Shown here: piece by piece, positions 1 through 64,000 of the stretch
How positions within the stretch are numbered: the stretch's first letter is position 1
Layout: every line of letters starts with the position of its first letter
NCBI GenBank assembly: GCA_963666285.1
Contig: OY762711.1
Strand: one strand, 5' to 3'
Source of the DNA: Sedimentisphaerales bacterium
GTDB lineage: Bacteria; Planctomycetota; Phycisphaerae; Sedimentisphaerales; SM23-30
Length of the DNA: 64,000 bases
Notes under the pieces: generated by a model
The model's input: only the letters and a program-made list of their open reading frames with translations
The model's database searches: none
Told to the model about the DNA's origin: nothing
Position numbers and translations under genes: made by a program

Positions 1-692
1 TGGCTGTTGTTATTAGACTGAGTTCTGGCGACCATTAGTCCAATCTTCTTGATATCTATTTTGATACTGGATCGATGGATAATCTGCCATGCGAAAATTT
101 TAATGATAGATACCTGCTGTATGTCGAGAAGGAATAAGACTGCATACATTATCAGGTATTTAACACTATCTGTATAGGAAAAGGAGATATCGCTCCAGAT
201 AGATAGACCTATCATTAAAAGCCTGTAAATCCAGACAAAAATAATAATTGAAATTCTTTTTTTATTATAAAAGTTACTTATCACAGTTTTCAAAGATTGA
301 AGTGATCTTGTATTATGTTTTGTTAAATCTGATAAAACTGTATAAGGTAGGTAATGACAATAGTGGTCTAGTTTTGCAGCGTTTTGTTATTAAAAGTGTT
401 ACATTGAAGTGTAAAAGTTGTGCTGATAGGTTAAATTTTCTTTATTTTTAATGTTGCTATTATCATTTCCAGTTATCTGTTTTTGCTTCTGTATAAATCG
501 GGAATATTATTAGCGTCTGAGAGATTGCGGTGTGGAATGTATGTCTGATAAAGCTGATATAGGAGTTCTAATTATTTATTTTCCTCAAGTTGGTAATGAA
601 AATAGCTGAAAATGTGTAATAGATTGTGGGTTTATTTAAACAAAAATATACATATTATTCAAACTTACGCATCACTGGAGGAATTGAAAACA

Positions 693-3600
693 ATGTTTAA
701 AAGAATTTTACTATTAGTTATCGGAATATGTCTGGTAATTAGTTGTTCTGCAACTGCCGGAACTGTAGCATATTGGAATTTTGAAGAAGGCACTGCCGGG
801 TCAGCTGTCACTCATGGAGGTAATGCTGATGGTGTTTTTTATGCTGGGGCACTAGATGCCTCAGGAAATGGAAATGATCTATCAGTCTGGGCAGAAGGTT
901 GGGCAGGATTTGCTTATCGGTCTAATGCTGCAGCACCTCAGACGCCATTGACGGGTCAGCAGAATATGCTGAGCGTACAAAATTCCGGGTCTTATCCAGC
1001 GATGTTTACTAATGCTGAGTCTATTCGTACTATGGAACCGCTGGCATGGACTGTCGAGGTTGCGTTTATGCCGGAAAATGGTGGATGGCGTACAATTATC
1101 GGTCGTGATTCGAGAGGTTCAACAGATGAGAATAGCGATTTAGCGGCATTGTATTTACAGATTACTCCTGAAAATGCTTTGGCGATCAAATATTCAGATG
1201 TTTCCAGATACTGGCATGTGGCACAGACTGTTGACGGTTATATTAATGGTTGGGATTACCCCGACTCAAGTAGCGGACGATGGTATTATGCTGCGGCAGT
1301 TTGCGATGGCACAACCTTGTCACTTTATATTGCTGATGTTGAGGCTGGGACAGGTTATCAGCTGGCAGCTCAGACTGATGTGTCAGCTAGCGGCAGCTCT
1401 GATACATCGCTTGATAGCGGAGAGGGTACCGGTAGTGACTGGGTAGCCGGTAACTGGTCAGTAGGTCGCGGCTTATATGCCGGCGGACATGGTGACAGAG
1501 CGTTTGGTTTTATTGACGAAGTGCGTATTAGTGATTCAGCTTTAAGTCCTTCAGAATTTCTATATTCCGGTGGTTTACTTGTTGGTCCTGATGACCAGGC
1601 TGTTTTCGAAGAAGTTGAAGATGTTGCCAGTTTTACCGTGAATGCCATCTCAACTCCATATGGTGAGACATTAACTGAAGTTTTATGGTATAAAGATTCT
1701 CCAAGCCCTGATACACCTGTAGTAGCAGACGGAGTAAAATATGTAGTTACCCAGAGCGGAAATCAGTCTGTACTGGATATATATGATGTTACCAGTTCTG
1801 ATGTTGCCAATTACTATGCAGTGGCAGTATTTAGTGATAACTCATCAGTGTTGTCAACAGATACAGCAACTTTGTCATTTAGTAATGGATTGGTACACAG
1901 GTATAGTTTCTCGGGCGACCTGACAGATTCCATAGGGGGTGCTGATGGTATATTGAATGACCCTAACTATTATGCTTCATTTACAGAAAATAGTACCCAG
2001 CTGCTTATGGATAACCCAGAAATGTATCCGCTGGATGATCCAAATAATTATGCGTTTGTCGATTTACCGGATGGGTTGATTTCTTCATTAGGGAATTATG
2101 CGACATTAGAGCTTTGGATGACACCTTACAGTAATCAGGACTGGACACCTATAATGGCTTTCGGTCAGCGTAATGCAGATATCTTTACCGGAGCAGCTAC
2201 GGGTATCTTTACACAGATGAATAGATCAACCGGTTCGGAAGGTCCGTCATTTGCATCCCGTCTGAATGACTACCAGGTTTCACTGACCTCTTCTCCTGCA
2301 TTGACACTTGGCGAAGAAGTTATGCTGACTGTAGTTTGGAATGGTAATGATAATGAAATGGAACTTTACCGTAATGGTGAACTTGTCAGTTCCAGTGATT
2401 TAATTATGAAGTTATCTGATTTGAATGATGTTGACAACTGGCTGGGATTAGGCTATTGGAATGACTCGCTGCTGAACTGGAGGGTTAATGAGTTTAGAAT
2501 CTATGATTTCCCATTACCAAATTATTATATTAGTGCTCATTATCAGGCTGGTCCGGATACTACCGAGGTAGAACTTCGTCCGAGTGTATCTACGCCGGAT
2601 GATATTGCGGTTTATCCATCATTAAGAAATGATGATGAAGATTCAGCTGCCTTTACCGCGGAAATATATGATATTCCTGCCGGGGCAACTGTTGCCGGTG
2701 TAGACTGGTATATGGATCCTGACCCGGCTGCGTCAGGAGATGAAGTAGGGCCTCTCGCAAGCGGAGCAAAATATGCTATAAGCTTTACCCAGGCAGATAC
2801 AACACTTGTGATAAATGATGTTGATGCTGCAGATGAAGGTTACTATTATGTAGTGGCAAATATCAGTACCGGTGCATATGGAGTATCTGGCAGTGGTAAG
2901 CTGGTTGTAAGTGAAGGCCTTGTCCATCGCTGGAGCTTTAGCGGCAACCTGGCAGATTCTGTCAGTGGAGCAGATGGTACTTTACATGATCCTGATGGTT
3001 TGGTAAGTTATGTAGATGGCAGCAGTCAGCTTCTGTTGGATAATAACCATACCAGGCCTAATAGTGATCCGAATGCAGCATATGTTCTATTGCCGGCTGG
3101 TATTATCTCGGCTCTTGGCGATGATATGACAATTGAGATGTGGGTCACTCCACACCGCAAGACCTCTCCTACCGTTTGGGTAAATATGTTTGCCTTTGGC
3201 CAGGATGCAGATGGCGATCCAACAGACTTTACCGGCGGTGCAGGTATAATTGGTACATTGCAGTCAGGAGATCGTGATGCACCTGTATTTACTTATGAGC
3301 CGGAATCTGGAACAGCTCAGCGATTCCAGGTTGATAGTTCTGTTGATATAGACAAAGAGTTCCTGTTTGCTATTTCATGGGATGGCAATAACAATACGGC
3401 ATCTCTGTATATTATTGATGATAACGGAGTGCAGGTTGCTACAGATACTATTTCAGGAGATCTTTCGGCGATTATTGACGAGGTTAATTACATTGGTGCT
3501 AACTGGTGGAATGACTATGTGTTGAATGCCAGTATCAATGAAATGCGTATCTACGATTGGGCATTTGAATGGCCATGGGTAGAAGCTCATTATCTTGCCG

Positions 3601-3740
3601 GTCCTGACGAACTTAATGTCAACCCGTGTCTGGCATATCCAACACTTGACCTGGATGGTGATTGTCAGGTATCGCTAACGGATCTCGCAATATTCATCTC
3701 GCAATGGCTTGACTGCGGAAGACTTGATCCGTGTGAATAA
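693..3740 (+). CDS. Large secreted protein with three LamG/concanavalin A-like domains, two Ig-like domains and a C-terminal dockerin-like motif
   Basis: GGAGGA RBS before ATG 693; signal peptide MFKRILLLVIGICLVISCSATA; LamG-like motifs VAYWNFEEG, GLVHRYSFSG, GLVHRWSFSG, IDEVRIS, NEFRIYD, NEMRIYD; C-terminal DLDGDCQVSLTDLAIFISQWLDC. Confidence 0.8.
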   Translation: MFKRILLLVIGICLVISCSATAGTVAYWNFEEGTAGSAVTHGGNADGVFYAGALDASGNGNDLSVWAEGWAGFAYRSNAAAPQTPLTGQQNMLSVQNSGSYPAMFTNAESIRTMEPLAWTVEVAFMPENGGWRTIIGRDSRGSTDENSDLAALYLQITPENALAIKYSDVSRYWHVAQTVDGYINGWDYPDSSSGRWYYAAAVCDGTTLSLYIADVEAGTGYQLAAQTDVSASGSSDTSLDSGEGTGSDWVAGNWSVGRGLYAGGHGDRAFGFIDEVRISDSALSPSEFLYSGGLLVGPDDQAVFEEVEDVASFTVNAISTPYGETLTEVLWYKDSPSPDTPVVADGVKYVVTQSGNQSVLDIYDVTSSDVANYYAVAVFSDNSSVLSTDTATLSFSNGLVHRYSFSGDLTDSIGGADGILNDPNYYASFTENSTQLLMDNPEMYPLDDPNNYAFVDLPDGLISSLGNYATLELWMTPYSNQDWTPIMAFGQRNADIFTGAATGIFTQMNRSTGSEGPSFASRLNDYQVSLTSSPALTLGEEVMLTVVWNGNDNEMELYRNGELVSSSDLIMKLSDLNDVDNWLGLGYWNDSLLNWRVNEFRIYDFPLPNYYISAHYQAGPDTTEVELRPSVSTPDDIAVYPSLRNDDEDSAAFTAEIYDIPAGATVAGVDWYMDPDPAASGDEVGPLASGAKYAISFTQADTTLVINDVDAADEGYYYVVANISTGAYGVSGSGKLVVSEGLVHRWSFSGNLADSVSGADGTLHDPDGLVSYVDGSSQLLLDNNHTRPNSDPNAAYVLLPAGIISALGDDMTIEMWVTPHRKTSPTVWVNMFAFGQDADGDPTDFTGGAGIIGTLQSGDRDAPVFTYEPESGTAQRFQVDSSVDIDKEFLFAISWDGNNNTASLYIIDDNGVQVATDTISGDLSAIIDEVNYIGANWWNDYVLNASINEMRIYDWAFEWPWVEAHYLAGPDELNVNPCLAYPTLDLDGDCQVSLTDLAIFISQWLDCGRLDPCE

Positions 3741-3770
3741 GCTATTTGATTACAATTAAGTTATATAGTA

Positions 3771-3804
3771 AAGGGCGATCCAATTGGGTCGCCCTTATTT
3801 TTTT
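3771..3804 (+). terminator. Intrinsic terminator after the LamG gene
   Basis: AAGGGCGATCC-AATT-GGGTCGCCCTT stem followed by ATTTTTTT. Confidence 0.75.
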
Positions 3805-3810
3805 AGTTGT

Positions 3811-3842
3811 AAATAAAAGGACGAATCGTAAGAATCGTCCTT
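3811..3842 (-). terminator. Intrinsic terminator after hom
   Basis: AAGGACGA...TCGTCCTT stem; minus strand continues into a T-rich tract. Confidence 0.6.
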
Positions 3843-3861
3843 GGGGAATATATAGCATATG

Positions 3862-5169
3862 TTATTCATCCGTTGGAGGGGTGACAACCGGTATGCATAC
3901 CGGGCTTCCGTTTATGGTATCCAACGCTGTAATTTCCTTTATTGCATTATCCATATTGCCTTGCTGAGCCATATCTGTCATGATGATTACAGGCACAAAG
4001 TCATGAGAACCGTGGACTTCCTGCTGAAGCATGCTCTGTATACTGATCTTATGACGGCCAAGAATTTCGGTCAGCTGGGCCATTACGCCGGCTCTGTCAG
4101 CGGCATTAATTCTCAGGTAGAACCTGCTGTATCTTTCCTCGGCAGGGCATAGTATTGCCGGCTCGGCATCTTTCCCCAGTCCTGCAGTTGTCTTAAATAT
4201 ACTGGCGGCATTACCGCGAGCAACATCAATCAAGTCTGCTACAACTGCACTGGCAGTAGGCATCATACCGGCTCCACGCCCCAGGTAAAGAGTGTGGCCG
4301 ACAGCATCACCAAAGATACTTACAGCATTAAACGGTCCGGATACTCTGGCAAGAGGTTCGTCATCATTAATGAATGCCATTTTAACCTGTATGGAAATGC
4401 CGTTTTCAGTTTTGTCGGCAATAGCCAGAAGTTTCATTGCATAGCCAAGTTTCTGACCGTAGATGATATCCTGAAGGTCTACTGACTCGATACCGCTGAA
4501 GGTAATGTCGTCATACACGATAGTGCTGCCAAAGGCGAGCATTGCCAGGATCGCAATTTTATGCGTACTATCTGCTCCATTGACATCCAGGGTCGGGTCG
4601 GCTTCTGCAAATCCTGCGGCCTGTGCTTCTTTTAATGCAGTGGCATAATCCTTGCCATGTTCGGTCATACTGCTCAGGATATAATTGCATGTTCCATTTA
4701 GTATTCCAAGCAGTGATGTAATGTTATTTGCGGCCAGTCCGGTATTGATTGAAGAAATAAGCGGGATACCACCGCAGCAGCTGGCTTCAAATGCAACTGT
4801 CTTTCCATTTTCTCTTGCCGCTGCAAATATTTCGTTACCTCGTTCTGCGAGAAGAGCTTTATTGGCGGTAACTACATTTTTGCCTGAAGCTATAATCTGC
4901 TTTTGAATATCGGCAGAAAAAGTCGTTCCTCCAACAAGGACCGCAACGGTATCGATTTCCGGGTTATTCAAAACTTTGTCCAAGTCGTCGTGCAGCAGCC
5001 CGGCAGGGATGCTTACACCTCGGTCACGGGTAATGTCTTTATCTATTATGTCAGTAATTTCGAACTCAATACCGGTACGTTTGGCAATAGAGTCTTTTTG
5101 TTCAAGTAATATTTTGGCAACGCCGGAACCGACTATGCCAAAGCCGACTATTGCAACTTTTGATTTCAT
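3862..5169 (-). CDS. hom: Homoserine dehydrogenase with C-terminal ACT domain
   Basis: GFGIVGSG Rossmann motif, VVTANKA, FEAS..GGIP, GILNGTCNYIL, GFAEADPTLDVNG.D...K, GRGAGMMPTASAV; ACT motif DRAGVMAQLTEILG. Confidence 0.95.
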   Translation of the reverse strand: MKSKVAIVGFGIVGSGVAKILLEQKDSIAKRTGIEFEITDIIDKDITRDRGVSIPAGLLHDDLDKVLNNPEIDTVAVLVGGTTFSADIQKQIIASGKNVVTANKALLAERGNEIFAAARENGKTVAFEASCCGGIPLISSINTGLAANNITSLLGILNGTCNYILSSMTEHGKDYATALKEAQAAGFAEADPTLDVNGADSTHKIAILAMLAFGSTIVYDDITFSGIESVDLQDIIYGQKLGYAMKLLAIADKTENGISIQVKMAFINDDEPLARVSGPFNAVSIFGDAVGHTLYLGRGAGMMPTASAVVADLIDVARGNAASIFKTTAGLGKDAEPAILCPAEERYSRFYLRINAADRAGVMAQLTEILGRHKISIQSMLQQEVHGSHDFVPVIIMTDMAQQGNMDNAIKEITALDTINGSPVCIPVVTPPTDE

Positions 5170-5283
5170 GATTGTTCCTTATTGTTTTATTCGATATCAG
5201 ATAAAAAACATTAGCTGTTTTATATCTGATCAAGTTTTAAATATGTTAATTATTATTCTGGCAAGGGCTGCCAGATAATTTAT

Positions 5284-6255
5284 TTAGGCATTCCAGCAGG
5301 CAGCCAGGTGTTCGGTGCCGCCTTTATTTTCCAGTGGTGGGATTTCCTTTTTGCACTGGTCTGTACAGTAAGAGCACCTTGGGTGGAAAGGACATCCTGA
5401 AGGCGGGTTAACCGGGCTTGGTACTTCACCTTCTAATTTTATTCGCTGATACTTCCTCTCCGGATCTGGTAAAGGTATCGCCGATAGAAGTGCCTTGGTA
5501 TAAGGGTGTTTCGGATCGGCGTAAAGCTGTTTGGAGCTGGCATACTCAACTATTTTGCCAAGGTACATAACCGCGACATGATCACTGATATGCTCAACGA
5601 CCGCCAAGTCATGAGCGATGAAAAGGTATGTCAGGTTGTACTCTGCCTGGAGATCCTGAAGCAGGTTGATAATCTGCGACTGGATCGATACGTCAAGTGC
5701 ACTTACCGGTTCATCACATACGATGAACTTTGGATTTAATGCCAGGGATCGAGCTATTCCAATCCGCTGTCTTTGACCGCCGGAAAATTCATGTGGGTAT
5801 CGTGTAGAGTATGACGGCTGCAGTCCGACTTTATCGAGCAGCTCGTCGACCATCTCCTTCTTTTTCTTACCACGTGCTATCCCATGAACGCCGATAGCTT
5901 CGCCTATGATGGAACCAACAGTCATTCGCGGGTTAAGCGAGCCAAATGGATCCTGGAAAATGATTTGCATATCTCTGCGTATTTTTCGCATCTGAGCTTT
6001 CGGCAGACCAAAAACATTTTTCCCGTCAAAAGTAACTTTTCCGGAGGTTGCCGGGATCAGCTTTAGCAGACTTCTGCCCACAGTTGTTTTACCGCAACCG
6101 CTTTCACCAACAAGCCCGAGAGTTTTTCCTTGTTCTATACTGAAGCTCACTCCATCAACAGCTTTCAGCCATGCGTTTGGTTTACCGAACATGCTTTTCT
6201 GTACTGGAAAATGAGTTTTCAGGTTTTCTACATTTATTAAATTGATGCGAGCCAT
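5284..6255 (-). CDS. Oligopeptide/dipeptide ABC transporter ATP-binding subunit (OppF/AppF-like)
   Basis: Walker A GESGCGKT, FSGGQRQR signature, CDEPVSALDVS, C-terminal PSGCPFHPRC. Confidence 0.93.
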   Translation of the reverse strand: MARINLINVENLKTHFPVQKSMFGKPNAWLKAVDGVSFSIEQGKTLGLVGESGCGKTTVGRSLLKLIPATSGKVTFDGKNVFGLPKAQMRKIRRDMQIIFQDPFGSLNPRMTVGSIIGEAIGVHGIARGKKKKEMVDELLDKVGLQPSYSTRYPHEFSGGQRQRIGIARSLALNPKFIVCDEPVSALDVSIQSQIINLLQDLQAEYNLTYLFIAHDLAVVEHISDHVAVMYLGKIVEYASSKQLYADPKHPYTKALLSAIPLPDPERKYQRIKLEGEVPSPVNPPSGCPFHPRCSYCTDQCKKEIPPLENKGGTEHLAACWNA

Positions 6256-6620
6256 AGTTTTTCACTTTTCAATAATAGTGCTCATAATTGATACTTTTTC
6301 CTAAAGCGATAATTTTAGCAGAGTTACATAGACTGGGCAAGCGAAAAGACTTACATAATATGCTTTCAAGGAAGAGATAAAGCCTTTGTTATCCGAATTT
6401 TGATTCCGGATACTTAATTATTTAGAGAAATTGTTTTATTATGCGATTTACATGATAGAAGTGCTTTTATTTGGAATTATAGCATTTATATGCTAATATT
6501 ATGTATCTATGCCTTTGTTGACAAACGACTTAAGAAGTTTTCAAGCTAGACTATTGTTTAATTTTATATGACTATAGTGCAATAATTTGCAATGTTTTAA
6601 CTTTAACTCAGGATTTAATA

Positions 6621-7628
6621 ATGATAATCAGAACAAAATCTTACCCTCGTGCAGGCTTTATTGGTAACCCTTCTGACGGATATTATGGAAAGACAATTTC
6701 TTTTGCTTTCAGTAATTTTTGCGCAGAGGTGGTTTTGTATGAGTCTCCCGAACTGGAAATTCTTCCCTGCCAGAAAGATCAGTCCCTGTTTAGCAGTATT
6801 CATGCCCTGGTAAATGATGTTGAATTGCATGGTTATTATGGTGGCATTCGCTTGCTAAAGGCTACTATTAAGCGATTTTATGATTATTGTCGAGAAAATG
6901 ATATCGAATTGAACGATAAGAATTTTACCATACGTTACAAATCAAATATACCTCATGGTGTCGGCTTAGCCGGTTCAAGTGCTATTATTACAGCTTGTAT
7001 GCGAGCTTTAATGGCATTTTTTGGTGTGACGATACCTAAGCCGGTACAGGCCGGGTTGATTCTTTCTGCCGAAAAAGATGAACTTCATATTGGTGCGGGC
7101 CTGCAGGACAGGGTCATCCAAGTATACGAAGGTATGGTATATATGGATTTTGCACAAGAGTTAATGGAAAAACAGGGTTATGGTAATTATGTGTCACTTG
7201 ACTATAAAAAATTGCCACCTGTCTATGTTGCATTTAAAGAAGACCTTAGCGAAGTTTCAGATGTATTTCATAATAATATCCGCGAGCGATTCGACAGAAA
7301 AGAAAAACTTGTAGTTGATGCTATGAAATATTGGGCTGATATTACAGATAAAGTATGTGAAGCTCTTGAAAATGGTAAAGCTGATAAAGTTGGGGCTCTG
7401 ATTGACGCGAATTTTGATATGAGAAAGAAACTGTATAAAATAAGTTCTTCTAATCTTGAAATGGTTGAAACTGCCAGGAAATGTGGCTGTAGTGCCAAGT
7501 TTACCGGGTCAGGTGGTGCTATTGTTGGTACATATACCGATCAGCGAATGTTTGAAAAACTTAAAAAGAATATGAAAAAGATTGGCGTTGTGGTAATTAA
7601 GCCAAAGATTGTAGCACCTAAAAAGTAG
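6621..7628 (+). CDS. GHMP-family sugar kinase, glucuronokinase-like
   Basis: GNPSDGYYG, GYYGGIRLL, IPHGVGLAGSSA (GHMP P-loop), AGLQDRV, AKFTGSGGA. Confidence 0.85.
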   Translation: MIIRTKSYPRAGFIGNPSDGYYGKTISFAFSNFCAEVVLYESPELEILPCQKDQSLFSSIHALVNDVELHGYYGGIRLLKATIKRFYDYCRENDIELNDKNFTIRYKSNIPHGVGLAGSSAIITACMRALMAFFGVTIPKPVQAGLILSAEKDELHIGAGLQDRVIQVYEGMVYMDFAQELMEKQGYGNYVSLDYKKLPPVYVAFKEDLSEVSDVFHNNIRERFDRKEKLVVDAMKYWADITDKVCEALENGKADKVGALIDANFDMRKKLYKISSSNLEMVETARKCGCSAKFTGSGGAIVGTYTDQRMFEKLKKNMKKIGVVVIKPKIVAPKK

Positions 7629-7640
7629 GTTCATTTTGTG

Positions 7641-8849
7641 CTATATTTTAAGAGTCAATTTATAGATGTTAATCAATTTTTCTACCATGTCGGAGGCCAG
7701 ATAGTGCTTTTTTATAAATTGCTGGCAGCTAATAGCAAGTTCTCTTGCATATTCCCTGTTCTCAATTAATGTTTTAATTTTTTCGGCTAGATCTTCTGGA
7801 TTATGTATTTCTGCCGTTAATGCTGTCTTGCCGTTAACAATAAGATTATTCTCTGATGTGCCTACTGTAACTACGGCATTACCCGAACTCATAGCTTCAA
7901 GCAATTCCGGGTGCCATATTCTTGCAGGTCTGCATTGGACATAGATATCGCTCATGCGGAAGACCTTTCGAAACGCTTCATTATCAAGGACTATATGGTC
8001 TATTGGATCCGTAAAATGTACGTTTTTTGTTAATTCCAGGCTTGATACCATCTTGCGAAATTCAAACTCTGCTTTTCCTTCACCTGATATCATCAGTTGA
8101 AAGTCTAATTTGGAATCTTTCAGGATCTTTGCGGCTTTAATAAGCTCTGGCAGCCCCATATTTTTTTCGAAAGGACAACAGCAGAAAATCTGAGGCCATC
8201 TTTCTTTAAAATCGTAGCAGCTGACAGAATCGGTGGTATGAGTTCCGATTTCAACAAGACGTATTTTGTTTGCTTGTTGAGGATATTTTTGTCGCAGATC
8301 TCTGGCTACATGGCTGTAGCAAGGCATCAGGTGGCTGCATTTATTCTCTCTTATGTTAAGGTGGGAATGATTTTCTGACAAAAGTGACACAATATATGGG
8401 ATATCCAGCATTTTTGCTAATTCGGCAGCAAGTTTTTCCATTCTTTCACTCAAAGCGTGAATTAATGTAATTTTGTTGTCGGTTAGCTCTGCTGCCAGTC
8501 TTTCATTTTTCCTTGCCGGCTTTAGGAGTTCTGCCAAGTTAATCCTGGGAGTATATAAGGTGACCTGGTTTGCATTTTTAACTCTTACCGGAGTTGTTTC
8601 ATAAAGGCTTGAAATATCAGAGATTATGTTAATTGGAGGTGATGGGACAAAGTTAAGTACTCTGCTTCTTCCTCGACATATCAGGGCAAGATAGGCTACT
8701 TCATCAAACAAGCCAACGGTCAGTCTGCGCAATACAGGACCATATTGACGCAATGTCACATCGTCTGCCAGTAATGCTACTCTCATTGCCGGTGGTTCCA
8801 ATAATGGTTTGGAAATATCTAATTTTTCAGCTTCAGCTACCTGGTTCAT
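7641..8849 (-). CDS. Glycosyltransferase family 4 (GT-B fold)-like protein
   Basis: C-terminal GT4-like segment ISGEG, LLEAMSSGNAVV, IVNGKTAL, LAEKIKTLI. Confidence 0.7.
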   Translation of the reverse strand: MNQVAEAEKLDISKPLLEPPAMRVALLADDVTLRQYGPVLRRLTVGLFDEVAYLALICRGRSRVLNFVPSPPINIISDISSLYETTPVRVKNANQVTLYTPRINLAELLKPARKNERLAAELTDNKITLIHALSERMEKLAAELAKMLDIPYIVSLLSENHSHLNIRENKCSHLMPCYSHVARDLRQKYPQQANKIRLVEIGTHTTDSVSCYDFKERWPQIFCCCPFEKNMGLPELIKAAKILKDSKLDFQLMISGEGKAEFEFRKMVSSLELTKNVHFTDPIDHIVLDNEAFRKVFRMSDIYVQCRPARIWHPELLEAMSSGNAVVTVGTSENNLIVNGKTALTAEIHNPEDLAEKIKTLIENREYARELAISCQQFIKKHYLASDMVEKLINIYKLTLKI

Positions 8850-8878
8850 TTATTTCGTTATTATGTAAAATAATATCT

Positions 8879-8908
8879 TTGACAACTGGAAATATTAATA
8901 ATTATAGT
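8879..8908 (+). promoter_or_regulatory. Putative sigma70 promoter for the response regulator gene
   Basis: TTGACA-18 nt-TATAGT. Confidence 0.4.
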
Positions 8909-9029
8909 CTATTATATAAATGTAGCTTGTTTTTGGGTAAAAGTAAACATTTACTTGGCCAAAAATAATCCATTATGTTTTACCTCTTTTTTGGAATTTT
9001 TGGCCGACACGGAAATGAAGGGAGCTATC

Positions 9030-9497
9030 ATGGAAAAGGACGGTCTGTCTGAGGGAAAGTATAAACTAAAATACAAGCATGAAGAAGTTTCTATGGAGAA
9101 AAAAGAAAGTAAGATTAATTTGGGGAAAATTAGCGAAAGAGCGATTCTTATTGCCGAGGATAACAGGCAGAACCAAAGAGTTATTCAGATTCTGATTAAT
9201 CAAAAATATCCTTTATTAGAACTGTTTTTCGTTTCCAATGGGAAAGAATTGTTAGAGGAAATGGATCAGCAGGAATATGATCTGATTCTTCTGGATATTG
9301 GTATGCCTGTTATGGATGGATATCAGGCAGTGCGAAAAATCAGGGAGAATGGGTCAGACATTCCTGTAGTGGCATTAACTGCAAATGCTATGGGAGAAGA
9401 TGAACAAAAGTGTCTGGAAGCAGGATGTGATGGGTATATTTCCAAACCTATTGATGTCAAGAAACTTCATTCTGTGATTGATAGATATCTTGCTTAA
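9030..9497 (+). CDS. Stand-alone response regulator receiver protein (start uncertain: 8955/9015/9030/9093)
   Basis: ILIAEDN, LILLDIGMPVMDG, VALTANA, YISKP; GGAG precedes ATG 9030. Confidence 0.85.
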   Translation: MEKDGLSEGKYKLKYKHEEVSMEKKESKINLGKISERAILIAEDNRQNQRVIQILINQKYPLLELFFVSNGKELLEEMDQQEYDLILLDIGMPVMDGYQAVRKIRENGSDIPVVALTANAMGEDEQKCLEAGCDGYISKPIDVKKLHSVIDRYLA

Positions 9498-9894
9498 CAT
9501 CTTCTACAACTTATCCCCAATCTTGTTTTCAGCCTTTCTTCAGAGTGCATTGTTTGATATTAATGTCTGATATTTTCTCAGTTCATTGCTTATTCAATGG
9601 TCCCATAACTCTGTTGTGTGTATCTCCGCGTTAATTATTTTTCTTTGCCTTAAGGTTATTATTATACCCAAAATCTCGTTTATCAGTGTGGTAAGAATGT
9701 ATTTTTTCGGACCTGGCACAAAAAACAATATTATTACATAATTTGTGTATATCACTTGATTTGTAGTGTTAAGTTGTAATTGAATCGATTCGATGTATTA
9801 CTTCAGGTGAAAAAGAGTTTTTTACCACAATCGTATATTTTGGAAATATATGGGGAAGCACCTGAATAGGTGATATATTTGAAGGTAGATTATT

Positions 9895-10818
9895 ATGAAT
9901 AAACGATATTTAATGCCGGGTGAGTATCATATAACAAGATCGCCTATGCAAATTGATACTTTGTTAGGTTCGTGCGTAAGTGTGTGTCTGCGTAACAGGA
10001 TCAAAGGGTATGCGGCAATGAATCATTACCTGCTGGCAAGACCAAGCAAGGACGTAGATAATGATATTGGACGCTATGGAACTACCTCAATCGAACATAT
10101 TGTAAAATCTTTACTGGCGATGGATCCCAATCCTGAACATCTTGAGGCGCAAATCTTTGGTGGTGGTGCGGTAATGGATAGTTTGAGCAAAACCAGCAAT
10201 GTTGGCGGCGATAATATTGCGATGGCCAAAGAAATGCTTGCTAAATTTTCTATCCGAATTACTAAAAGTGATGTTGCAGGAACAAAGGGGCGTCGTATAA
10301 GTTTTAATACTGAAACTAACGAGGTTATTTCCAGGTCCGTTGGCAGTGATTCTGATAATGCCTTAACGCTGGAAAATAAAACTCCTCAGAAAAAAAGCGT
10401 CAAGCGGGTATTAGTTGTTGATGACTCCAAGACTGTTCGTTCTTTGTTGAAAAAAGCAATTGACACTGCCGATGATATGGAGGTTGTCGCCGAAGCCGCC
10501 GATGCTTACGAGGCCAGGCAGAAAGTCGTTGAATTAGACCCGGATGTACTTACTCTTGATATTATTATGCCAAAGATGGATGGTTTGGCGTTTCTACAAA
10601 GATTACAGAAGTACAGGCCTAAACCTGTAGTTATTGTATCAACAATAGCAAAAGATGGATCAAAAGTAGCAGAAAATGCCAAAAAATATGGCGCGGCAGA
10701 AGTAGTTGATAAGGATGAGCTTGAGTTATATAAAGGTATGGATATTGTATGCAGGGTACTTATTCCCAAGATAAGAAATGCAATGAGAAAGTCCGGCAGT
10801 AAAGTAACTATAAGCTAA
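9895..10818 (+). CDS. cheD: CheD chemoreceptor glutamine deamidase fused to a C-terminal receiver domain
   Basis: TLLGSCVSVC, MNHYLL, AQIFGGG, NVGGDN, DVAGTKGR; then VLVVDDS...LDIIMPKMDG...VVIVST...DK. Confidence 0.88.
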   Translation: MNKRYLMPGEYHITRSPMQIDTLLGSCVSVCLRNRIKGYAAMNHYLLARPSKDVDNDIGRYGTTSIEHIVKSLLAMDPNPEHLEAQIFGGGAVMDSLSKTSNVGGDNIAMAKEMLAKFSIRITKSDVAGTKGRRISFNTETNEVISRSVGSDSDNALTLENKTPQKKSVKRVLVVDDSKTVRSLLKKAIDTADDMEVVAEAADAYEARQKVVELDPDVLTLDIIMPKMDGLAFLQRLQKYRPKPVVIVSTIAKDGSKVAENAKKYGAAEVVDKDELELYKGMDIVCRVLIPKIRNAMRKSGSKVTIS

Positions 10819-10827
10819 AAAAAGAAT

Positions 10828-11871
10828 ATGAATTTAACATTAAGCAAAACAATTAAAGTTCTTATTGTCGATGATTCGGCAGTAGTAAGAAAAGTACTTA
10901 CACAGAATTTAGGTAAAGACAGCAATATAGAGGTTGTGGGGACAGCCCCAGACCCCTATGTGGCACGCGAACGTATTCTGGAGCTAAAACCTGATGTGTT
11001 GGTTCTGGATGTAGAAATGCCCAGAATGGACGGGATTACATTTCTGGATAAACTTATGCGTGCCAGGCCGATGCCGGTTATCATTTTTAGTTCGTTGACA
11101 CCAAAAGGCAGTCAGATGGCATTGGAAGCGATGCAGAGCGGTGCAGTGGATGTTGTCTGTAAAGCTGGTGAGGCATATAAAGTTGGTGATGCGATTGAAG
11201 ACTTGATACAGAAAATCAAAGCTGCATCAAGAGCCAATATTGACCATCTGATTAATAATATTAAGAACAAACCTAAGAAATCTCAAAGACTCAGCTTGGC
11301 AGTTACAACTCATAAGATTCTGGCTATTGGTGCTTCGACAGGTGGAGTTCAGGCACTTTCTACTGTAATTAAAATGATGCCGCCTAATTCACCGGGTACA
11401 GTAATTGTTCAGCACATGCCTCCGAATTTCACTAAATCTTTTGCTTCCAGGCTTAATGATGAATGTGATGTTTCGGTAAAAGAAGCTCAGGATGGTGATC
11501 ATGTATTGCCTGGTCAGGTATTAATAGCGCCTGGGGGGTATCATATGGTCTTATCTCGTTCAGGTGCCAGTTATTATGTGAAAATCAAAGATGGGCCAAG
11601 AATCAAGCATCAGAAACCAAGTGTTGATGTCTTATTTGACTCTGTTTCTCAGTATGCCGGTGCCAATGCCGTTGGCGTTATTCTTACTGGTATGGGAGAT
11701 GATGGAGCAGAAGGTATGTTAAAAATGAAACAGGCTGGTGCAAAAACTGTTGCACAGGATGAAGAAAGTTGCGTAGTTTACGGCATGCCTGCAGCGGCTG
11801 TAAAGATCGGGGCTGCAGATCACCAGGTTTCGTTGTCTAAAGTTGCAGAAACTGTTCTAAAATTATTATAG
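10828..11871 (+). CDS. cheB: Chemotaxis methylesterase CheB
   Basis: REC domain plus IGASTGG, VQHMP, ILTGMGDDGA, AQDEESCVVYGMP. Confidence 0.96.
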   Translation: MNLTLSKTIKVLIVDDSAVVRKVLTQNLGKDSNIEVVGTAPDPYVARERILELKPDVLVLDVEMPRMDGITFLDKLMRARPMPVIIFSSLTPKGSQMALEAMQSGAVDVVCKAGEAYKVGDAIEDLIQKIKAASRANIDHLINNIKNKPKKSQRLSLAVTTHKILAIGASTGGVQALSTVIKMMPPNSPGTVIVQHMPPNFTKSFASRLNDECDVSVKEAQDGDHVLPGQVLIAPGGYHMVLSRSGASYYVKIKDGPRIKHQKPSVDVLFDSVSQYAGANAVGVILTGMGDDGAEGMLKMKQAGAKTVAQDEESCVVYGMPAAAVKIGAADHQVSLSKVAETVLKLL

Positions 11872-11901
11872 TTATATTATTCGCAGGAGTACTAGAGTCA
11901 A

Positions 11902-12825
11902 ATGGTTCATAATATTCTACTCGAAGCCGGCACGAATGAGATGGAGATGCTGACATTTAGTCTTGGCAATATCCCATTTGGTGTTAATGTGGCTAAGGTC
12001 AGAGAGATAATACAGCAGCCAAAGTTGATTTCAATTCCGCATGCTCCGTATGTTGTCGAAGGCAGTTTTAAGCTTCGCGACAGGGTTATTACACTCATAA
12101 ATCTCGGTAAATATTTTGGTGTAGAAACCGAAAAGTGTGATAAAGGCAACGGGTTGATTATTATTGTCGAGTTTAATAGTGTTTATTGCGGTATTCTTGT
12201 GGATTCAGTTGAGGTGATTACTCGAATGAGCTGGAAGGCTATTCAGCCGCCTTCAACTTACCTTTCAAAGGTAGATGCTCCGATTACAGGCACTGTAGAG
12301 CTTCAAGACAAAACAGTTTTAGTAATAGATTTCGAAACTGTTGTTGGCGAAATACTGGGAACTCCTTCTCCGGAACTACCTGCCGAAGAAACAGTTCGAG
12401 ATATTACCAATTATGCTGACGCCAGGATAGTTTTTGCCGATGATGCTACTATCGTTCGAGAAAGCATGAAAGAATTTATGGCTACCTGTGGTTATCATGA
12501 TATGACCGTCTTTAGTGATGGTCAGCAGGCCTGGGATTATATCTATAAGAATCGAAATGTCGAAAATGGACCTTGTGACCTGGTTGTGTCTGATATTGAA
12601 ATGCCGTGTATGGATGGCCTGCATCTGGCACGCAAGATAAAAGAGGACCCTCAATTAAAAAATATTCCAGTTGTTTTGCTTTCTTCTTTGATAACACCCG
12701 ATAATCTTAAGAAAGGTCAGCAGGTTGGTGTAGATGCACAGATTAAAAAGTCTGAAACTGATAAACTGGTAGAAATACTTGAATCTTGTCTGGCTAGAAA
12801 GATTGGGGAGGCACTAGCAGTGTAA
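11902..12825 (+). CDS. cheV: Chemotaxis coupling protein CheV (CheW-REC)
   Basis: ILLEAGTNEME, FGVNVAKVREII, then ADD...SDIEMPCMDG...LSSL. Confidence 0.92.
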   Translation: MVHNILLEAGTNEMEMLTFSLGNIPFGVNVAKVREIIQQPKLISIPHAPYVVEGSFKLRDRVITLINLGKYFGVETEKCDKGNGLIIIVEFNSVYCGILVDSVEVITRMSWKAIQPPSTYLSKVDAPITGTVELQDKTVLVIDFETVVGEILGTPSPELPAEETVRDITNYADARIVFADDATIVRESMKEFMATCGYHDMTVFSDGQQAWDYIYKNRNVENGPCDLVVSDIEMPCMDGLHLARKIKEDPQLKNIPVVLLSSLITPDNLKKGQQVGVDAQIKKSETDKLVEILESCLARKIGEALAV

Positions 12826-12867
12826 GTGTCTATATTTCTTATAGATATAAATATATTTAAATTGTTT

Positions 12868-12912
12868 AAGCAGGAGTTTTCTGAAAAAAAGGAAATTCCT
12901 GCTTTTTTTTTC
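12868..12912 (+). terminator. Intrinsic terminator of the che operon
   Basis: AAGCAGGAGTTTTC...GGAAATTCCTGCTT stem followed by a long T run. Confidence 0.8.
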
Positions 12913-12941
12913 TTGAAATTAAAACGAGCGTTTAATATAAA
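12913..12941 (+). promoter_or_regulatory. Sigma70 promoter with a palindromic putative TetR operator in the spacer
   Basis: TTGAAA-17 nt-TATAAA; spacer contains AAACG-AG-CGTTT. Confidence 0.6.
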
Positions 12942-12987
12942 TGTTTTATATGTTTATATTAAATGGATGTATAAATTGGAGTAAGAA

Positions 12988-13635
12988 TTGAATTTACCAA
13001 ACGAAACAGCTCAGAATGTGCTTGAATGTGCTTGTAAAGCATTTGCAGAAAAGGGCTATTCTGACACCAGTATTAGCGATATCTGCGGCATGGCAGATGC
13101 TAATCGGGCAGCTGTTAATTATTATTTTCGCAGCAAACAAGGTTTGTATGAGGTTGTGTTTAATCATGCGTGGGAGTGTTTTTGTCAAAAGTATCCGATA
13201 AATCTTGAAGACTGTGGTAGTGCTGAGGATAAATTATATAAATTTATCAATTCCGTTATTTATGGCATTTTTGATCCGGAACAGGCTGGCTGGTTTATGC
13301 AGCTTATGTTTCATGAGGCAGTTAATCCTTCTGTTGCCATTCATCACATTCTTGTCAGTCATATTAAAACTGTTCGCAATAAGTTGGATTCTATTATCGT
13401 TGAGTTAACAGGGGAAGATAATATGGAAATAATTTATTTGCTGAATATGAGCATTATGGGAAATTGTTTGTTTTTTAATATGACTAGAAATATAAGAAAA
13501 TTCAAACTGGAAAATAATATTCCGCCATTTAACAGGCCGGAGTTCAGGACAGTAAATAAATTGAGTGATTTGGTTGATCATACTTATAAATTTTGCTTGA
13601 ATGCATTGCTCTCTTTTAGAAAGCATGGAGAATAA
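12988..13635 (+). CDS. TetR/AcrR-family transcriptional regulator (DUF1956-type C-terminus likely)
   Basis: HTH FAEKGYSDTSISDICGMADANRAAVNYYFRSKQGLY; TTG start after GGAG. Confidence 0.9.
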   Translation: MNLPNETAQNVLECACKAFAEKGYSDTSISDICGMADANRAAVNYYFRSKQGLYEVVFNHAWECFCQKYPINLEDCGSAEDKLYKFINSVIYGIFDPEQAGWFMQLMFHEAVNPSVAIHHILVSHIKTVRNKLDSIIVELTGEDNMEIIYLLNMSIMGNCLFFNMTRNIRKFKLENNIPPFNRPEFRTVNKLSDLVDHTYKFCLNALLSFRKHGE

Positions 13636-13636
13636 T

Positions 13637-15055
13637 ATGAAGCTTATGCACTATATATTATTTGCGATTCTGACCTTGTTTGCAGGTTGTATGCCATATG
13701 TTCCGCCGGAAGAACCAGTTGATTTAGAGTTGCCTGATGCGTATTCTAATTCAGTTTCGACTGTTGGGGTAGATTTGCCTGATAAATGGTGGCAGGCTTT
13801 CGGCAGTGATGAGCTGAACAGCCTGGTTGAAGAAGCATTATCAAATAATCTTACTGTCGAGCAGGCCTGGCATAGACTAAGGCAGGCCGAAATGGCTGAA
13901 ATAAAGGCTCGAGCTGTTAAACAGCCTACAGTTAATGCTGTCGCTGGTGGAGAAATCTCCAGGACACACCTGGAAACCGCAGCTGGTAGTTTGGAATCAA
14001 AGGATGAAAGCTGGTCGCTTGGCCTTTCTGCAAGTTACGAGATTGATTTTTGGGGCAGAATTGAATCACAGGTTAAAGCTTCACAATTGCAGGTTGTTAA
14101 TTCCAGGGAGGCTGTCAATATTGCCGCTACTTCTGTTGCCGGTGAAGTTGTTAATGCCTGGTTGCAGATACTTTCCCTGCGTCAGCAAAAAGATTTATTG
14201 GAAATGCAGCTTAAAGCAAATGAAGACATTCTTAAGTTGATTAAACTTCGATTTAATATGTCAATTGTAACAGCTCTGGATGTATTTCAGCAGCAGCAGG
14301 CAGTTGAGAATACCAGGGCTTCGATTCCACTCATAGAATCCGATGAAAAGGTTCAGATGAATAAATTAGCGGTACTGCTTGGCAAAATGCCTGGTAGTTA
14401 TATTGAAATCAAACAGACACATTTGCCCCGGATGCCGCTTTTACCCCAATATGGACTTCCGTCTGACTTGCTTACCATGAGACCCGACATTCAATCAGCA
14501 ATGCAGAATGTAGAAATTGCACAGTGGAATCTTGCAACTGCTGAGGCTGATAAGCTGCCGGCATTCAGTATTTCCGCGTCAGCCAGGTATGCCGACGACA
14601 ATCTGGAAGATCTTTTTGATAACTGGGCAATGAATCTGGCAGCAAATATTACCGTTCCATTGATCGATGGTGATAGACTTCAGGCCGAAGTCGATAGAAA
14701 TAAAGCAGTTATTGCTGAGAACATAGCTGTGTATAAAGAAACTATTTTAGGTGCTGTTTCCGAGGTGGAAAACGCTCTTATTCAGGAAAAATATATGCAG
14801 GATAACATAGATACCAGCAATTCAAGACTGGATTATGCCAGGAAAGCATTTAACCAGGCTAAAGATCAGTATATAAATGGTATTTCAGATTATTTAAATA
14901 CGCTTACTGCTTTACTATCTGTCCAGTCACTTGAAATTGATCTTGTTGCCAAACAGACACAGCTGCTTGCCTATCGTATCGCTTTATATCGCTCGCTCGG
15001 AGGCAGTTGGTATGACAATTTGGAACGCCCCGTTTTAGCTGAAAATAATAAATAA
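13637..15055 (+). CDS. Efflux outer membrane lipoprotein (NodT/OprM-like)
   Basis: Lipobox LFAGC; WWQAFGSDELNSLVEEAL, SYEIDFWG, GLPSDLLTMRPDI, LYRSLGGSW. Confidence 0.92.
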   Translation: MKLMHYILFAILTLFAGCMPYVPPEEPVDLELPDAYSNSVSTVGVDLPDKWWQAFGSDELNSLVEEALSNNLTVEQAWHRLRQAEMAEIKARAVKQPTVNAVAGGEISRTHLETAAGSLESKDESWSLGLSASYEIDFWGRIESQVKASQLQVVNSREAVNIAATSVAGEVVNAWLQILSLRQQKDLLEMQLKANEDILKLIKLRFNMSIVTALDVFQQQQAVENTRASIPLIESDEKVQMNKLAVLLGKMPGSYIEIKQTHLPRMPLLPQYGLPSDLLTMRPDIQSAMQNVEIAQWNLATAEADKLPAFSISASARYADDNLEDLFDNWAMNLAANITVPLIDGDRLQAEVDRNKAVIAENIAVYKETILGAVSEVENALIQEKYMQDNIDTSNSRLDYARKAFNQAKDQYINGISDYLNTLTALLSVQSLEIDLVAKQTQLLAYRIALYRSLGGSWYDNLERPVLAENNK

Positions 15056-15074
15056 CCAATATGAGGCTCAATTC

Positions 15075-16448
15075 ATGAAATCAGCAAAAGTATTTATTAA
15101 AGTTTTAATAGTTGCCGTTTTAGTTATTAGTGTTGCTTTGATAATCTATTTGATGGTTTTAAATAAACCTGAGATAAAGAAAAGACCGCAACAGAAGCTT
15201 ACTTATCTAGTATCTGCTCAGGCAATCAAACCTGCCAGTGAAGCGGTGGTTGTCAGTGGTATGGGAACTGTTATTCCGGTCAGACAGGTATCCCTAAAGT
15301 CAAGAGTTTCAGGTCTTGTTAGTAATGTGGCTGATGAGTTTCTGCCTGGTGGTTTTTTTCAGAAGCAGCAGGAATTGCTGAAAGTCGATCCGGACGATTA
15401 TACACTGCTGGTTAGTCAGGCACAGGCTCAGTATGATAATGCTGTTGCAGCTTCACAGTTAGAGCAGGGCCACCAGGAAGTGGCCAGACGCGAATGGGAT
15501 ATGCTCAGCAAAGATTTTCAGGCTTCCGATCTTGAGAAAAAACTGGCGTTAAGAAATCCCCAGCTTAAACAGGTTCAGGCTAGTGTTGATATTGCCAAAA
15601 CAGCTTTAGAGCAGGCACGTCTAAATCTCAATCGAACGTCAGTTACTGTACCTTTCAACTGTGTTGTTTTGGAGAAATATGCCGAACTGGGAGCTAATAT
15701 CACAACTCAGGAAACAGTGGCAGATCTGGCATTTACGGATGAATTCTGGGTTTCTCTTTCTGTTCCTTTGGATCAGCTGAAATGGTTTGATATTCCTGGC
15801 CAGGTTGGTGGTAAAGGATCAGAGGTTATTGTTAAGTATCGTGAAACTTATTCTGTCAAAGGATATGTTACAGGTTTGCTTAGCAGCCTGGAAGACCAGG
15901 GGCTGATGGCAAAGGTTTTGGTCTCAATTAAGGATCCTTTGAATCTGGAGAAAAAAGACGATCGTGAACCTTTGCTGCTTGGCGACTATGTGAAAGTTGA
16001 TATTATTGGCAAAAGACTTGATAATATAACCAGATTCGATCGTTCTGCATTGCGTAACGGTTCGAGTATCTGGGTTGCGGTACCAGTTGATAATGGTGAT
16101 ATAAACGGTTATACACTCGATATCAGGCCGGTTAATGTTATGTGGCGTGATGAGGATTTAGTTATTATTCAAGACACTTTGAACGAAGGTGAAATGCTGG
16201 TAACTTCTGGTATTGCTGCACCCGTACAGAATATGTACCTTAGAGTTGATGGCTATGATTTTACGTTCAAGAATCAGCTTACTCCGCTTGAAAATGCTGA
16301 GTTAAATGTTGAAAAAACTCTATTGTCCATGGAAGCTGCAGAAAAGGCAGTCGAAGCGGCAGAGAAGGCTCATGATGACGCATTGAAAGATCTGGAAACT
16401 CTTAAACAACAAAGTAAGCAGGAAAAACAGCAGCTTGAAAATAAGTAG
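15075..16448 (+). CDS. RND efflux periplasmic adaptor subunit
   Basis: N-terminal TM; GTVIP..VSLKSRVSG, hairpin, LNRTSVTVPF; lies between the OM factor and RND genes. Confidence 0.9.
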   Translation: MKSAKVFIKVLIVAVLVISVALIIYLMVLNKPEIKKRPQQKLTYLVSAQAIKPASEAVVVSGMGTVIPVRQVSLKSRVSGLVSNVADEFLPGGFFQKQQELLKVDPDDYTLLVSQAQAQYDNAVAASQLEQGHQEVARREWDMLSKDFQASDLEKKLALRNPQLKQVQASVDIAKTALEQARLNLNRTSVTVPFNCVVLEKYAELGANITTQETVADLAFTDEFWVSLSVPLDQLKWFDIPGQVGGKGSEVIVKYRETYSVKGYVTGLLSSLEDQGLMAKVLVSIKDPLNLEKKDDREPLLLGDYVKVDIIGKRLDNITRFDRSALRNGSSIWVAVPVDNGDINGYTLDIRPVNVMWRDEDLVIIQDTLNEGEMLVTSGIAAPVQNMYLRVDGYDFTFKNQLTPLENAELNVEKTLLSMEAAEKAVEAAEKAHDDALKDLETLKQQSKQEKQQLENK

Positions 16449-16528
16449 TACAGTAGATATTGTAATTTTAATAGTTTGCTTTTAGATTCGGTGTTGGCGT
16501 TCTAATACAAATATAAGGATTTATAATT

Positions 16529-19500
16529 ATGGGTAAAACCATTCTTGATGACAGCTTGAAGAAAGGCCCCATCTCATGGATGGCTCGAAATTCAGTTGCG
16601 GCAAATTTAATCATGTTTGTCTGTATTCTGGGTGGAATATTCATGGCATTGAATATTAAAAAGGAAGTTTTTCCGGAATTTTCTACCGATATGGTTAGTG
16701 TCTCCGTTCCGTACCCCGGAGCTAGTCCCGAAGAAGTTGAAAAATCTATTGTACAGGTAATCGAGGAAAATGTTCGCGGACTCGACGGTGTCAAGGAAGT
16801 CACTTCAACTGCCAGTGAGGGTGTTGGTTCGGTCATGATTGAAATGCTGGTTGGATATGACTTGCAAAAGCTTTCCCAGGATGTCAAAACTGAGATTGAC
16901 CGTATTGTAACCTTCCCCGAAGATGCAGAAGAACCGCAGGTTACTCAGACATCCAGGAAAAGGCAGGTTATCTCGCTTATTATCGCAGGTGACATTGAAG
17001 AAGCGGCTTTGAGAGAAGTTGCCGAACAGGTCCGTGACCGAATGCTTATCGATGATGATATAACACAGGTAGAAGTTTCTGGTAACCGTGAATATGAAAT
17101 AAGTATCGAAGTCCCTCAGGACAATCTTAGAAGATACAATCTTACTCTCCAGCAGGTAGCTTCCAAAGTTAGCCAGACCTCATTGGAAGTGCCGGGAGGT
17201 TCGCTCAAGACTGTTGGCGGTGAAATCCTTGTACGCATGAAGGAACGCCGCGATTGGGGTGTTGATTTTGAAAATATACCGATTCTCAGTCTTCCGGACG
17301 GTTCTGAACTATTGCTCAAAGATATTGCATCTGTAAGAGATGATTTTGAAGATATTGATAAGTTTACTACATACAATGGTAAACGGGCTTTAATGCTCGA
17401 TATTTACAGGATCGGTAAAGAGACTCCTACCCAGGTTGCCGGGGCAGCTAAAAAAATCATGGAGGAAATGAAAGAAACTCTTCCCGATGGTATTGAGATG
17501 GCTGTCTGGAGAGATATGTCTCTTATTTATGAACAGCGTATGGACCTTCTCTTGCGAAATGGAGCTGTGGGTCTGGTTTTAGTTTTGTTTCTCCTGTCAT
17601 TTTTCCTGGAAATAAAACTGGCATTCTGGGTTATGCTTGGAATACCGATTTCATTTTTAGGTTCTATGATGGTTCTTCCGGCATGCGATGTTTCAATAAG
17701 TATGATTTCCATGTTCGGTTTCCTAATTGCTCTTGGTATCGTTGTTGATGATGCTATCGTTGTTGGTGAAAATGTTTATCATTATCACCAGGAAGGCATG
17801 CCTTTTATGAAGGCTGCTATTCTTGGTGCCAGGGAAGTGGCAATTCCTGTTACCTTTAGTGTGCTTACTAATATTATGGCGTTTCTGCCTATGTTATTTG
17901 TACCTGGTTTTATGGGGAAGATTTTCCGTGTTTTCCCGTTTATAATTGCTGCAATTTTCTTCCTTTCACTCGTTGAGAGCCTTTTTGTGCTTCCGGCCCA
18001 CCTTGGCCATCAAAGTGACAAGAAAAAAACAAATTTCTTTGCCAGGTCACAACGAGCTTTCAGTGACGGTTTTGTGAACTTTATTAGAAAATATTATAGC
18101 CCGTTTCTTGATATGGTTCTCAGGAACAGGTATATTACTATCTTAATTGGTATTGCTATTCTTGGTGTTACTTACGCCTATATCCATCTTGGCTATATCA
18201 GCTTCATACAGATGCCGCGTATTGAGTCTGATTATTCTGTTGCAACTATTGTTATGCCCTATGGCTGTGATGTCTCTGAAACTATCGCGGTTAAAGAATT
18301 TCTGGAAAAGAAAGCTCATGAGGTTATTGAAGCCAATGGCGGAGATAAACTGGTGGAAGGTGTGATCGCTATGGTTAATACTTCTGCTAGCTCTGGTGGA
18401 CCCGGCGGCGGCACAGGTACCAGTGGTAGTCATATTGCCAAGGTATATCTTACTCTCACTGAACCGGAAATCAGACCTATCAGTACTACTCAGCTTACTG
18501 ATCGATGGAGAGCGGCTGTTGGTGATGTACCTGGTACTGAGTATGTTCGTTTTGAGGCTGATTCTGGTGGTCCGGGATCGGGTGCGGCTCTTAGTGTAGA
18601 GCTGAGTCACAAGAGTATGGCTGTGCTGGAAGATGCCAGTGCCGAACTTGCGGACCAGTTGCGTGAAATAGCTTCGGTCTATGATGTGGATGATGGTTTT
18701 ACCCCTGGTAAAGAGCAGCTTGATTTTAAGATCAAACCTCAAGGGGAAGTGCTTGGGTTTACGGTTTCTGATATTGCTCGTCAGCTTAGAAATGCTTATT
18801 ATGGTGCTGAAGCTATTCGTCAGCAGCGTGGTCGTAATGAACTGAAGATAATGGTAAGATTACCGGAATCTGAAAGAGACACGATGTACAGCCTTGAAAA
18901 TATGATGGTTCGTTCACCGCAGACCGGCGTTGAGGTCCCGCTTAGAGAGGTTGCCTCTGTTGAACGTGGCAGGGCGTATACGTCTATTAGTCGCAGGAAT
19001 GGCAGGAGGGTAATTACTGTTACCTCGAACAATCCACCTGAGAATACTACTATTGTTCTGCATAAAGTCAGTAATGATGTAATACCGCCTTTGCTGGCCA
19101 AATACAACGGACTGCAGGCCGGTTTTGAGGGTAAGCAGGCTGATATGAGAGAGTCCAATGAAGCACTTATGGCTGGTTTTGTTGTTGCTCTGTTAGGCAT
19201 ATATGCTATGCTTGCGATTCCTTTTAGGAGCTATGTTCAGCCGCTTATTATTATGACCAGTATTCCGTTCGGTATGGTTGGTGCTGTAGTTGGCCATGTC
19301 ATGATGGGTTACAATCTTAGTATGATTAGTATCTTTGGTATTGTTGCTCTTGCTGGTGTGGTTGTGAACGACGTGCTGGTGTTGGTTGATTTTGCCAATG
19401 CCAGGAAAGCCGAAGGATGCAGCAGTCATGATGCGATCCTGGCAGCTGGTGTCCAGCGTTTCAGGCCGATTATGCTTACTACTCTAACTACTTTTGGAGG

Positions 19501-19687
19501 GTTGGCACCGATGATCTTTGAGACATCCCGTCAAGCCCGGTTCCTTATCCCGATGGCTCTTTCGCTTGGATATGGTATTATATTTGCAACTGCTATTACT
19601 CTTGTCCTGGCGCCTTCGCTCTATATGATGGTAGAAGATGTTCAGCATTTTTCGCAAAAAGTCAAAAAATTATGGCAAAGTATATAA
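16529..19687 (+). CDS. RND efflux permease (AcrB/AcrD/AcrF family)
   Basis: 1052 aa; YPGASPEEVE, LGIVVDDAIVVGEN, GVVVND, RFRPIMLTTLTTFGGL. Confidence 0.95.
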   Translation: MGKTILDDSLKKGPISWMARNSVAANLIMFVCILGGIFMALNIKKEVFPEFSTDMVSVSVPYPGASPEEVEKSIVQVIEENVRGLDGVKEVTSTASEGVGSVMIEMLVGYDLQKLSQDVKTEIDRIVTFPEDAEEPQVTQTSRKRQVISLIIAGDIEEAALREVAEQVRDRMLIDDDITQVEVSGNREYEISIEVPQDNLRRYNLTLQQVASKVSQTSLEVPGGSLKTVGGEILVRMKERRDWGVDFENIPILSLPDGSELLLKDIASVRDDFEDIDKFTTYNGKRALMLDIYRIGKETPTQVAGAAKKIMEEMKETLPDGIEMAVWRDMSLIYEQRMDLLLRNGAVGLVLVLFLLSFFLEIKLAFWVMLGIPISFLGSMMVLPACDVSISMISMFGFLIALGIVVDDAIVVGENVYHYHQEGMPFMKAAILGAREVAIPVTFSVLTNIMAFLPMLFVPGFMGKIFRVFPFIIAAIFFLSLVESLFVLPAHLGHQSDKKKTNFFARSQRAFSDGFVNFIRKYYSPFLDMVLRNRYITILIGIAILGVTYAYIHLGYISFIQMPRIESDYSVATIVMPYGCDVSETIAVKEFLEKKAHEVIEANGGDKLVEGVIAMVNTSASSGGPGGGTGTSGSHIAKVYLTLTEPEIRPISTTQLTDRWRAAVGDVPGTEYVRFEADSGGPGSGAALSVELSHKSMAVLEDASAELADQLREIASVYDVDDGFTPGKEQLDFKIKPQGEVLGFTVSDIARQLRNAYYGAEAIRQQRGRNELKIMVRLPESERDTMYSLENMMVRSPQTGVEVPLREVASVERGRAYTSISRRNGRRVITVTSNNPPENTTIVLHKVSNDVIPPLLAKYNGLQAGFEGKQADMRESNEALMAGFVVALLGIYAMLAIPFRSYVQPLIIMTSIPFGMVGAVVGHVMMGYNLSMISIFGIVALAGVVVNDVLVLVDFANARKAEGCSSHDAILAAGVQRFRPIMLTTLTTFGGLAPMIFETSRQARFLIPMALSLGYGIIFATAITLVLAPSLYMMVEDVQHFSQKVKKLWQSI

Positions 19688-19914
19688 CTGTTAGTTTTCA
19701 CACTCTTTGAGATGCAATTACCTGAAAGAATCAACAATAAAGTGATATTAATATGTTGAGCAATCAAAAGTGTATTATGAAGAAGATATTGAAAAAATAA
19801 TTGTATTCAGGCTTATCATGGAGGTCTGAGTATATTCTTGTTTTACTTTGGTTCTTAACTATAATGTTATTGTTTGAGCAGGTTGACATAAACATATAGA
19901 TTAGGAAATATATT

Positions 19915-21291
19915 GTGAAAAATTGTATTGCATTGTTATTGGTTTTGTGTGCTTTTGCTTCTTTTACCTGGGCCAAAGAATATTCTTATGCCGTTGTCGT
20001 TAGCGAATCGACATATTCAGACCCGCAATGGCAGGAAGTAGTTGAGGCTCTAAAGGTCAAACATGACGCTGTTGTTATCCGATATGCTGGTGATATAGCC
20101 GATACCATCAGGGATTTAGCAGTTGTCTTTCCAGCTTATACCTGTTTTGTCTGTACTCCTGAGGAGGCAGGCAGGGATTTTGTCGCTGCCGTTCATGTAC
20201 TCACTCGCAAGCTGGATTCCGATCCATACGGCGATACTATCTGGGGTATTATTACCGGTTACGAAGCGGCAGATGCCTTAAGGATTGCTAAATATGATAC
20301 CCCGCTCATTGTCAGGCGGGCCCTGAACCCGACTGTTGGTGCCCAGCTGGATTGTTACGATGAAGGTATTATGTTCAGCGAACTTAAAGCTAATATCATG
20401 TGGCAGAAACAGCCTGGCGGCGAACAGATTCCGCATTGGTGTCCGACCGATACATCTCGTATTGTTGCCGATGCACTTATGGAATATCAGCCGGATATTT
20501 TCATTACCAGCGGTCATGCCACTGAGCGTAACTGGATGATCGGCTACTCCTATCCAAACGGTTTTTTCCTTTGCGACAATGGTCAGTGGTATGCCCGTGA
20601 TACTAAGAAAAACCGGTTTGATATTAACTCACCAAATCCAAAAGTCTTTATGGGTGTCGGCAACTGTCTCATTGGCCATATTCCCGACCGAAACTGTATG
20701 GCTCTTGCTATGATGCATTCCGGTGGTTTTTATCAATTTATTGGATATACCGTTCCGACCGGTTACGGCTATGGCGGCTGGGGTGTTAAGGATTACTTCT
20801 CAGAGCTCCAGGCAGGGCGGTTTACTCTTGCCCAGGCAAACTATGCCAATAACCAGGCACTTATATTCGAGCTGGAACGCCGCGGGCAGAACACTCCCGG
20901 TCCTGCACAAGGCGGCCTGCGGGGTGATCGCGATGTAGTTGTAATGTACGGCGACCCGGCATGGCAGGCTCAGATGGCCAAACGTACTTTGCCATGGTCC
21001 CAGCAGCTTACCGAAACTGATGGTGTTTATACTTTTACCATTACTGCCAACCAGCGGGGCGACTGGGATAATCGCCCTGTAATGCACCTTTTTGCCCATC
21101 GCCTGAAAGATATCAAACTTTTAGAAGGCTCCGAATTAAGTCCTGTCATAACTGATAATTTCATTCTTGTTCCGCTTAATAAGGGGCTTCTGCCAATGAA
21201 AGGCAACCGGGGTGAAGTTATCCCTATCTCCGGCGATTATAATCAAGGCGATATTTTCAAAATTGTCTTTGTGGCCAAAAAAGAAAAATAG
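19915..21291 (+). CDS. Secreted protein, possible clan CD (gingipain/C25-like) cysteine peptidase
   Basis: Signal peptide; FITSGHA and FMGVGNC as a His/Cys dyad; VVMYGDPA. Confidence 0.5.
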   Translation: MKNCIALLLVLCAFASFTWAKEYSYAVVVSESTYSDPQWQEVVEALKVKHDAVVIRYAGDIADTIRDLAVVFPAYTCFVCTPEEAGRDFVAAVHVLTRKLDSDPYGDTIWGIITGYEAADALRIAKYDTPLIVRRALNPTVGAQLDCYDEGIMFSELKANIMWQKQPGGEQIPHWCPTDTSRIVADALMEYQPDIFITSGHATERNWMIGYSYPNGFFLCDNGQWYARDTKKNRFDINSPNPKVFMGVGNCLIGHIPDRNCMALAMMHSGGFYQFIGYTVPTGYGYGGWGVKDYFSELQAGRFTLAQANYANNQALIFELERRGQNTPGPAQGGLRGDRDVVVMYGDPAWQAQMAKRTLPWSQQLTETDGVYTFTITANQRGDWDNRPVMHLFAHRLKDIKLLEGSELSPVITDNFILVPLNKGLLPMKGNRGEVIPISGDYNQGDIFKIVFVAKKEK

Positions 21292-21368
21292 TTTTCTGTT
21301 TTTGGTCATTTCAAATACTCTTTGAAGATGATATTACTTCAAGCATATACATATCCTCCTCGTTAAAA

Positions 21369-21529
21369 TTAGAGCACTTTAATATTTTCTGTTCCGATTT
21401 ATGCCTCTGTGAGGACGAGGCTGATGAAGAAGAAAACACAGGAATATTGATATATTACGAGTATTTCTGATGAAGTCAGCCGAAGCCGCAACAGGCAAAA
21501 AGCGAACACGAAAAATTAAATTGCTCTAA
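21369..21529. mobile_element. MITE-like 161-bp imperfect palindromic element
   Basis: Ends TTAGAGCACTTTAATATTTTC... and ...GAAAAATTAAATTGCTCTAA are inverted repeats; nested GGCTGA/TCAGCC; no ORF. Confidence 0.7.
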
Positions 21530-21801
21530 AAGTGCATATATATAAGTTTTTTATATGCATTGCAGGAGAAACCTCTATATTCGCGTCCCATAACCTGAAT
21601 TGGTTTATATATTAATAAGGCAGTCAGTGTTAAGAAATGCTGCAACTTTTGGAATCAGACTGTAATTACTTGTGGTTTGTATTCAATGAATATATGCAGA
21701 TTAGTTTCATATTCATTTTTTTATTATTAAGCGAGCATTTTCTGTCGAGATTTTCTTATGTAAATATTTTATATGAAAATGGATAAACGAGGATAACTGT
21801 T

Positions 21802-23742
21802 ATGGCAATAATATTTAAAAAGAACGTTAAAATACAATATCGTTTTATAGTGCCAATTACACTTTGCACTTTCGCTATTCTTGCAGCAGGTTTTTTATAT
21901 GTAGATAATCTGATTGAACATAATATTCAAAAGTCAATAGATGCCAATGTTAATCACATTAAATCATCTATATCAACATCACAAACTAACATCGAAGACT
22001 ACTGCCTTTCCCAGGCAGCATTGTTTACTAAAACCCCCGAGGTTCTACAGGCCTATGAAATCGCTCTCTCGGGTGATATCAATGATCCTGATGATGCCAG
22101 GGCCAAAGAAGCCAGAAATGTCTTAAAAAATTATTTTGATTCAATTGCTGCTTCTTTTACTGAAGTTACAGGTCAAAACAGGTACAGCTTACATTTCCAT
22201 TTACCTTCGGTCAGGAGCTTGTTGAGAGTGTGGAAAAGCTCGTCTCAGGAAGTGTCGGACGATATTTCGGGCTTCAGGGAGACGCTAAGAGATATCAGCA
22301 AAAATCATAAGGTTGTAAGGGGTATTGAAATTGGTCGGGGTGGTTTCGCTATTCGTGGTATTGCTCCTATTTTTGGCGATGCAGGAAAATATCTCGGGTC
22401 GGTGGAAATGCTGTCAAATTATACTCCCTTGGTGGTTTCTGCAAAAACCAAAGATACCGAGGAGCTGGCAATATTCATGAACTCATCGCAGCTTGATATT
22501 GCAACGAATCTGGCTGATCCTGCCAAAAACCCTGTTGTCGGTGACTTTGTTGTTATAACTTCAACCAATAAAGATCTGACTCTCAGCGTAACTAAAGGAG
22601 AGTTGCTTGATAAAGCACGCGAGACAACTGTTTCTGAGATAAATGGTAATTATTGCATTACTGCTTTCCCGGTATTGGATTTTTCCGGTAAACAAATTGG
22701 CTGTATTGCATATGTTCAGGATATTTCCGATTTACAGGCACAACTCGCCCGTAATAAGATCGCGATTCTGGCTGGTTCGGCCTTGTTCTTTATAGTTATG
22801 GTAACTATATTGTTGATTGCAACTTTTTCTGTTACAAAGCCGCTAAAAAATACTATTACCTGCGCAAATGAAATATCAATGAGAGTAAAGCTTTCTGCCG
22901 AACACGTATCCACTTCTTCGCAAAGTCTGGCGCAAAATGTAACTGAACAGGCAGCTTCCCTGGAAGAGGTTTCCTCTACCATGGAAGAGATGTCGTCTAT
23001 CATCAGTGAAAATGCTCAGAATGCTGCTAGTGCTGATTCCTTGTCAAGTCAGGCCAAAACCTGTACGGAAAATGGTATTGCGGCGATGCATAGAATGATT
23101 GACGCTATTTCCAAGATACAGAACTCGTCTGATGAAACTGCCAAAATTATTAAAACAATTGATGAAATAGCCTTCCAGACTAATCTGCTGGCGCTTAACG
23201 CTGCCGTCGAAGCTGCCAGGGCAGGAGAAGCCGGAAAAGGTTTTGCCGTTGTTGCCGAAGAGGTTAGAAATCTTGCTACCAGGTCCGCCCAGGCAGCGAA
23301 AAATACCGCTGACCTTATCGAAGAATCTTCCAAAAATACCGTCGCCGGGGTAAATACTGCCGATGAAGTTAAAGTTGTTTTTGAAGAAATCACCGCGATG
23401 GTTTCACAAACTTCTGATTATGTCGCCCAGATCGCTCAGTCTTCGCAGGAGAACTCAAAAGGGATCGTTCAGGTTAAGGAAGCTATTATCCAGATGGACC
23501 AGGCAACCCAGTCTAACTCTGCCGGAGCCGAAGAAAATGCTTCGATTGCTATGGAACTGACTAACGAAGCTGATGCTATGAAGCAGTTGGTAAATGGTTT
23601 GCGAGTACTTGTTGAAGGAAGATTAGATGGAAGCGAAGCTAATGCCAATACCATATTTACCAATTCTGATGAAACGGATGTATTTGGCCAGATATCAAAC
23701 TCCAGTTCGTGGGAATCCCAATCTGAAACCATTAAATCATAG
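21802..23742 (+). CDS. Methyl-accepting chemotaxis protein with periplasmic Cache-type sensor
   Basis: Two TMs; [37 protein letters not shown]. Confidence 0.95.
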
Positions 23743-24136
23743 CATGGGAAGCGACAGATTAGGAAGTTATTATCTGAAATATTGTGAGATATAACAAGCT
23801 AAGTTTGAGCTGACAAAGTACAAGTGGTAGTGAGTCACTTTTAATAATTGTGCTAACTTGTCCATCTTAGGTGAATTTGTGGTTAGCTGGTTTTCGATGC
23901 AGATGATTTAACCTAATTGTGAGGCATAGCCAAACACTATCCCTTCTCCTACTGCAAGCTATTTCACATTTTTTGTGTATTTCATGGTAACTATCTCTTA
24001 TAATATTTAATTCAAACTAACTAGATATAAACTACCCAACTTAACGCGGAGCCAATAATTAAGAACGAGCGAAGCTGAATAAATTAGTTGTGAGCGTAAG
24101 CAAACACCTTCCCTTATACCTTGTCCGGTATGCCTT

Positions 24137-26239
24137 ATGCCTTTAATTTTTGCCCTGACAATTTTCACCGGCGCGTTCCTGCTCTTCCAGGTCCAGCCGA
24201 TCATAGGTAAATTTATTCTGCCATGGTACGGCGGCGGCCCGGCAGTATGGACTACCTGTATGCTCATATTCCAGCTTTTGCTTTTGGCCGGTTATGTTTA
24301 TGCTCATCTGCTGACAAAATATTTCAAACCGTCAAGACAGGCAATCATCCATTCATTATTTATTGTTGTCTCACTTTGCCTGCTGCCCATAACTCCTGCC
24401 GAGTCGCTTAAGCCCGGCATAAACACAGAACCAATCACCAGTATTTTAATCCTGCTCATTGCAACTGTAGGCATGCCGTATCTTATCCTGTCGGCTACCG
24501 GGCCGCTCTTGCAGGGCTGGTTTGCTCGCTGTCTGCCCGGCAAATCACCGTACCGGCTTTATGCTCTTTCTAATGTCGGTTCGATGCTTGCTCTTATCAG
24601 CTATCCGTTCCTGGTCGAACCTGCCGTTACCCGCACCCAGCAAACCCACATCTGGTCCTGGATTATGGCCGCTTTTGCTGTGATGAGTATCGCCTGTGCC
24701 TTCATTATGAAATTAAAGGGGACGGGCCCCATTTTTGCTCAATCAAATGAAATTCAATTAAAGGGGACAGACCCATTTAATTCTTACCAGGACAAAATCA
24801 CTCTTTCACGACGTTTCTTCTGGCTCGCATTTCCTGCAATAGCCTGCCTTGAGCTGCTCGCTATAACTGCTAAAATTACCCAGGACATTGCAGCTATCCC
24901 TTTCCTGTGGATACTGCCGCTGGCGATATATCTACTCACTTTTATTATATGTTTTGATAGTCATCGCTGGTACAAACACTCTATCTTTGTCCTGTTGTTT
25001 ATTTCTGCGATTGGCCTTACCGTCTGGCAGCGGCTCCAGCCGGACCGCTTCTCATTACCGCAGGAAATTGCTATTTACCTTGCTCTGCTGTTTACCTGTG
25101 CTATGGTCTGTCACGGTCAGTTGTATTACCTTAGGCCGGGCCACCATAAACTCACTAGTTATTATCTTATGATTGCGGCAGGTGGGGCACTCGGCGGTTT
25201 TATCGTTGCTGTCATTTGCCCGCTGATTTTCGATTCATACCTCGAACTCAACCTGGGCATTATTGCTTGCATTATGTTTACACTGCTCGCAGATATCCAT
25301 CGCAGACTGCCTCTGTCCAGGCGATTAATATGGGCGATGGCGATTATGATCGTTGGTATATGGTCTGTTTTATATCGAACTCCGGTTGACTCAGGTGGTA
25401 GGACCTCACTGTATCAGACCCGGAATTTCTTCGGTGTACTTACTGTTTGGACTGATGCCGCGGATTCTCCGCTTGACGCCCGCTACCTGCTCCAGCATGG
25501 TACAACGTTCCACGGCATACAGTTTCAGGACGCCGTGAAACGCCGTATACCCACCGCTTACTACGGCACCGAGGCAGGTGTTGGTATTGCCTTGGATGCT
25601 ATCTCGCACCATCGCCGTGGGATACCGTTTGCTATCGATGATACCGCTAGGGACCCTCTTCGCTTTGGCGTCGTTGGCCTTGGCGTAGGGACTATAGCCG
25701 CTTATGGCCTGCCCAGTGACTATTTCTGCTTCTATGAAATTGACCCTGCAGTTCTAAAAATCGCTGAAGATGACCGCTGGTTTTCATACCTTTCAGGCTG
25801 TCCATCTGACTATGAGGTGCTAATTGGTGATGCTAGACTTGTCATGGATACCCAACCGGATCAGGATTTCGACCTGCTTGTTATTGATGCTTTTTCCAGT
25901 GATTCAATACCGGTTCATTTGCTAACTGTCGAAGCTGTAAATGTTTATCTCAGACATCTTGATCAGGATGGTGTTTTAGCATTCCATCTTTCTAATCGAC
26001 ATCTGGATCTTCCATCTGTTGTCCTTCGTCTGGCTGAAGAACTGGGAATTAATGCTTGTCAGGTACATGATGATGGTGATGATGATATTGCAACTTTGGC
26101 TGCTACCTGGGTATTACTTTGCCGCAATGAAAATATTCTTAATACTCAAATGGTTGATAGCAAAGAAGATATGGTAAAGAAAAAAGAAGTTAGTCTGTGG
26201 ACTGATGATTTTGTTAATCTATTTGAAATACTAAAATAA
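24137..26239 (+). CDS. Multi-pass membrane protein fused to a spermidine-synthase-like SAM-binding domain
   Basis: FLLFQVQP, YRLYALSNVGS, RNFFG, HGTTFHG, VGLGVG, YEIDP, GDAR, DAFSSDSIPVHLLT, WTDD. Confidence 0.88.
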   Translation: MPLIFALTIFTGAFLLFQVQPIIGKFILPWYGGGPAVWTTCMLIFQLLLLAGYVYAHLLTKYFKPSRQAIIHSLFIVVSLCLLPITPAESLKPGINTEPITSILILLIATVGMPYLILSATGPLLQGWFARCLPGKSPYRLYALSNVGSMLALISYPFLVEPAVTRTQQTHIWSWIMAAFAVMSIACAFIMKLKGTGPIFAQSNEIQLKGTDPFNSYQDKITLSRRFFWLAFPAIACLELLAITAKITQDIAAIPFLWILPLAIYLLTFIICFDSHRWYKHSIFVLLFISAIGLTVWQRLQPDRFSLPQEIAIYLALLFTCAMVCHGQLYYLRPGHHKLTSYYLMIAAGGALGGFIVAVICPLIFDSYLELNLGIIACIMFTLLADIHRRLPLSRRLIWAMAIMIVGIWSVLYRTPVDSGGRTSLYQTRNFFGVLTVWTDAADSPLDARYLLQHGTTFHGIQFQDAVKRRIPTAYYGTEAGVGIALDAISHHRRGIPFAIDDTARDPLRFGVVGLGVGTIAAYGLPSDYFCFYEIDPAVLKIAEDDRWFSYLSGCPSDYEVLIGDARLVMDTQPDQDFDLLVIDAFSSDSIPVHLLTVEAVNVYLRHLDQDGVLAFHLSNRHLDLPSVVLRLAEELGINACQVHDDGDDDIATLAATWVLLCRNENILNTQMVDSKEDMVKKKEVSLWTDDFVNLFEILK
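24711..24782. repeat. Tandem pair of REP-like palindromes inside the CDS
   Basis: AATTAAAGGGGACGGGCCCCATTT (24711) and AATTAAAGGGGACAGACCCATTTAATT (24756), 45-nt period. Confidence 0.7.
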
Positions 26240-26274
26240 TACTATTATTAGTATTTGAGCTGTTTTTATTATAC

Positions 26275-26290
26275 TATTTTGCGCAAAATA
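26275..26290. promoter_or_regulatory. Perfect 16-bp palindrome upstream of the ECF sigma gene
   Basis: TATTTTGCGCAAAATA. Confidence 0.35.
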
Positions 26291-26387
26291 AAAATCATGC
26301 GGGAATAATACTGCATAATTTCATATATAAATATATGAAATAGTTGTGCTTGTATGCATTTCTTGTTTATATGTTAATTATTATATT

Positions 26388-26903
26388 ATGAGCGATAAGT
26401 CGAATATTTTCTTTAGTTTATATAACAGTGTCCATGGCAGAGTCTTTTCCTATCTGCTGACACTGGTGCATAATCGTGCCGCTGCTGAGGATATTTTGCA
26501 GGATACGGCATCATTTATGTGGGAAAATTTTGATAAATTTGAAGAGGGGACCAATTTTAATGCGTGGGCCATCCGAATCGCAAAAAATAAGGCGATGGAG
26601 TACTTACGTGATAACAATAAGACTAAAAAACTGCTTAGCGACCAGCTGTATCAATCTATTGCTGAAACCGCCGAACAGGAATCAAAAGAGTTTAATCGCC
26701 GGATCAATGCTTTAGATAAGTGTATGGAAAAGCTTAGTAGTAAGGATCAGACGCTGCTGCAGCTTCGGTATAGAAATAATGTTTCAATGAACGAAATTTC
26801 TGTCCGAACAGGTAGGTCCAGTAGTGCTCTTTATAGAAATATAACCAGGATCTATGAATCTTTGAGGATTTGTATTTCAAAAACTCTGGTTCAGGAATTG
26901 TAA
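26388..26903 (+). CDS. ECF sigma-70 factor
   Basis: AAEDILQDT..MWENFDKFEEGTNFNAWAIRIA (region 2); CMEKLS..LLQLRY..EIS (region 4). Confidence 0.92.
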   Translation: MSDKSNIFFSLYNSVHGRVFSYLLTLVHNRAAAEDILQDTASFMWENFDKFEEGTNFNAWAIRIAKNKAMEYLRDNNKTKKLLSDQLYQSIAETAEQESKEFNRRINALDKCMEKLSSKDQTLLQLRYRNNVSMNEISVRTGRSSSALYRNITRIYESLRICISKTLVQEL

Positions 26904-26977
26904 GATATGTACATTGCTAGTTGTAAGTATTTTATTTACAACTAGATAGTATTTAAGACTTTTGAAAGTTGATACTG

Positions 26978-28618
26978 ATGTCAGATTATGAACGAAAAGA
27001 TGATTTAGCCCCATTATTCCTTAAGCTGATTGAAAATAACATTTCAGATCAGGAACTGGAATTGCTGGAGCAGATATTGTCAGAAAACCCTGAGTATGTC
27101 CGGGAATATTGCCAGTTTGCTGCGACATATTCGGCTGTTCAGGTCAAGTTCGGTGCTGATATTACCCAGCCTGACAGACTGGATTGGAAACTGATTTCAG
27201 AACTGGCAGAATATGAAGTATCTGCACCGGAAGTGGTTATTGAAAAACCAGTTATAGAAAATAATATTCACGAGAAAGCTAGTGTGGATTTCTATTCCAA
27301 GCATCGCAGGCTTCGTTTTTGGTATTATTCTATTTTTACCACAGCTGCCTCGATATTGATCTTTTTTGTAATCTATGCAAATGTTTTTCCTCCTCAGTTG
27401 TCCGAGCCGGTTGCTACCTTAGTTGATCAGATAAATGTCAAATGGCATCAGGAATCTGAGCGATTATTGACCAATGACCGTCTTTTGACACATCAGGCTC
27501 CGTATTTCATTGATAACGGGATATTGAGCATTCGATACGATAATGGTGTTGACGTTGTGATTGAAGGGCCGGCCAAATTTGAGATTGATAGAGATGGTAT
27601 ATTTCTTAATCATGGCAAATTATATTCACATGTTTCTCCGACAGGTACTGGCTTTGCAGTGGACACACCAAACTCAAGATTTATTGATCTTGGCACTGAA
27701 TTTGGTGTGGAAGTTGACGTGAAAGGATCCTCTGAACTTCACGTTATGGATGGTGAAGTGCAGCTTTATGCCGGAAGAACTGGCGGTAAGCGTTCCAGCA
27801 AAAAGGTTTTCCAGGGCAATGCTTATAAATTCGATGCTGAGCATGGCAACCTGGAAACAATTCCTATGAAGGATAACCAGTTTGTACGATTTGTGAATTC
27901 TAAATCAAATGATATTTGGCGAGGTGAGAAACTTTCTCTTGCCGACCTCGTTGCCGGTGGTAATGGCTTTGGGACTGGTAAGCCCAATATCTGTATACAT
28001 CCTTTAACAGGAAAATTCACTTTTTTTAAGGATGCTTCCACTTCTGAAAGACTAATATCTGTTGATCTTAAACCTGTTTTAGAATCAGAATTTGTAGATT
28101 CAATTTTCGTGCCTGACGGTAACGAAAATGAACCGGTTGTAATCAGCTCAAATGGTGTTACCTATTCCGGTTTTCCAGATACCAGGGGCAAGTTCTTTTC
28201 TTATCTTAAGGCCAATCCATATTATTTAGGTGAAGGCGGGGACGGATATTATGACAAATATGATCCTTCTTCTGAAAATGTAGCAATATACATGCATTCT
28301 AACCTTGGTGTTACCTTTGACCTTGCAAAGATACGCAATAATTTTGGCAATAATATCAAGATACCATCATTCAATTTTGAATATGGTTTCAGAAATGAGT
28401 CAAATAAGAAAAATGGTAAGATAGATTTCTGGGTATTTGTTGATGGTGAATTAAAATTCAGTGCCAGACAAGTTGAGCATTTTATAATGCCAAAAGCTGC
28501 CCAGCTATCTTTAGCCGATGATGCCAGTTTTTTGACACTGTCAATTACGGAATCTGATGACGGTGGTGGAAGAGATTGGGGAGCATTTATCAATCCGGAA
28601 TTAACTATAGAAAAATAA
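26978..28618 (+). CDS. FecR-like anti-sigma factor with extracytoplasmic C-terminal domain (NPCBM-like)
   Basis: Single TM; IEGPAKF, GFAVDTP..FIDLGTEFGVEV..SELHVMDGEV; C-terminal FWVFVDG, FLTLSITE, DWGAFINPEL. Confidence 0.85.
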   Translation: MSDYERKDDLAPLFLKLIENNISDQELELLEQILSENPEYVREYCQFAATYSAVQVKFGADITQPDRLDWKLISELAEYEVSAPEVVIEKPVIENNIHEKASVDFYSKHRRLRFWYYSIFTTAASILIFFVIYANVFPPQLSEPVATLVDQINVKWHQESERLLTNDRLLTHQAPYFIDNGILSIRYDNGVDVVIEGPAKFEIDRDGIFLNHGKLYSHVSPTGTGFAVDTPNSRFIDLGTEFGVEVDVKGSSELHVMDGEVQLYAGRTGGKRSSKKVFQGNAYKFDAEHGNLETIPMKDNQFVRFVNSKSNDIWRGEKLSLADLVAGGNGFGTGKPNICIHPLTGKFTFFKDASTSERLISVDLKPVLESEFVDSIFVPDGNENEPVVISSNGVTYSGFPDTRGKFFSYLKANPYYLGEGGDGYYDKYDPSSENVAIYMHSNLGVTFDLAKIRNNFGNNIKIPSFNFEYGFRNESNKKNGKIDFWVFVDGELKFSARQVEHFIMPKAAQLSLADDASFLTLSITESDDGGGRDWGAFINPELTIEK

Positions 28619-28671
28619 TATTTCTATACTGACATATAGTTTAATGAAACAATATTTGTTTTCGAAAATAT

Positions 28672-28697
28672 GGGCAGAGCTGTAAAAAGCTCTGCCC
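28672..28697. terminator. Hairpin between convergent genes (probable terminator)
   Basis: GGGCAGAGCT-GTAAAA-AGCTCTGCCC perfect 10-bp stem. Confidence 0.65.
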
Positions 28698-28706
28698 GTT
28701 CTTCTA

Positions 28707-29369
28707 CTACCTCCTTCTAATAAACATACCCATTGCAGCAATTATTAATGTGGCCGATGTCGGTTCCGGCACAACCTGAAAAGTAAATGTTGCTATACTT
28801 GAATCTATTCCACCGGCAGTTAGTTCTGCGGAGGCTTCAAACTGTAGTTCGTAGGTGCCAGGTGCGGTGAAACCCCAGTTATAGTGAGCATGGCCAAGTG
28901 ATAGCAAAATTGAGTCGGAGTCAGATATTCCGTCTTCTGTTGACATGTATATTGTTTTGGTGCCAAAAGCATCTTCCTGCCACAGAGAGAAATTACCAGT
29001 TCCGGATGTAGTTGTAATACCGATCAAAGTGAATTTAATAGTATCATTTACAAATAATCCTTCTTCAGCTTCGCCTGTGCCAATGCCCAGGAACGGGAGG
29101 TCATGGTTATGGCTTTGCGGCAGAGCCCACATTTCACCATTATAGGCAGCTTCCGGGACTGATATTGTGATATCGCCGGGTTCATACTCTGCTTCAACGT
29201 CATCGATTCCGTCTATAGTTGCCCCCTCTGCATGAAAGTGCAGTTCGAGGCCATCTTCTCCGGCCATCCCTATGTCAGCGTGACCTCCGGTAAACATTGC
29301 TGAAGCGTATATCGAGTTCGCGGCTAAAGTTAATACGGTAATTGCAAATAGTTTAGTTATAATTCTCAT
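28707..29369 (-). CDS. PEP-CTERM protein with TIGR03769 (choice-of-anchor M)-like His-rich domain
   Basis: Signal peptide; GHADIG, LELHFH, WALPQSHNHDLPFLG, GHAHYNWGFTAPGTYEL; C-terminal VPEP-TM-RRR. Confidence 0.85.
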   Translation of the reverse strand: MRIITKLFAITVLTLAANSIYASAMFTGGHADIGMAGEDGLELHFHAEGATIDGIDDVEAEYEPGDITISVPEAAYNGEMWALPQSHNHDLPFLGIGTGEAEEGLFVNDTIKFTLIGITTTSGTGNFSLWQEDAFGTKTIYMSTEDGISDSDSILLSLGHAHYNWGFTAPGTYELQFEASAELTAGGIDSSIATFTFQVVPEPTSATLIIAAMGMFIRRR

Positions 29370-29491
29370 TTTTTAATCCTTTATAAATTAAATTGATATT
29401 GTTTATGTAAAAAAATTACTCGGTTACTGTTTGGAAATATTCATCTTTATTTTGCTAAATTTAAGTTACATTTTCATTTATTCTGTTGAGT

Positions 29492-30442
29492 TTATTCGCA
29501 TCCAGGATAACCGCAAAGCAGCCATTCTCCGGCAGTTATCTGCAGTTCATTAATATCTATTGTGTTTTTGTCATCCTGATAAATGTCAGCTATTCCACAT
29601 TCTGATTCAGAGACGCAGTTGCTTTCCAGCCAGTATTCAGCAAGTAACGCCAGGTCGAAAAGATCAACTTTGCAGTCTCCGCTAAAGGGTTCGTTATTGA
29701 TAGGCCAGATATCAGCGAAAAGGGTTTCCTGGCAGTTATAAACTGTCGCAATCTCAAAATCGATCTCGTAGTATCCCGGTTTGCTAAAACCCCAGTTTAG
29801 ATGTCTGTGCCCGCCTGCTGATATATAATACGTATCGTCACTGGTTATACCGTCGCTATATGATGACATAAATACTGTTGTTGGCCCTGTCTGCCATACT
29901 GAAAACTGGCCACCTTCCGGCCCGCGAACATCTTTCAAGGTTACTCTGAACCATTGGTCGCCGGTGTCAGCGTTTTTATCCGGATCGTTCGGGTTCCAGT
30001 CGCACAAGTTGTATGTATCAGAGTCGTGAGCAGCAAAACCGAGTGGTAGTTCACCGTTATTGGCATTTTGCGGCAAAATCCACAATTCTCCGCCAGCACC
30101 AACTCCTGTGAATTCAAAGCCGCCCGGTATTGAGTTGTAATAAGTATTACTATTACCGTATAGCAGTCCATCTTCAAGCTCGACACGTTGTCCTTCCTGG
30201 CCGCTTCCCGGTGAATCATAAGATAAATGCGGGTCCCAACCGGATGATTTGAATGATACTTCAACGTCTGTGTGGTAGGTATCGATTATCGTAAAATTAT
30301 TTGGATCAAAATTGTTGGGCTCTGAGTTTGAACCCTCTAAATAGAAATGCAGAGTTATTCCCTTTGTCAGCATACTGCAGTTATTATCTGCATAACAGTT
30401 TAGCGACATCAATGCGGCTATTATAATTATCATGTACTTCAT
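29492..30442 (-). CDS. Secreted TIGR03769-like domain protein with dockerin-like C-terminus
   Basis: HTD, WILPQN..LPLGF, GPEGGQFSVW, GGHRHLNWGFSKPGYYEI; GDCKVDLFDLALLAEYWL and ADI...IDINEL...WL. Confidence 0.8.
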   Translation of the reverse strand: MKYMIIIIAALMSLNCYADNNCSMLTKGITLHFYLEGSNSEPNNFDPNNFTIIDTYHTDVEVSFKSSGWDPHLSYDSPGSGQEGQRVELEDGLLYGNSNTYYNSIPGGFEFTGVGAGGELWILPQNANNGELPLGFAAHDSDTYNLCDWNPNDPDKNADTGDQWFRVTLKDVRGPEGGQFSVWQTGPTTVFMSSYSDGITSDDTYYISAGGHRHLNWGFSKPGYYEIDFEIATVYNCQETLFADIWPINNEPFSGDCKVDLFDLALLAEYWLESNCVSESECGIADIYQDDKNTIDINELQITAGEWLLCGYPGCE

Positions 30443-30457
30443 TTCTTATCCTTTACG

Positions 30458-31138
30458 CTAGTCTTTAGGTTTAGCAAAATTGTAAAAGTTATCTGCCCAT
30501 TCTTTGATAGTGTCTTTTGGTAGGGGGTCAACATGTGTATCGGCATATAAAAACAGTGTGCAGTTTTTATACCTGTCCACCTGGATATCCTTTTGGATGG
30601 TATCCCATGGGACATTAGGAGCAGGGTTAAACCATAATCTCGAATGGGTATGATCATTAGTAACATTTGCATCCAAATTATTTGCCCCGACAAATGTAGT
30701 AATACACTCTGCCTGTCTTTTTATCCTGTCTTTATTGCGATACGACTTACCTGTTATTCTGCCGAAAGGGTCTGTTTCATCAACAGCAATATATTCATTC
30801 AATACATAGCTGCTTACCTTGTTTGCCAGTCTTTCGGCTTTTTTGGGGTCTGCCGGACATATCCTGATTTCATCAATATCAGAAAAATACTTTGATAATG
30901 TATATATCCATGATTCTTCGTCGGTTTTATCGTGAGTTGTTTCAGGAAAATACCCTTTGTTGTCCGCAGCGTACATTTCAATTGCAATGCCAATTTGTCG
31001 CATATTACTGGCCGAGGCGACGCGTCTTGCCTGTACCCTGGCATTTGCCAGTGCAGGCATAAGAATGCTGACCAGTAACGCAATTATGGATATTACAACC
31101 AGAAGTTCTATCAACGTAAATGCGCACTTATTTTTCAT
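30458..31138 (-). CDS. Prepilin-type N-terminal cleavage/methylation protein (DUF1559-like)
   Basis: AFTLIELLVVISIIALLVSILMPAL, SNMRQIG, CPAD, SSY..N, C-terminal LYADTHV. Confidence 0.88.
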   Translation of the reverse strand: MKNKCAFTLIELLVVISIIALLVSILMPALANARVQARRVASASNMRQIGIAIEMYAADNKGYFPETTHDKTDEESWIYTLSKYFSDIDEIRICPADPKKAERLANKVSSYVLNEYIAVDETDPFGRITGKSYRNKDRIKRQAECITTFVGANNLDANVTNDHTHSRLWFNPAPNVPWDTIQKDIQVDRYKNCTLFLYADTHVDPLPKDTIKEWADNFYNFAKPKD

Positions 31139-31324
31139 TACGTTTATCCTTTTGTATGTTTAAACGTTTCCATGATATCTTAATGTTTTGTTATCAAGAT
31201 ATAAAAACGGGTGTGGTAAACATCTTAGCGCATAGCATTCTTACAGGTTGATACGGCATACAAATATACCACAATCAACATGTCTTATTAGTTGATGCGT
31301 TAAGAAATAATTAGAAAATGTAAC

Positions 31325-31675
31325 TTAAATGAAATGAGAAAGAGGGGGAGAACGAGATCTGGCTATACACAGTGTCTGGCTCTCGTAAGCATTGAATGCT
31401 TCAGTTGTTGTTCCGATGATAATTTCAGTAAATGAAATACTAAAGGATGGCTCGGTAATAATTTTGCCGTAGCAATACAGATGGTGCTGACAAATAGGGC
31501 ATTTGTCTGGATCATGTTTGCTGTTGGAATTGTGGTCGCCGCTGTCAGTGTGTTCATTTTGGCAGTAGCTGGATTGATTGCATGGCAAATGCATGTAGTA
31601 AATAACATTTACCGATGAAAGGGTAAATGCTGCTAAGGTTATAAAAACCAATAGTTTACTACCAATTCTTTTCAT
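31325..31675 (-). CDS. DUF2946-like small Cys/His-rich protein with CxxC and C-terminal RSPP
   Basis: N-terminal hydrophobic segment, HDPDKCPICQHH, ...ARSRSPP near the C-terminus. Confidence 0.7.
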   Translation of the reverse strand: MKRIGSKLLVFITLAAFTLSSVNVIYYMHLPCNQSSYCQNEHTDSGDHNSNSKHDPDKCPICQHHLYCYGKIITEPSFSISFTEIIIGTTTEAFNAYESQTLCIARSRSPPLSHFI

Positions 31676-31846
31676 TAACTCAAAAAGTCCTTCTATTTAG
31701 CCTGTTTATTGACGCTAATATTATATACCTCAATTATATTATAGTACTAATAAATTAAAAGCAAAGTTTGATTTATTTTAAAGAACCGCTAATATATATT
31801 AAGAATATACTGATATATAGAAGCTATAATATTGTAGTTGCTTGCT

Positions 31847-32284
31847 ATGAAAAGATTTAACGTACAATTTGTATTACCTTTTCTGATTATAACAGTTTTG
31901 CTGATTAATCAGGGATTAGTTGTGTGCATTTGCCAGGCAGGACACATAAAAGTTCAGCCTGTAGTACATAGCAGTTGCCATTGTGAACATGAACATAGTG
32001 GTGATAGTCACTCCAGTCATTTATCCGGCATAAAACATCCTGTCGATGGAGGTTTATTTGCTATTGATCAAGGTAAATGTCGATGTGATATCTGTGTTGA
32101 TGTTCCTCTGGATAATTCTGAGATGCTGCCGGGTAGCGATTTAAATTTATCTGCATATTTCGCATTTTTGTCTGATTCGGTGGCCTTTAGTGAAATAATT
32201 GATATGTTTCCGACACCTATAACCCGCGATTCATCCGAATTGCGGTTCCATTTTCCTTTAAGTACTGTCATTATGCGCAATTGA
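31847..32284 (+). CDS. Small exported Cys/His-rich protein upstream of the heavy-metal pump
   Basis: Hydrophobic N-terminus; VVCICQAGH, HSSCHCEHEH, CRCDICVDVP; C-terminal LSTVIMR. Confidence 0.7.
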   Translation: MKRFNVQFVLPFLIITVLLINQGLVVCICQAGHIKVQPVVHSSCHCEHEHSGDSHSSHLSGIKHPVDGGLFAIDQGKCRCDICVDVPLDNSEMLPGSDLNLSAYFAFLSDSVAFSEIIDMFPTPITRDSSELRFHFPLSTVIMRN

Positions 32285-32440
32285 TAGTACCCTCTTTTTT
32301 TCAATCTACTTTTTATAATTTGCGGTCACAGTCTGCTATTCTGTTCAATTAATGCATTTATGCGTATATTTGGAATGGTTTAGACGGCTTTGGGCTGCAT
32401 AAAGGGAATTACTTTAGATATTTGTATCAGAGGAGATTTT

Positions 32441-33688
32441 ATGTCTCGATTATTAATTGTTTGCCTGGTATTACTTACCGGTTCTCTTTTTGCGAATGAC
32501 AATATATCAGGTTTTACCGAGCCTGGCGGTGAGCTTACACTTAAAAATGCTGTTGCTGCGACATTGCTTGGCAGTCCTCAATTACATGCCTATAGCAGCG
32601 AAATACGTTCGGCACGTGCCAGGCAGTTACAGGCCGGGCTAACCGCTGACCCGGAGCTGGAATTTGAGTTTGATGAGTTTGGCGGCAATAAATCATTTAG
32701 CGGACTTGATTCGATGGAAACCACTCTCAAACTGAGCCAGATAATTCAGTTTGGAGATAAGGTTGCGATCCGTGAAAAGGTATATTCTTATGATACTCTC
32801 CTGGCGGAGCTGGAATATGCGTCTAAAGAGCTTGATATATGTAAAGAAGTTGCAGACAGTTTTATAAAACTGCTGGTTGTTCAGAAAAAAATCGAATTGG
32901 CTGGTGAACAGGTTCAAATATGTAAAAAGATGGCTGATATGATTGATAAGCGGGTGCAAGCTGGAAAGACCGGTCCGCTTGACTATATGAAGGCAAAGAT
33001 GTTGCTGGCAAAGGCCGGGTTGGTTGAAAAACAGATTGTCGTGCATAAGGAATATCTGAGAAAGAAACTCGCATCACTCTGGGGCAGTCAGGAACCCCAA
33101 TTCGGCAGGTTGGCAGGTGATCTGGAAGAGTATAATAATGTGCCTCCGATTGCTGAGTTGGAAAAGATAATTGCCAATAATCCTGATATTAACCAATGGG
33201 CAGTAGAAATCCAGAAACGGCAGGCAAAGGCTGAACTGGCCAGGTCCCAGACCAGTCCGGATATAAAATTAAGCGGCGGAGTTAAATATTTTAACGAATC
33301 TGATGGGACGGCATTTGTTGTTGGGATAGGAATACCGCTAAGAAAACCGGTTCGTAATCGCCAGTTGGAATTAGAAGCCAGGCATGACCTCGAAACTGCT
33401 TCGCAGCAGCAGCGGAGCAACTATCTGCTTGTCTGGGGTGAGTTGAACAGGCTGCATAGTGAGTTGGCTAGTTCTTATGAGAAAGTGACAGTTATAAAGT
33501 CTGAGATTCTTAGTACGGCAAAGGAATTGTTTGAGGCGACAATGCTTTCGTATGAACAGGGTAAAGTGGATTATTTGTATTTACTGGATTCTCAGAGAAG
33601 TTACTTCTCTGTACAGGAGGAATATCTTGATGCTCTGGCAGAATACCATCTGAAAATGAATGAACTAGACAGGATAGCAGGCAATTAA
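32441..33688 (+). CDS. Heavy-metal RND outer membrane factor (CzcC-like)
   Basis: AGAGGAG RBS; QAGL..DPELE, RVQAGK, YEQGK..YL.LLDSQR; first gene of the tripartite set. Confidence 0.88.
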   Translation: MSRLLIVCLVLLTGSLFANDNISGFTEPGGELTLKNAVAATLLGSPQLHAYSSEIRSARARQLQAGLTADPELEFEFDEFGGNKSFSGLDSMETTLKLSQIIQFGDKVAIREKVYSYDTLLAELEYASKELDICKEVADSFIKLLVVQKKIELAGEQVQICKKMADMIDKRVQAGKTGPLDYMKAKMLLAKAGLVEKQIVVHKEYLRKKLASLWGSQEPQFGRLAGDLEEYNNVPPIAELEKIIANNPDINQWAVEIQKRQAKAELARSQTSPDIKLSGGVKYFNESDGTAFVVGIGIPLRKPVRNRQLELEARHDLETASQQQRSNYLLVWGELNRLHSELASSYEKVTVIKSEILSTAKELFEATMLSYEQGKVDYLYLLDSQRSYFSVQEEYLDALAEYHLKMNELDRIAGN

Positions 33689-33719
33689 AATTTGTAATGA
33701 AAATATATTGAGGTTTTAT

Positions 33720-35426
33720 ATGAGAAATAAAATAATATTATTAATGAGTTTATGTGTGGTATCGGTAACGCTGTTAATTATGGTTGTGGTGCCGTTAACA
33801 GCGGCTGAGGAAGTATGCAGCGAATGCAATACTTGTGCCGGAGTTGAGACACAGGATGCCCATTCTCATGATGAAGAGCTTGAGTCTGTGCATGATGGGC
33901 ATGTTGGCGAATATTCTGTTCATGAACTAGAAGCAGAGTCAACTGAAGGTCATGATGGACATGAGCATGAAGATTCAACTGGCGAAGATCACGCTGGTCA
34001 TGAAGAAGGTGCTATTCATTTAACTGCAGATGAAATTAAACTTATAGGAATTCAAGTTGTTGAAGTGGCCAAAGGTGAGATTCCCGAGTCTGCTAAATTA
34101 ACAGGTCAGGTGCAATTGAATGATGACAGGCTTGCGCATATCTCGGCATTGACGCCCGGCATTGTGCGACAGGTAAACAAAAGTACCGGTGACTCAGTTT
34201 CAGCAGGTGAGGTTTTGGCCTGGCTGGAAAGTGTTGAACTTGGACAGGCGAAGGTTGAGTACCTTGATATACTGGCAGAAGTCGGATGTTGTAAAACTCT
34301 ACTCGATAGAGCGCAAAATGTTAAAGACAATACAATAAAACTGATAGGTTTTCTGCGAACAAAGCCGACTTTGGATGAGTTAAAGAGTTTTGAGCCTTTA
34401 GAGATGGGTGAATATCGCAGTAAACTGGTTAAATCTTATGCAGAGTTTATTCTGGCCGGCAATGTATATGACAGGGAAAAAAAGTTGTTTAATCAGAAAA
34501 TATCCAGTCAGCAGGAATACCTGGATGCAGAAAATGCTCTAAAAAAAGCTGAGGCTGAGTATATCGCGGTCCAGGATATCTCTGAATTCCAGGTTAAGCA
34601 GGACTTGCTGGAAGAAGCGACCAATGCCCAAAGGATGGAGTTGGCTTTGAAGGGTGCCGAACGAAAACTTTACGTTTTAGGCCAGGATAAAAACGATATT
34701 AAAGGCCTGGTTCTTACAAGTTTGGTAAGCCGGGAAAATGAGGAATTTGACACATCCTGCCCTGATCCTGATTGTGAAGAATGTAAAAAGAAAGCTGCAT
34801 TGGTAAACAGCAGCAAGAAGCCGGCCATTTTTGAGCGGTTAGGCTGGTATCCGCTGCGTGCTCCTTTTGATGGTACAATAATAGAGAAGCATATTACTCT
34901 TGGCGAAAGGCTTGGTGAAGACCGATCAGCCTTTACTGTTGCTGATCTTAAGACCGTTTGGATTGACCTGGATGTATTTCCTAACGATCAGGCAAAAATA
35001 TTTAAAGGGCAAAAATGCCTGATAAATACCAATGGCAAAAGCTATCAGGGTAGTATAAGTTTCGTCAGCCCGGTACTTAACGCAAAAACACGAACTGCGA
35101 CTGCCAGGGTGGTAATCGGAAATAACGATTACGGCTTGAGACCAGGTCAGTTTGTTAATGCAGAAATTTATGGAGATACAGTTAAATATGACAGGGTGGT
35201 CCCCAGGGCGGCTGTGCAGACTGTTGCAGGCAGACAGGTGGTTTTTGTTAGTGATGGCGAAGATTATGAAATGAAGCCTGTTATCCTGGGTTATGGTAAC
35301 AGCCGGTTTGTTGAGATTGTTTCTGGTGTCAACTCAGGAGAGAAGGTAGTTTCCCAGGGGGCATTTGACCTGAAGGCTAAAGTTGTCACCAGTACTCTCG
35401 ATAGTCATGCCGGACATGGACACTAA
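33720..35426 (+). CDS. Heavy-metal RND membrane fusion protein (CzcB/CusB-like) with His/Cys-rich extensions
   Basis: His-rich N-terminus; LRAPFDGTIIEK, ADLKTVW, LRPGQFV; C-terminal HAGHGH. Confidence 0.9.
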   Translation: MRNKIILLMSLCVVSVTLLIMVVVPLTAAEEVCSECNTCAGVETQDAHSHDEELESVHDGHVGEYSVHELEAESTEGHDGHEHEDSTGEDHAGHEEGAIHLTADEIKLIGIQVVEVAKGEIPESAKLTGQVQLNDDRLAHISALTPGIVRQVNKSTGDSVSAGEVLAWLESVELGQAKVEYLDILAEVGCCKTLLDRAQNVKDNTIKLIGFLRTKPTLDELKSFEPLEMGEYRSKLVKSYAEFILAGNVYDREKKLFNQKISSQQEYLDAENALKKAEAEYIAVQDISEFQVKQDLLEEATNAQRMELALKGAERKLYVLGQDKNDIKGLVLTSLVSRENEEFDTSCPDPDCEECKKKAALVNSSKKPAIFERLGWYPLRAPFDGTIIEKHITLGERLGEDRSAFTVADLKTVWIDLDVFPNDQAKIFKGQKCLINTNGKSYQGSISFVSPVLNAKTRTATARVVIGNNDYGLRPGQFVNAEIYGDTVKYDRVVPRAAVQTVAGRQVVFVSDGEDYEMKPVILGYGNSRFVEIVSGVNSGEKVVSQGAFDLKAKVVTSTLDSHAGHGH

Positions 35427-35524
35427 TACAGGTTATCCGTAACTGATTCTATCTGATATGAAAATTATATAGGTATAATATGGACCGTCATATACAGAAC
35501 CACATAATATAAAGGTAAAATGCA

Positions 35525-38500
35525 ATGCATGTTAAATTGATAAATGTTTCAGTAAAGTATCGTCTTTTGGTTTTGCTGGCGATATTGTTTGTTACTTCTT
35601 TTGGCGTTTACGAATATAAACAGCTGCCCGTAGGTGCGTTTCCGGACATTTCTCCGGTAATGGTGCCAATATTTACAGAGGCTGATGGAATGGCACCGGA
35701 AGAAATAGAGCGACTGATCAGTTTTCCGATAGAATCTGTTATGAATGGACTTCCGAGAGTTGAACAGGTAAAATCTACCTCTGCTTTTGGCATGTCGGTG
35801 GTATATGTATATTTCAAAGATAATACTGATCTCTATTTTGCCCGACAGATAGTGGATGAGCGTCTGAACGAAGCTATGGCAAAAATGCCGAATCTGGTGG
35901 ATAAGCCCAAACTTGGGCCTGTTTCTACCGGTTTAGGCCAGATATTTATCTATTATCTTGAGGCTGATGATTCCGTTGACACAGAAGGTAAAGATAAATT
36001 AAGCTACCTTAGAGACCTTAACGACTGGGTTGTTAAATATCAGTTGCAAATGGTCAAAGGTGTAACTGATATTTTGAGTGTGGGCGGTTATGTTTTGCAA
36101 TATCAGGTTGATATAAATCCTAACCTGCTTATGCAGTACGAGCTGACTTTACAGGATGTTGTAGAGGCGATAAATTCTAACAATGCCAATGTTGGCGGTC
36201 AGTATATTGTCTCCGGCCAGGAAGAGAACCTGGTTCGCGGTATTGGCCTGGTAAAAAGCAGGGAAGATATCGGGGCAATAACAATACGAACATATAATGG
36301 TACGCCCGTTCGAATCAGTGATGTAGCTGAAGTTAAATTTGGTAGGGAAATCAGGCGCGGGGTAGTATCCCGTAATGGAGAACAGGAGGTAGTCTCTGGC
36401 ATTGTTATGCAGCTATACGGCGAAAACACATCTGAAGTTATTGAAAGATTGTATGATATAGTGCCTTTAGTTCAGGCATCGCTGCCCGATGGGGTGAAAA
36501 TTGTTCCTTATTATGAACAGCAGGAGCTGGTCCAGAAAGCGACACATACTGTTAAGACGGCTCTTCTGCAGGGTGCTGTGCTGGCAGCGATAGTGCTGTT
36601 CCTTTTCCTGGGGAATTTACGGACCGCTCTCGTGGTAGTGTTTGCTTTACCGTTCAGCTCGCTTATTGCGATTATCCTTATGCGTGCAGCGGGGATATCG
36701 GCTAATCTTATGTCGCTGGGCGGGGTAGCGATAGCGATGGGTATGCTTGTTGATGGTGCTATTGTCATGGCCGAAAATATATTTCGTCATTTGAATACAA
36801 ATGACCAGGATGATCTGAGGCATAGAACTGATATTATAATGGAAGCAGCGGTTGAAGTTGCCAAACCCATTATATTTGCATTGTTAATTGTGGTTGTTGT
36901 CTTTGTTCCTATCCTGACATTAGAAGGAGTTGAAGGTAAGATGTTTATTCCAATGGCCCAGACACTTTGTTTTGGCCTGTTGGGCTCATTGATATTTGCT
37001 GTTTTGATTGTTCCGCCTCTTTGCAGCTATTTACTTCATACTGGTGTTCATAAAGAGTTTTTTCTTTTTAGCTGGCTGAAAAAGCAGCATGATCCGCTAT
37101 TGTATTTTGCCGTAAAGCGCCCACTGGTCGTACTGTTGCTGGTGATAGGACTGATTGCTGTTAGTTGTGTTATGCTGCCAAATATCGGTACCGAATTTAT
37201 CCCGACTTTGGAAGAAGGTTCGATAATGATTGGTGTTACGATGGCACCTGGTATATCACTTGATAAAGCTGTTGATACTATTCAGCGTTTGGAACGCAGT
37301 ATAACTGAGTTTGATGAAGTAGAAGAGGTCGTCTCACGTATCGGAAGACCCGAGGCAGGCAGTCATCCGCATCCTGTGAATTATGCCGAGGTACATATCG
37401 AGCTGCTTCCGCAGAATCAATGGCAGTCAACCGGTTCCAAGGCTGAACTTATTGAAAAGATCGAGGCGAAACTCAAACATTATCCCGGTTTGCAGCTTAA
37501 TTTTACTCAGCCTATCCAGAATGCTTTTGATGAGCTGCTTAGCGGTGTCAAAGCCCAGGTTGCGATCAAGGTTTATGGTGAAGATCTTGACATTTTACAG
37601 AAAAAAGCTGCTGAGATCAAAAACACTATCGACAATATTGAAGGGTTGGCAGATTTGTCTCTGGAACAAAGCAACGGGCAGCCCCAGGTGCAGGTCATTG
37701 CAGATCGACAGGCTTGTGCAAGGTATGGAGTCAATATAAGTGAAATTCTTGAACTGGTAGAAGCTGCTGTCGGTGGTAAGGTGGTTGATAATGTTTATCT
37801 CAATACCAGGAGGTATGGTATACAGGTGCGATATCAGCAGCAGTTTAGAGATGACATTGAACAGATCAGTAACCTGATGGTAAATACTTCCGATGGCAGC
37901 CGTGTGCCTTTGAGCCATGTTGCCGAGGTCAAAAAAACGCTGGGTCCGATTCAAATAAATCGTGAGAATAACCAGCGCCGCTGGGTTATACAAGGTAATA
38001 TTCGCAACCGGGATCTGGGTAGTGTTGTAGCCGAGATCAAAGATCGAATAGCTGAAAAAATTGAACTGCCGGCCGGCTATCATGTTGAATACGGCGGCCA
38101 GTTTGAAAGTCAGGTGAGGGCAATGACACGGCTGGCAGTTATTATACCAGTTGTTATATTTATGATTTTCTTTATGCTGTTTCTTGCGTTTGGCTCAGTA
38201 AAAAGTTCATTGCTGGTAATGATAAATATTCCGCTTGCTCTGATTGGCGGTGTTTTTGGTTTGTACCTTATGGGAGAATATTTATCAGTACCTGCGGCAG
38301 TTGGTTTTATCGCTCTTTTTGGAATTGCTATCCAGGACAGTATGGTTCTTGTAACTTGTATTGGCCAGTTGTCGGAAAGTATGAATCTTCGTGATGCTGT
38401 TATCAACGGCTGCCATCAAAGGTTCAGGCCGGTTGTTATGACTTCAATTACGACGGTTCTTGGACTTATGCCGTTGCTGCTGGCCAGTGGTATTGGTGCA

Positions 38501-38611
38501 GAAGTGCAAAGACCATTAGCTGTTGTGGTAGTATTTGGCCTGATATCATCAACCTTCCTGACATTATTTGTTATCCCGTCATTTTATAATGTAATAATGA
38601 AAGAGAAATGA
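35525..38611 (+). CDS. Heavy-metal efflux RND permease (CusA/CzcA family)
   Basis: AFPDISP, LGPVSTGLGQI, MSLGGVAIAMGMLVDGAIVMAEN, LEGVEGKMF, GAEVQRPLA. Confidence 0.94.
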   Translation: MHVKLINVSVKYRLLVLLAILFVTSFGVYEYKQLPVGAFPDISPVMVPIFTEADGMAPEEIERLISFPIESVMNGLPRVEQVKSTSAFGMSVVYVYFKDNTDLYFARQIVDERLNEAMAKMPNLVDKPKLGPVSTGLGQIFIYYLEADDSVDTEGKDKLSYLRDLNDWVVKYQLQMVKGVTDILSVGGYVLQYQVDINPNLLMQYELTLQDVVEAINSNNANVGGQYIVSGQEENLVRGIGLVKSREDIGAITIRTYNGTPVRISDVAEVKFGREIRRGVVSRNGEQEVVSGIVMQLYGENTSEVIERLYDIVPLVQASLPDGVKIVPYYEQQELVQKATHTVKTALLQGAVLAAIVLFLFLGNLRTALVVVFALPFSSLIAIILMRAAGISANLMSLGGVAIAMGMLVDGAIVMAENIFRHLNTNDQDDLRHRTDIIMEAAVEVAKPIIFALLIVVVVFVPILTLEGVEGKMFIPMAQTLCFGLLGSLIFAVLIVPPLCSYLLHTGVHKEFFLFSWLKKQHDPLLYFAVKRPLVVLLLVIGLIAVSCVMLPNIGTEFIPTLEEGSIMIGVTMAPGISLDKAVDTIQRLERSITEFDEVEEVVSRIGRPEAGSHPHPVNYAEVHIELLPQNQWQSTGSKAELIEKIEAKLKHYPGLQLNFTQPIQNAFDELLSGVKAQVAIKVYGEDLDILQKKAAEIKNTIDNIEGLADLSLEQSNGQPQVQVIADRQACARYGVNISEILELVEAAVGGKVVDNVYLNTRRYGIQVRYQQQFRDDIEQISNLMVNTSDGSRVPLSHVAEVKKTLGPIQINRENNQRRWVIQGNIRNRDLGSVVAEIKDRIAEKIELPAGYHVEYGGQFESQVRAMTRLAVIIPVVIFMIFFMLFLAFGSVKSSLLVMINIPLALIGGVFGLYLMGEYLSVPAAVGFIALFGIAIQDSMVLVTCIGQLSESMNLRDAVINGCHQRFRPVVMTSITTVLGLMPLLLASGIGAEVQRPLAVVVVFGLISSTFLTLFVIPSFYNVIMKEK

Positions 38612-38613
38612 TA

Positions 38614-41202
38614 TCAGTTAACCGGTATGCCGAGAAATTCGTAACTTAGCTTATTTTGCAGAGCTGATACCGTATTAAGCGAGTCCCGAAGTTTCTGACA
38701 TTCTGCCGCAGTTAGTTTGTCCAGCTCAAGTTCGTCATTGACCTCGCGCAGGTCGGAATGGCATATAATCTGGTTATAGAAACGCAGATACCATAAGTGG
38801 TCAAATACCAGGATATTATCTTTTAATGATTCACTGGAGAGTATTTCCTTTTCAGCCAGCATATTTAAACGATCCAGTGTGGATGGTTTACCGATATTAT
38901 ATTTTAATGCAAAGATACGGGCAAAATTAACGATCGGAACAATACAGTCTTTCAGGTTCAGACTTTTTACACCATCCTGGGTTTCTGTTTTCAAATAGCC
39001 AAAGGCATTTAGTGGTATATCGTAGCTTAAGCAGTTGCGTGCCATATGGAGATAGAATTCCGGGTTTTCTCGCGTAATTTCCATCATATGCCTGTGCAGC
39101 TCGTTTGTAAGTTCTTCACTGCCGTAAATACAGCTGATGTCAAAGAATGTATGAATATCCAGAACAGACTCATCAAACTTCTGGATTGTCTTATGGGTGA
39201 ATTTATCTTTCCATTCAGAAAGAGTCATACACCACCTCGGGTTAATTGCCATTATACCACCTGGACAGAATTTATACCCGGCCCGGTCAAGCATAGTACA
39301 GACTCTGTCTGCGAGCTTAAGGAAATATCGCTTTACTGAAGTTGTATCATCACTATTGATATCTTTAATGATTATTGCATTATCCTGGTCAGAGAACATT
39401 GTCATTTCACGGCGAGCGTTACTGCCTAGTGTAAGGAATGCAAATTCAGCTGGTGGTTCTCCAATCTCGTCTATTGCCATTTTTATCAGTTTGACCATTG
39501 CAGTTTCAAATATCTTGCAAAGCGAGTCGCGAATTGCCGATGATTTAACTCCGTGGAGAGTCATCTCCCGTACCATTGCCGGAATATTGCTTAGCGAATG
39601 GACAATATGTCCTATCGTGTCACCAGATTCAATTTCCAGCTGTATACCTGCCGGCAGTTCACTATAGTTCTGGATCTGCTGGTAAAGCTTGCCGTCATTA
39701 TCAAGGGTTGCCCTGGTGATTTTTCTTACTGATATAACATGTCCGTTTTTTTCGGATAGAAATATCTTGGATGCTGCCATTATAACATCAGTTTTAATAC
39801 CGGTTTTTGTCAGCAGCTGAGCTTCAAATTCTGCCGCTGATATGTCACCTGCAATGATTTTTTCCAGCTGGCCGATAGCATTTTTATTAATCCTGTTATT
39901 GGCCGGCAGGAGTTCCTTCCATATTGCTACCGATGCCAGTTCCTGTTCATTGTAGCCGGTCATTCTTTGTAATGTGATATTGGAATACATGTTTTTACCA
40001 TCGACAAGCAGGATATATCCTTCGTTCGACGCTTCCACAAGAGCTCGATACCTGTCCTTGGCTTCAATAAGGCCGCGTTCGGCATAAATTCGTTCGTTTT
40101 CTATTTTATAGCTTTGCGAGATTACATATAAAATGATGGCAAATAATACTATCGATATTAACAGGAACACCCAGAGCAGGTCGTAGGTCAGCCCTTGTAT
40201 TTCAGCTTCGACATCATGGATATATATACCTGTTCCTACTATCCAGTTCCATTCTGGAACCAGTCGTACATAAGATAATTTTGGCTCATGATGCTTTTCA
40301 TCGTCTTTCCATTGCCAGAGATATCTTAGATATCCTTCTCCGCCTTGCTCTTCAACTATTTTTACAAACTCAACAAATAACTTCTTTTTACTTTTGTCTT
40401 TTATATCAACGTAGTTTGTTAAATCTGCTCCGTTAAGTTCGGGAAGGTAGGGGTGCATGACCATTCGTGGGTGAGTGTCAGTTATCCAAAAATAGTCTTT
40501 GAGTTCCGGCCCGTACCGCATTTCGCCAACTTCTCTTGCTGCGGTTTGCTGAGCCTCCTCAAGCGTCATTTTACCGCTTTTACTTAATTTGATATAGTGC
40601 TCAATTACGCTGTCTGCTGCCAGGGTGAGCTCTTTTATCATCACCTTCCGGTCTTGCAGCATCTTATTCTGAAATACTGGTATGATCAGGGTAAAGATTG
40701 ATATGATAAACAGGGCGGTAGCAGTGAGAGTAGGAAGTACTATTTTAAGGTGGAAGCTTGTAAGATTTTTTTGATTTTTCTGTTTTTTCTTTTGATAGTA
40801 TTCTTTTCCCTTAAAATACTCTGCAAGCTCTACTTCGCTCAGTATTTGTTCCTGGGCAGATTTTTCTTCGCTTTCATGGTATTTTTCAGTAAAGGTTCCA
40901 TTTTTGAAATCATCTCGGCTTGGCAGATAGCCGTTGTAGTCGTCTTTAAGATGACATTCAAAAACGTTTTTTATGAGCTTTCGACTGTATTTTCCTTCAA
41001 ACTCATTATATGCATCTTCTAAAGCTTCTTTGCAATGACGGAACTTTCGATGTTCGTAAGGGTCATAGCTGTCTGTGTTGCCAGATCGTAGAAACTGTCC
41101 GAAGCTTTCATGGTCAAAGAAACCATCTATCCATTTATGGATATCTTCCGCTCTTGTGCCAAATAGCTTTTCTGTTCGTTCAGCATGTTCAGATATTTTC
41201 AT
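38614..41202 (-). CDS. Membrane sensor: DUF6915-like N-terminus, TM, single Cache, TM, PAS, DUF294/DUF294_C nucleotidyltransferase
   Basis: IHKWID, HRKFRH, HLKDDYNGYLPS; YFWITD..MVMHP, PKLSYV..WNWIVGTGIY; YRALVEASNEG..N..TGY; LGSNARREMTMFSDQDNA, CPGGIMAINPRW, FFD, LNLK, TLDRL. Confidence 0.8.
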   Translation of the reverse strand: MKISEHAERTEKLFGTRAEDIHKWIDGFFDHESFGQFLRSGNTDSYDPYEHRKFRHCKEALEDAYNEFEGKYSRKLIKNVFECHLKDDYNGYLPSRDDFKNGTFTEKYHESEEKSAQEQILSEVELAEYFKGKEYYQKKKQKNQKNLTSFHLKIVLPTLTATALFIISIFTLIIPVFQNKMLQDRKVMIKELTLAADSVIEHYIKLSKSGKMTLEEAQQTAAREVGEMRYGPELKDYFWITDTHPRMVMHPYLPELNGADLTNYVDIKDKSKKKLFVEFVKIVEEQGGEGYLRYLWQWKDDEKHHEPKLSYVRLVPEWNWIVGTGIYIHDVEAEIQGLTYDLLWVFLLISIVLFAIILYVISQSYKIENERIYAERGLIEAKDRYRALVEASNEGYILLVDGKNMYSNITLQRMTGYNEQELASVAIWKELLPANNRINKNAIGQLEKIIAGDISAAEFEAQLLTKTGIKTDVIMAASKIFLSEKNGHVISVRKITRATLDNDGKLYQQIQNYSELPAGIQLEIESGDTIGHIVHSLSNIPAMVREMTLHGVKSSAIRDSLCKIFETAMVKLIKMAIDEIGEPPAEFAFLTLGSNARREMTMFSDQDNAIIIKDINSDDTTSVKRYFLKLADRVCTMLDRAGYKFCPGGIMAINPRWCMTLSEWKDKFTHKTIQKFDESVLDIHTFFDISCIYGSEELTNELHRHMMEITRENPEFYLHMARNCLSYDIPLNAFGYLKTETQDGVKSLNLKDCIVPIVNFARIFALKYNIGKPSTLDRLNMLAEKEILSSESLKDNILVFDHLWYLRFYNQIICHSDLREVNDELELDKLTAAECQKLRDSLNTVSALQNKLSYEFLGIPVN

Positions 41203-41337
41203 ATACTAACCGTTGAGCAAAAATGCCCAGAAAAGTGCATAATTTAGACGTTTATAAATGCCGGACTTAATTTCAAAGTATTCACATACCCTATTATCGG
41301 GATGATATGGCTTTGTCAGGATTTTTTGAGATTATTA

Positions 41338-42039
41338 TCATCTCACCAGAAAGTCTTTAAGGATTTCCAGCATTATTTTACTGTCTGGTAGAACTTTAAG
41401 CGATTCAATGGCTTTTCTGGCTACTTCTTCTCCAAAATGCGCAGAATGTTTTTTGATCAATTTATGGGTAAAATTGGTGTTAAATTCCGGATGAGCCTGC
41501 AAACCAAGAATGTTATTCCCAACCGATATCATTGCATTGGGGCAGTGGTCGGCCTGAGCCAGAACTTTAGCCTCCGATGGCAGGATCGTAACCTGATCGG
41601 CATGGCTGAAGTGTAAATGCAGATTACTCGGCACAGGATCTGTAAACAGATGCCGGTTAAGGTGGAGGTTCAGACAGCCAATCCCCCATCCGCCCGGGGC
41701 CTTTTCTACTTTGCCTCCCAATGCTTTTCCGATCATCTGGTGGCCGAAACATATACCAATAAGCTTGCTTTCGCCATTATTATAGATATCCTGGATGAAA
41801 TTTCCCAGGTCATATATCCATAAGTCTGGATCGTAAGCACTGTTGTAAGAACCCATTACGGCATAGCCGGTGAAATCAGAAACCGAGGATGGTAAGTCTC
41901 CCCGTTTACAGTCAAATATCTCATATTCCGGCTTAAATCCAATAGAATTAAAGCTTTCGATCATCATTTCGCCAAATTCTGGTTCATTGTCCAGAGTTTC
42001 TGATACGTGTTCGCAATCTAGGATAGCTAGTCTTTTCAT
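41338..42039 (-). CDS. Class I glutamine amidotransferase (GMP synthase-like, stand-alone)
   Basis: VMGS, GICFGHQ nucleophile elbow, HADQV, QAHPEF. Confidence 0.92.
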   Translation of the reverse strand: MKRLAILDCEHVSETLDNEPEFGEMMIESFNSIGFKPEYEIFDCKRGDLPSSVSDFTGYAVMGSYNSAYDPDLWIYDLGNFIQDIYNNGESKLIGICFGHQMIGKALGGKVEKAPGGWGIGCLNLHLNRHLFTDPVPSNLHLHFSHADQVTILPSEAKVLAQADHCPNAMISVGNNILGLQAHPEFNTNFTHKLIKKHSAHFGEEVARKAIESLKVLPDSKIMLEILKDFLVR

Positions 42040-42254
42040 TTTGTTTCTTTTATTGGGTTAATATGTCAAATAATAAATTTATATGTTAGATTCTAGCATT
42101 AAAATGCAGTTGGGTAAATATTTATACATTGCTTTTTTTGTCTAAAATTAGAATGTTAACTTGTTAATTTTATTATTTTTTTGTAACCTTTAGTTTTCTC
42201 ATGCGTCTAATATATTACTTGTTGTATTTTACTTATACGCTTTCATGGAATCTT

Positions 42255-43670
42255 ATGATGAAAAAACTAATGATTGTTCTTTTTATTTTAGTGCTGTTAG
42301 GTTTAATTGGCTTTGCAGCTATTAAACAGAGTGAGGCTAATAAAGACAGGTCGGTAAAGGTACGTGTAAATAAGCCTGAATTAGGAAAACTTGTTGAAAC
42401 CATTAGTGCTCCTGGTGAAATCAAACCACTTCATAGTGTTACTATTAGCGCTAAAATCTCAGGTAAGGTTATTGAACTGCCGTTTGAAGAAGGTGACGCC
42501 GTCTTTGGACCAGAATCTGGTCGTGAACCTTCAGTTCTGGTAAATATTGACAGTAGCGACCTGGAATCTGATCTTAATATCAGCCAGGCCCGTCGTGAAT
42601 CCCAGGTTATGCAAATTGAAGTTGCCAAGGTTGATATTGAAAACAGGGAATCCAGCCTTCGCGAAGCAGAAATTCAGCTTGCCCAAAAAGAAAAAGACCT
42701 GGAACGTAGTTTGAAGCTGCTGCAAAGTAACGATGTCACTGAAACTTCAGTTGAAGAGCTGCAGGTTGCTGTTGAACAGTTAAAGATCAAGGTTAAATCT
42801 AGCCAGAATGCAATTAAGGTTGCTAAAGTTGACTTGAAAGTGAGGGAAAATGAGCTAAAAATAGCTGATTCCAATATCCAGAGAGCCAAAGATGCCTTGG
42901 AATATGCCGAAATTTCTTCGCCTATGTCAGGTGTGATTACTCAGATTCATGTGAAAGCCGGCGAGATGGTAACTGGTGCCGTTAATTATACCGGTACTCC
43001 TATGATGGTTGTTGCCGATCTGTCAAAGATGCTATTAGCCGCAAAGGTTGACGAAATTGATATTGGCAAGGTTAAAGAAGGGCAAAAAGCCAAGGTTAAG
43101 CTTCATGCCTGGCCGGATGAAAGATTTGAAGGGGTTGTTCATAAGAAATCGCTGGTTTTGCTTGACAGCCGCACCGGTTCAAAGGTGTGTGATGTTGAGA
43201 TAATGCTGGATAATGCCGATGGCCGTATACTTTCGGGCATGACAGCTGATGCTGAGATTGAAATTAAAGTTCACGAAAACATTTTGACTGTCCCGTCACA
43301 GTCAGTTCTTGGTTGTGAGTGGGAAACGCTTCCTAAAGAAATTCGTGATGGCAGCGAGCTTATAAATAAGGAAAAAACATATACTCCAGTTGTTTTCCGT
43401 CTTATTGATGGCAAAGCTCATGCTACTCCTGTCAGGATTGGTCCAAGTGATCTTACAAATACTGTAATCGAAGCCGGACTTTCAATAGATGACCTGGTTG
43501 TGACAGGCCCTTATAAAGAGCTTGAACAAATGAATCATGGCAAGATAATCAAGGATGAGAATGCTAAAGAGGATAGGCAGGGCGATAAAGACTTCGCTGA
43601 CAAAGCTGATGACCAGGAGGTCGATAAAGATAACTCAGAAGATAGCCAATCAGAAGAACCGGTTCAGTAA
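42255..43670 (+). CDS. MacA-like periplasmic adaptor subunit
   Basis: N-terminal TM; ISAKISG, coiled coil, ISSPMSG, VDEIDIG, GMTADAEI; acidic tail. Confidence 0.88.
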   Translation: MMKKLMIVLFILVLLGLIGFAAIKQSEANKDRSVKVRVNKPELGKLVETISAPGEIKPLHSVTISAKISGKVIELPFEEGDAVFGPESGREPSVLVNIDSSDLESDLNISQARRESQVMQIEVAKVDIENRESSLREAEIQLAQKEKDLERSLKLLQSNDVTETSVEELQVAVEQLKIKVKSSQNAIKVAKVDLKVRENELKIADSNIQRAKDALEYAEISSPMSGVITQIHVKAGEMVTGAVNYTGTPMMVVADLSKMLLAAKVDEIDIGKVKEGQKAKVKLHAWPDERFEGVVHKKSLVLLDSRTGSKVCDVEIMLDNADGRILSGMTADAEIEIKVHENILTVPSQSVLGCEWETLPKEIRDGSELINKEKTYTPVVFRLIDGKAHATPVRIGPSDLTNTVIEAGLSIDDLVVTGPYKELEQMNHGKIIKDENAKEDRQGDKDFADKADDQEVDKDNSEDSQSEEPVQ

Positions 43671-44383
43671 TGTTTGAAGGTAATATGCTAATTAAATTAG
43701 AACAAATACAACGTCAATATAAAATGGGTTCTGAAACTGTTCATGCTCTGGATTTTGTTGATCTTGAAATAAATGAAAATGAATATGTTGCAGTTATGGG
43801 TGCTTCCGGGTCAGGCAAGAGCACGCTCATGAATATTATTGGATGTCTGGACCGTGCTACCGGCGGTAAATATTTACTTGATGGCCAGGATACTACTCGG
43901 ATGAATGCCGCCCAGCTTGCTTCAGTTCGCAACAAGCAGATAGGTTTTGTCTTTCAGACTTTTGAACTGCTGCCCAGGACCAGCGCTCTGAAAAACGTCG
44001 AAATGCCGCTGATATACTCGAAAGGAACCGCCTGGCATAAACGCCGCAGCCTTGCGATGAAGGCCCTGGAAAAGGTTGGTCTTCAGGACAGGGTTACTCA
44101 TAAACCCAATCAAATGTCTGGCGGAGAGCGGCAGAGGGTAGCCGTTGCCAGATCTTTGATTTGTGAACCCAGTATTCTGCTTGCCGATGAGCCTACCGGT
44201 AATCTGGATAGTAAAAATAGCGAGATTATCCTGAACCTGTTCGATAATTTGCACAATGAAGGGCAGACTATTGTTATGGTCACTCATGAAGAAGATGTGG
44301 CTAAACATGCAAAGCGTATTATTCGCATGAAAGATGGCAGAATTGTTTCCGATGAAACCGGGGAAGGCGGTGCGGTTAAATGA
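43670..44383 (+). CDS. MacB/LolD-type ABC ATP-binding protein
   Basis: GASGSGKST, MSGGERQR, LADEPTGNLD, VTHE. Confidence 0.94.
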   Translation: MFEGNMLIKLEQIQRQYKMGSETVHALDFVDLEINENEYVAVMGASGSGKSTLMNIIGCLDRATGGKYLLDGQDTTRMNAAQLASVRNKQIGFVFQTFELLPRTSALKNVEMPLIYSKGTAWHKRRSLAMKALEKVGLQDRVTHKPNQMSGGERQRVAVARSLICEPSILLADEPTGNLDSKNSEIILNLFDNLHNEGQTIVMVTHEEDVAKHAKRIIRMKDGRIVSDETGEGGAVK

Positions 44384-45636
44384 TAATATTGCGTTTTGTC
44401 TATCATATATTTGTTTTTCTGATCCAGAGTGTCCTTCTTGCTCTTGGACAGATCAGGTCAAATAAAACCAGGTCTGTTCTTACTACCGTTGGTATTGTTA
44501 TAGGCGTTGCCTCGGTTACAGCTGTTATTGCTTCATTGGCCGGACTGAAAGCAAAGGTACTTACCGAGTTTCAGGGATACGGCAGCAATATGATCTGGGT
44601 TTCACCGGATAGGCCCAAGGAGGGACCCTGGAAAAATGTTTCCTGGGAGAAAATCAGACTCTATCCAAGTGAATTTGATGGTGTTCTGGATAAGTGCCCA
44701 TCTATTGAAGTCTATAGCTTATGTACCGATCACTATGGTATGTCGGCCAGTTTTAGCGATCAGCAGTTGGATAATGTGCGACTCAGAGGTATCGGCCATT
44801 CAATGTTCGAGATTGAAAAAAGGAAAATTGTTCTCGGCAGACCGTTTTCTGTTATCGATCAGGAACAAAAACGGCAGGTCTGTCTTATTACCAAAACAGT
44901 ACAGCAGCAGTTGAAATTAAATAAAGATTGTATTGGTCAGCTTATTGACATTCAGGGAAAGACTTTTAATGTTATTGGTGTTGTTGAAGAGAAAAACTCT
45001 GTGTTTGATATGGGCAATGCCGGCAAAGAGATCTTTATCCCTTTTGAAACGGCATGGAAATTATGGCGACCATGGATGCATGTTATGCTCAACAGCAAAG
45101 CTCCCGAAGTTACTGAAGAAGGACTTGCCGAGCTTCGTTTCTTTTTAAGGACTAAAAAACGTGTATATCCCGGTGATGCAGAGCCGTTTAGAGTTCAATC
45201 GCTGGAGAATGAATTGGAAAAATTTAACAAGCTTTCCAGTGCAGTAACAGCTATTGCTGGCGGGGTAGTTAGTGTTTCCTTGCTGGTTGGTGGTATAGGT
45301 ATTATGAATATCATGCTGGTTTCTGTTTCAGAACGTACCAGGGAAATCGGCCTTCGGAAAGCAGTTGGGGCCAGACCTTCTGCTATTATGCTTCAGTTCT
45401 TGATCGAAGCTATAGTGTTATGTTTGTTAGGGGGGCTTATCGGTATTGGTCTTGGTTATTTGTTGACCCTTGGAATCAGTAAAATACCTGATGCTCAACT
45501 TGAAAAAGCCTTTGTCCCTATGTGGGCTATATGGCTGGCGTTTGGTTTCTCTGCTTTTGTTGGTATTTTCTTTGGTTTTTTCCCGGCGTTCAAAGCGTCC
45601 AGGCTTGACCCGATCGCGGCTCTAAGGTATGAGTAA
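44380..45636 (+). CDS. MacB-type ABC permease
   Basis: RSVLTTVGIVIGVASV, LLVGGIGIMNIMLVSVSERTREIGLRKAVGA, PAFKASRLDPIAALRYE. Confidence 0.94.
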   Translation: MIILRFVYHIFVFLIQSVLLALGQIRSNKTRSVLTTVGIVIGVASVTAVIASLAGLKAKVLTEFQGYGSNMIWVSPDRPKEGPWKNVSWEKIRLYPSEFDGVLDKCPSIEVYSLCTDHYGMSASFSDQQLDNVRLRGIGHSMFEIEKRKIVLGRPFSVIDQEQKRQVCLITKTVQQQLKLNKDCIGQLIDIQGKTFNVIGVVEEKNSVFDMGNAGKEIFIPFETAWKLWRPWMHVMLNSKAPEVTEEGLAELRFFLRTKKRVYPGDAEPFRVQSLENELEKFNKLSSAVTAIAGGVVSVSLLVGGIGIMNIMLVSVSERTREIGLRKAVGARPSAIMLQFLIEAIVLCLLGGLIGIGLGYLLTLGISKIPDAQLEKAFVPMWAIWLAFGFSAFVGIFFGFFPAFKASRLDPIAALRYE

Positions 45637-45663
45637 AACTTACTTTTTTGTTTAAGGTGTGTT

Positions 45664-47301
45664 GTGATAATGGTTAATAAAAAATATTATATATTTTTAC
45701 TTGTTGTGTGTTGTGCTGTTGCAGGTTGCGTTGAGAAAACTCGTCTGGATAAGTACGATACAACTAAGTTTAACACAAAACAGCTAAGTGTTATCGATAA
45801 GGTTGAACTTCAGCCGGCAGAAGACCAGTCTATGGACCGCGCCCCAAACTTTTTTAGTGAACCACAGGAGATTCCCAAAGAGCTTTCTATCGAAAAATGC
45901 CGTCAGTTAGCCTTGCAAAATAATCTCGATCTGAAAGTCAGCCTGATCGAACCTGAAATTGCCCGCGAAGATCTTAAGGCAGCCCATGCTGCTTTTGAAC
46001 CGCTATTTGTTTCAGGATTTAATTTTATTACAAATGATTTCCCTGATGAATATGACGAGACTGAACGTGTCAGTAGTTATGGCAGGTTAAATTTCCCGTT
46101 AGTTACTGGAGGTGATGTTAGTTTCTATTTCCCTTTTAGTAGAACTCAAAAAGAAGGTCAGGACTATTATTACACTGACCCTGTTACAGGTGAAACTACC
46201 TTAATTCAACAGCAAAACAGCTATTATGATACTGATTTTTCTATTAGCTTTTCTCAACCTCTGCTTAGAGGTGGAGGAATATCCGTTAATACTAACTATA
46301 TTCGCCAGGCAAGTTATAATGCTAAGTCCAAGCTGGCTCAGGCGAAACTTCAGGCAATGTGGATTCTTTCTGCCATTGATCGGGCATATTGGTATTTATA
46401 CGCGGCACAGGAAGTTCTTAAAGTGCGAAAGTTAGACTATGACCTGGCTAAGGCTCAATATGACCAGGCTAAACGAATGGTTGATGCCGGCCAGATGAAA
46501 GAAATAGAGGTTATCAGGGCCGAATCTGCCCTGGCTGAGCGGCTTAATGGCATAATTAAAGCTGATAATAACCTGAGAGATCGACAAAGAGATTTGAAAC
46601 TGATTATAAATTCTCCTGATATGGCACTGGAGTCAGATTTCGTCTATATTACTGATACTGAGCCTGTACCGGTTAAGTATAATGTTGATCAGAACGAAAT
46701 GCTGGAATATGCCATGAACCGACGTGTTGAACTGTTTCAGGTAGAGCTTTCGCTGGCTTCCAGTGAAAGTGCTATAGAGTATCAAAAGAATTCTCTGCTG
46801 CCTTACCTTGGTCTGGAATATACCTATAATATTAGTGGCTCTGGATATAATTCTAATGCTGCTTTTGATCAGTTAGATAATAATAGTTTTAAAGATTATT
46901 CTTTAGGGCTGTCTTTGCAAATTCCACTTGGTAATCAGGTTGCCAAAAGCAGCTATCGAAAGGCAATCCTGCAAAAACAGATTGTTGAAACGAATAAACA
47001 GTTGCAAATCAGGACAATTACCCAGGAAGTATTGAATGCTGTTGATGCTCTTGAGTCTAATTGGAATGCTGTTTTAGCTTCACAGAAAAGTGCCGAACTG
47101 GCTCTGCGTACTCTGGAAGCTGAGCAGCGGCAATTTAAGCTTGGCATGCAGACTTCAACCGAAGTCCTAAACGCCCAGACAAGATATGCCAATACATTGC
47201 TTTCCAGGTTGCAGGCGCTGGTAGATTATCAAATTTCTCAGGTTGACCTCTGTGCTGCTGTAGGTGGGTTGAATCAGGCTGCAAGACTTAGCTTTGATTA
47301 A
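45664..47301 (+). CDS. TolC-family outer membrane protein (lipoprotein)
   Basis: VAGC lipobox; ALQNNLDL, SQPLLRG, AEQRQFKLG..T..EVL.AQ. Confidence 0.88.
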   Translation: MIMVNKKYYIFLLVVCCAVAGCVEKTRLDKYDTTKFNTKQLSVIDKVELQPAEDQSMDRAPNFFSEPQEIPKELSIEKCRQLALQNNLDLKVSLIEPEIAREDLKAAHAAFEPLFVSGFNFITNDFPDEYDETERVSSYGRLNFPLVTGGDVSFYFPFSRTQKEGQDYYYTDPVTGETTLIQQQNSYYDTDFSISFSQPLLRGGGISVNTNYIRQASYNAKSKLAQAKLQAMWILSAIDRAYWYLYAAQEVLKVRKLDYDLAKAQYDQAKRMVDAGQMKEIEVIRAESALAERLNGIIKADNNLRDRQRDLKLIINSPDMALESDFVYITDTEPVPVKYNVDQNEMLEYAMNRRVELFQVELSLASSESAIEYQKNSLLPYLGLEYTYNISGSGYNSNAAFDQLDNNSFKDYSLGLSLQIPLGNQVAKSSYRKAILQKQIVETNKQLQIRTITQEVLNAVDALESNWNAVLASQKSAELALRTLEAEQRQFKLGMQTSTEVLNAQTRYANTLLSRLQALVDYQISQVDLCAAVGGLNQAARLSFD

Positions 47302-47357
47302 AAAAATGCGTGAAAACTCCTTTTGAACTGTTATAATGTGAAATATATTTGTTGTAG

Positions 47358-51281
<3,924 letters not shown>

Positions 51282-51380
51282 GTTAAAATGTATCAATTAC
51301 TTGCGAACGTCTGATGTGCAAGTTACATCTAAGTTTTTTGCTTATTTATATATTTGTAATTGTTTAGATAATGTTAAAAT

Positions 51381-51418
51381 AAAGCAGGTGTTATTATTTT
51401 ATTGACACCTGCTTTTTT
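51381..51418 (+). terminator. Intrinsic terminator after the GH2 gene
   Basis: AAAGCAGGTGTTA...TGACACCTGCTTT followed by T run. Confidence 0.75.
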
Positions 51419-51736
51419 ATGTAAAGTTATTCATGCTAGTGTTTTAGGTCAAAGTATATAATTTTTGTTTGTATGGATTCTTTTCTATATGAGGGATTTT
51501 GCTTGTTTTTCAGTCGGTTGTCTTTATAATAATATTTTGAGGAGTTCTTATTATTTGTGTGTTCTCATAATACACAACTTTTATTTTTTTTGTTTTTGAA
51601 ATATACACTTTTAAAAAATGTGTATGTTGGATTTGTAAATACTTTTATTAATTGTGTTTATGATAGGGTTTTCCAGGTCTGGAGATCTGGGGAGAATATG
51701 TTTTATAGAGTGCAAGCTCTGAAAGGTGAGGAAACT

Positions 51737-52510
51737 ATGAAGAAGTTTGTGTTTATTTTTGCGCTTATTGCGTTTGTCAATTTCGTTAACGCGGCTGAAA
51801 CCATTACTCTGCTTGATTATTCTCAAAATTGGGGTAGCTATGTGAGAAATGGCGCTTCTCAAGAAATTAATACAGATCAGCCAAGAAATGGAAATGGGTC
51901 ACTGATGCAGTCTACTACTTCAGGGTCTGATAAAGCAATTGCATATTTTAATACTGGTACTTCATTAGGGACGCTTGGGGATTTTGCGGCAGGAAATACT
52001 GTAATTAGTTTTGATTATTATCGAGATGGTAGTAGTACTGCAGCTGCTCATTTGGCTCCTGCTTTTGAACTTGCAGTTAGTACTGATTCTGATACTGATA
52101 TAGAATATTATATTAAATGGGAAGCTGCATATAATAATGGCACGAGTTCAATTGTTACTGATATATGGAACTCTACTGGTAATATTGCTAATGAAAATTG
52201 GTGGATATGGGATGTGGTAAATGGGCAGGCAATCACATCGTATAATTATACTTTAGCTGATTGGTCTGTTGGTTCAATTTTACAAGATCTTAATGGTGAC
52301 GCTTCTGTTCTATATTGTGATATAAGTCTTGGTTCTGGCTGGAATGATTCATATTTGGGTTATGTTGATAATGTATCACTTACTGTTGCAGGTGGAACAT
52401 CTTATGTTTCAAATTTTGAATCAGTAGCTGCTGTGCCTGCTCCGGGAGCTATCTTGCTGGCCGGTCTTGGCACAGCTTGTGTCGGCAGAATCCGTCGCTT
52501 TACTAAGTAA
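51737..52510 (+). CDS. Secreted protein with VPAPGA (PEP-CTERM variant) sorting tail
   Basis: RBS AAGGTGAGG before ATG 51737; signal peptide; tail VPAPGAILLAGLGTACVGRIRR. Confidence 0.82.
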   Translation: MKKFVFIFALIAFVNFVNAAETITLLDYSQNWGSYVRNGASQEINTDQPRNGNGSLMQSTTSGSDKAIAYFNTGTSLGTLGDFAAGNTVISFDYYRDGSSTAAAHLAPAFELAVSTDSDTDIEYYIKWEAAYNNGTSSIVTDIWNSTGNIANENWWIWDVVNGQAITSYNYTLADWSVGSILQDLNGDASVLYCDISLGSGWNDSYLGYVDNVSLTVAGGTSYVSNFESVAAVPAPGAILLAGLGTACVGRIRRFTK

Positions 52511-52537
52511 TTCTTCTTACAAATATTTTTGATGTTT

Positions 52538-52571
52538 AATAACCGGCTGCTCTTATGGGTAGCTGGTTATT
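52538..52571 (+). terminator. Hairpin between the two VPAPGA genes
   Basis: AATAACCGGCTGCTC-TTAT-GGGTAGCTGGTTATT. Confidence 0.6.
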
Positions 52572-52623
52572 ATTAATAACAATGGGTTTTTAAAATTTAT
52601 TTATTTGGAAAGGTGAGAATACT

Positions 52624-53709
52624 ATGAAAAAAATGATTGTATTGTTGTTGGCATTTTGTGTGTCAATTGTTTCAGCTGATACCTTTGAAGATGGTGGCAA
52701 CCGTCTTTTAGGTTTGCAAAATGATGATGGTGGCTGGGATTGGCCGCTTGATAATGGTGACCCGGCAACTGGTAGTGCAAATAACACTGCTGCTCCAATT
52801 GCGATGGGCCTTCTGGCTGCTTATGAGCAGACAGGCGATTCTGCTTATTTGGCAGGGGCTGTTGAAGCAGGTGAGTTTATCAAGGCTGTTTCTCCTCCAC
52901 ATTCAACAGGAAACGGTATTTTTATGTCAGAGTTGTCAAAGGTTACCGGTGACGCATCTTATGTTGCTGATGTAAAATCAGAGTTTTATGATGCTCTGGA
53001 AGGCGGTGTCTATGATAAAGATGGAACTGATTATGGAATTACTGGTTATGCCGACTATATCATTGGAAGAAGATCTGGTGGTTATACAGATCTCGCCGCT
53101 TGGGATATTGGTCTGGCCGCTGCCGGTGCTGTAAAAGTTGGCTGCGATCAAAGCGTATTGACTGATTGGGCAGATGCTTTGGATTCGGGTTTAGAATCTT
53201 GGGAATATGAGTATGGCTCTGCAGCTGGCTCTTCATATTATAATGTTCTTGGATTGGCTGGTGGTGTCTATGGTTTTGCTGCACTAGGTCAGGAAACGCT
53301 TGATCTAACAGGTTGTGATTTGGAAACGATTGGAATCACATCACTAACAGAACTGGCAGACCTTCTCGCTTCATATCAGACTGAAAGTGGTGGATTTTCA
53401 AAGTATTCTCAATATGTGAATTCTTTGTATGCTGGTGCTCAGGCAACATCTTATGCCATTTTGGCCCTTAGTGAAGTTGATTCTGTTAAATATGCATCAC
53501 AAATCAGCAAAGCAGCCCAGTGGCTAATGGATATCCAGCTTAGCACAGGTGGTTGGTCAGGTGCCTGGGAGGGGATTGGTAGTGAAAATAACGAAATTAC
53601 TGGTGAAGCTCTTTGGGCTACTTCAGTTGCTGTTCCTGCTCCTGGTGCTATTCTACTGGCCGGTCTTGGTACCGCATGTGTTGGTAGAATTCGTCGTAGA
53701 ATAAGATAA
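52624..53709 (+). CDS. Secreted prenyltransferase/squalene-cyclase-repeat-like protein with VPAPGA tail
   Basis: Signal peptide; QNDDGGW, QTESGGF, QLSTGGW, ATSYAILAL; same tail VPAPGAILLAGLGTACVGRIRR. Confidence 0.8.
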   Translation: MKKMIVLLLAFCVSIVSADTFEDGGNRLLGLQNDDGGWDWPLDNGDPATGSANNTAAPIAMGLLAAYEQTGDSAYLAGAVEAGEFIKAVSPPHSTGNGIFMSELSKVTGDASYVADVKSEFYDALEGGVYDKDGTDYGITGYADYIIGRRSGGYTDLAAWDIGLAAAGAVKVGCDQSVLTDWADALDSGLESWEYEYGSAAGSSYYNVLGLAGGVYGFAALGQETLDLTGCDLETIGITSLTELADLLASYQTESGGFSKYSQYVNSLYAGAQATSYAILALSEVDSVKYASQISKAAQWLMDIQLSTGGWSGAWEGIGSENNEITGEALWATSVAVPAPGAILLAGLGTACVGRIRRRIR

Positions 53710-53739
53710 GTGATTAACAGTATTTTTTTATAACCAGTT

Positions 53740-53775
53740 AAACCGGTTGTCATATTTATGGCATCCGGTTTTTTT
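53740..53775 (+). terminator. Intrinsic terminator
   Basis: AAACCGGTTGTCATA-TT-TATGGCATCCGGTTT plus T run. Confidence 0.7.
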
Positions 53776-54031
53776 ATTCGTTGTTTATTTGACTTTAACA
53801 TTAGTCTGCACTAAGATATTAATTGTAGTTCAATCTTTAAGTTTTTGTAAAATAAAGCCTTATGTCGCAAGTTTGTATTTTGGATTATTAGTTTTTTTTA
53901 TTTGAACTATGCATATCTTTTATCGTATAATCTGAATAAATAGATGTAAGCAGGTTTTAATAACTATTTGCTTATTCTAAAACAGTAAAGGCAAACCAGC
54001 GGTTTGCTCATTGGTATTAACAATAAATATA

Positions 54032-54088
54032 GTCTCCAAGCGAAGCGAGGATAAATCCAAGTGAGGCTTGGTCTCCAAGCGAAGCGAG
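54032..54088. repeat. 18-bp exact direct repeat containing GCGAAGC
   Basis: GTCTCCAAGCGAAGCGAG at 54032-54049 and 54071-54088. Confidence 0.8.
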
Positions 54089-54120
54089 TTCTAGTTCAGA
54101 CAAAGTCTGGCGAGGTTTGA

Positions 54121-55527
54121 ATGAAATACGATTATGACATTATTTGCATTGGTTTAGGTCCGGCAGGCATGGCGGTCTCTATTATGGGCAGCGAAATGGG
54201 CCTAAAGGTCTGCGCTATCGAAAAGAACAAGATCGGCGGCGAATGCATGAATTGCGGCTGTATACCCAGCAAAGCACTTCTGCGTATCGCCAAGTTCCGT
54301 CACAACCTCACCGGCTTTGCCAAAAAACGGCTAAGTGAAACGCCATTGCCGGAAGTTGGCGACATCTTCTCCAAAATTGCTGACGACCTCAAATATATCA
54401 ACGAAAAGAAAACCGTTAATATGTTCGATAAATGCGACCTCATCCTTGGCCAGGGGGCTGCAAGTTTTGTCGATGACCATACTGTCCAGGTTGGAGACCG
54501 AAAAATTACCGGCAAAAGAATCTATATTGCCGCCGGCACCAAACCGCAGATCCTGCCGATTGAGGGCATCGAAGATATAGACTATCTTACCAACGAAAAT
54601 GTTTTCAAACTTGAAAAGGTATCCCAAAGCATGATCGTTTGCGGTGGTGGGGCGATAGCCTGCGAAATGGCACAGGGCTACCAGCGGCTGGGCACCCAGG
54701 TTACCATGATCCAGCGTTCCGGTCATATCCTAAGCAAAAATGACCCGCAGGCCGCCGAACTGCTCGAAGAAGCTCTACGCCGCGAAGGTGTAAACCTCAT
54801 TACCGGCGATACTGTCAAATCCGCCCGCACAACCGCAATCGGCGTAGAGATAACAACCAGCAATGGCAAAATTTTCGAAGCCGAAAAGATACTGCTCGCT
54901 TCCGGTCGGGCAATGAACTTCGACAGCTTCAACCTCGAAGCCGCAGGTGTTGCCTATACCAAAAGGGGGATTACTGTCGACAAATACCTGCGTACCAGCA
55001 AAAAACACATCTATGCCGTCGGTGATTGTAACGGCTATCACTTGTTCAGCCATGCTGCCATGCACCAGGGCATGATCGCTCTTATGAATTCCATGATGCC
55101 TGGCCCGATGAAGATGAAGTTCCAGAAATTCGTTGTCCCCGCAACGATCTTTACCGAGCCGCAGATTTCGCAGGTTGGCCTGACCGAGCCTGAACTCAAG
55201 GAAAATGGTATCAAATATGAAACTCATATCGTTCGATATGATGGCTATGGCGCCGCTATCGCCGAAGATGTAGACGAAGGCTATGTCAAGGTATTCTGCA
55301 GCTCAACCGGCCGTATCTACGGCGTTGTCATCGTCGGAGAAGGCTCCGGCGAAATGATTAACGAATGGGCACTCGCCATCCAGTACAAGATTCGCATGCA
55401 CAAGGTCATGATGCTCCAGCATTCATTCCCAACCATGGGCTTCCTCAGTAAACGCGTCACCGAAGTATGGATGATGTCTAAAATGGGTTCCAGATTCATC
55501 CAGAAAATGTGCAAAAAAATGTTCTAG
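54121..55527 (+). CDS. Pyridine nucleotide-disulfide oxidoreductase (Lpd/MerA-like)
   Basis: GLGPAG, GGECMNCGCIPSK, GGGAIACE, IYAVGDC, FTEPQISQVG. Confidence 0.9.
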   Translation: MKYDYDIICIGLGPAGMAVSIMGSEMGLKVCAIEKNKIGGECMNCGCIPSKALLRIAKFRHNLTGFAKKRLSETPLPEVGDIFSKIADDLKYINEKKTVNMFDKCDLILGQGAASFVDDHTVQVGDRKITGKRIYIAAGTKPQILPIEGIEDIDYLTNENVFKLEKVSQSMIVCGGGAIACEMAQGYQRLGTQVTMIQRSGHILSKNDPQAAELLEEALRREGVNLITGDTVKSARTTAIGVEITTSNGKIFEAEKILLASGRAMNFDSFNLEAAGVAYTKRGITVDKYLRTSKKHIYAVGDCNGYHLFSHAAMHQGMIALMNSMMPGPMKMKFQKFVVPATIFTEPQISQVGLTEPELKENGIKYETHIVRYDGYGAAIAEDVDEGYVKVFCSSTGRIYGVVIVGEGSGEMINEWALAIQYKIRMHKVMMLQHSFPTMGFLSKRVTEVWMMSKMGSRFIQKMCKKMF

Positions 55528-55626
55528 ACTGGCAAAGCAAATAGTAGGCGGGCATATTTCGATAAATTGTTTGCGAACTGCCCGCCCGGATATTGTTTGC
55601 ACAATCCAAATATGCTATACCCTTTA

Positions 55627-55762
55627 CAATTGAAATTGTCCGTTAGAGCGTGGTTTAAGTGTTTACAAGTTAAACACTTAATTTCCGAGCGACCGGGCAA
55701 AATCATATGCGAGGCGTATATAATACCCTTTGATTAGTTCAGACTGGTCAAAGGGTATTTTT
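55627..55762 (+). ncRNA. Candidate stand-alone small RNA
   Basis: Upstream TTGTTT-17-TATACC with extended TG; long internal hairpin; strong terminator 55722-55762; no substantial ORF on +. Confidence 0.4.
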
Positions 55763-55771
55763 ATATAGTTG

Positions 55772-55800
55772 TTGATTCTCGATATTGTGGCCCATAAAAT
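55772..55800 (+). promoter_or_regulatory. Putative sigma70 promoter
   Basis: TTGATT-17 nt-TAAAAT. Confidence 0.5.
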
Positions 55801-55878
55801 AGAGCGTAGGTTTTCTACTGAATGATGCTTGTTTTATTTGCAACTTTAATTCTGAAATAAATAATTGGTGTTAATGAT

Positions 55879-57697
55879 ATGTCAAAGGGAAATAAAATTA
55901 TAATTGGAATTGCTGTTGTTGTAGTTTGTTTTATTATAGCAGATTATTTTGGGTTTATTGGTTATGTTCACAAGGACGGACTAAAGCCGCTGCCGTTTAA
56001 TTTCAAGGTTTGCGATGACCAATGTGATGAATTGCTCACTGATATTAATATTGAGCAAATATTTGATAGCGGTTATTGCCATGATCTGAGATTCATTTCC
56101 GATGGCAATAACATATTTACCGGATATGTGCATGTTGGCTGGGGTGGTACTCAGACATTATTTTTCAATAAATGTAAAACCGTTCCACTTGCTGGCAAAG
56201 AGTTTTGCTTTAGATTTAGCAGTCCGGGATACAAATCTATAATAAAGAACATTGTTTATGAACAACTGAATAAGGGGAATATTATATATCTATCCAGGTT
56301 GGATGAAACCCAGCCCGTTGCTCTTACTGATATCGATGTTCCTGTGGATTCACCGAAGATTGTTCCTGACGAGGCCTATTATGATATTGATTTTTCGGGT
56401 TCCGGGTATATTATCGGGCAGCCTGTACCAAATGATAGATTTTCAACAAGTATCTGCTTTGAGAATTGGGGGCCTGTTTTGGTCTGGCAAAAGTTCGGTC
56501 CTATGACAGATAAGCCCATCGTATTGAATTCATGTAGAACTGGTACCCCCCAGTCAGTATCCGTATCCGCAGATCTATAGAGAAATTCAACTTGATATGC
56601 AAGATGCTGATGGCGATATTTTTATCTCTTTTGATCTATTGCCTGTCGACCTGGCCGACAGCAGCAACAGCTTCCTATTGAGATTACCTTGCCCGTGGCT
56701 TAATGATTTTATAACTATAAAAGATGGCTATATCAATATACGTAATAAGAAAAAGATCAAATATTCTGATTGCCGGATAATCCATTTTGATATTCTTCTA
56801 AATATCGATACCGGTGATTTTACCGTCTGTATTGACGGTTATTGTCAGTGTAAAAGTAGTATCAAATCCAAAAAACTCAGGCTTATTTCATTTTCTCTTT
56901 GCCGTCATGATAAATCTTCTGAACCTGACAGCAAAACTCATATAGGGCTCGATAATATTTATGTAGCCGCCAAAGCCCCGCCTGATTTCAGGATTATCGA
57001 AATGCCAGGCGACGATTTTATCCCATCTGAAATATTGACGCCTGCACCGGTCCCCGGCATATTTTACAATCTTGATTTTTCTAATTGTAACCAGGCTGAT
57101 GATTCTATTACTGGTTTGGGCAATTCGTCTGATCCTATCCGAATTATCTCCGGCCGTCCTGAAATTGTCAAACAGGACATTGCTGATCATCAGGAAAAAT
57201 CCGGCTTGGCCCTAAAGTTTAATACAAAAGGAAATACCGGCCCATTTTTCTCGGAAACTGTCCGGCTTGACCTGCCCCGTAAGTCAGAATTCTACTTCAT
57301 TTCATTTGATATCCGCACACATGAAATGAAAGATAGTGCAAATGAATTTTCCGTTTTATTCAATATGACAGAACTTTACGCTCTCTCTTTATGTAATAGT
57401 GGTTTTATGGATATCTTAAAGCATGAGTCGATAGATTACCAGGATGACAGGAACATGCATTTTGATATTATGCTTGATGTGCAAGATAGAACTTTTACTT
57501 TATTTCTGGATAATATCCTGCTGACCAGGGGGGGCGTTACCGGCGGGGATCTGAATTCAATACAATTCAAGCTGGCTTCCGGCTCCGGTTTGGATAACTA
57601 TGATGACAGTTCCGTCTTTTTAGATAATATATATATTTCTGATACTGTCCCGTATGAATTCTATTACAGGGTAGAGCCGTACAAAGATTATCGTTAG
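55879..57697 (+). pseudogene. Membrane-anchored protein with two repeated beta-rich domains, split by a frameshift (ORFs 55879-56580 and 56597-57697)
   Basis: Removing one C from CCCCCC (56546-56551) joins the ORFs in frame; repeat motifs YYDIDFS/FYNLDFS, FISFDL/FISFDI, HFDIL/HFDIM, LDNIYV/LDNIYI. Confidence 0.7.
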
Positions 57698-57838
57698 CGT
57701 TTTGCTTCCGCTTGGCAAGCCTTTGTAGTTGAAATGATTCTGCTAGCTTACGGCCAGATGATCAAAGTATAGCCTCTCGCTATCCGGTACAGGACCCGCA
57801 TACGTAAGTTTTTTTTATGGATGAATTTCTGTTTGATT

Positions 57839-57869
57839 AAAAAAACAGCCGCCCATCTCTGAGCGGCCG
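57839..57869 (-). terminator. Intrinsic terminator of deaD
   Basis: Minus strand CGGCCGCTCA-GAGA-TGGGCGGCTG followed by TTTTTTT. Confidence 0.75.
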
Positions 57870-57975
57870 GTAGGATTATCTAAATATAACAAATTCAAAA
57901 AGGTTCTACTTCTGCGTTAGCTTTTAAAACAACGTTGCGAAGCAACAACCGCAACTCTTCGCTCTTCGTTTTTCA

Positions 57976-59769
57976 CTATTTAAAGCTGTCTTTCCTCACT
58001 CGTCTTCCGCCTTTATTTCCACCCTTACGGGCACCTTTAGGCTTTGCTGGTTTGCCCGCCCGTCTGTGTTTCGGCTTAGCTTTCATTGTTGCATCTTTCT
58101 TTCGCGGCTTAAAGAACGACTTATCCAACCTGGTAGTATTCAGCTTCTGCCCATCCAACTCAACTTCTTTCAGATGGTTCAATATCTCTTTCGGCATACC
58201 CTCAGGCAGCTCAACGCAGCTGTACATTTCCATAATCGATATCCGACCGATATGCTCTCGATCCAGCACGCCGACCTCTTCGTCTGATAATATATCCATT
58301 ATAATACCCGGGTTCACCTTATGTCGGCGGCCAATCTCGATGATGAAGTATTCCATTCCCTTGGCCGGTTTGCGAACCTTAAGTTCACCGTATTTACCGC
58401 TGGTATCATAACCCTGCGCCTCTAATTTTGCCTTGTCAGGTGTCTTTAACAGCAGTGGTTTTTTCTTGTGCATCATTTTAGCCAGTGCCGCTGCAACCTC
58501 TATCGCTGGGATATTGTGTTCTGTGCAATAGCTCTGCAATAGCTCGGTAAAGATCCCCATATCGTTCGCTGCAATTGTATCTGTGATCTTCTGCTTGAAC
58601 TTTGCCACCCGTTTGTCGTTTACCATCTCGGTCGTCGGCAGATCCATCATCTCGATTTTCTGCTTTGTCGCTCTTTCGATAATGTCCAGCATCCGCCTTT
58701 CACGCGGTGCTACAAACAATATCGCTTCTCCCTTTCTGCCTGCTCGACCTGTTCGGCCAACACGGTGGATATATGATTCCGCATCATACGGAATATCGTA
58801 ATTCACCACATGGCTTATCCGGTCAACGTCCAGCCCGCGTGCCGCCACATCAGTTGCTATCAATATATCAACTCTACCGGCTTTCAGCCAGCCTATCATC
58901 TGCTCTCGGCTGCTCTGGCTCATATCTCCATTAATCGCACCGCAGCTGAAACCGCGTGCATGCAGCTTCTCGTTTAGCAGTACCGTCTCGCTCTTGGTAC
59001 GCACAAAGATTATCATTCCGTCGATATCTTCAACCTCGAGTATCCGTGTCAATGCGTCCAGTTTATGCAGTCCGCTTACCGGCCAGTATCTCTGGCGGAT
59101 ATTATCAGCTGTAATATTTTTTGCTTTGATTGTTATCTCGACCGGCTCGTTCAGATGTTCCTGTGCAATAGCTCGGATCGGTTTCGGCATCGTCGCCGAA
59201 AATAATGCTGTCTGCCTGTCTTCCGGCGTCTGTTCCAGTATCCACTGAACATCCTCGATGAAGCCCATCTTCAGCATCTCATCAGCTTCGTCCAGTACTA
59301 GGTACTGGATATCGTCCAGGATAAGTGTCCCTTTTCTCATATGGTCCATAACACGTCCCGGTGTGCCAACCACAACATTTACACCCCGCTTGAGCAGCTT
59401 GATCTGCTTGCCGTACTCCTGCCCGCCGTAGATCGGTGCTATTGTAAATTTCTTCATTCCGCTGGCGTACGTCTGAAACGCCTCTGCCACCTGGATCGCC
59501 AGTTCGCGGGTGGGTGTCAGGATAATAGCCTGTGGGTATTTGGCGTTTACGTCAATTCTTGACAATATCGGTAATGCAAATGCTGCTGTCTTGCCGGTTC
59601 CTGTCTGGGCCTGGCCCACCAGGTCTTTGCCTTCCATCAGCGGCGGTATCGTTAATGCCTGGATTTTGGTTGGTGTCTCATAGCCGCATTCGTTAAGGGA
59701 TTTTAATACAGATTTGGTTAGATTGAGGTCGTCGAATGTTACTTCGGGTGCGGTTTTTTCGCTTGTCAT
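57976..59769 (-). CDS. deaD: ATP-dependent DEAD-box RNA helicase DeaD/CsdA
   Basis: AQTGTGKT, PTRELA, TPGR, DEAD, FSAT, ARGLD, HRVGRTGRAG; DbpA-like domain and basic tail. Confidence 0.93.
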   Translation of the reverse strand: MTSEKTAPEVTFDDLNLTKSVLKSLNECGYETPTKIQALTIPPLMEGKDLVGQAQTGTGKTAAFALPILSRIDVNAKYPQAIILTPTRELAIQVAEAFQTYASGMKKFTIAPIYGGQEYGKQIKLLKRGVNVVVGTPGRVMDHMRKGTLILDDIQYLVLDEADEMLKMGFIEDVQWILEQTPEDRQTALFSATMPKPIRAIAQEHLNEPVEITIKAKNITADNIRQRYWPVSGLHKLDALTRILEVEDIDGMIIFVRTKSETVLLNEKLHARGFSCGAINGDMSQSSREQMIGWLKAGRVDILIATDVAARGLDVDRISHVVNYDIPYDAESYIHRVGRTGRAGRKGEAILFVAPRERRMLDIIERATKQKIEMMDLPTTEMVNDKRVAKFKQKITDTIAANDMGIFTELLQSYCTEHNIPAIEVAAALAKMMHKKKPLLLKTPDKAKLEAQGYDTSGKYGELKVRKPAKGMEYFIIEIGRRHKVNPGIIMDILSDEEVGVLDREHIGRISIMEMYSCVELPEGMPKEILNHLKEVELDGQKLNTTRLDKSFFKPRKKDATMKAKPKHRRAGKPAKPKGARKGGNKGGRRVRKDSFK

Positions 59770-59797
59770 TAATTCTCCGGGTTTTTGGTCTTAGAGC

Positions 59798-59889
59798 CTT
59801 ATTGCTCATATCAGGTGTGTTAACTTTAGGCGGGGAGGCAGTAAAAAAGTTCTGAGCGTAAGCGAACACGTTAGCTTATTGCTCATATC
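59798..59889. repeat. 15-bp exact direct repeat upstream of deaD
   Basis: CTTATTGCTCATATC at 59798-59812 and 59875-59889. Confidence 0.75.
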
Positions 59890-60154
59890 TTGTCACTTTT
59901 TACTGTAACCGTGTAAACGGTTATCTTATTTGGGGTTAAGTGTCAAGTCTTTGAGCTGCTTTGCCTAAAGATGCCGACAGAGTGTCTTATCTGCCGGATT
60001 ACCTGATACCTTACCCGGTTTGTCCAATCGGCATAACTATTACGCCATTGGATATTTATTCCCCATTCGAACGAAGCATTATACATTATTTATCCGGGAA
60101 TTGATAGAGAATTATTATTTTTGCTTTATCTGAAAATATTTTTGGAAAATCATT

Positions 60155-60183
60155 TTGACAACCTGGCAACAAAGATATAACAT
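60155..60183 (+). promoter_or_regulatory. Putative sigma70 promoter of sulP
   Basis: TTGACA-17 nt-TAACAT. Confidence 0.55.
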
Positions 60184-60222
60184 TCAGACTTATTTTTGTT
60201 GAGACTAGAAAGGTAGAAATAC

Positions 60223-61893
60223 ATGTTAACTCCAAAGCTCTTTACTGAGTTGCGTCAATATTCTTTTGCAAAGGGGACTGCCGATTTACTGGCCGGTATG
60301 ACTGTAGGGGTTGTAGCACTTCCGTTAGCTATGGCTTTTGCTATCGCCAGCGGGGTAGGGCCCGAACGCGGGCTATTTACCGCTATTGTTGGTGGTTTTA
60401 TTATTTCCCTTCTGGGCGGCAGCAAAGTACAGATAGGCGGCCCGACCGGGGCGTTTGTCGTTTTAGTTTACTCGATTATGGAGCAGTTTGGCTATGAAGC
60501 CCTTACTGTATGTATACTTATCGCAGGCATAATCCTTGTTCTCTTTGGTATTTTCCGGATGGGCGGTATGATCAAATTCATTCCCTTTCCGGTTATTACC
60601 GGCTTTACTTCCGGCATAGCGGTCGTTATCTTTTCCACCCAGATACGCGACCTGTTTGGGCTTTCCATGGAAACCGTTCCCGCTGATTTTATTAGTAAAT
60701 GGCGTGCGTATGTTATTGCCGCCGGCTCGGTTAACTATCATGCCGCCGGTCTTGGCATCGGATCTATCTTGTTCATTGTTATACTCAAACGCTTATCACC
60801 CAAGCTGCCGGGCATGCTTATCGCTATGATACTTGCTGCCGTTGTTTGCTCTGCATTTAATATGCCCGTCGAAACCATTTCCAGCAGATTTGGCCAGCTT
60901 CCGGCTATGCTGCCCAAACCGGCCGCTCCGCATTGCAGCTGGAGCCAGCTGCCTCAACTCTTTCAGCCGGCCTTTACTATTGCTCTGCTGGCCGCTATCG
61001 AATCGCTGCTCTCGGCAACTGTTGCTGATGGTATGATCAGTGGTCGCCATCGCTCTAATGCCGAACTTATGGCACAGGGGGTAGCTAATATCTTCTGCAG
61101 TGTTTTCGGCGGCATACCGGCGACCGGCGCCATCGCCAGGACCGCTACCAATGTCAAAAGTGGTGCCAAAACCCCGGTTGCCGGCATGGTCCATGCTGTT
61201 ACCCTGGCTCTTTTGCTCCTGTTTTTTGGTCGTTATGCCGGTACCATCCCGCTGGCTGCTCTGGCGGGCATACTTGTTGTTGTCTGTTATAATATGTGTG
61301 AGGCTCATCATTTCAAAACAATATTAAAAGGGCCTGCCAGCGATGCTCTGGTATTGCTGCTTACTTTTGCCCTTACTATACTCATCGACCTCACCGTTGC
61401 TGTCGAGGTGGGTGTTGTATTCTCTGCCCTTATCTTCGTCCGGCGTATGGCCGATCTGAGCAATGTAGGAGTAATCACCCGTGAGTTTGGCAGCGATGAT
61501 GATATAGATAAACAGGTCAAGACAGGTGCACCAATAGAAGTGCCTGCCGGTATAGAAATCTTCGAAGTTAACGGACCGTTTTTCTTCGGTATGATCGATG
61601 TATTCCGCAACGCTACCAGGGACTATCGATCCAGTGTTGCCCCGATTATGGTTGTTCGTATCAGAAATGTGCCGCTTATTGACGCAACCGGCATTCATGT
61701 CCTTCGCGAGCTCAATAATCGCTGCAACAAAGAAGGTACTACCCTCGTCCTCTCCGGAGTTGGCATGATACCGTATCAGGCCTTGAAGCAAAGTGGGCTG
61801 CTCGAAGAAATAGGTCCGCAAAACGTCTGCCAGAGCATTGAACTGGCAATAGAACGTGTCGATGAGCTTCTGGGCGAAAACAAAAATGAATAA
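60223..61893 (+). CDS. sulP: SulP/SLC26 family anion permease with STAS domain
   Basis: DLLAGMTVGVVALPLAMAFAIASG, QIGGPTGAF, IPATGAIARTATN, GPFFFG, IDATG. Confidence 0.93.
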   Translation: MLTPKLFTELRQYSFAKGTADLLAGMTVGVVALPLAMAFAIASGVGPERGLFTAIVGGFIISLLGGSKVQIGGPTGAFVVLVYSIMEQFGYEALTVCILIAGIILVLFGIFRMGGMIKFIPFPVITGFTSGIAVVIFSTQIRDLFGLSMETVPADFISKWRAYVIAAGSVNYHAAGLGIGSILFIVILKRLSPKLPGMLIAMILAAVVCSAFNMPVETISSRFGQLPAMLPKPAAPHCSWSQLPQLFQPAFTIALLAAIESLLSATVADGMISGRHRSNAELMAQGVANIFCSVFGGIPATGAIARTATNVKSGAKTPVAGMVHAVTLALLLLFFGRYAGTIPLAALAGILVVVCYNMCEAHHFKTILKGPASDALVLLLTFALTILIDLTVAVEVGVVFSALIFVRRMADLSNVGVITREFGSDDDIDKQVKTGAPIEVPAGIEIFEVNGPFFFGMIDVFRNATRDYRSSVAPIMVVRIRNVPLIDATGIHVLRELNNRCNKEGTTLVLSGVGMIPYQALKQSGLLEEIGPQNVCQSIELAIERVDELLGENKNE

Positions 61894-61964
61894 GCAAATA
61901 ATGGTTGTTATGCATGTCCCGATGCATATCCCGGCTGCTTATAAAAATTTTACGTTTCCAAAAC

Positions 61965-63767
61965 CTAAAACTCGTCGATTATCTGTTCCTTTTGCTCTCT
62001 CCTGTAGTCAAACCACTCCTCCTTGATCAGTTCAGGTGCCATTGCTATAACTTCCTTAGCGGCTTTATTATAGCTTTTGCCGCTTTCCTCCATCACCTCG
62101 GCATAAAATGTTGTCGCATATTCTAATGTGTAAGTATTCTTTAATTTTGAGTGGTTCTTAATTAGAATAGCTATGCTTCGTTTTATGTTTGTTATACCTT
62201 CGTCAAAATCGTCCATTTGCCAGTTTATTTCTGCCAGGTCTAGCAGGTTATATGCTATATTCAAATCATCCTCCGGCAAATAGCCTGAATTAACCTCTAA
62301 TGCCTTGGTAATATGTTTTTTTGCCAGAGAATTTTTATCAGCATACATATATATTCTACCCAGGTCACCATGGCATAAAGCTATAATATTGTTAACTTTT
62401 ATATAGGATTTCTCGGCGGCATCCAATACTTCTTTAATTAGCTTTTCGGCTTCATCTGTTCGAAAGTCATCAGTATATACTCTTGACAACCATATCTTTG
62501 TATTCCAGACAAATATATGATCATCTCCAAAACTGTTTCTGGTGATCTCAAGGGATCTCTTAAATGTTGCCTCCGCCAGAGTATTCCACTCATAATGATA
62601 ATATATTATACCCATACCGCATAAACTGTCGGCAAATGATGGGTGATCGGTACTGTGATATTTACCATGAATCTGGAGATTTGTATTTGCATAGTTTTGC
62701 GCTTCAATGAAGTTGTCTGCTTCCATGCAGTACCTCTCCATATTGCCCAGGCTGAAATCTATCTCCGGGTGTAATGCCCCGTATGTTTCCTTGGCCATTT
62801 CCAGTGAGCGTCTGCATAAATCTTCTGCTTCATCGAAGTTTTTAAGATCGAAATAAAGACTTATCTGCAGGTTCAAATAATTAATAAGGTCTCGTCTGTT
62901 AACTGTTTCTGATTCTTTTATAATCGAAAAATACCTGCCCGCAATTGCTTTCATATCTTTTGTATTATCTGTCAGGATAGCCAGGTATTCCAGCGGGCAT
63001 AAATGGTATAGTATGTTTGTATTATCTTTTCCGTATGATGCTTCCGCAGTTGCCACTGAACTTTTAGTTGTTGTTTCAGCTTTTTTCAGGTCGTAGGTTA
63101 TACAGTATAGAAATGCCATTACGTTCAATACTTCAGCAGTCTTGGCATGGTTCTCGCCATATTCACTTTCTGCCAGCTTGAGAGCTTCATTTAATACTTT
63201 ATTCGCTTCCTCGAATTTTGCTCGTTCGAACAAAATTTCGCCAAGATACCTCAGTTCCTCTGCTCGAAGCTTTTTCTCACTTCCCGGGCAGTATCCTAAT
63301 GCTTCCCGGTATGACTCTTCTGTTAGTTTATATTCTGGTATTGCTTTATGCAGTGTGGCTTTTATATTCAGAGTGTCAATTATGGATTTCCTGCTGGCAT
63401 CTGACGGCTCCGTCTGGCTTTCAAACTCCTTGCGTTCCAGTTCTAGACCCTGGGCTATCAGCTTATGTGCTTCCTCAAATTCTCCTTTTTCGATTGCGGC
63501 CCTGGTTTGATTTTTCAGCTCATTAACTTTAGAATTTCCAGATTCTATTCCTTTCCAGTTATCCAGAACTACCTGGTAATAGAACGGGATTTTACTATTG
63601 GATTTTTCATACTTCTCGTTTACAACTTTTAATATTTCTTCTGCAGTGATATTATCTAAGTCAATTTCTTCTGCGCAGATAGCTTTCCCGACATTAATAC
63701 ACAAAGTGTAAAGTATTACCAGTAAAAACACCAACCTGAATTTATCCACATATTTCCCAGATATCAT
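61965..63767 (-). CDS. Exported or membrane-anchored tetratricopeptide repeat protein
   Basis: Hydrophobic N-terminus; ~42-aa repeats YGENHAKTA, YGALHPEI, STDHPSFA, FGDDHIF. Confidence 0.82.
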   Translation of the reverse strand: MISGKYVDKFRLVFLLVILYTLCINVGKAICAEEIDLDNITAEEILKVVNEKYEKSNSKIPFYYQVVLDNWKGIESGNSKVNELKNQTRAAIEKGEFEEAHKLIAQGLELERKEFESQTEPSDASRKSIIDTLNIKATLHKAIPEYKLTEESYREALGYCPGSEKKLRAEELRYLGEILFERAKFEEANKVLNEALKLAESEYGENHAKTAEVLNVMAFLYCITYDLKKAETTTKSSVATAEASYGKDNTNILYHLCPLEYLAILTDNTKDMKAIAGRYFSIIKESETVNRRDLINYLNLQISLYFDLKNFDEAEDLCRRSLEMAKETYGALHPEIDFSLGNMERYCMEADNFIEAQNYANTNLQIHGKYHSTDHPSFADSLCGMGIIYYHYEWNTLAEATFKRSLEITRNSFGDDHIFVWNTKIWLSRVYTDDFRTDEAEKLIKEVLDAAEKSYIKVNNIIALCHGDLGRIYMYADKNSLAKKHITKALEVNSGYLPEDDLNIAYNLLDLAEINWQMDDFDEGITNIKRSIAILIKNHSKLKNTYTLEYATTFYAEVMEESGKSYNKAAKEVIAMAPELIKEEWFDYRREQKEQIIDEF

Positions 63768-64000
63768 AATTCTCTCCGTGAAAAGTTCTTAACCAAATTA
63801 TTATCAAACAACAACTCAATTATCGCTGAAATCTATCTCAGAGTCAACTTTTATATTTACTGGATACTTCACAGATACCAATTGTCACTGTTGCATAACT
63901 GTTGCATATTTGAATAGTGCAATAGTTGGCTATATTATGTTGATATTCTGCTGCTTAGCAACTTTCCGGCCCATATGTCATATCTATTATGGCTTCCAAC

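Follow-up and report, generated by a model that had tools for sequence, protein, structure and literature searches.

Four minus-strand genes near the middle of the window (the whole 64,000-nucleotide stretch analyzed here) are confirmed as one unit, comprising a leader ORF, a DUF1559 prepilin and two proteins with a choice-of-anchor M domain, ChM-A and ChM-B (Table 1), and this cassette recurs across planctomycetes and verrucomicrobia. We read it, with a probability of about 0.55, as a module that captures zinc under starvation, its private pilin gathering the metal from exported binding proteins; that metal is bound, that the proteins lie at the surface and that zinc is imported are the parts of this reading that we infer. 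A preliminary description of the same DNA had proposed a surface metal-scavenging operon, and as a whole that interpretation is supported by the present analysis. Our literature searches found no description of this cassette.

Table 1. Features of the cassette and its flanks, in window coordinates
Feature	Position	Strand	Remarks
Leader ORF, DUF2946/CruR-like	31325..31675	-	116 aa: hydrophobic N-terminus, His-rich linker, CxxC, RSPP
Leader CxxC, C59-C62 (CPIC)	31490..31501	-	Invariant in 10/10 aligned leaders
Leader RSPP, R108-P111	31343..31354	-	R, P, P invariant in 10/10 aligned leaders
Leader-pilin spacer	31139..31324	-	186 nt; probable regulatory RNA region
DUF1559 prepilin, His-cluster subfamily	30458..31138	-	226 aa; H69, D162, H163, H165
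Pilin DPFG hairpin, residues 123-126	30761..30772	-	Predicted ChM docking element
Pilin DHTH	30644..30655	-	Candidate metal site together with H69
ChM-A	29492..30442	-	316 aa; signal peptide, choice-of-anchor M domain, dockerin-like tail
ChM-B	28707..29369	-	220 aa; signal peptide, choice-of-anchor M domain, PEP-CTERM tail
Intrinsic-terminator-like hairpin, operon end	28672..28697	-	10 bp stem right after ChM-B stop
Divergent His/Cys-rich ORF and CzcCBA-type heavy-metal RND efflux operon	31838..38611	+	Context, outside conserved cassette

Conservation of the cassette

The four ORFs were re-located in the window sequence with the limits given in the preliminary description, and neither a TonB receptor nor an ABC importer lies beside the window cassette, again as described. 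The cassette itself lacks genes for pilus machinery. The terminator-like hairpin is a consensus match only (5 such sites found versus 3.2 expected), and a promoter scan returned hits at chance level (12 found versus 13.5 expected).

Related loci were sought with a seven-sequence pilin alignment; the same search with the window pilin alone gave no match. A ChM gene adjoins the pilin, on either strand, at all 67 non-seed genomic loci with at least 1 kb of downstream sequence, and the cluster is thus conserved across many loci, as the neighborhood check suggested earlier had asked. A ChM gene lies within 3 kb on the same strand at 75 of 80 genomic pilin loci and accompanies 72 of 80 metagenome pilin loci, including 24/24 where the flanks are full. 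The linkage also holds in reverse, a pilin being adjacent in 15 of the 16 class genomes that carry ChM above cut-off, and a single protein record (P0144) fuses ChM–PEP-CTERM and pilin in one frame. Neighbors over the 80 loci include Fur-family (23), MerC-like (5), ZnuA-like (3) and ZigA-like (2) genes, and a ZnuA-type ABC importer adjoins the cassette in 3/80 relative loci. A His-rich membrane protein often heads relative operons; it has no Pfam or NCBIfam name and falls in unnamed clusters only of the ESM Atlas, so that "zinc permease" is a tentative label for it. Elsewhere, a sister cassette (L232) is NikR-linked, and in one verrucomicrobium a prepilin starts opposite zepA.

The ChM proteins and the pilin

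ChM-A scores 77.3 bits against NF038134 (cut-off 55) and 28.1 bits against TIGR03769, slightly below the cut-off of 30.9, while ChM-B passes both (90.3 and 55.7 bits). As had been noted from their common H.D, W.LPQ and GH.H.NWGF..PG.Y motifs, the two are paralogous, matching at 36% over 118 aa (E 1e-14). Their signal peptides and C-terminal sorting tails were read from the sequence by eye; the dockerin-like tail assigned earlier to ChM-A and the PEP-CTERM tail assigned to ChM-B (VPEP…RRR) are present, but both score below family cut-offs (Dockerin_1 E 0.042). The ChM-A tail type is common to 113 proteins of the genome of the window copy (G000).

The central motif of ChM-A, H57-x-D59 … H212-x-H214, is nearly invariant, with H57, D59 and H212 in 51/51 sequences and H214 in 50/51. 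ChM-B has H30-x-D32, an extra H44-x-H46, and H160-x-H162; among 104 sequences, H30 is conserved in 90, D32 in 100, H160 in 100 and H162 in 97. The distance from HxD to HxH is 152 residues in ChM-A and 127 in ChM-B, compared with about 150 in the ZnuE/F/G type of protein, and the pair aligns with actinobacterial TIGR03773 proteins in 6 of 7 domains from 5 proteins. The AF2 model of ChM-B is a beta-sandwich (pLDDT 97.3) to which no fold could be assigned, the best VIA match (Z 6.6) coming from a background-level mixture of cupredoxin, adhesin and Ig sandwiches; in the ESM Atlas it fell in unnamed clusters only, apart from one in which 13% of the members carry PKD. In Corynebacterium diphtheriae, PMC12445094 reports that an HxD/HxH motif is required for ZnuE-dependent low-zinc growth. 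In vitro, however, zinc continued to shift the His-to-Ala mutants of ZnuE, so that, on the parts of that report used here, the direct role of the motif is unproven.

The pilin passes the cut-offs for both N_methyl (30.6 bits; cut-off 21.2) and DUF1559/SBP_bac_10 (27.5 bits; cut-off 23.3), and the DHTHS motif attributed to it earlier occupies residues 162-166. It is the sole DHxH carrier among 61 prepilin-like ORFs of G000. At its candidate site, D162 is D or E in 147/150 relatives, H163 is found in 147/150, H165 in 138/150 and H69 in 127/143; alignment counts over relatives thus bear out the conservation of the His motifs in the pilin and the ChM proteins alike. The C-terminal H-X9-DG motif (TIGR04294) had no match in the pilin in NCBIfam at E 0.1 or better, and the subfamily carries R…LYADxH where its DUF1559 relatives have H-X9-DG. 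The AF2 model (pLDDT 96.7, helix 3-53) predicts a type IV pilin fold, with a long N-terminal helix and an alpha/beta head; pilins and pseudopilins made up 23 of the top 25 rows of a VIA structure search, with modest scores to type IV pilins (best match Z 5.7, rmsd 3.4, 118 aligned). Foldseek with the pilin and ChM-B models gave no match at E 0.001 or better, which is not proof of a new fold. DUF1559 is an expanded family, with at least 41 genes per Planctomycetales genome (PMC8567305). As a general rule, adjacency of G000 prepilins to tagged exoproteins was rejected, since they are barely enriched there (9/61 versus 51/600).

Predicted docking of the pilin on ChM-A

The co-folding check proposed in the preliminary description supports binding between pilin and ChM: pilin and ChM-A reached a score of 0.86, compared with 0.01 for the best control. 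This score is attained by 116 of 157 solved complexes and by 2 of 215 mismatched pairs, counts that hold roughly here. At least 77% of the contacts are common to the runs, and the partner pLDDT is at least 89. Within the predicted interface lie H57, H212 and H214 of ChM-A and H69 and H165 of the pilin; the lowest-error predicted contacts are those of the pilin DPFG hairpin, which co-varies with the W[IV]LPQ of ChM-A. Because the sequence search found no solved relative of the pilin head or the ChM head, and no close fold match was seen, recall of a known complex is unlikely.

In an inter-protein MI-APC analysis, 14 of the top 50 pairs fell in the interface, compared with a shifted-interface mean of 1.8 and 0/2160 shifts reaching 14, a signal that comes down to some 2-3 changes at the level of clades (52 pairs, Neff 34). 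Conservation at the interface is no higher than elsewhere (pilin 0.54 versus 0.66), and it counts against the reading that actinobacterial ChM proteins, to which no pilin of this kind is linked, conserve the W.LPQ/HxH face as well. The DPFG hairpin is present at 23 loci with ChM-A and 28 without, and absent at 1 with and 11 without. Covariation between pilin and ChM-B is weak: although the top pair, G126–F135, involves the loop equivalent to a ChM-A interface loop, only 1 of the top 50 pairs connects the hairpin with the W.LPQ region. We conclude that the pilin probably binds ChM physically.

Regulation and the identity of the metal

A palindrome, TGCAA-N5-TTGCA, lies upstream in 23/36 loci, whereas the controls gave 1 in downstream regions, 2 in regions farther upstream and 1.6 in shuffled sequence; it is present in 34/52 non-seed loci (missing in 18/52). 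The pattern was set by inspection, from a single locus and prior expectation, and was afterwards tested against these controls; in a blind dyad count, a variant of the box came top of the 5-mers. It fits the Desulfovibrio Zur consensus in the section of PMC545781 consulted, and a verrucomicrobium carries the same site ahead of its zepA (PMC10957091, supplement 1), the Zur assignment being itself a prediction in both papers. In G103, a genome of the same family as G000, there are only five exact box sites, of which one heads the cassette and one a fur–znuA–ABC ATPase operon, and the Fur of the latter belongs to the same subfamily as the cassette-flanking Fur (E 1e-52). The Zur-type box and its recurrence before fur-znuA in G103 narrow the family's metal to zinc, and we hold it quite probable that the family serves zinc acquisition. 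Of the zinc, nickel or cobalt capture originally suggested, zinc is thereby retained for the family, but nothing points to nickel or cobalt.

The window copy has no Zur-type box (best PWM score 3.4, versus at least 17 in training sites). G000 is 97% complete. Its two Fur-family genes both differ in type from that of the cassette, and a search of this genome found no ZnuA, no ZIP and no convincing COG0523. G580, of the same genus, is also without box, cassette-type Fur and ZnuA, and no shared operator is visible between the two upstream regions. In G000, the leader appears to be the only recognizable metal sensor left. The divergent operon, which the preliminary description does not mention, scores 1089 bits against TIGR00914 and includes OEP and CzcB-like genes; this Czc pump was rejected as a part of the system, being non-adjacent in G580, with no recurring CusA/CzcA neighbor cluster seen.

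The small CxxC/RSPP ORF reported earlier was found again, with its RSPP five residues before the C-terminus. It scores 15.3 bits (E 0.035) against Pfam PF11162 (DUF2946), whose gathering score is 23.7; of 14 relative leaders, 2 (L108 and L132) exceed the cut-off, 6 fall below it and 6 have no match. CxxC and RxPP are 45 residues apart in the window leader and in G580, and 45-47 apart in 10/10 aligned leaders. The window leader is the sole CxxC-(38-52)-RxPP ORF of the G000 genome, and a strict leader is missing at 34/61 non-seed loci. RSPP is reported to be arrest-permissive in the part of PMC12992588 consulted. The predicted folding of segment 31125-31400 is better than that of shuffled sequences (z -3.21, 0/200), and the bases just past the leader stop are conserved in G580. 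Characterized DUF2946 leaders respond to copper (PMC9426467; bioRxiv 2025.02.05.636593).

Proposed mechanism and alternatives

In most relatives, by analogy and from the conserved site at the operon head, a Zur-type repressor on TGCAA-N5-TTGCA would provide the switch; the CruR-like leader would be a second, translation-coupled one, on which the ribosome may stall at RxPP until the nascent His/CxxC region binds metal. By homology, the two ChM proteins would be exported, tethered by a PEP-CTERM or dockerin-like tail and hold Zn2+ at a His3-Asp site. The pilin is predicted to be processed by prepilin peptidase and to enter a fibre whose genes lie elsewhere, either a type IV pilus or one of T2SS type, and its DPFG hairpin to plug into the W.LPQ / GHxHxNW face of ChM, setting the pilin His cluster beside the ChM site. 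Hand-over of zinc, or of the loaded protein, to the pilin, followed by retraction or disassembly that draws it inward, is speculative, as is passage onward, either to ZnuABC in genomes that have it or to the His-rich membrane protein often heading the operon. That the pilin itself carries metal inward is possible, though we would not call it probable. More doubtful is a wider proposal, in which DUF1559 pilins are ligand-specific receptors for TonB-independent import: here, in a pilus-driven zinc relay, the pilin would dock on an exported zinc binder and take its ion at the face-to-face His site, and the retracting fibre would carry the ion across the outer envelope; sister cassettes (the NikR-linked locus and the prepilin opposite zepA) would handle other cargo, and this genus, without Zur or ZnuABC, would use a zinc-sensing arrest-peptide switch.

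T2SS pseudopilins contact their cargo, and the pilin might likewise be a cargo-specific adaptor for export or display, recognizing folded, perhaps metal-loaded, ChM and lifting it through a T2SS/T4P secretin or holding it at the fibre tip while zinc enters otherwise. The linkage and the predicted binding fit this equally, G000 encodes 13 T2SSE-family ATPases and 2 exosortases, and a different DUF1559 pilin is paired with ChM in another class (L060-L062). We nevertheless think an adaptor unlikely, as it would not need a conserved pilin His cluster facing the ChM site, actinobacterial ChM proteins function without a pilin, and the slight enrichment of G000 prepilins beside tagged exoproteins also counts against it. 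A related possibility, that the cassette is a periplasmic zinc store or a zinc-stabilized adhesin made under zinc limitation and lacking vectorial transport, draws on the sequestration rather than delivery of zinc by ZnuF and ZnuG in some backgrounds (reported in the part of PMC12445094 used here), on the weak likeness of the ChM fold to adhesin and Ig-like sandwiches, and on relatives with six or more ChM repeats (L104). We consider it very unlikely: a zinc-consuming adhesin would be costly under Zur derepression, and the face-to-face His sites would go unexplained.

In this lineage at least, the metal itself could be copper or some other ion, with the CruR-like leader setting the signal and the cassette importing copper or buffering excess metal together with the Czc-type pump. 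The CxxC-45-RxPP arrangement is the exact CruR architecture, and CruR responds to copper, with little or moderate effect of zinc; the window copy has neither Zur box nor Zur, a CzcCBA-type operon diverges from it, and ChM-B weakly resembles cupredoxin-type sandwiches (Z about 5-6.6). Those Z-scores are at background level, however, the czc adjacency is absent in G580, and the site is His3-Asp, without Cys or Met. Cassette and znuA share a Zur-type box in G103, and the recurrent metal-related neighbors are of zinc type, no recurring copper gene having been identified among clusters of which most low-frequency ones are unannotated. Copper or another ion is accordingly a rather improbable alternative to the zinc-capture reading.

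Comparison with known systems

By HMM, the ChM proteins belong to the same domain family as ZnuE/F/G/CmrA of C. diphtheriae (TIGR03769-TIGR03773; PMC12445094, PMC6711530), the likeness being drawn from the profiles, namely NF038134, which passes, and TIGR03773 and TIGR03772, which are below cut-off. Shared features, as far as those reports were consulted, are HxD…HxH, C-terminal anchoring tails, several paralogues per locus and Zur-type control. ZnuE/F/G have sortase or TM anchors, whereas the present diderm system has PEP-CTERM or dockerin-like tails; their partner is an ABC transporter, whereas here it is a pilin, with a leader peptide besides. The znuE/F/G genes sit with an anchored-repeat ZnuABC, unlike the present cassette (G000 has no ZnuA, and ZnuA-like genes adjoin few relative loci). 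Streptococcal Pht proteins and AdcAII form, according to the discussion of PMC12445094, a surface protein-to-protein zinc relay.

ZepA (All3515) of Anabaena PCC 7120 (PMC10957091) is likewise a Zur-controlled zinc exoprotein with signal peptide, PEP-CTERM and a His site; it occurs in diderms including PVC bacteria, with the same neighbors (a Fur-family gene, amidase, COG0523 and ZnuA). We set ChM apart from it by family search and described features: the model of ZepA comprises two domains and its site reads H-X2-9-H-F/Y-H, whereas ChM is a single sandwich with HxD/HxH (H-X13-H-F-H in ChM-B), and the all3515 family, whose model we take to be present in the release, had no match to the cassette proteins in NCBIfam at E 0.1 or better. 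The ZepA paper states that the delivery route is unknown, and its main text never mentions a pilin. The cassette is a candidate for this step, in which tethered zinc binders would deliver metal without a TonB receptor in diderms.

Few families of Planctomycetota that still lack an explanation have expanded as much as the DUF1559 prepilins. The present pilin resembles the other Planctomycetota members (SBP_bac_10) in its N_methyl and DUF1559 domains and type IV pilin fold, but its subfamily is distinct (129 clusters, E<1e-30), with a His cluster, an R where H-X9-DG has its H, a constant partner gene and a regulator of known type. For this subfamily, the analysis offers zinc as a candidate ligand, together with a candidate metal site, a regulator and a fixed partner protein, the interface with which is predicted down to single residues. 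Pilin-type subunits also serve nutrient capture in the archaeal bindosome and, as ComP, in DNA uptake, although neither these nor the Pht relay are known to join a pilin to a metal relay. Finally, the leader shares with CruR (Bordetella) and CutF (Rhodobacter) the N-terminal export signal, CxxC, 45-residue spacing, C-terminal RxPP (RAPP there, RSPP here), long spacer and position as the first gene of a metal operon. CruR and CutF head a copper TonB receptor or oxidase, whereas the present leader heads a pilin-ChM operon that, in the family, is under a Zur-type box, which suggests that CruR-type arrest peptides may sense zinc besides copper.

Organization of the cassette

The four minus-strand ORFs that the preliminary description placed at 28707-31675 are present with exactly these limits. 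They are transcribed in the order 116-aa leader, 186-nt spacer, 226-aa prepilin, ChM-A (316 aa) and ChM-B (220 aa), the last two being exported choice-of-anchor M proteins with a dockerin-like and a PEP-CTERM tail, respectively; prepilin and ChM-A are 15 nt apart, and a terminator-like hairpin 3' of ChM-B closes the unit. The prepilin scores over the cut-offs of both the N_methyl and the DUF1559 profile, both ChM proteins pass that of NF038134 (choice-of-anchor M), and ChM-B, but not ChM-A, passes that of TIGR03769. The last two genes are paralogues as described, with 36% identity over 118 residues. They are the only ChM genes in the 6.35-Mb genome of the window (G000), in which the cassette pilin is the single DHxH prepilin among 61 and the cassette leader the single CxxC…RxPP leader of such spacing.

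A CzcCBA-type efflux operon (TolC–CzcB–CusA/CzcA), to which the preliminary description does not refer, diverges from the leader. It is headed by a His/Cys-rich 148-aa ORF that had no match in a family search and is possibly another metal-sensing leader of a different kind; in G580, a genome of the same genus, this operon does not lie beside the cassette. An ECF sigma factor (TIGR02989) and FecR/NPCBM anti-sigma pair converges on the end of the cassette operon, and the similar-looking pair upstream in related locus L034 is probably a chance resemblance. Genes like the fused MFS/spermidine-synthase-like gene of the window also occur near ChM genes in four loci, in the L041 and L060-L062 region clusters.

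Positions of the cassette and associated features (no prefix, window; L, related locus; G, genome; C, contig)
Feature	Position	Strand
Leader	31325-31675	-
Prepilin	30458-31138	-
ChM-A	29492-30442	-
ChM-B	28707-29369	-
148-aa ORF and efflux operon	31838-38611	+
Sigma/anti-sigma pair	26346-28618	+
MFS/spermidine-synthase-like gene	24137-26239	+
389-aa Fur-family gene	G000:C1:4112947-4114116	
His-rich membrane gene	L227:7797-8693 = G000:C1:2037796-2038692	
Homologue of His-rich membrane gene	L037:12134-12928	
Back-to-back ChM/pilin loci	L060:9301-11391, L061:9390-11481, L062:9309-11403	
Pilin without adjoining ChM	L059:7189-7983 (G081:C46)	
Multi-repeat ChM	L104:8675-12334	
Double-leader loci	L117:1992-6990, L135:2426-7655	
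Boxes and OprB-family porin gene	L244:1470-3015 (G145)	
Ribbon-helix-helix-like gene	L231:2688-3029 (G078:C35)	
NikR-linked operon	L232:530-5422 (G018:C33)	

Linkage across genomes

Gene-neighbourhood analysis confirmed that the cluster is conserved. Of 201 genomes of the class, 16 encode NF038134 proteins over cut-off, usually in tandem pairs, and the pilin adjoins them in 15 of these 16. A profile of the pilin head retrieved 129 clusters at E<1e-30, and a pattern scan of the genome collection located relatives in 197 stretches, the best 80 of which were used (33 Planctomycetota, 42 Verrucomicrobiota, 5 others). A same-strand ChM gene lies within 3 kb of the pilin in 75 of these best 80 genomic loci, among which kin are not independent, the linkage nonetheless covering two phyla; four of the other five have <900 nt downstream and one has an opposite-strand ChM. 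After removal of six loci identical to alignment seeds (the pilins used to find relatives), ChM was present in all 67 non-seed loci having at least 1 kb downstream. Among metagenome pilin loci it accompanies 72 of the best 80 of 173, and 24 of the 24 fully flanked.

The distribution of the cassette is patchy, with strong pilin matches in 5/401 phylum genomes (8 candidates scored per genome) and in 5/41 near relatives, and ChM over cut-off in 8/401 phylum genomes. The sole well-flanked pilin without adjoining ChM (L059) has a ZnuA-like gene and an RPPP leader upstream, and the ChM genes of its genome are on other contigs. In L104, L138, L106, L214 and L220, giant multi-repeat ChM proteins stand in for the pair; that of L104 packs six domains into 1219 aa, and lengths reach 2640 aa in L138.

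Candidate metal sites and the predicted pilin–ChM-A contact

Conservation of the histidine motifs was evident in all three alignments. In ChM-A, H57, D59 and H212 are kept in 51/51 sequences and H214 in 50/51; in ChM-B (n=104), H30, D32, H160 and H162 are kept in 90-100, with extra histidines at H44 (83/104) and H46 (87/104). The candidate site of the pilin comprises H69 (127/143), D/E162 and H163 (147/150 each) and H165 (138/150). HxD and HxH also align with those of actinobacterial proteins: the match extends to 6 of 7 domains from five proteins, three of which carry the name TIGR03773. We infer that the cassette proteins bind zinc. The AF2 models of the pilin (pLDDT 96.7) and ChM-B (97.3) are confident; by structure comparison the pilin is like type IV pilins (Z 5.7), and a fold search with the ChM-B beta-sandwich model found no close solved match.

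When ChM-A was co-folded together with two zinc ions and the head of the pilin, the result agreed with the suggested partnership of pilin and anchored protein, scoring 0.86 against 0.01 for the best control. This mark is reached by 116/157 solved complexes and 2/215 mismatches, counts that are only roughly valid here. A search found no solved-structure relatives of the pilin head or ChM head. At least 77% of contacts agree between runs, and the partners have pLDDT values of 89 or more. In the model, the pilin hairpin D123-P-F-G126 packs against the W.LPQ and GHxHxNW strands of ChM-A, and the predicted interface includes ChM-A H57, H212 and H214 with pilin H69 and H165. With pilin and ChM-A paired by operon in 52 cases, the strongest couplings between the two proteins link the DPFG hairpin to ChM-A I122 and P124, and 14 of the top 50 pairs fall in the predicted interface versus 1.8 for shifted interfaces. 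Because the coupling traces back to a small number of clades where DPFG and LPQ change jointly (10 sequences, about 2-3 groups), covariation lends modest support to this interface, whose residues are no more conserved than others. The prediction supports, rather than shows, binding of the pilin to ChM-A.

Proposed regulation by leader and box

CxxC and RxPP are 45 residues apart in the leader and 45-47 in 10/10 leaders, a layout like that of CruR, for which a distance of 45 is likewise reported (PMC9426467); RSPP is reported as an already known arrest-permissive variant (PMC12992588). Two of 14 relatives pass the DUF2946 cut-off. A strict leader is present in 27/61 non-seed loci, and some of the others have single-Cys variants or no leader.

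The palindrome TGCAA-N5-TTGCA (the box; up to 1 mismatch) occurs within 2.5 kb upstream in 23/36 loci; the corresponding counts are 1 for downstream regions, 2 for regions further upstream and 1.6 for shuffled sequences, and exact matches number 20 upstream, 0 downstream and 1 further upstream. Its position shifts with the start of the operon: several leaderless loci have it at about -85 to -105, loci with a leader at -450 to -720, and loci whose operon begins with a His-rich membrane gene and a Fur-family gene at -1500 to -2100. It agrees with the Desulfovibrio Zur consensus predicted in PMC545781. Of five exact sites in G103, a genome of the same family, one heads the cassette and another an operon of fur, znuA and an ABC ATPase gene; the Fur encoded in that operon belongs to the cassette-flanking subfamily. 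Neighbours among the best 80 of 197 loci include Fur-family (23), His-rich membrane (11), MerC-like (5), ZnuA-like (3) and ZigA-like (2) genes. These features point to Zur control and to arrest-peptide control of the cassette.

In the verrucomicrobial loci L117 and L135, the cassette's leader is immediately preceded by a unit in which a second RxPP leader comes first, followed by the genes of an unnamed outer-membrane-like protein and of ZnuA/AztC-like and AztB-like proteins. In L244, the gene of an OprB-family porin, a candidate zinc-regulated porin, lies downstream of feoB and has three boxes in front of it, two of them exact and the third a near-match. In L231, a znuA operon without a Zur-type box is headed by the gene of a small protein that resembles ribbon-helix-helix proteins and has a Cys-rich tail; judging from its sequence, this protein is possibly another zinc regulator.

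No box was found upstream of the window copy, and a search of G000 (97% complete) found no cassette-type Fur, ZnuA, ZIP or true COG0523. G580 has an intact cassette with a leader spacing of 45, and box, cassette-type Fur and ZnuA are all absent. Since both genomes lack box, cassette-type Fur and ZnuA, the cassette may have no switch other than the leader in this genus, and the leader may read zinc, copper or another ion. One of the two Fur-family genes of G000 (389 aa) would, judging from its sequence, encode a DtxR/MntR–Fur–FeoA-like fusion, of which the Fur part was tested. The His-rich membrane gene, which heads the operon in 11 of the best 80 of 197 loci, stands alone in G000; its multi-pass product with a His-rich loop, given no name by Pfam, NCBIfam and Atlas searches, is a candidate new zinc permease.

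Discussion

The genes and the families to which they belong, their linkage, the conserved motifs and the enriched box are observed. We regard the cassette as real, conserved and probably a new form of surface zinc scavenging. We favor, at a probability of roughly 0.55, a model in which zinc is captured by ChM and the pilin docks on it through the predicted complex. The pilin would be assembled by machinery encoded outside the cassette; G000 elsewhere encodes 13 T2SSE-family ATPases, two exosortases and five unlinked TonB receptors. Hand-over of metal between the proteins, and then inward transport, would be speculative further steps.

A pilin serving purely as an export or display adaptor could make the same predicted contact; it is an unlikely reading of a protein with a conserved candidate site of its own, part of which lies in the interface. 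Copper or another ion as the metal, set beside a CruR-like leader on one side and a Zur-type box with ZnuA-like neighbors on the other, we consider somewhat less probable still. Storage or adhesion by these anchored proteins would leave the facing His sites of the predicted complex to be accounted for and is improbable. It is less likely than not that the cassette represents a categorically new pilus-driven metal relay. Literature searches, mostly outside subscription journals, returned no description of a pilin–ChM cassette or of a pilin in zinc uptake, and the literature searched presents DUF1559 solely as a family that has expanded and has no known role (PMC8567305).

In three genomes of another planctomycete class (L060-L062), the box separates a single ChM–PEP-CTERM gene from the back-to-back gene of a different, Cys-rich DUF1559 pilin of the H-X9-DG type; the box is an exact match in two of these genomes and has one mismatch in the third. 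Because a different pilin is paired with ChM there, the pairing of a zinc binder with a private pilin seems to have originated more than once. L060 also has a second pilin and MerC downstream, and L061 a ZigA-like gene 6 kb away. In L232, an operon divergent from NikR looks like a nickel version of the cassette: it encodes an exoprotein with a dockerin tail, a prepilin unlike that of the cassette, a binding protein of the ZnuA family, an ABC ATPase and a permease.

In Corynebacterium diphtheriae, the same HxD…HxH motif is described for ZnuE/F/G (PMC12445094), whose genes are Zur-repressed, znuE being required for low-zinc growth (PMC12445094; PMC6711530); the ZnuE histidines are required in vivo, although His mutants still shift with zinc in vitro (PMC12445094). 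Reported zepA neighbors are Fur, amidase, ZnuA and COG0523, and the authors call the ZepA delivery route unknown; the word 'pilin' is absent from the main text (PMC10957091). In the ZepA supplement, the TGCAA-N5-TTGCA palindrome also precedes zepA of a verrucomicrobium (PMC10957091), and on manual reading of that site a prepilin-type sequence starts on the opposite strand. The ChM proteins are NF038134 members, apparently outside the ZepA family by profile search, and their locus is not an anchored-repeat ABC system. By analogy, the cassette would resemble ZnuE/F/G and ZepA as tethered His-site zinc scavengers under Zur.

Follow-up and report, generated by a model that had tools for sequence, protein, structure and literature searches.

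The gene on the minus strand at 38614..41202 of the window, the 64,000-nucleotide stretch of a Sedimentisphaerales contig analysed here, encodes a predicted membrane receptor that joins a Cache domain of the C2/C3-carboxylate type to a DUF294 nucleotidyltransferase (NTase) and a highly conserved, His/Asp-rich N-terminal domain. Receptors of this kind are linked to ActP/MctC-like symporters, both in their genomic neighbourhoods and in their phyletic distribution. We propose that carboxylate sensing leads to nucleotide transfer onto an acceptor, which the N-terminal domain would reverse as a phosphodiesterase. Taken as a whole, this explanation is about evenly balanced between being right and being wrong.

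Domain architecture and distribution

The gene starts with ATG and comprises 862 codons plus a stop codon, as indicated by the open reading frame list, the translation, Pfam matches and an AF2 model of the 862-aa protein (mean pLDDT 83.7). From the N- to the C-terminus, the single reading frame contains a DUF6915-like domain, a transmembrane (TM) helix, sCache_2, a second TM helix, PAS, DUF294 and DUF294_C, which bears out the reading frame and the architecture described in an initial annotation of this DNA. All features located below lie on the minus strand.

Hydrophobic segments, seen from sequence and hydropathy, are present on both sides of the Cache domain. The first (TM helix 1, about aa 154-177; 40672..40743) follows a Lys-rich stretch (aa 137-153) and forms part of a continuous helix modelled at aa 148-208, and the second (TM helix 2, about aa 342-362; 40117..40179) lies within a modelled helix spanning aa 328-390. 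The protein is likely a two-pass inner-membrane receptor, with the Cache domain in the periplasm and the PAS, NTase and N-terminal domains in the cytoplasm. The PAS domain (aa 381-497; 39712..40062) is recognized by the NCBIfam model TIGR00229 (sensory_box; 34.3 bits, cut-off 22.9), and PAS-like strands appear in the structural model. In addition, Pfam PAS_9 matches aa 394-488 with an E-value of 6.8e-4, which is under the Pfam cut-off; the same family is matched in all 54 homologues scanned.

The comparisons covered 120 homologues for residue conservation, 54 homologues for the Pfam scan, 71 receptors from genome contigs for the residue census, and the best 80 loci of roughly 1500 stretches for the neighbourhood census. 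The architecture is not unique to this assembly, since it is shared by 120 of the 120 best homologues listed and relatives are encoded on 564 stretches detected in a genome scan. It occurs in more than 10 phyla, and cultured Vibrio, Agarivorans and Desulfobacter are among its carriers. The idea that the gene is an assembly chimera or is decaying can be practically dismissed, because besides the shared architecture of the listed homologues the reading frame is uninterrupted, one full-length homologue is 85% identical, and full-length orthologues without internal stops are found in four of 30 relatives.

Cache sensor and linked transporters

The periplasmic sCache_2 domain (aa 182-336; 40195..40659) is matched by Pfam with an E-value of 2.1e-33 (115.9 bits). 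It aligns with PDB entries 5g4y (PscD) and 4k08 (acetate-bound Adeh_3718), the latter being matched by phmmer with an E-value of 1.7e-29, and Foldseek comparison of the Cache model with 4k08 gave a TM-score of 0.93, an rmsd of 1.2 Å and 37% identity. Seven ligand contacts are reported for PscD (Y90, W92, H103, F126, Y143, W145 and K156; PMC5062169), and according to the alignment to 5g4y all seven are identical in the receptor, as Y237, W239, H250, F276, Y294, W296 and K308. Six of these pocket residues are kept in 71 of 71 receptors, and position 239 is W in 55 of them and F in 16. Pocket and fold place the Cache domain in the C2/C3-carboxylate type, with acetate or another C2/C3 monocarboxylate as its likely ligand. 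The earlier suggestion of a small-carboxylate sCache_2 is in line with both the pocket shared with PscD and the fold match to 4k08.

The residue at position 239 co-varies with the type of transporter gene found nearby. Among the 55 receptors with W, 34 have an SSF symporter gene, or the gene for its DUF485/DUF4212 small subunit, within three genes on either side; all 16 receptors with F have a DUF3360 gene within this distance. The SSF symporters have MctC and ActP as best NCBIfam matches, and no match to DUF3360 was found among PDB sequences. In the source genome, the symporter gene lies 2.2 Mb from the receptor gene. The 30 relatives include four genomes with orthologues of both receptor and symporter, three with the symporter only, none with the receptor only and 23 with neither, counts that overstate the link because kin genomes are not independent. 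Moreover, COG2905 genes are described as cofit with a DUF4212 symporter in a preprint (10.1101/072470).

In the window, the receptor gene lies between a class-I glutamine amidotransferase gene on its upstream side and a convergent RND efflux gene, and has no neighbouring transporter of the symporter type. Neither of these two flanking genes encodes an RNase T-like/DEDDh exonuclease. GATase, HlyD and AcrB were rejected as partners, having no counterparts beside the receptor in the 80 loci apart from one weak match and one RND. Promoter-like sites in the region 38300-42300 occur at chance level (14 against 12.1 expected), and no terminator was found there. A defence-system reading was likewise rejected, as no PADLOC model matches.

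Nucleotidyltransferase output and N-terminal domain

The output module consists of the DUF294 NTase core (PF03445; aa 539-672; 39187..39588) and the helical, HEPN-like DUF294_C domain (PF10335; aa 715-856; 38635..39060), the latter named by Pfam a putative nucleotidyltransferase substrate-binding domain. Both Pfam matches are well above their gathering cut-offs (E 1.7e-40, 138.5 bits against 21; E 2.5e-28, 99.2 bits against 22.5). The catalytic motif G593-S594-x10-D605-x-D607 (39382..39426), reported initially as an intact GS...DxD, was found as LGSNARREMTMFSDQD. Neither its four named residues nor the third acidic residue, D688 (39137-39139), vary among the 120 homologues or the 71 genome-contig receptors, in agreement with a putatively intact NTase.

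In Foldseek, the output module is structurally closest to DrrA (6yx5_B, E 1.6e-10), with 327 aligned columns, a TM-score of 0.62 on the target and 19% identity, and GlnE is also matched (1v4a, E 2.3e-9; 3k7d_B, E 2.5e-8). DUF294_C shares a Pfam clan with the C-terminal domains of GlnD and GlnE (PMC3710099). The placement of DUF294 in the GlnD/GlnE-like superfamily agrees with the GlnE fold match and with the clan of DUF294_C. SidM_N matches six of the 54 homologues (best E 3.8e-8). The GlnD models of NCBIfam reach 10-10.7 bits against cut-offs of 631-799 (E 0.1-0.16), which gives no equivalog-level membership. Neither cNMP_binding nor CBS matches the receptor at E<=1, Cache and PAS being in their place; CBS was found in 18 of the 54 membrane homologues. 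Resemblance to GlnE and DrrA does not tell which acceptor the predicted nucleotide transfer would use.

The His/Asp-rich domain (aa 1-112; 40867..41202), predicted to be cytoplasmic, is a divergent DUF6915 domain. Its direct match to DUF6915 (PF21866; aa 1-101, E 0.027) reaches 15.1 bits against a cut-off of 27, and the family is detected at E<=1 in 33 of 54 homologues, with a best E-value of 7.3e-5. With aa 1-110 as query, phmmer finds stand-alone proteins, and eight of the 20 non-receptor matches scanned exceed the DUF6915 cut-off (31-43 bits on PF21866, phmmer E 1.9e-17 to 5e-4). The sequence-based assignment to DUF6915 is one by transitive homology only, so that the earlier label "DUF6915-like" stands through these stand-alone proteins and not through the direct match. 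Among the 30 nearest cluster matches in the ESM Atlas, 28 are DUF6915, and the DUF6915 clusters are mostly viral. The small DUF6915 proteins are also catalogued as phrog_8143. A tblastn search of the N-terminal domain against phage gave no match, and a weak DUF6915-like match in Tsamsa phage is surrounded by genes that all encode hypothetical proteins. The literature searched contained no mention of DUF6915 and no functional paper on DUF294 by name.

The N-terminal domain is the best-conserved part of the protein. P48, Y49, H51, R52, R55, H56, E82, H84, D88, D98 and H109 show no variation among the 120 homologues, and H6, H22, D26, D30 and D87 are at least 90% conserved. Furthermore, H6, H22, D26, R52, H56, H84 and D88 are invariant in all 20 aligned sequences of N-terminal domains and stand-alone DUF6915 proteins. 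The N-terminal residues quoted in the initial annotation are present and strongly conserved among the homologues, and the conservation of the His/Asp set extends to the wider alignment.

The model of this domain is all-helical with a pLDDT of 74. Searching PDB with it by Foldseek left no match at E<=1e-3. In VIA-align, which covered 48,161 chains, archaeal virus coat proteins ranked first (Z 4.8), and the 50 listed matches of this model of pLDDT 74 include neither an HD nor a hemerythrin chain. A joint profile of the domain and DUF6915, run against PDB sequences, yielded only a spurious ribosomal match (E 0.14). No HD family matches at E<=1 in Pfam; the acid residues are located at i+4 (H22xxxD26 and H84xxxD88), and no adjacent HD pair is present. 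The proposed analogy with the HD domain of GlnD would be a functional one only, as these searches found no HD fold or motif. A complex prediction between aa 1-112 and aa 500-862 scored 0.00 without controls and is uninformative on binding.

Relatives that lack the N-terminal domain indicate what may replace it. Three of them (L061, L072 and L078) carry a PHP esterase at the same N-terminal position, the one in L072 having 3',5'-nucleoside bisphosphate phosphatase and RNase RNM as best matches, and in a further locus a PHP-like reading frame lies immediately upstream of the receptor. In another locus, the N-terminal domain is encoded by a gene of its own (111 aa), which follows a receptor devoid of the domain at a distance of 3 nt. 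Among the 25 complete receptors with neither the N-terminal domain nor PHP, 20 adjoin a gene for a Metallophos protein (11) or an AP_endonuc_2/CbiR-like TIM barrel (9). One Metallophos protein (c12) weakly matches cAMP phosphodiesterase, and one barrel (c6) has CbiR phosphodiesterase as best match. The other five of these 25 receptors and three Desulfobacter paralogues have no recognisable adjacent esterase. None of the 35 receptors with the N-terminal domain has a PHP, Metallophos or CbiR-like neighbour at the adjacent positions. This mutual exclusion supports the idea, raised initially, that the domain is an eraser. The comparative side of that idea stands, whereas no phosphoesterase fold was matched, and we predict that the N-terminal domain is a metal-dependent phosphodiesterase. 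A related arrangement is known for the soluble cNMP-CBS-DUF294 protein PP_0354, which forms an operon together with PP_0353, an RNase T-like exonuclease (PMC9927547).

It is unlikely that the N-terminal domain is instead non-enzymatic, serving as a metal, redox or oxygen sensor or as a regulatory or dimerisation module, and hence as a second, cytoplasmic input. The invariant H, HxxxD, (H)xxxxH and HxxxD elements distributed over four helices would suit such a role, as would the small size (about 110 aa), the lack of a hydrolase fold match in the searches above and the many carriers that, to judge by their record titles, are anaerobes. The pattern presumably resembles the ligand sets of helical di-metal sensors, such as hemerythrin-like domains. 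However, replacement by three unrelated phosphoesterase families in a mutually exclusive manner is hard to explain for a sensor, the invariant R52 and the nearly invariant K53 and R55 beside the His residues suit an anionic substrate, and no hemerythrin match was obtained in Pfam or fold searches.

Even less probable, and in our judgement very unlikely, is that the domain is the acceptor itself, a PII-like small module nucleotidylated on a conserved tyrosine. Its size of about 110 aa, its occurrence as a separate gene beside a receptor and the invariance of Y49, Y72 and Y89 among the 120 receptors fit this idea. Yet with stand-alone DUF6915 proteins added, the His/Asp set remains invariant and these tyrosines drop out of the invariant or nearly invariant columns; in many receptors the domain is missing and esterases are present instead; and the mostly viral DUF6915 clusters are ill-suited to a dedicated substrate.

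The nature of the partner esterases also bears on the product of the NTase. DUF294 might make a diffusible nucleotide messenger, cyclic or linear, which the N-terminal domain and its stand-ins would degrade and cNMP-binding proteins would read. The best matches of every partner type (PHP, Metallophos and CbiR-like, and the RNase T-like protein of Pseudomonas) act on nucleotides, the soluble relatives have a cNMP-binding domain, and in seven Bacteroidota-type loci a Crp-type regulator (cNMP_binding and HTH_Crp_2) is encoded between the receptor and transporter genes. We consider a messenger rather unlikely, however, as the nearest solved folds are protein AMPylases and DUF294_C is grouped with the helical domains at the C-termini of GlnD and GlnE. 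In addition, the cNMP-binding domain of the soluble proteins occupies the position of Cache-PAS and so reads more simply as an input, and the Crp-family neighbours are confined to one lineage, with none near the gene studied here.

Proposed mechanism and comparison with known systems

In the preferred mechanism, acetate or another C2/C3 monocarboxylate would bind the periplasmic sCache_2 domain, and the signal would pass through TM helix 2 and PAS to shift the balance between the writer (NTase) and the eraser (N-terminal domain). DUF294 would attach AMP or UMP to an acceptor, which may be a protein by analogy with GlnE, GlnD and DrrA; of all the steps, the protein nature of the acceptor is the least secure. 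The DUF6915-type domain would take the nucleotide off again in a metal-dependent manner, and the output would adjust monocarboxylate uptake at the level of expression or activity. A wider proposal, possible but on the doubtful side, is that Cache-PAS-DUF294 receptors and their interchangeable esterases (DUF6915, PHP, Metallophos, CbiR-like and RNase T-like) constitute an unrecognised, phylum-spanning pathway in which an extracellular short-chain carboxylate sets a nucleotide mark or messenger governing carboxylate import. DUF6915 would then represent a metallophosphodiesterase class that is new and very small and is carried by phages as well.

To our knowledge, the label "signal-transduction nucleotidyltransferases" has been attached to DUF294/COG2905 proteins for decades, and we know of no established substrate, product or role. 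Unlike the soluble form, the membrane form offers an input domain whose ligand can be predicted (acetate or other C2/C3 acids), and its target pathway can be predicted as well (transporters of the ActP/MctC type or DUF3360). Together, these two predictions make the DUF294 family directly testable. If the mechanism is true, it would provide functions for DUF294, DUF6915 and possibly DUF3360, and nucleotidylation, or a new nucleotide signal, would join the known outputs of bacterial transmembrane receptors.

The receptor shares its two-TM topology with the sCache_2 chemoreceptors PscD (5g4y/5g4z), McpP and Adeh_3718 (4k08), and its ligand pocket with PscD, but their output is an MCP signalling domain rather than an NTase. 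The NTase fold and the G-S...D-x-D motif are common to GlnE, and DUF294_C is in one Pfam clan with the helical domains that end GlnD and GlnE (PMC3710099). GlnD and GlnE also combine writer and eraser in one chain, as predicted here; in contrast, GlnD has an HD domain, for which Pfam gave no match in the receptor, and their input is glutamine or PII instead of the predicted extracellular carboxylate. DrrA/SidM of Legionella has only the fold in common, being a secreted effector that acts on host Rab1 and not a sensor. The stand-alone DUF6915/phrog_8143 proteins share the His/Asp set, whereas the domain described here is fused to a receptor and falls below the Pfam cut-off.

The soluble COG2905 proteins Pflu5625 (P. 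fluorescens) and PP_0354 (P. putida/alloputida), with the order cNMP-binding-CBS-CBS-DUF294-DUF294_C, are members of the acetate regulon. Deletion mutants of the soluble relatives grow normally on acetate and have only moderate defects on propionate or pyruvate, and a 2026 preprint still calls the role of PP_0353/PP_0354 unclear. Soluble and membrane-bound proteins have the same DUF294 and DUF294_C output module, the association with acetate, propionate or pyruvate metabolism and with ActP or DUF4212-type symporters, and the pairing with a phosphodiesterase or a predicted one. For PP_0354, the partner is a separate exonuclease gene (PP_0353), whereas the receptor has a fused DUF6915-type domain. 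The inputs differ likewise, the soluble proteins using cNMP-binding and CBS domains and the membrane-bound receptor a periplasmic Cache domain and PAS.

Architecture and distribution of the receptor

The receptor is encoded by an uninterrupted 862-aa ORF on the minus strand (window 38614..41202), which contains an sCache_2 domain (aa 182-336, Pfam E 2.1e-33), a DUF294 domain (aa 539-672, E 1.7e-40) and a DUF294_C domain (aa 715-856, E 2.5e-28). A PAS region lies between Cache and DUF294, matching TIGR00229 sensory_box at aa 381-497 (NCBIfam, 34.3 bits vs a cut-off of 22.9) and, under the Pfam cut-off, PAS_9 at aa 394-488 (E 6.8e-4). The Cache domain is bracketed by hydrophobic segments in the hydropathy profile of the sequence (~aa 154-177 and ~342-362), and both form long helices running into the Cache and PAS domains in the AF2 whole-protein model (mean pLDDT 83.7). 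A Lys-rich stretch is located just N-terminal to the first segment (TM1). The N-terminal domain (N-domain) and the PAS-nucleotidyltransferase part would be cytoplasmic, and the Cache domain periplasmic.

Of 8000 proteins scored in a word-indexed search with the receptor, 1935 reached E<=1e-3. All 120 homologues among the matches listed possess sCache_2, DUF294 and DUF294_C, and all 120 also have the N-domain, since its residues form invariant columns of the 120-sequence alignment. A chimeric origin is excluded by this shared architecture. In a scan of one genome per species, at least 602 stretches matched and at least 564 of these encode a relative, so the domain order proposed in the initial annotation is real and widespread. 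Matched stretches come from Verrucomicrobiota, Kiritimatiellales/Pontiella, Planctomycetota, Fibrobacterales, Cloacimonadota, Spirochaetes, Desulfobacter, Bacteroidota, Ignavibacteria and Myxococcales, and many from cultured Vibrio and Aliivibrio species. Among named homologues, the closest (58-60% identity) belong to Phycisphaerae/Sedimentisphaerales MAGs. The distribution is patchy: of 30 genomes from this order, four (G001, G002, G015 and G017) hold a full-length orthologue, and searches of the remaining 26, one of them a 98% complete genome of the same genus, found none. The family is already in databases under generic names, and our literature searches found no paper on the membrane form of DUF294 receptors.

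Nucleotidyltransferase output and N-terminal domain

The motif residues G593, S594, D605 and D607, quoted in the initial annotation, are all found in the ORF. Together with D688 they are unchanged in 120/120 listed homologues and in 71/71 receptors from the 80 genomic loci (the best 80 of the 564 relative-encoding stretches) used for neighbourhood analysis. Beside Cache and PAS matches, the best Foldseek neighbour of the full-length model is the DrrA AMPylation domain (6yx5_B, E 1.6e-10, 327 columns), and the GlnE halves are also recovered (1v4a, E 2.3e-9; 3k7d, E 2.5e-8). Pfam SidM_N is matched by 6 of 54 homologues and GlnD_UR_UTase, weakly, by 13. Moreover, DUF294_C has been placed in one group with the GlnD and GlnE C-terminal domains, which are helical (PMC3710099). 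The invariant motif, these neighbours and the DUF294_C kinship argue for a predicted intact GlnE/DrrA-like nucleotidyltransferase; the sequence gives neither nucleotide nor acceptor. A single DUF294 gene is present in the genome from which the window derives. Next to the receptor of Vibrio hannami lies a gene (L041, 8582-9988) for the protein adenylyltransferase SelO (Pfam E 2.3e-109), an adjacency seen at this one locus and probably coincidental.

The N-domain is the best-conserved region of the window protein. A phmmer search with aa 1-110 against 1.84 billion representatives returned only 53 proteins at E<=1e-3, composed of receptors, fragments and stand-alone proteins of 106-122 aa; two SEA-domain proteins among the matches were rejected as spurious. 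The label 'DUF6915-like' holds in part. The window protein itself stays below the Pfam cut-off of 27 (aa 1-101, E 0.027, 15.1 bits), but 8 of 20 scanned non-receptor matches score 31-43 bits, which makes the N-domain, by transitive homology, a divergent member of DUF6915. When it is aligned with a stand-alone ORF from locus L055 and 18 small proteins, H6, H22, D26, R52, H56, H84 and D88 are invariant, and G15, W24, H51 and F68 nearly so. The model of the domain is all-helical (pLDDT 74) and places H22/D26 and H84/D88 each one helical turn apart, a spacing that would suit a putative metal site. A role of the N-domain as metal or redox sensor appears improbable to us, and a role as nucleotide acceptor very improbable. 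No solved fold was matched in Foldseek and VIA-align structure searches or by a profile against PDB sequences, and literature searches found no mention of DUF6915.

The stand-alone DUF6915 proteins (P0155-P0173) appear phage-associated and match phrog_8143, a family of unknown function. Of the 30 nearest ESM Atlas clusters, 28 are DUF6915, and members with a record are mostly viral. Weak tblastn matches (E 1e-4 to 6e-4) fall in a hypothetical gene of Tsamsa-like Bacillus phages (L088; KC481682.1, 3983-4396) and also in a Gordonia phage.

Putative phosphoesterase partners of receptors lacking the N-domain

Among 668 ORFs of at least 90 aa in the 80 loci, the N-domain HMM matched 36, namely 35 receptors and one 111-aa ORF. 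The latter begins 3 nt past the stop codon of a receptor lacking the domain (L055, 5985-8882, a Victivallales MAG); here the same module is shifted from the 5' end into a separate downstream gene. Altogether, 37 proteins of at least 750 aa lack the domain. They comprise, besides the L055 receptor, one outlier (L080_1), three with an uncertain N-terminus cut at or near the contig start (L025, L029 and L043), three Desulfobacter paralogues whose loci also encode an N-domain receptor (L011_0, L011_4 and L030_7), three with a PHP domain fused before TM1 (L061, L072 and L078; E 1e-5, 1.5e-10 and 6.8e-9) and one directly preceded by a PHP-like 224-aa ORF (L051; blastp 1e-34 to the L072 N-terminus). 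Of the 25 remaining complete receptors, 11 have a Metallophos gene and nine an AP_endonuc_2 TIM-barrel gene at ±1; neither occurs at ±1 in the other five (L047, L060 at a contig end, L069, L070 and L071). Metallophos likewise adjoins the receptor of L074, which is split into two ORFs. PHP, Metallophos and AP_endonuc_2 are found at ±1 in none of the 35 N-domain receptors, as counted from cluster labels and a Pfam scan of 36 unclustered neighbours.

One slot is filled by five unrelated phosphoesterase types, which are mutually exclusive. Because these types exclude one another, the N-domain is predicted to be a phosphodiesterase reversing the nucleotidyltransferase reaction, with slot-sharing as the main argument. 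The soluble DUF294 protein PP_0354 of Pseudomonas is described in an operon with RNase T-like PP_0353 (PMC9927547). The best NCBIfam matches of the partners all stay under their cut-offs. The TIM barrel comes closest to CbiR phosphodiesterase (E 1.5e-17), and PHP to 3',5'-nucleoside bisphosphate phosphatase and RNase RNM. One Metallophos group has 'putative phosphoesterase' as its best match and cAMP phosphodiesterase as the next; the second group best matches a YfcE-type phosphodiesterase.

That the partner esterases are all of nucleotide-acting kinds is also consistent with a diffusible nucleotide messenger, made by the nucleotidyltransferase and degraded by the esterases. A Crp-type regulator between receptor and transporter genes in seven loci points the same way, and we regard this alternative as possible though rather unlikely. 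The Crp-family gene (cNMP_binding and HTH_Crp_2) adjoins the receptor near symporter genes in the Bacteroidota-type loci L042, L046, L057, L062, L070, L074 and L077, lying on the far side of the symporter genes in L077; Metallophos also adjoins the receptor in six of the seven (all but L070).

Transporter genes, proposed target pathway and sensor pocket

SSF symporter genes (39 of 80 loci) and putative porins are among the commonest neighbours. SSF is accompanied by a small protein, DUF485 in 20 loci or DUF4212 in 14, and its best NCBIfam matches are the monocarboxylate transporter MctC and ActP, below equivalog cut-offs. The 10-segment membrane protein DUF3360, another of the commonest neighbours, occurs in 16 loci. 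For a survey of the Cache pocket, the 80 loci supplied 72 receptor-cluster proteins with a length of 750 aa or more, which were aligned; dropping L080_1, which is without the Cache residues, left 71. Six of seven pocket positions are identical in 71/71; the exception is position 239, with W in 55 receptors and F in 16. Pocket type goes together with transporter type: DUF3360 lies within three genes of 16/16 F239 receptors, and SSF or its small-subunit gene within three genes of 34/55 W239 receptors.

In Desulfobacter, L011 encodes one N-domain receptor of ~861 aa and two paralogues of 830-831 aa without the domain, and L030 an 864-aa N-domain receptor, one such 830-aa paralogue and a 494-aa receptor-cluster ORF; receptors that carry the N-domain have F239 in these loci, and the three paralogues of 830-831 aa have W239. 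A conserved ~420-440-aa protein (cluster c5, 11 loci; e.g. L042 12904-14217), which follows the symporter genes in many loci, begins with a stretch resembling a signal peptide, lacks TM segments and matches nothing in Pfam or NCBIfam; it may be an outer-membrane channel.

The window receptor is W239-type, yet flanked by unrelated genes. Convergent with it, 2 nt separating the stop codons, is a plus-strand set of three genes (32390-38611) for an outer-membrane factor (OEP), a HlyD/CusB-type fusion protein of 572 aa and an RND pump of 1028 aa (ACR_tran E 1.3e-285). His, Asp and Glu are strikingly abundant in an N-terminal stretch of this fusion protein, whose C-terminal tail reads HAGHGH, and the set looks like a metal-ion efflux system. 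Also on the plus strand are a MacAB-TolC-like set (42201-47301; HlyD-type fusion protein with acidic tail, ABC ATPase, MacB_PCD/FtsX permease and OEP) and a GH2 beta-galactosidase of 1306 aa with an F5/8 type C (discoidin) domain at its C-terminus (47361-51281). A DUF485-SSF pair is located 2.2 Mb from the receptor in the same genome, its SSF being 65% identical to symporters adjoining receptors elsewhere. Among the 30 relatives, four have both receptor and symporter orthologue, three only the symporter, none only the receptor and 23 neither; this co-occurrence despite absent linkage is suggestive only, because kin genomes are not independent.

Published genetics point to the same target pathway as the gene neighbourhoods. 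A nearby COG2905 gene is reported to be cofit with DUF4212 genes encoding symporters of lactate or D-alanine (preprint 10.1101/072470). The soluble relatives Pflu5625 and PP_0354 are described as members of the CrbS/R (MxtR/ErdR) acetate regulon, and mutants deleted for them are reportedly unimpaired on acetate and moderately impaired on propionate or pyruvate (PMC5715377, PMC9927547, 10.64898/2026.09.07.749794); the newest paper on them calls their role unclear (10.64898/2026.09.07.749794). In the mechanism we favor, at roughly even chances, a periplasmic C2/C3 carboxylate would be sensed by the Cache domain, and its signal, passed via TM2 and PAS, would set DUF294 nucleotidyl transfer against removal by the N-domain. 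The modified acceptor would control monocarboxylate uptake. Newly described here are a division into W239 and F239 receptors that tracks the type of transporter, a His/Asp set invariant throughout the family, an N-domain encoded by a gene of its own, the co-occurrence of receptor and symporter even when their genes are unlinked, and a bias of DUF6915 towards viruses.

In phmmer, the Cache domain hits both acetate-bound Adeh_3718 (4k08; E 1.7e-29) and PscD (5g4y; E 4.7e-26), and it superposes on 4k08 with a Foldseek TM of 0.93 and an rmsd of 1.2 A at 37% identity. A second Cache protein of the same genome lies outside the window (G000:C1:5829109-5829612; open frame 931 aa), its Cache domain being 39% identical to that of the receptor. 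PscD is reported to bind glycolate, acetate, propionate and pyruvate through hydrogen-bond contacts from Y90, H103, Y143 and K156, in a pocket with W92 and W145 as a sandwich and F126 as back wall; these seven residues are described as all identical in McpP and Adeh_3718 (PMC5062169). Transferring this numbering onto a HMMER alignment of the receptor Cache domain with 5g4y, Y90, H103, Y143, K156, W92, W145 and F126 correspond to Y237, H250, Y294, K308, W239, W296 and F276, so that the window receptor and PscD are identical at 7/7 ligand-contact residues.
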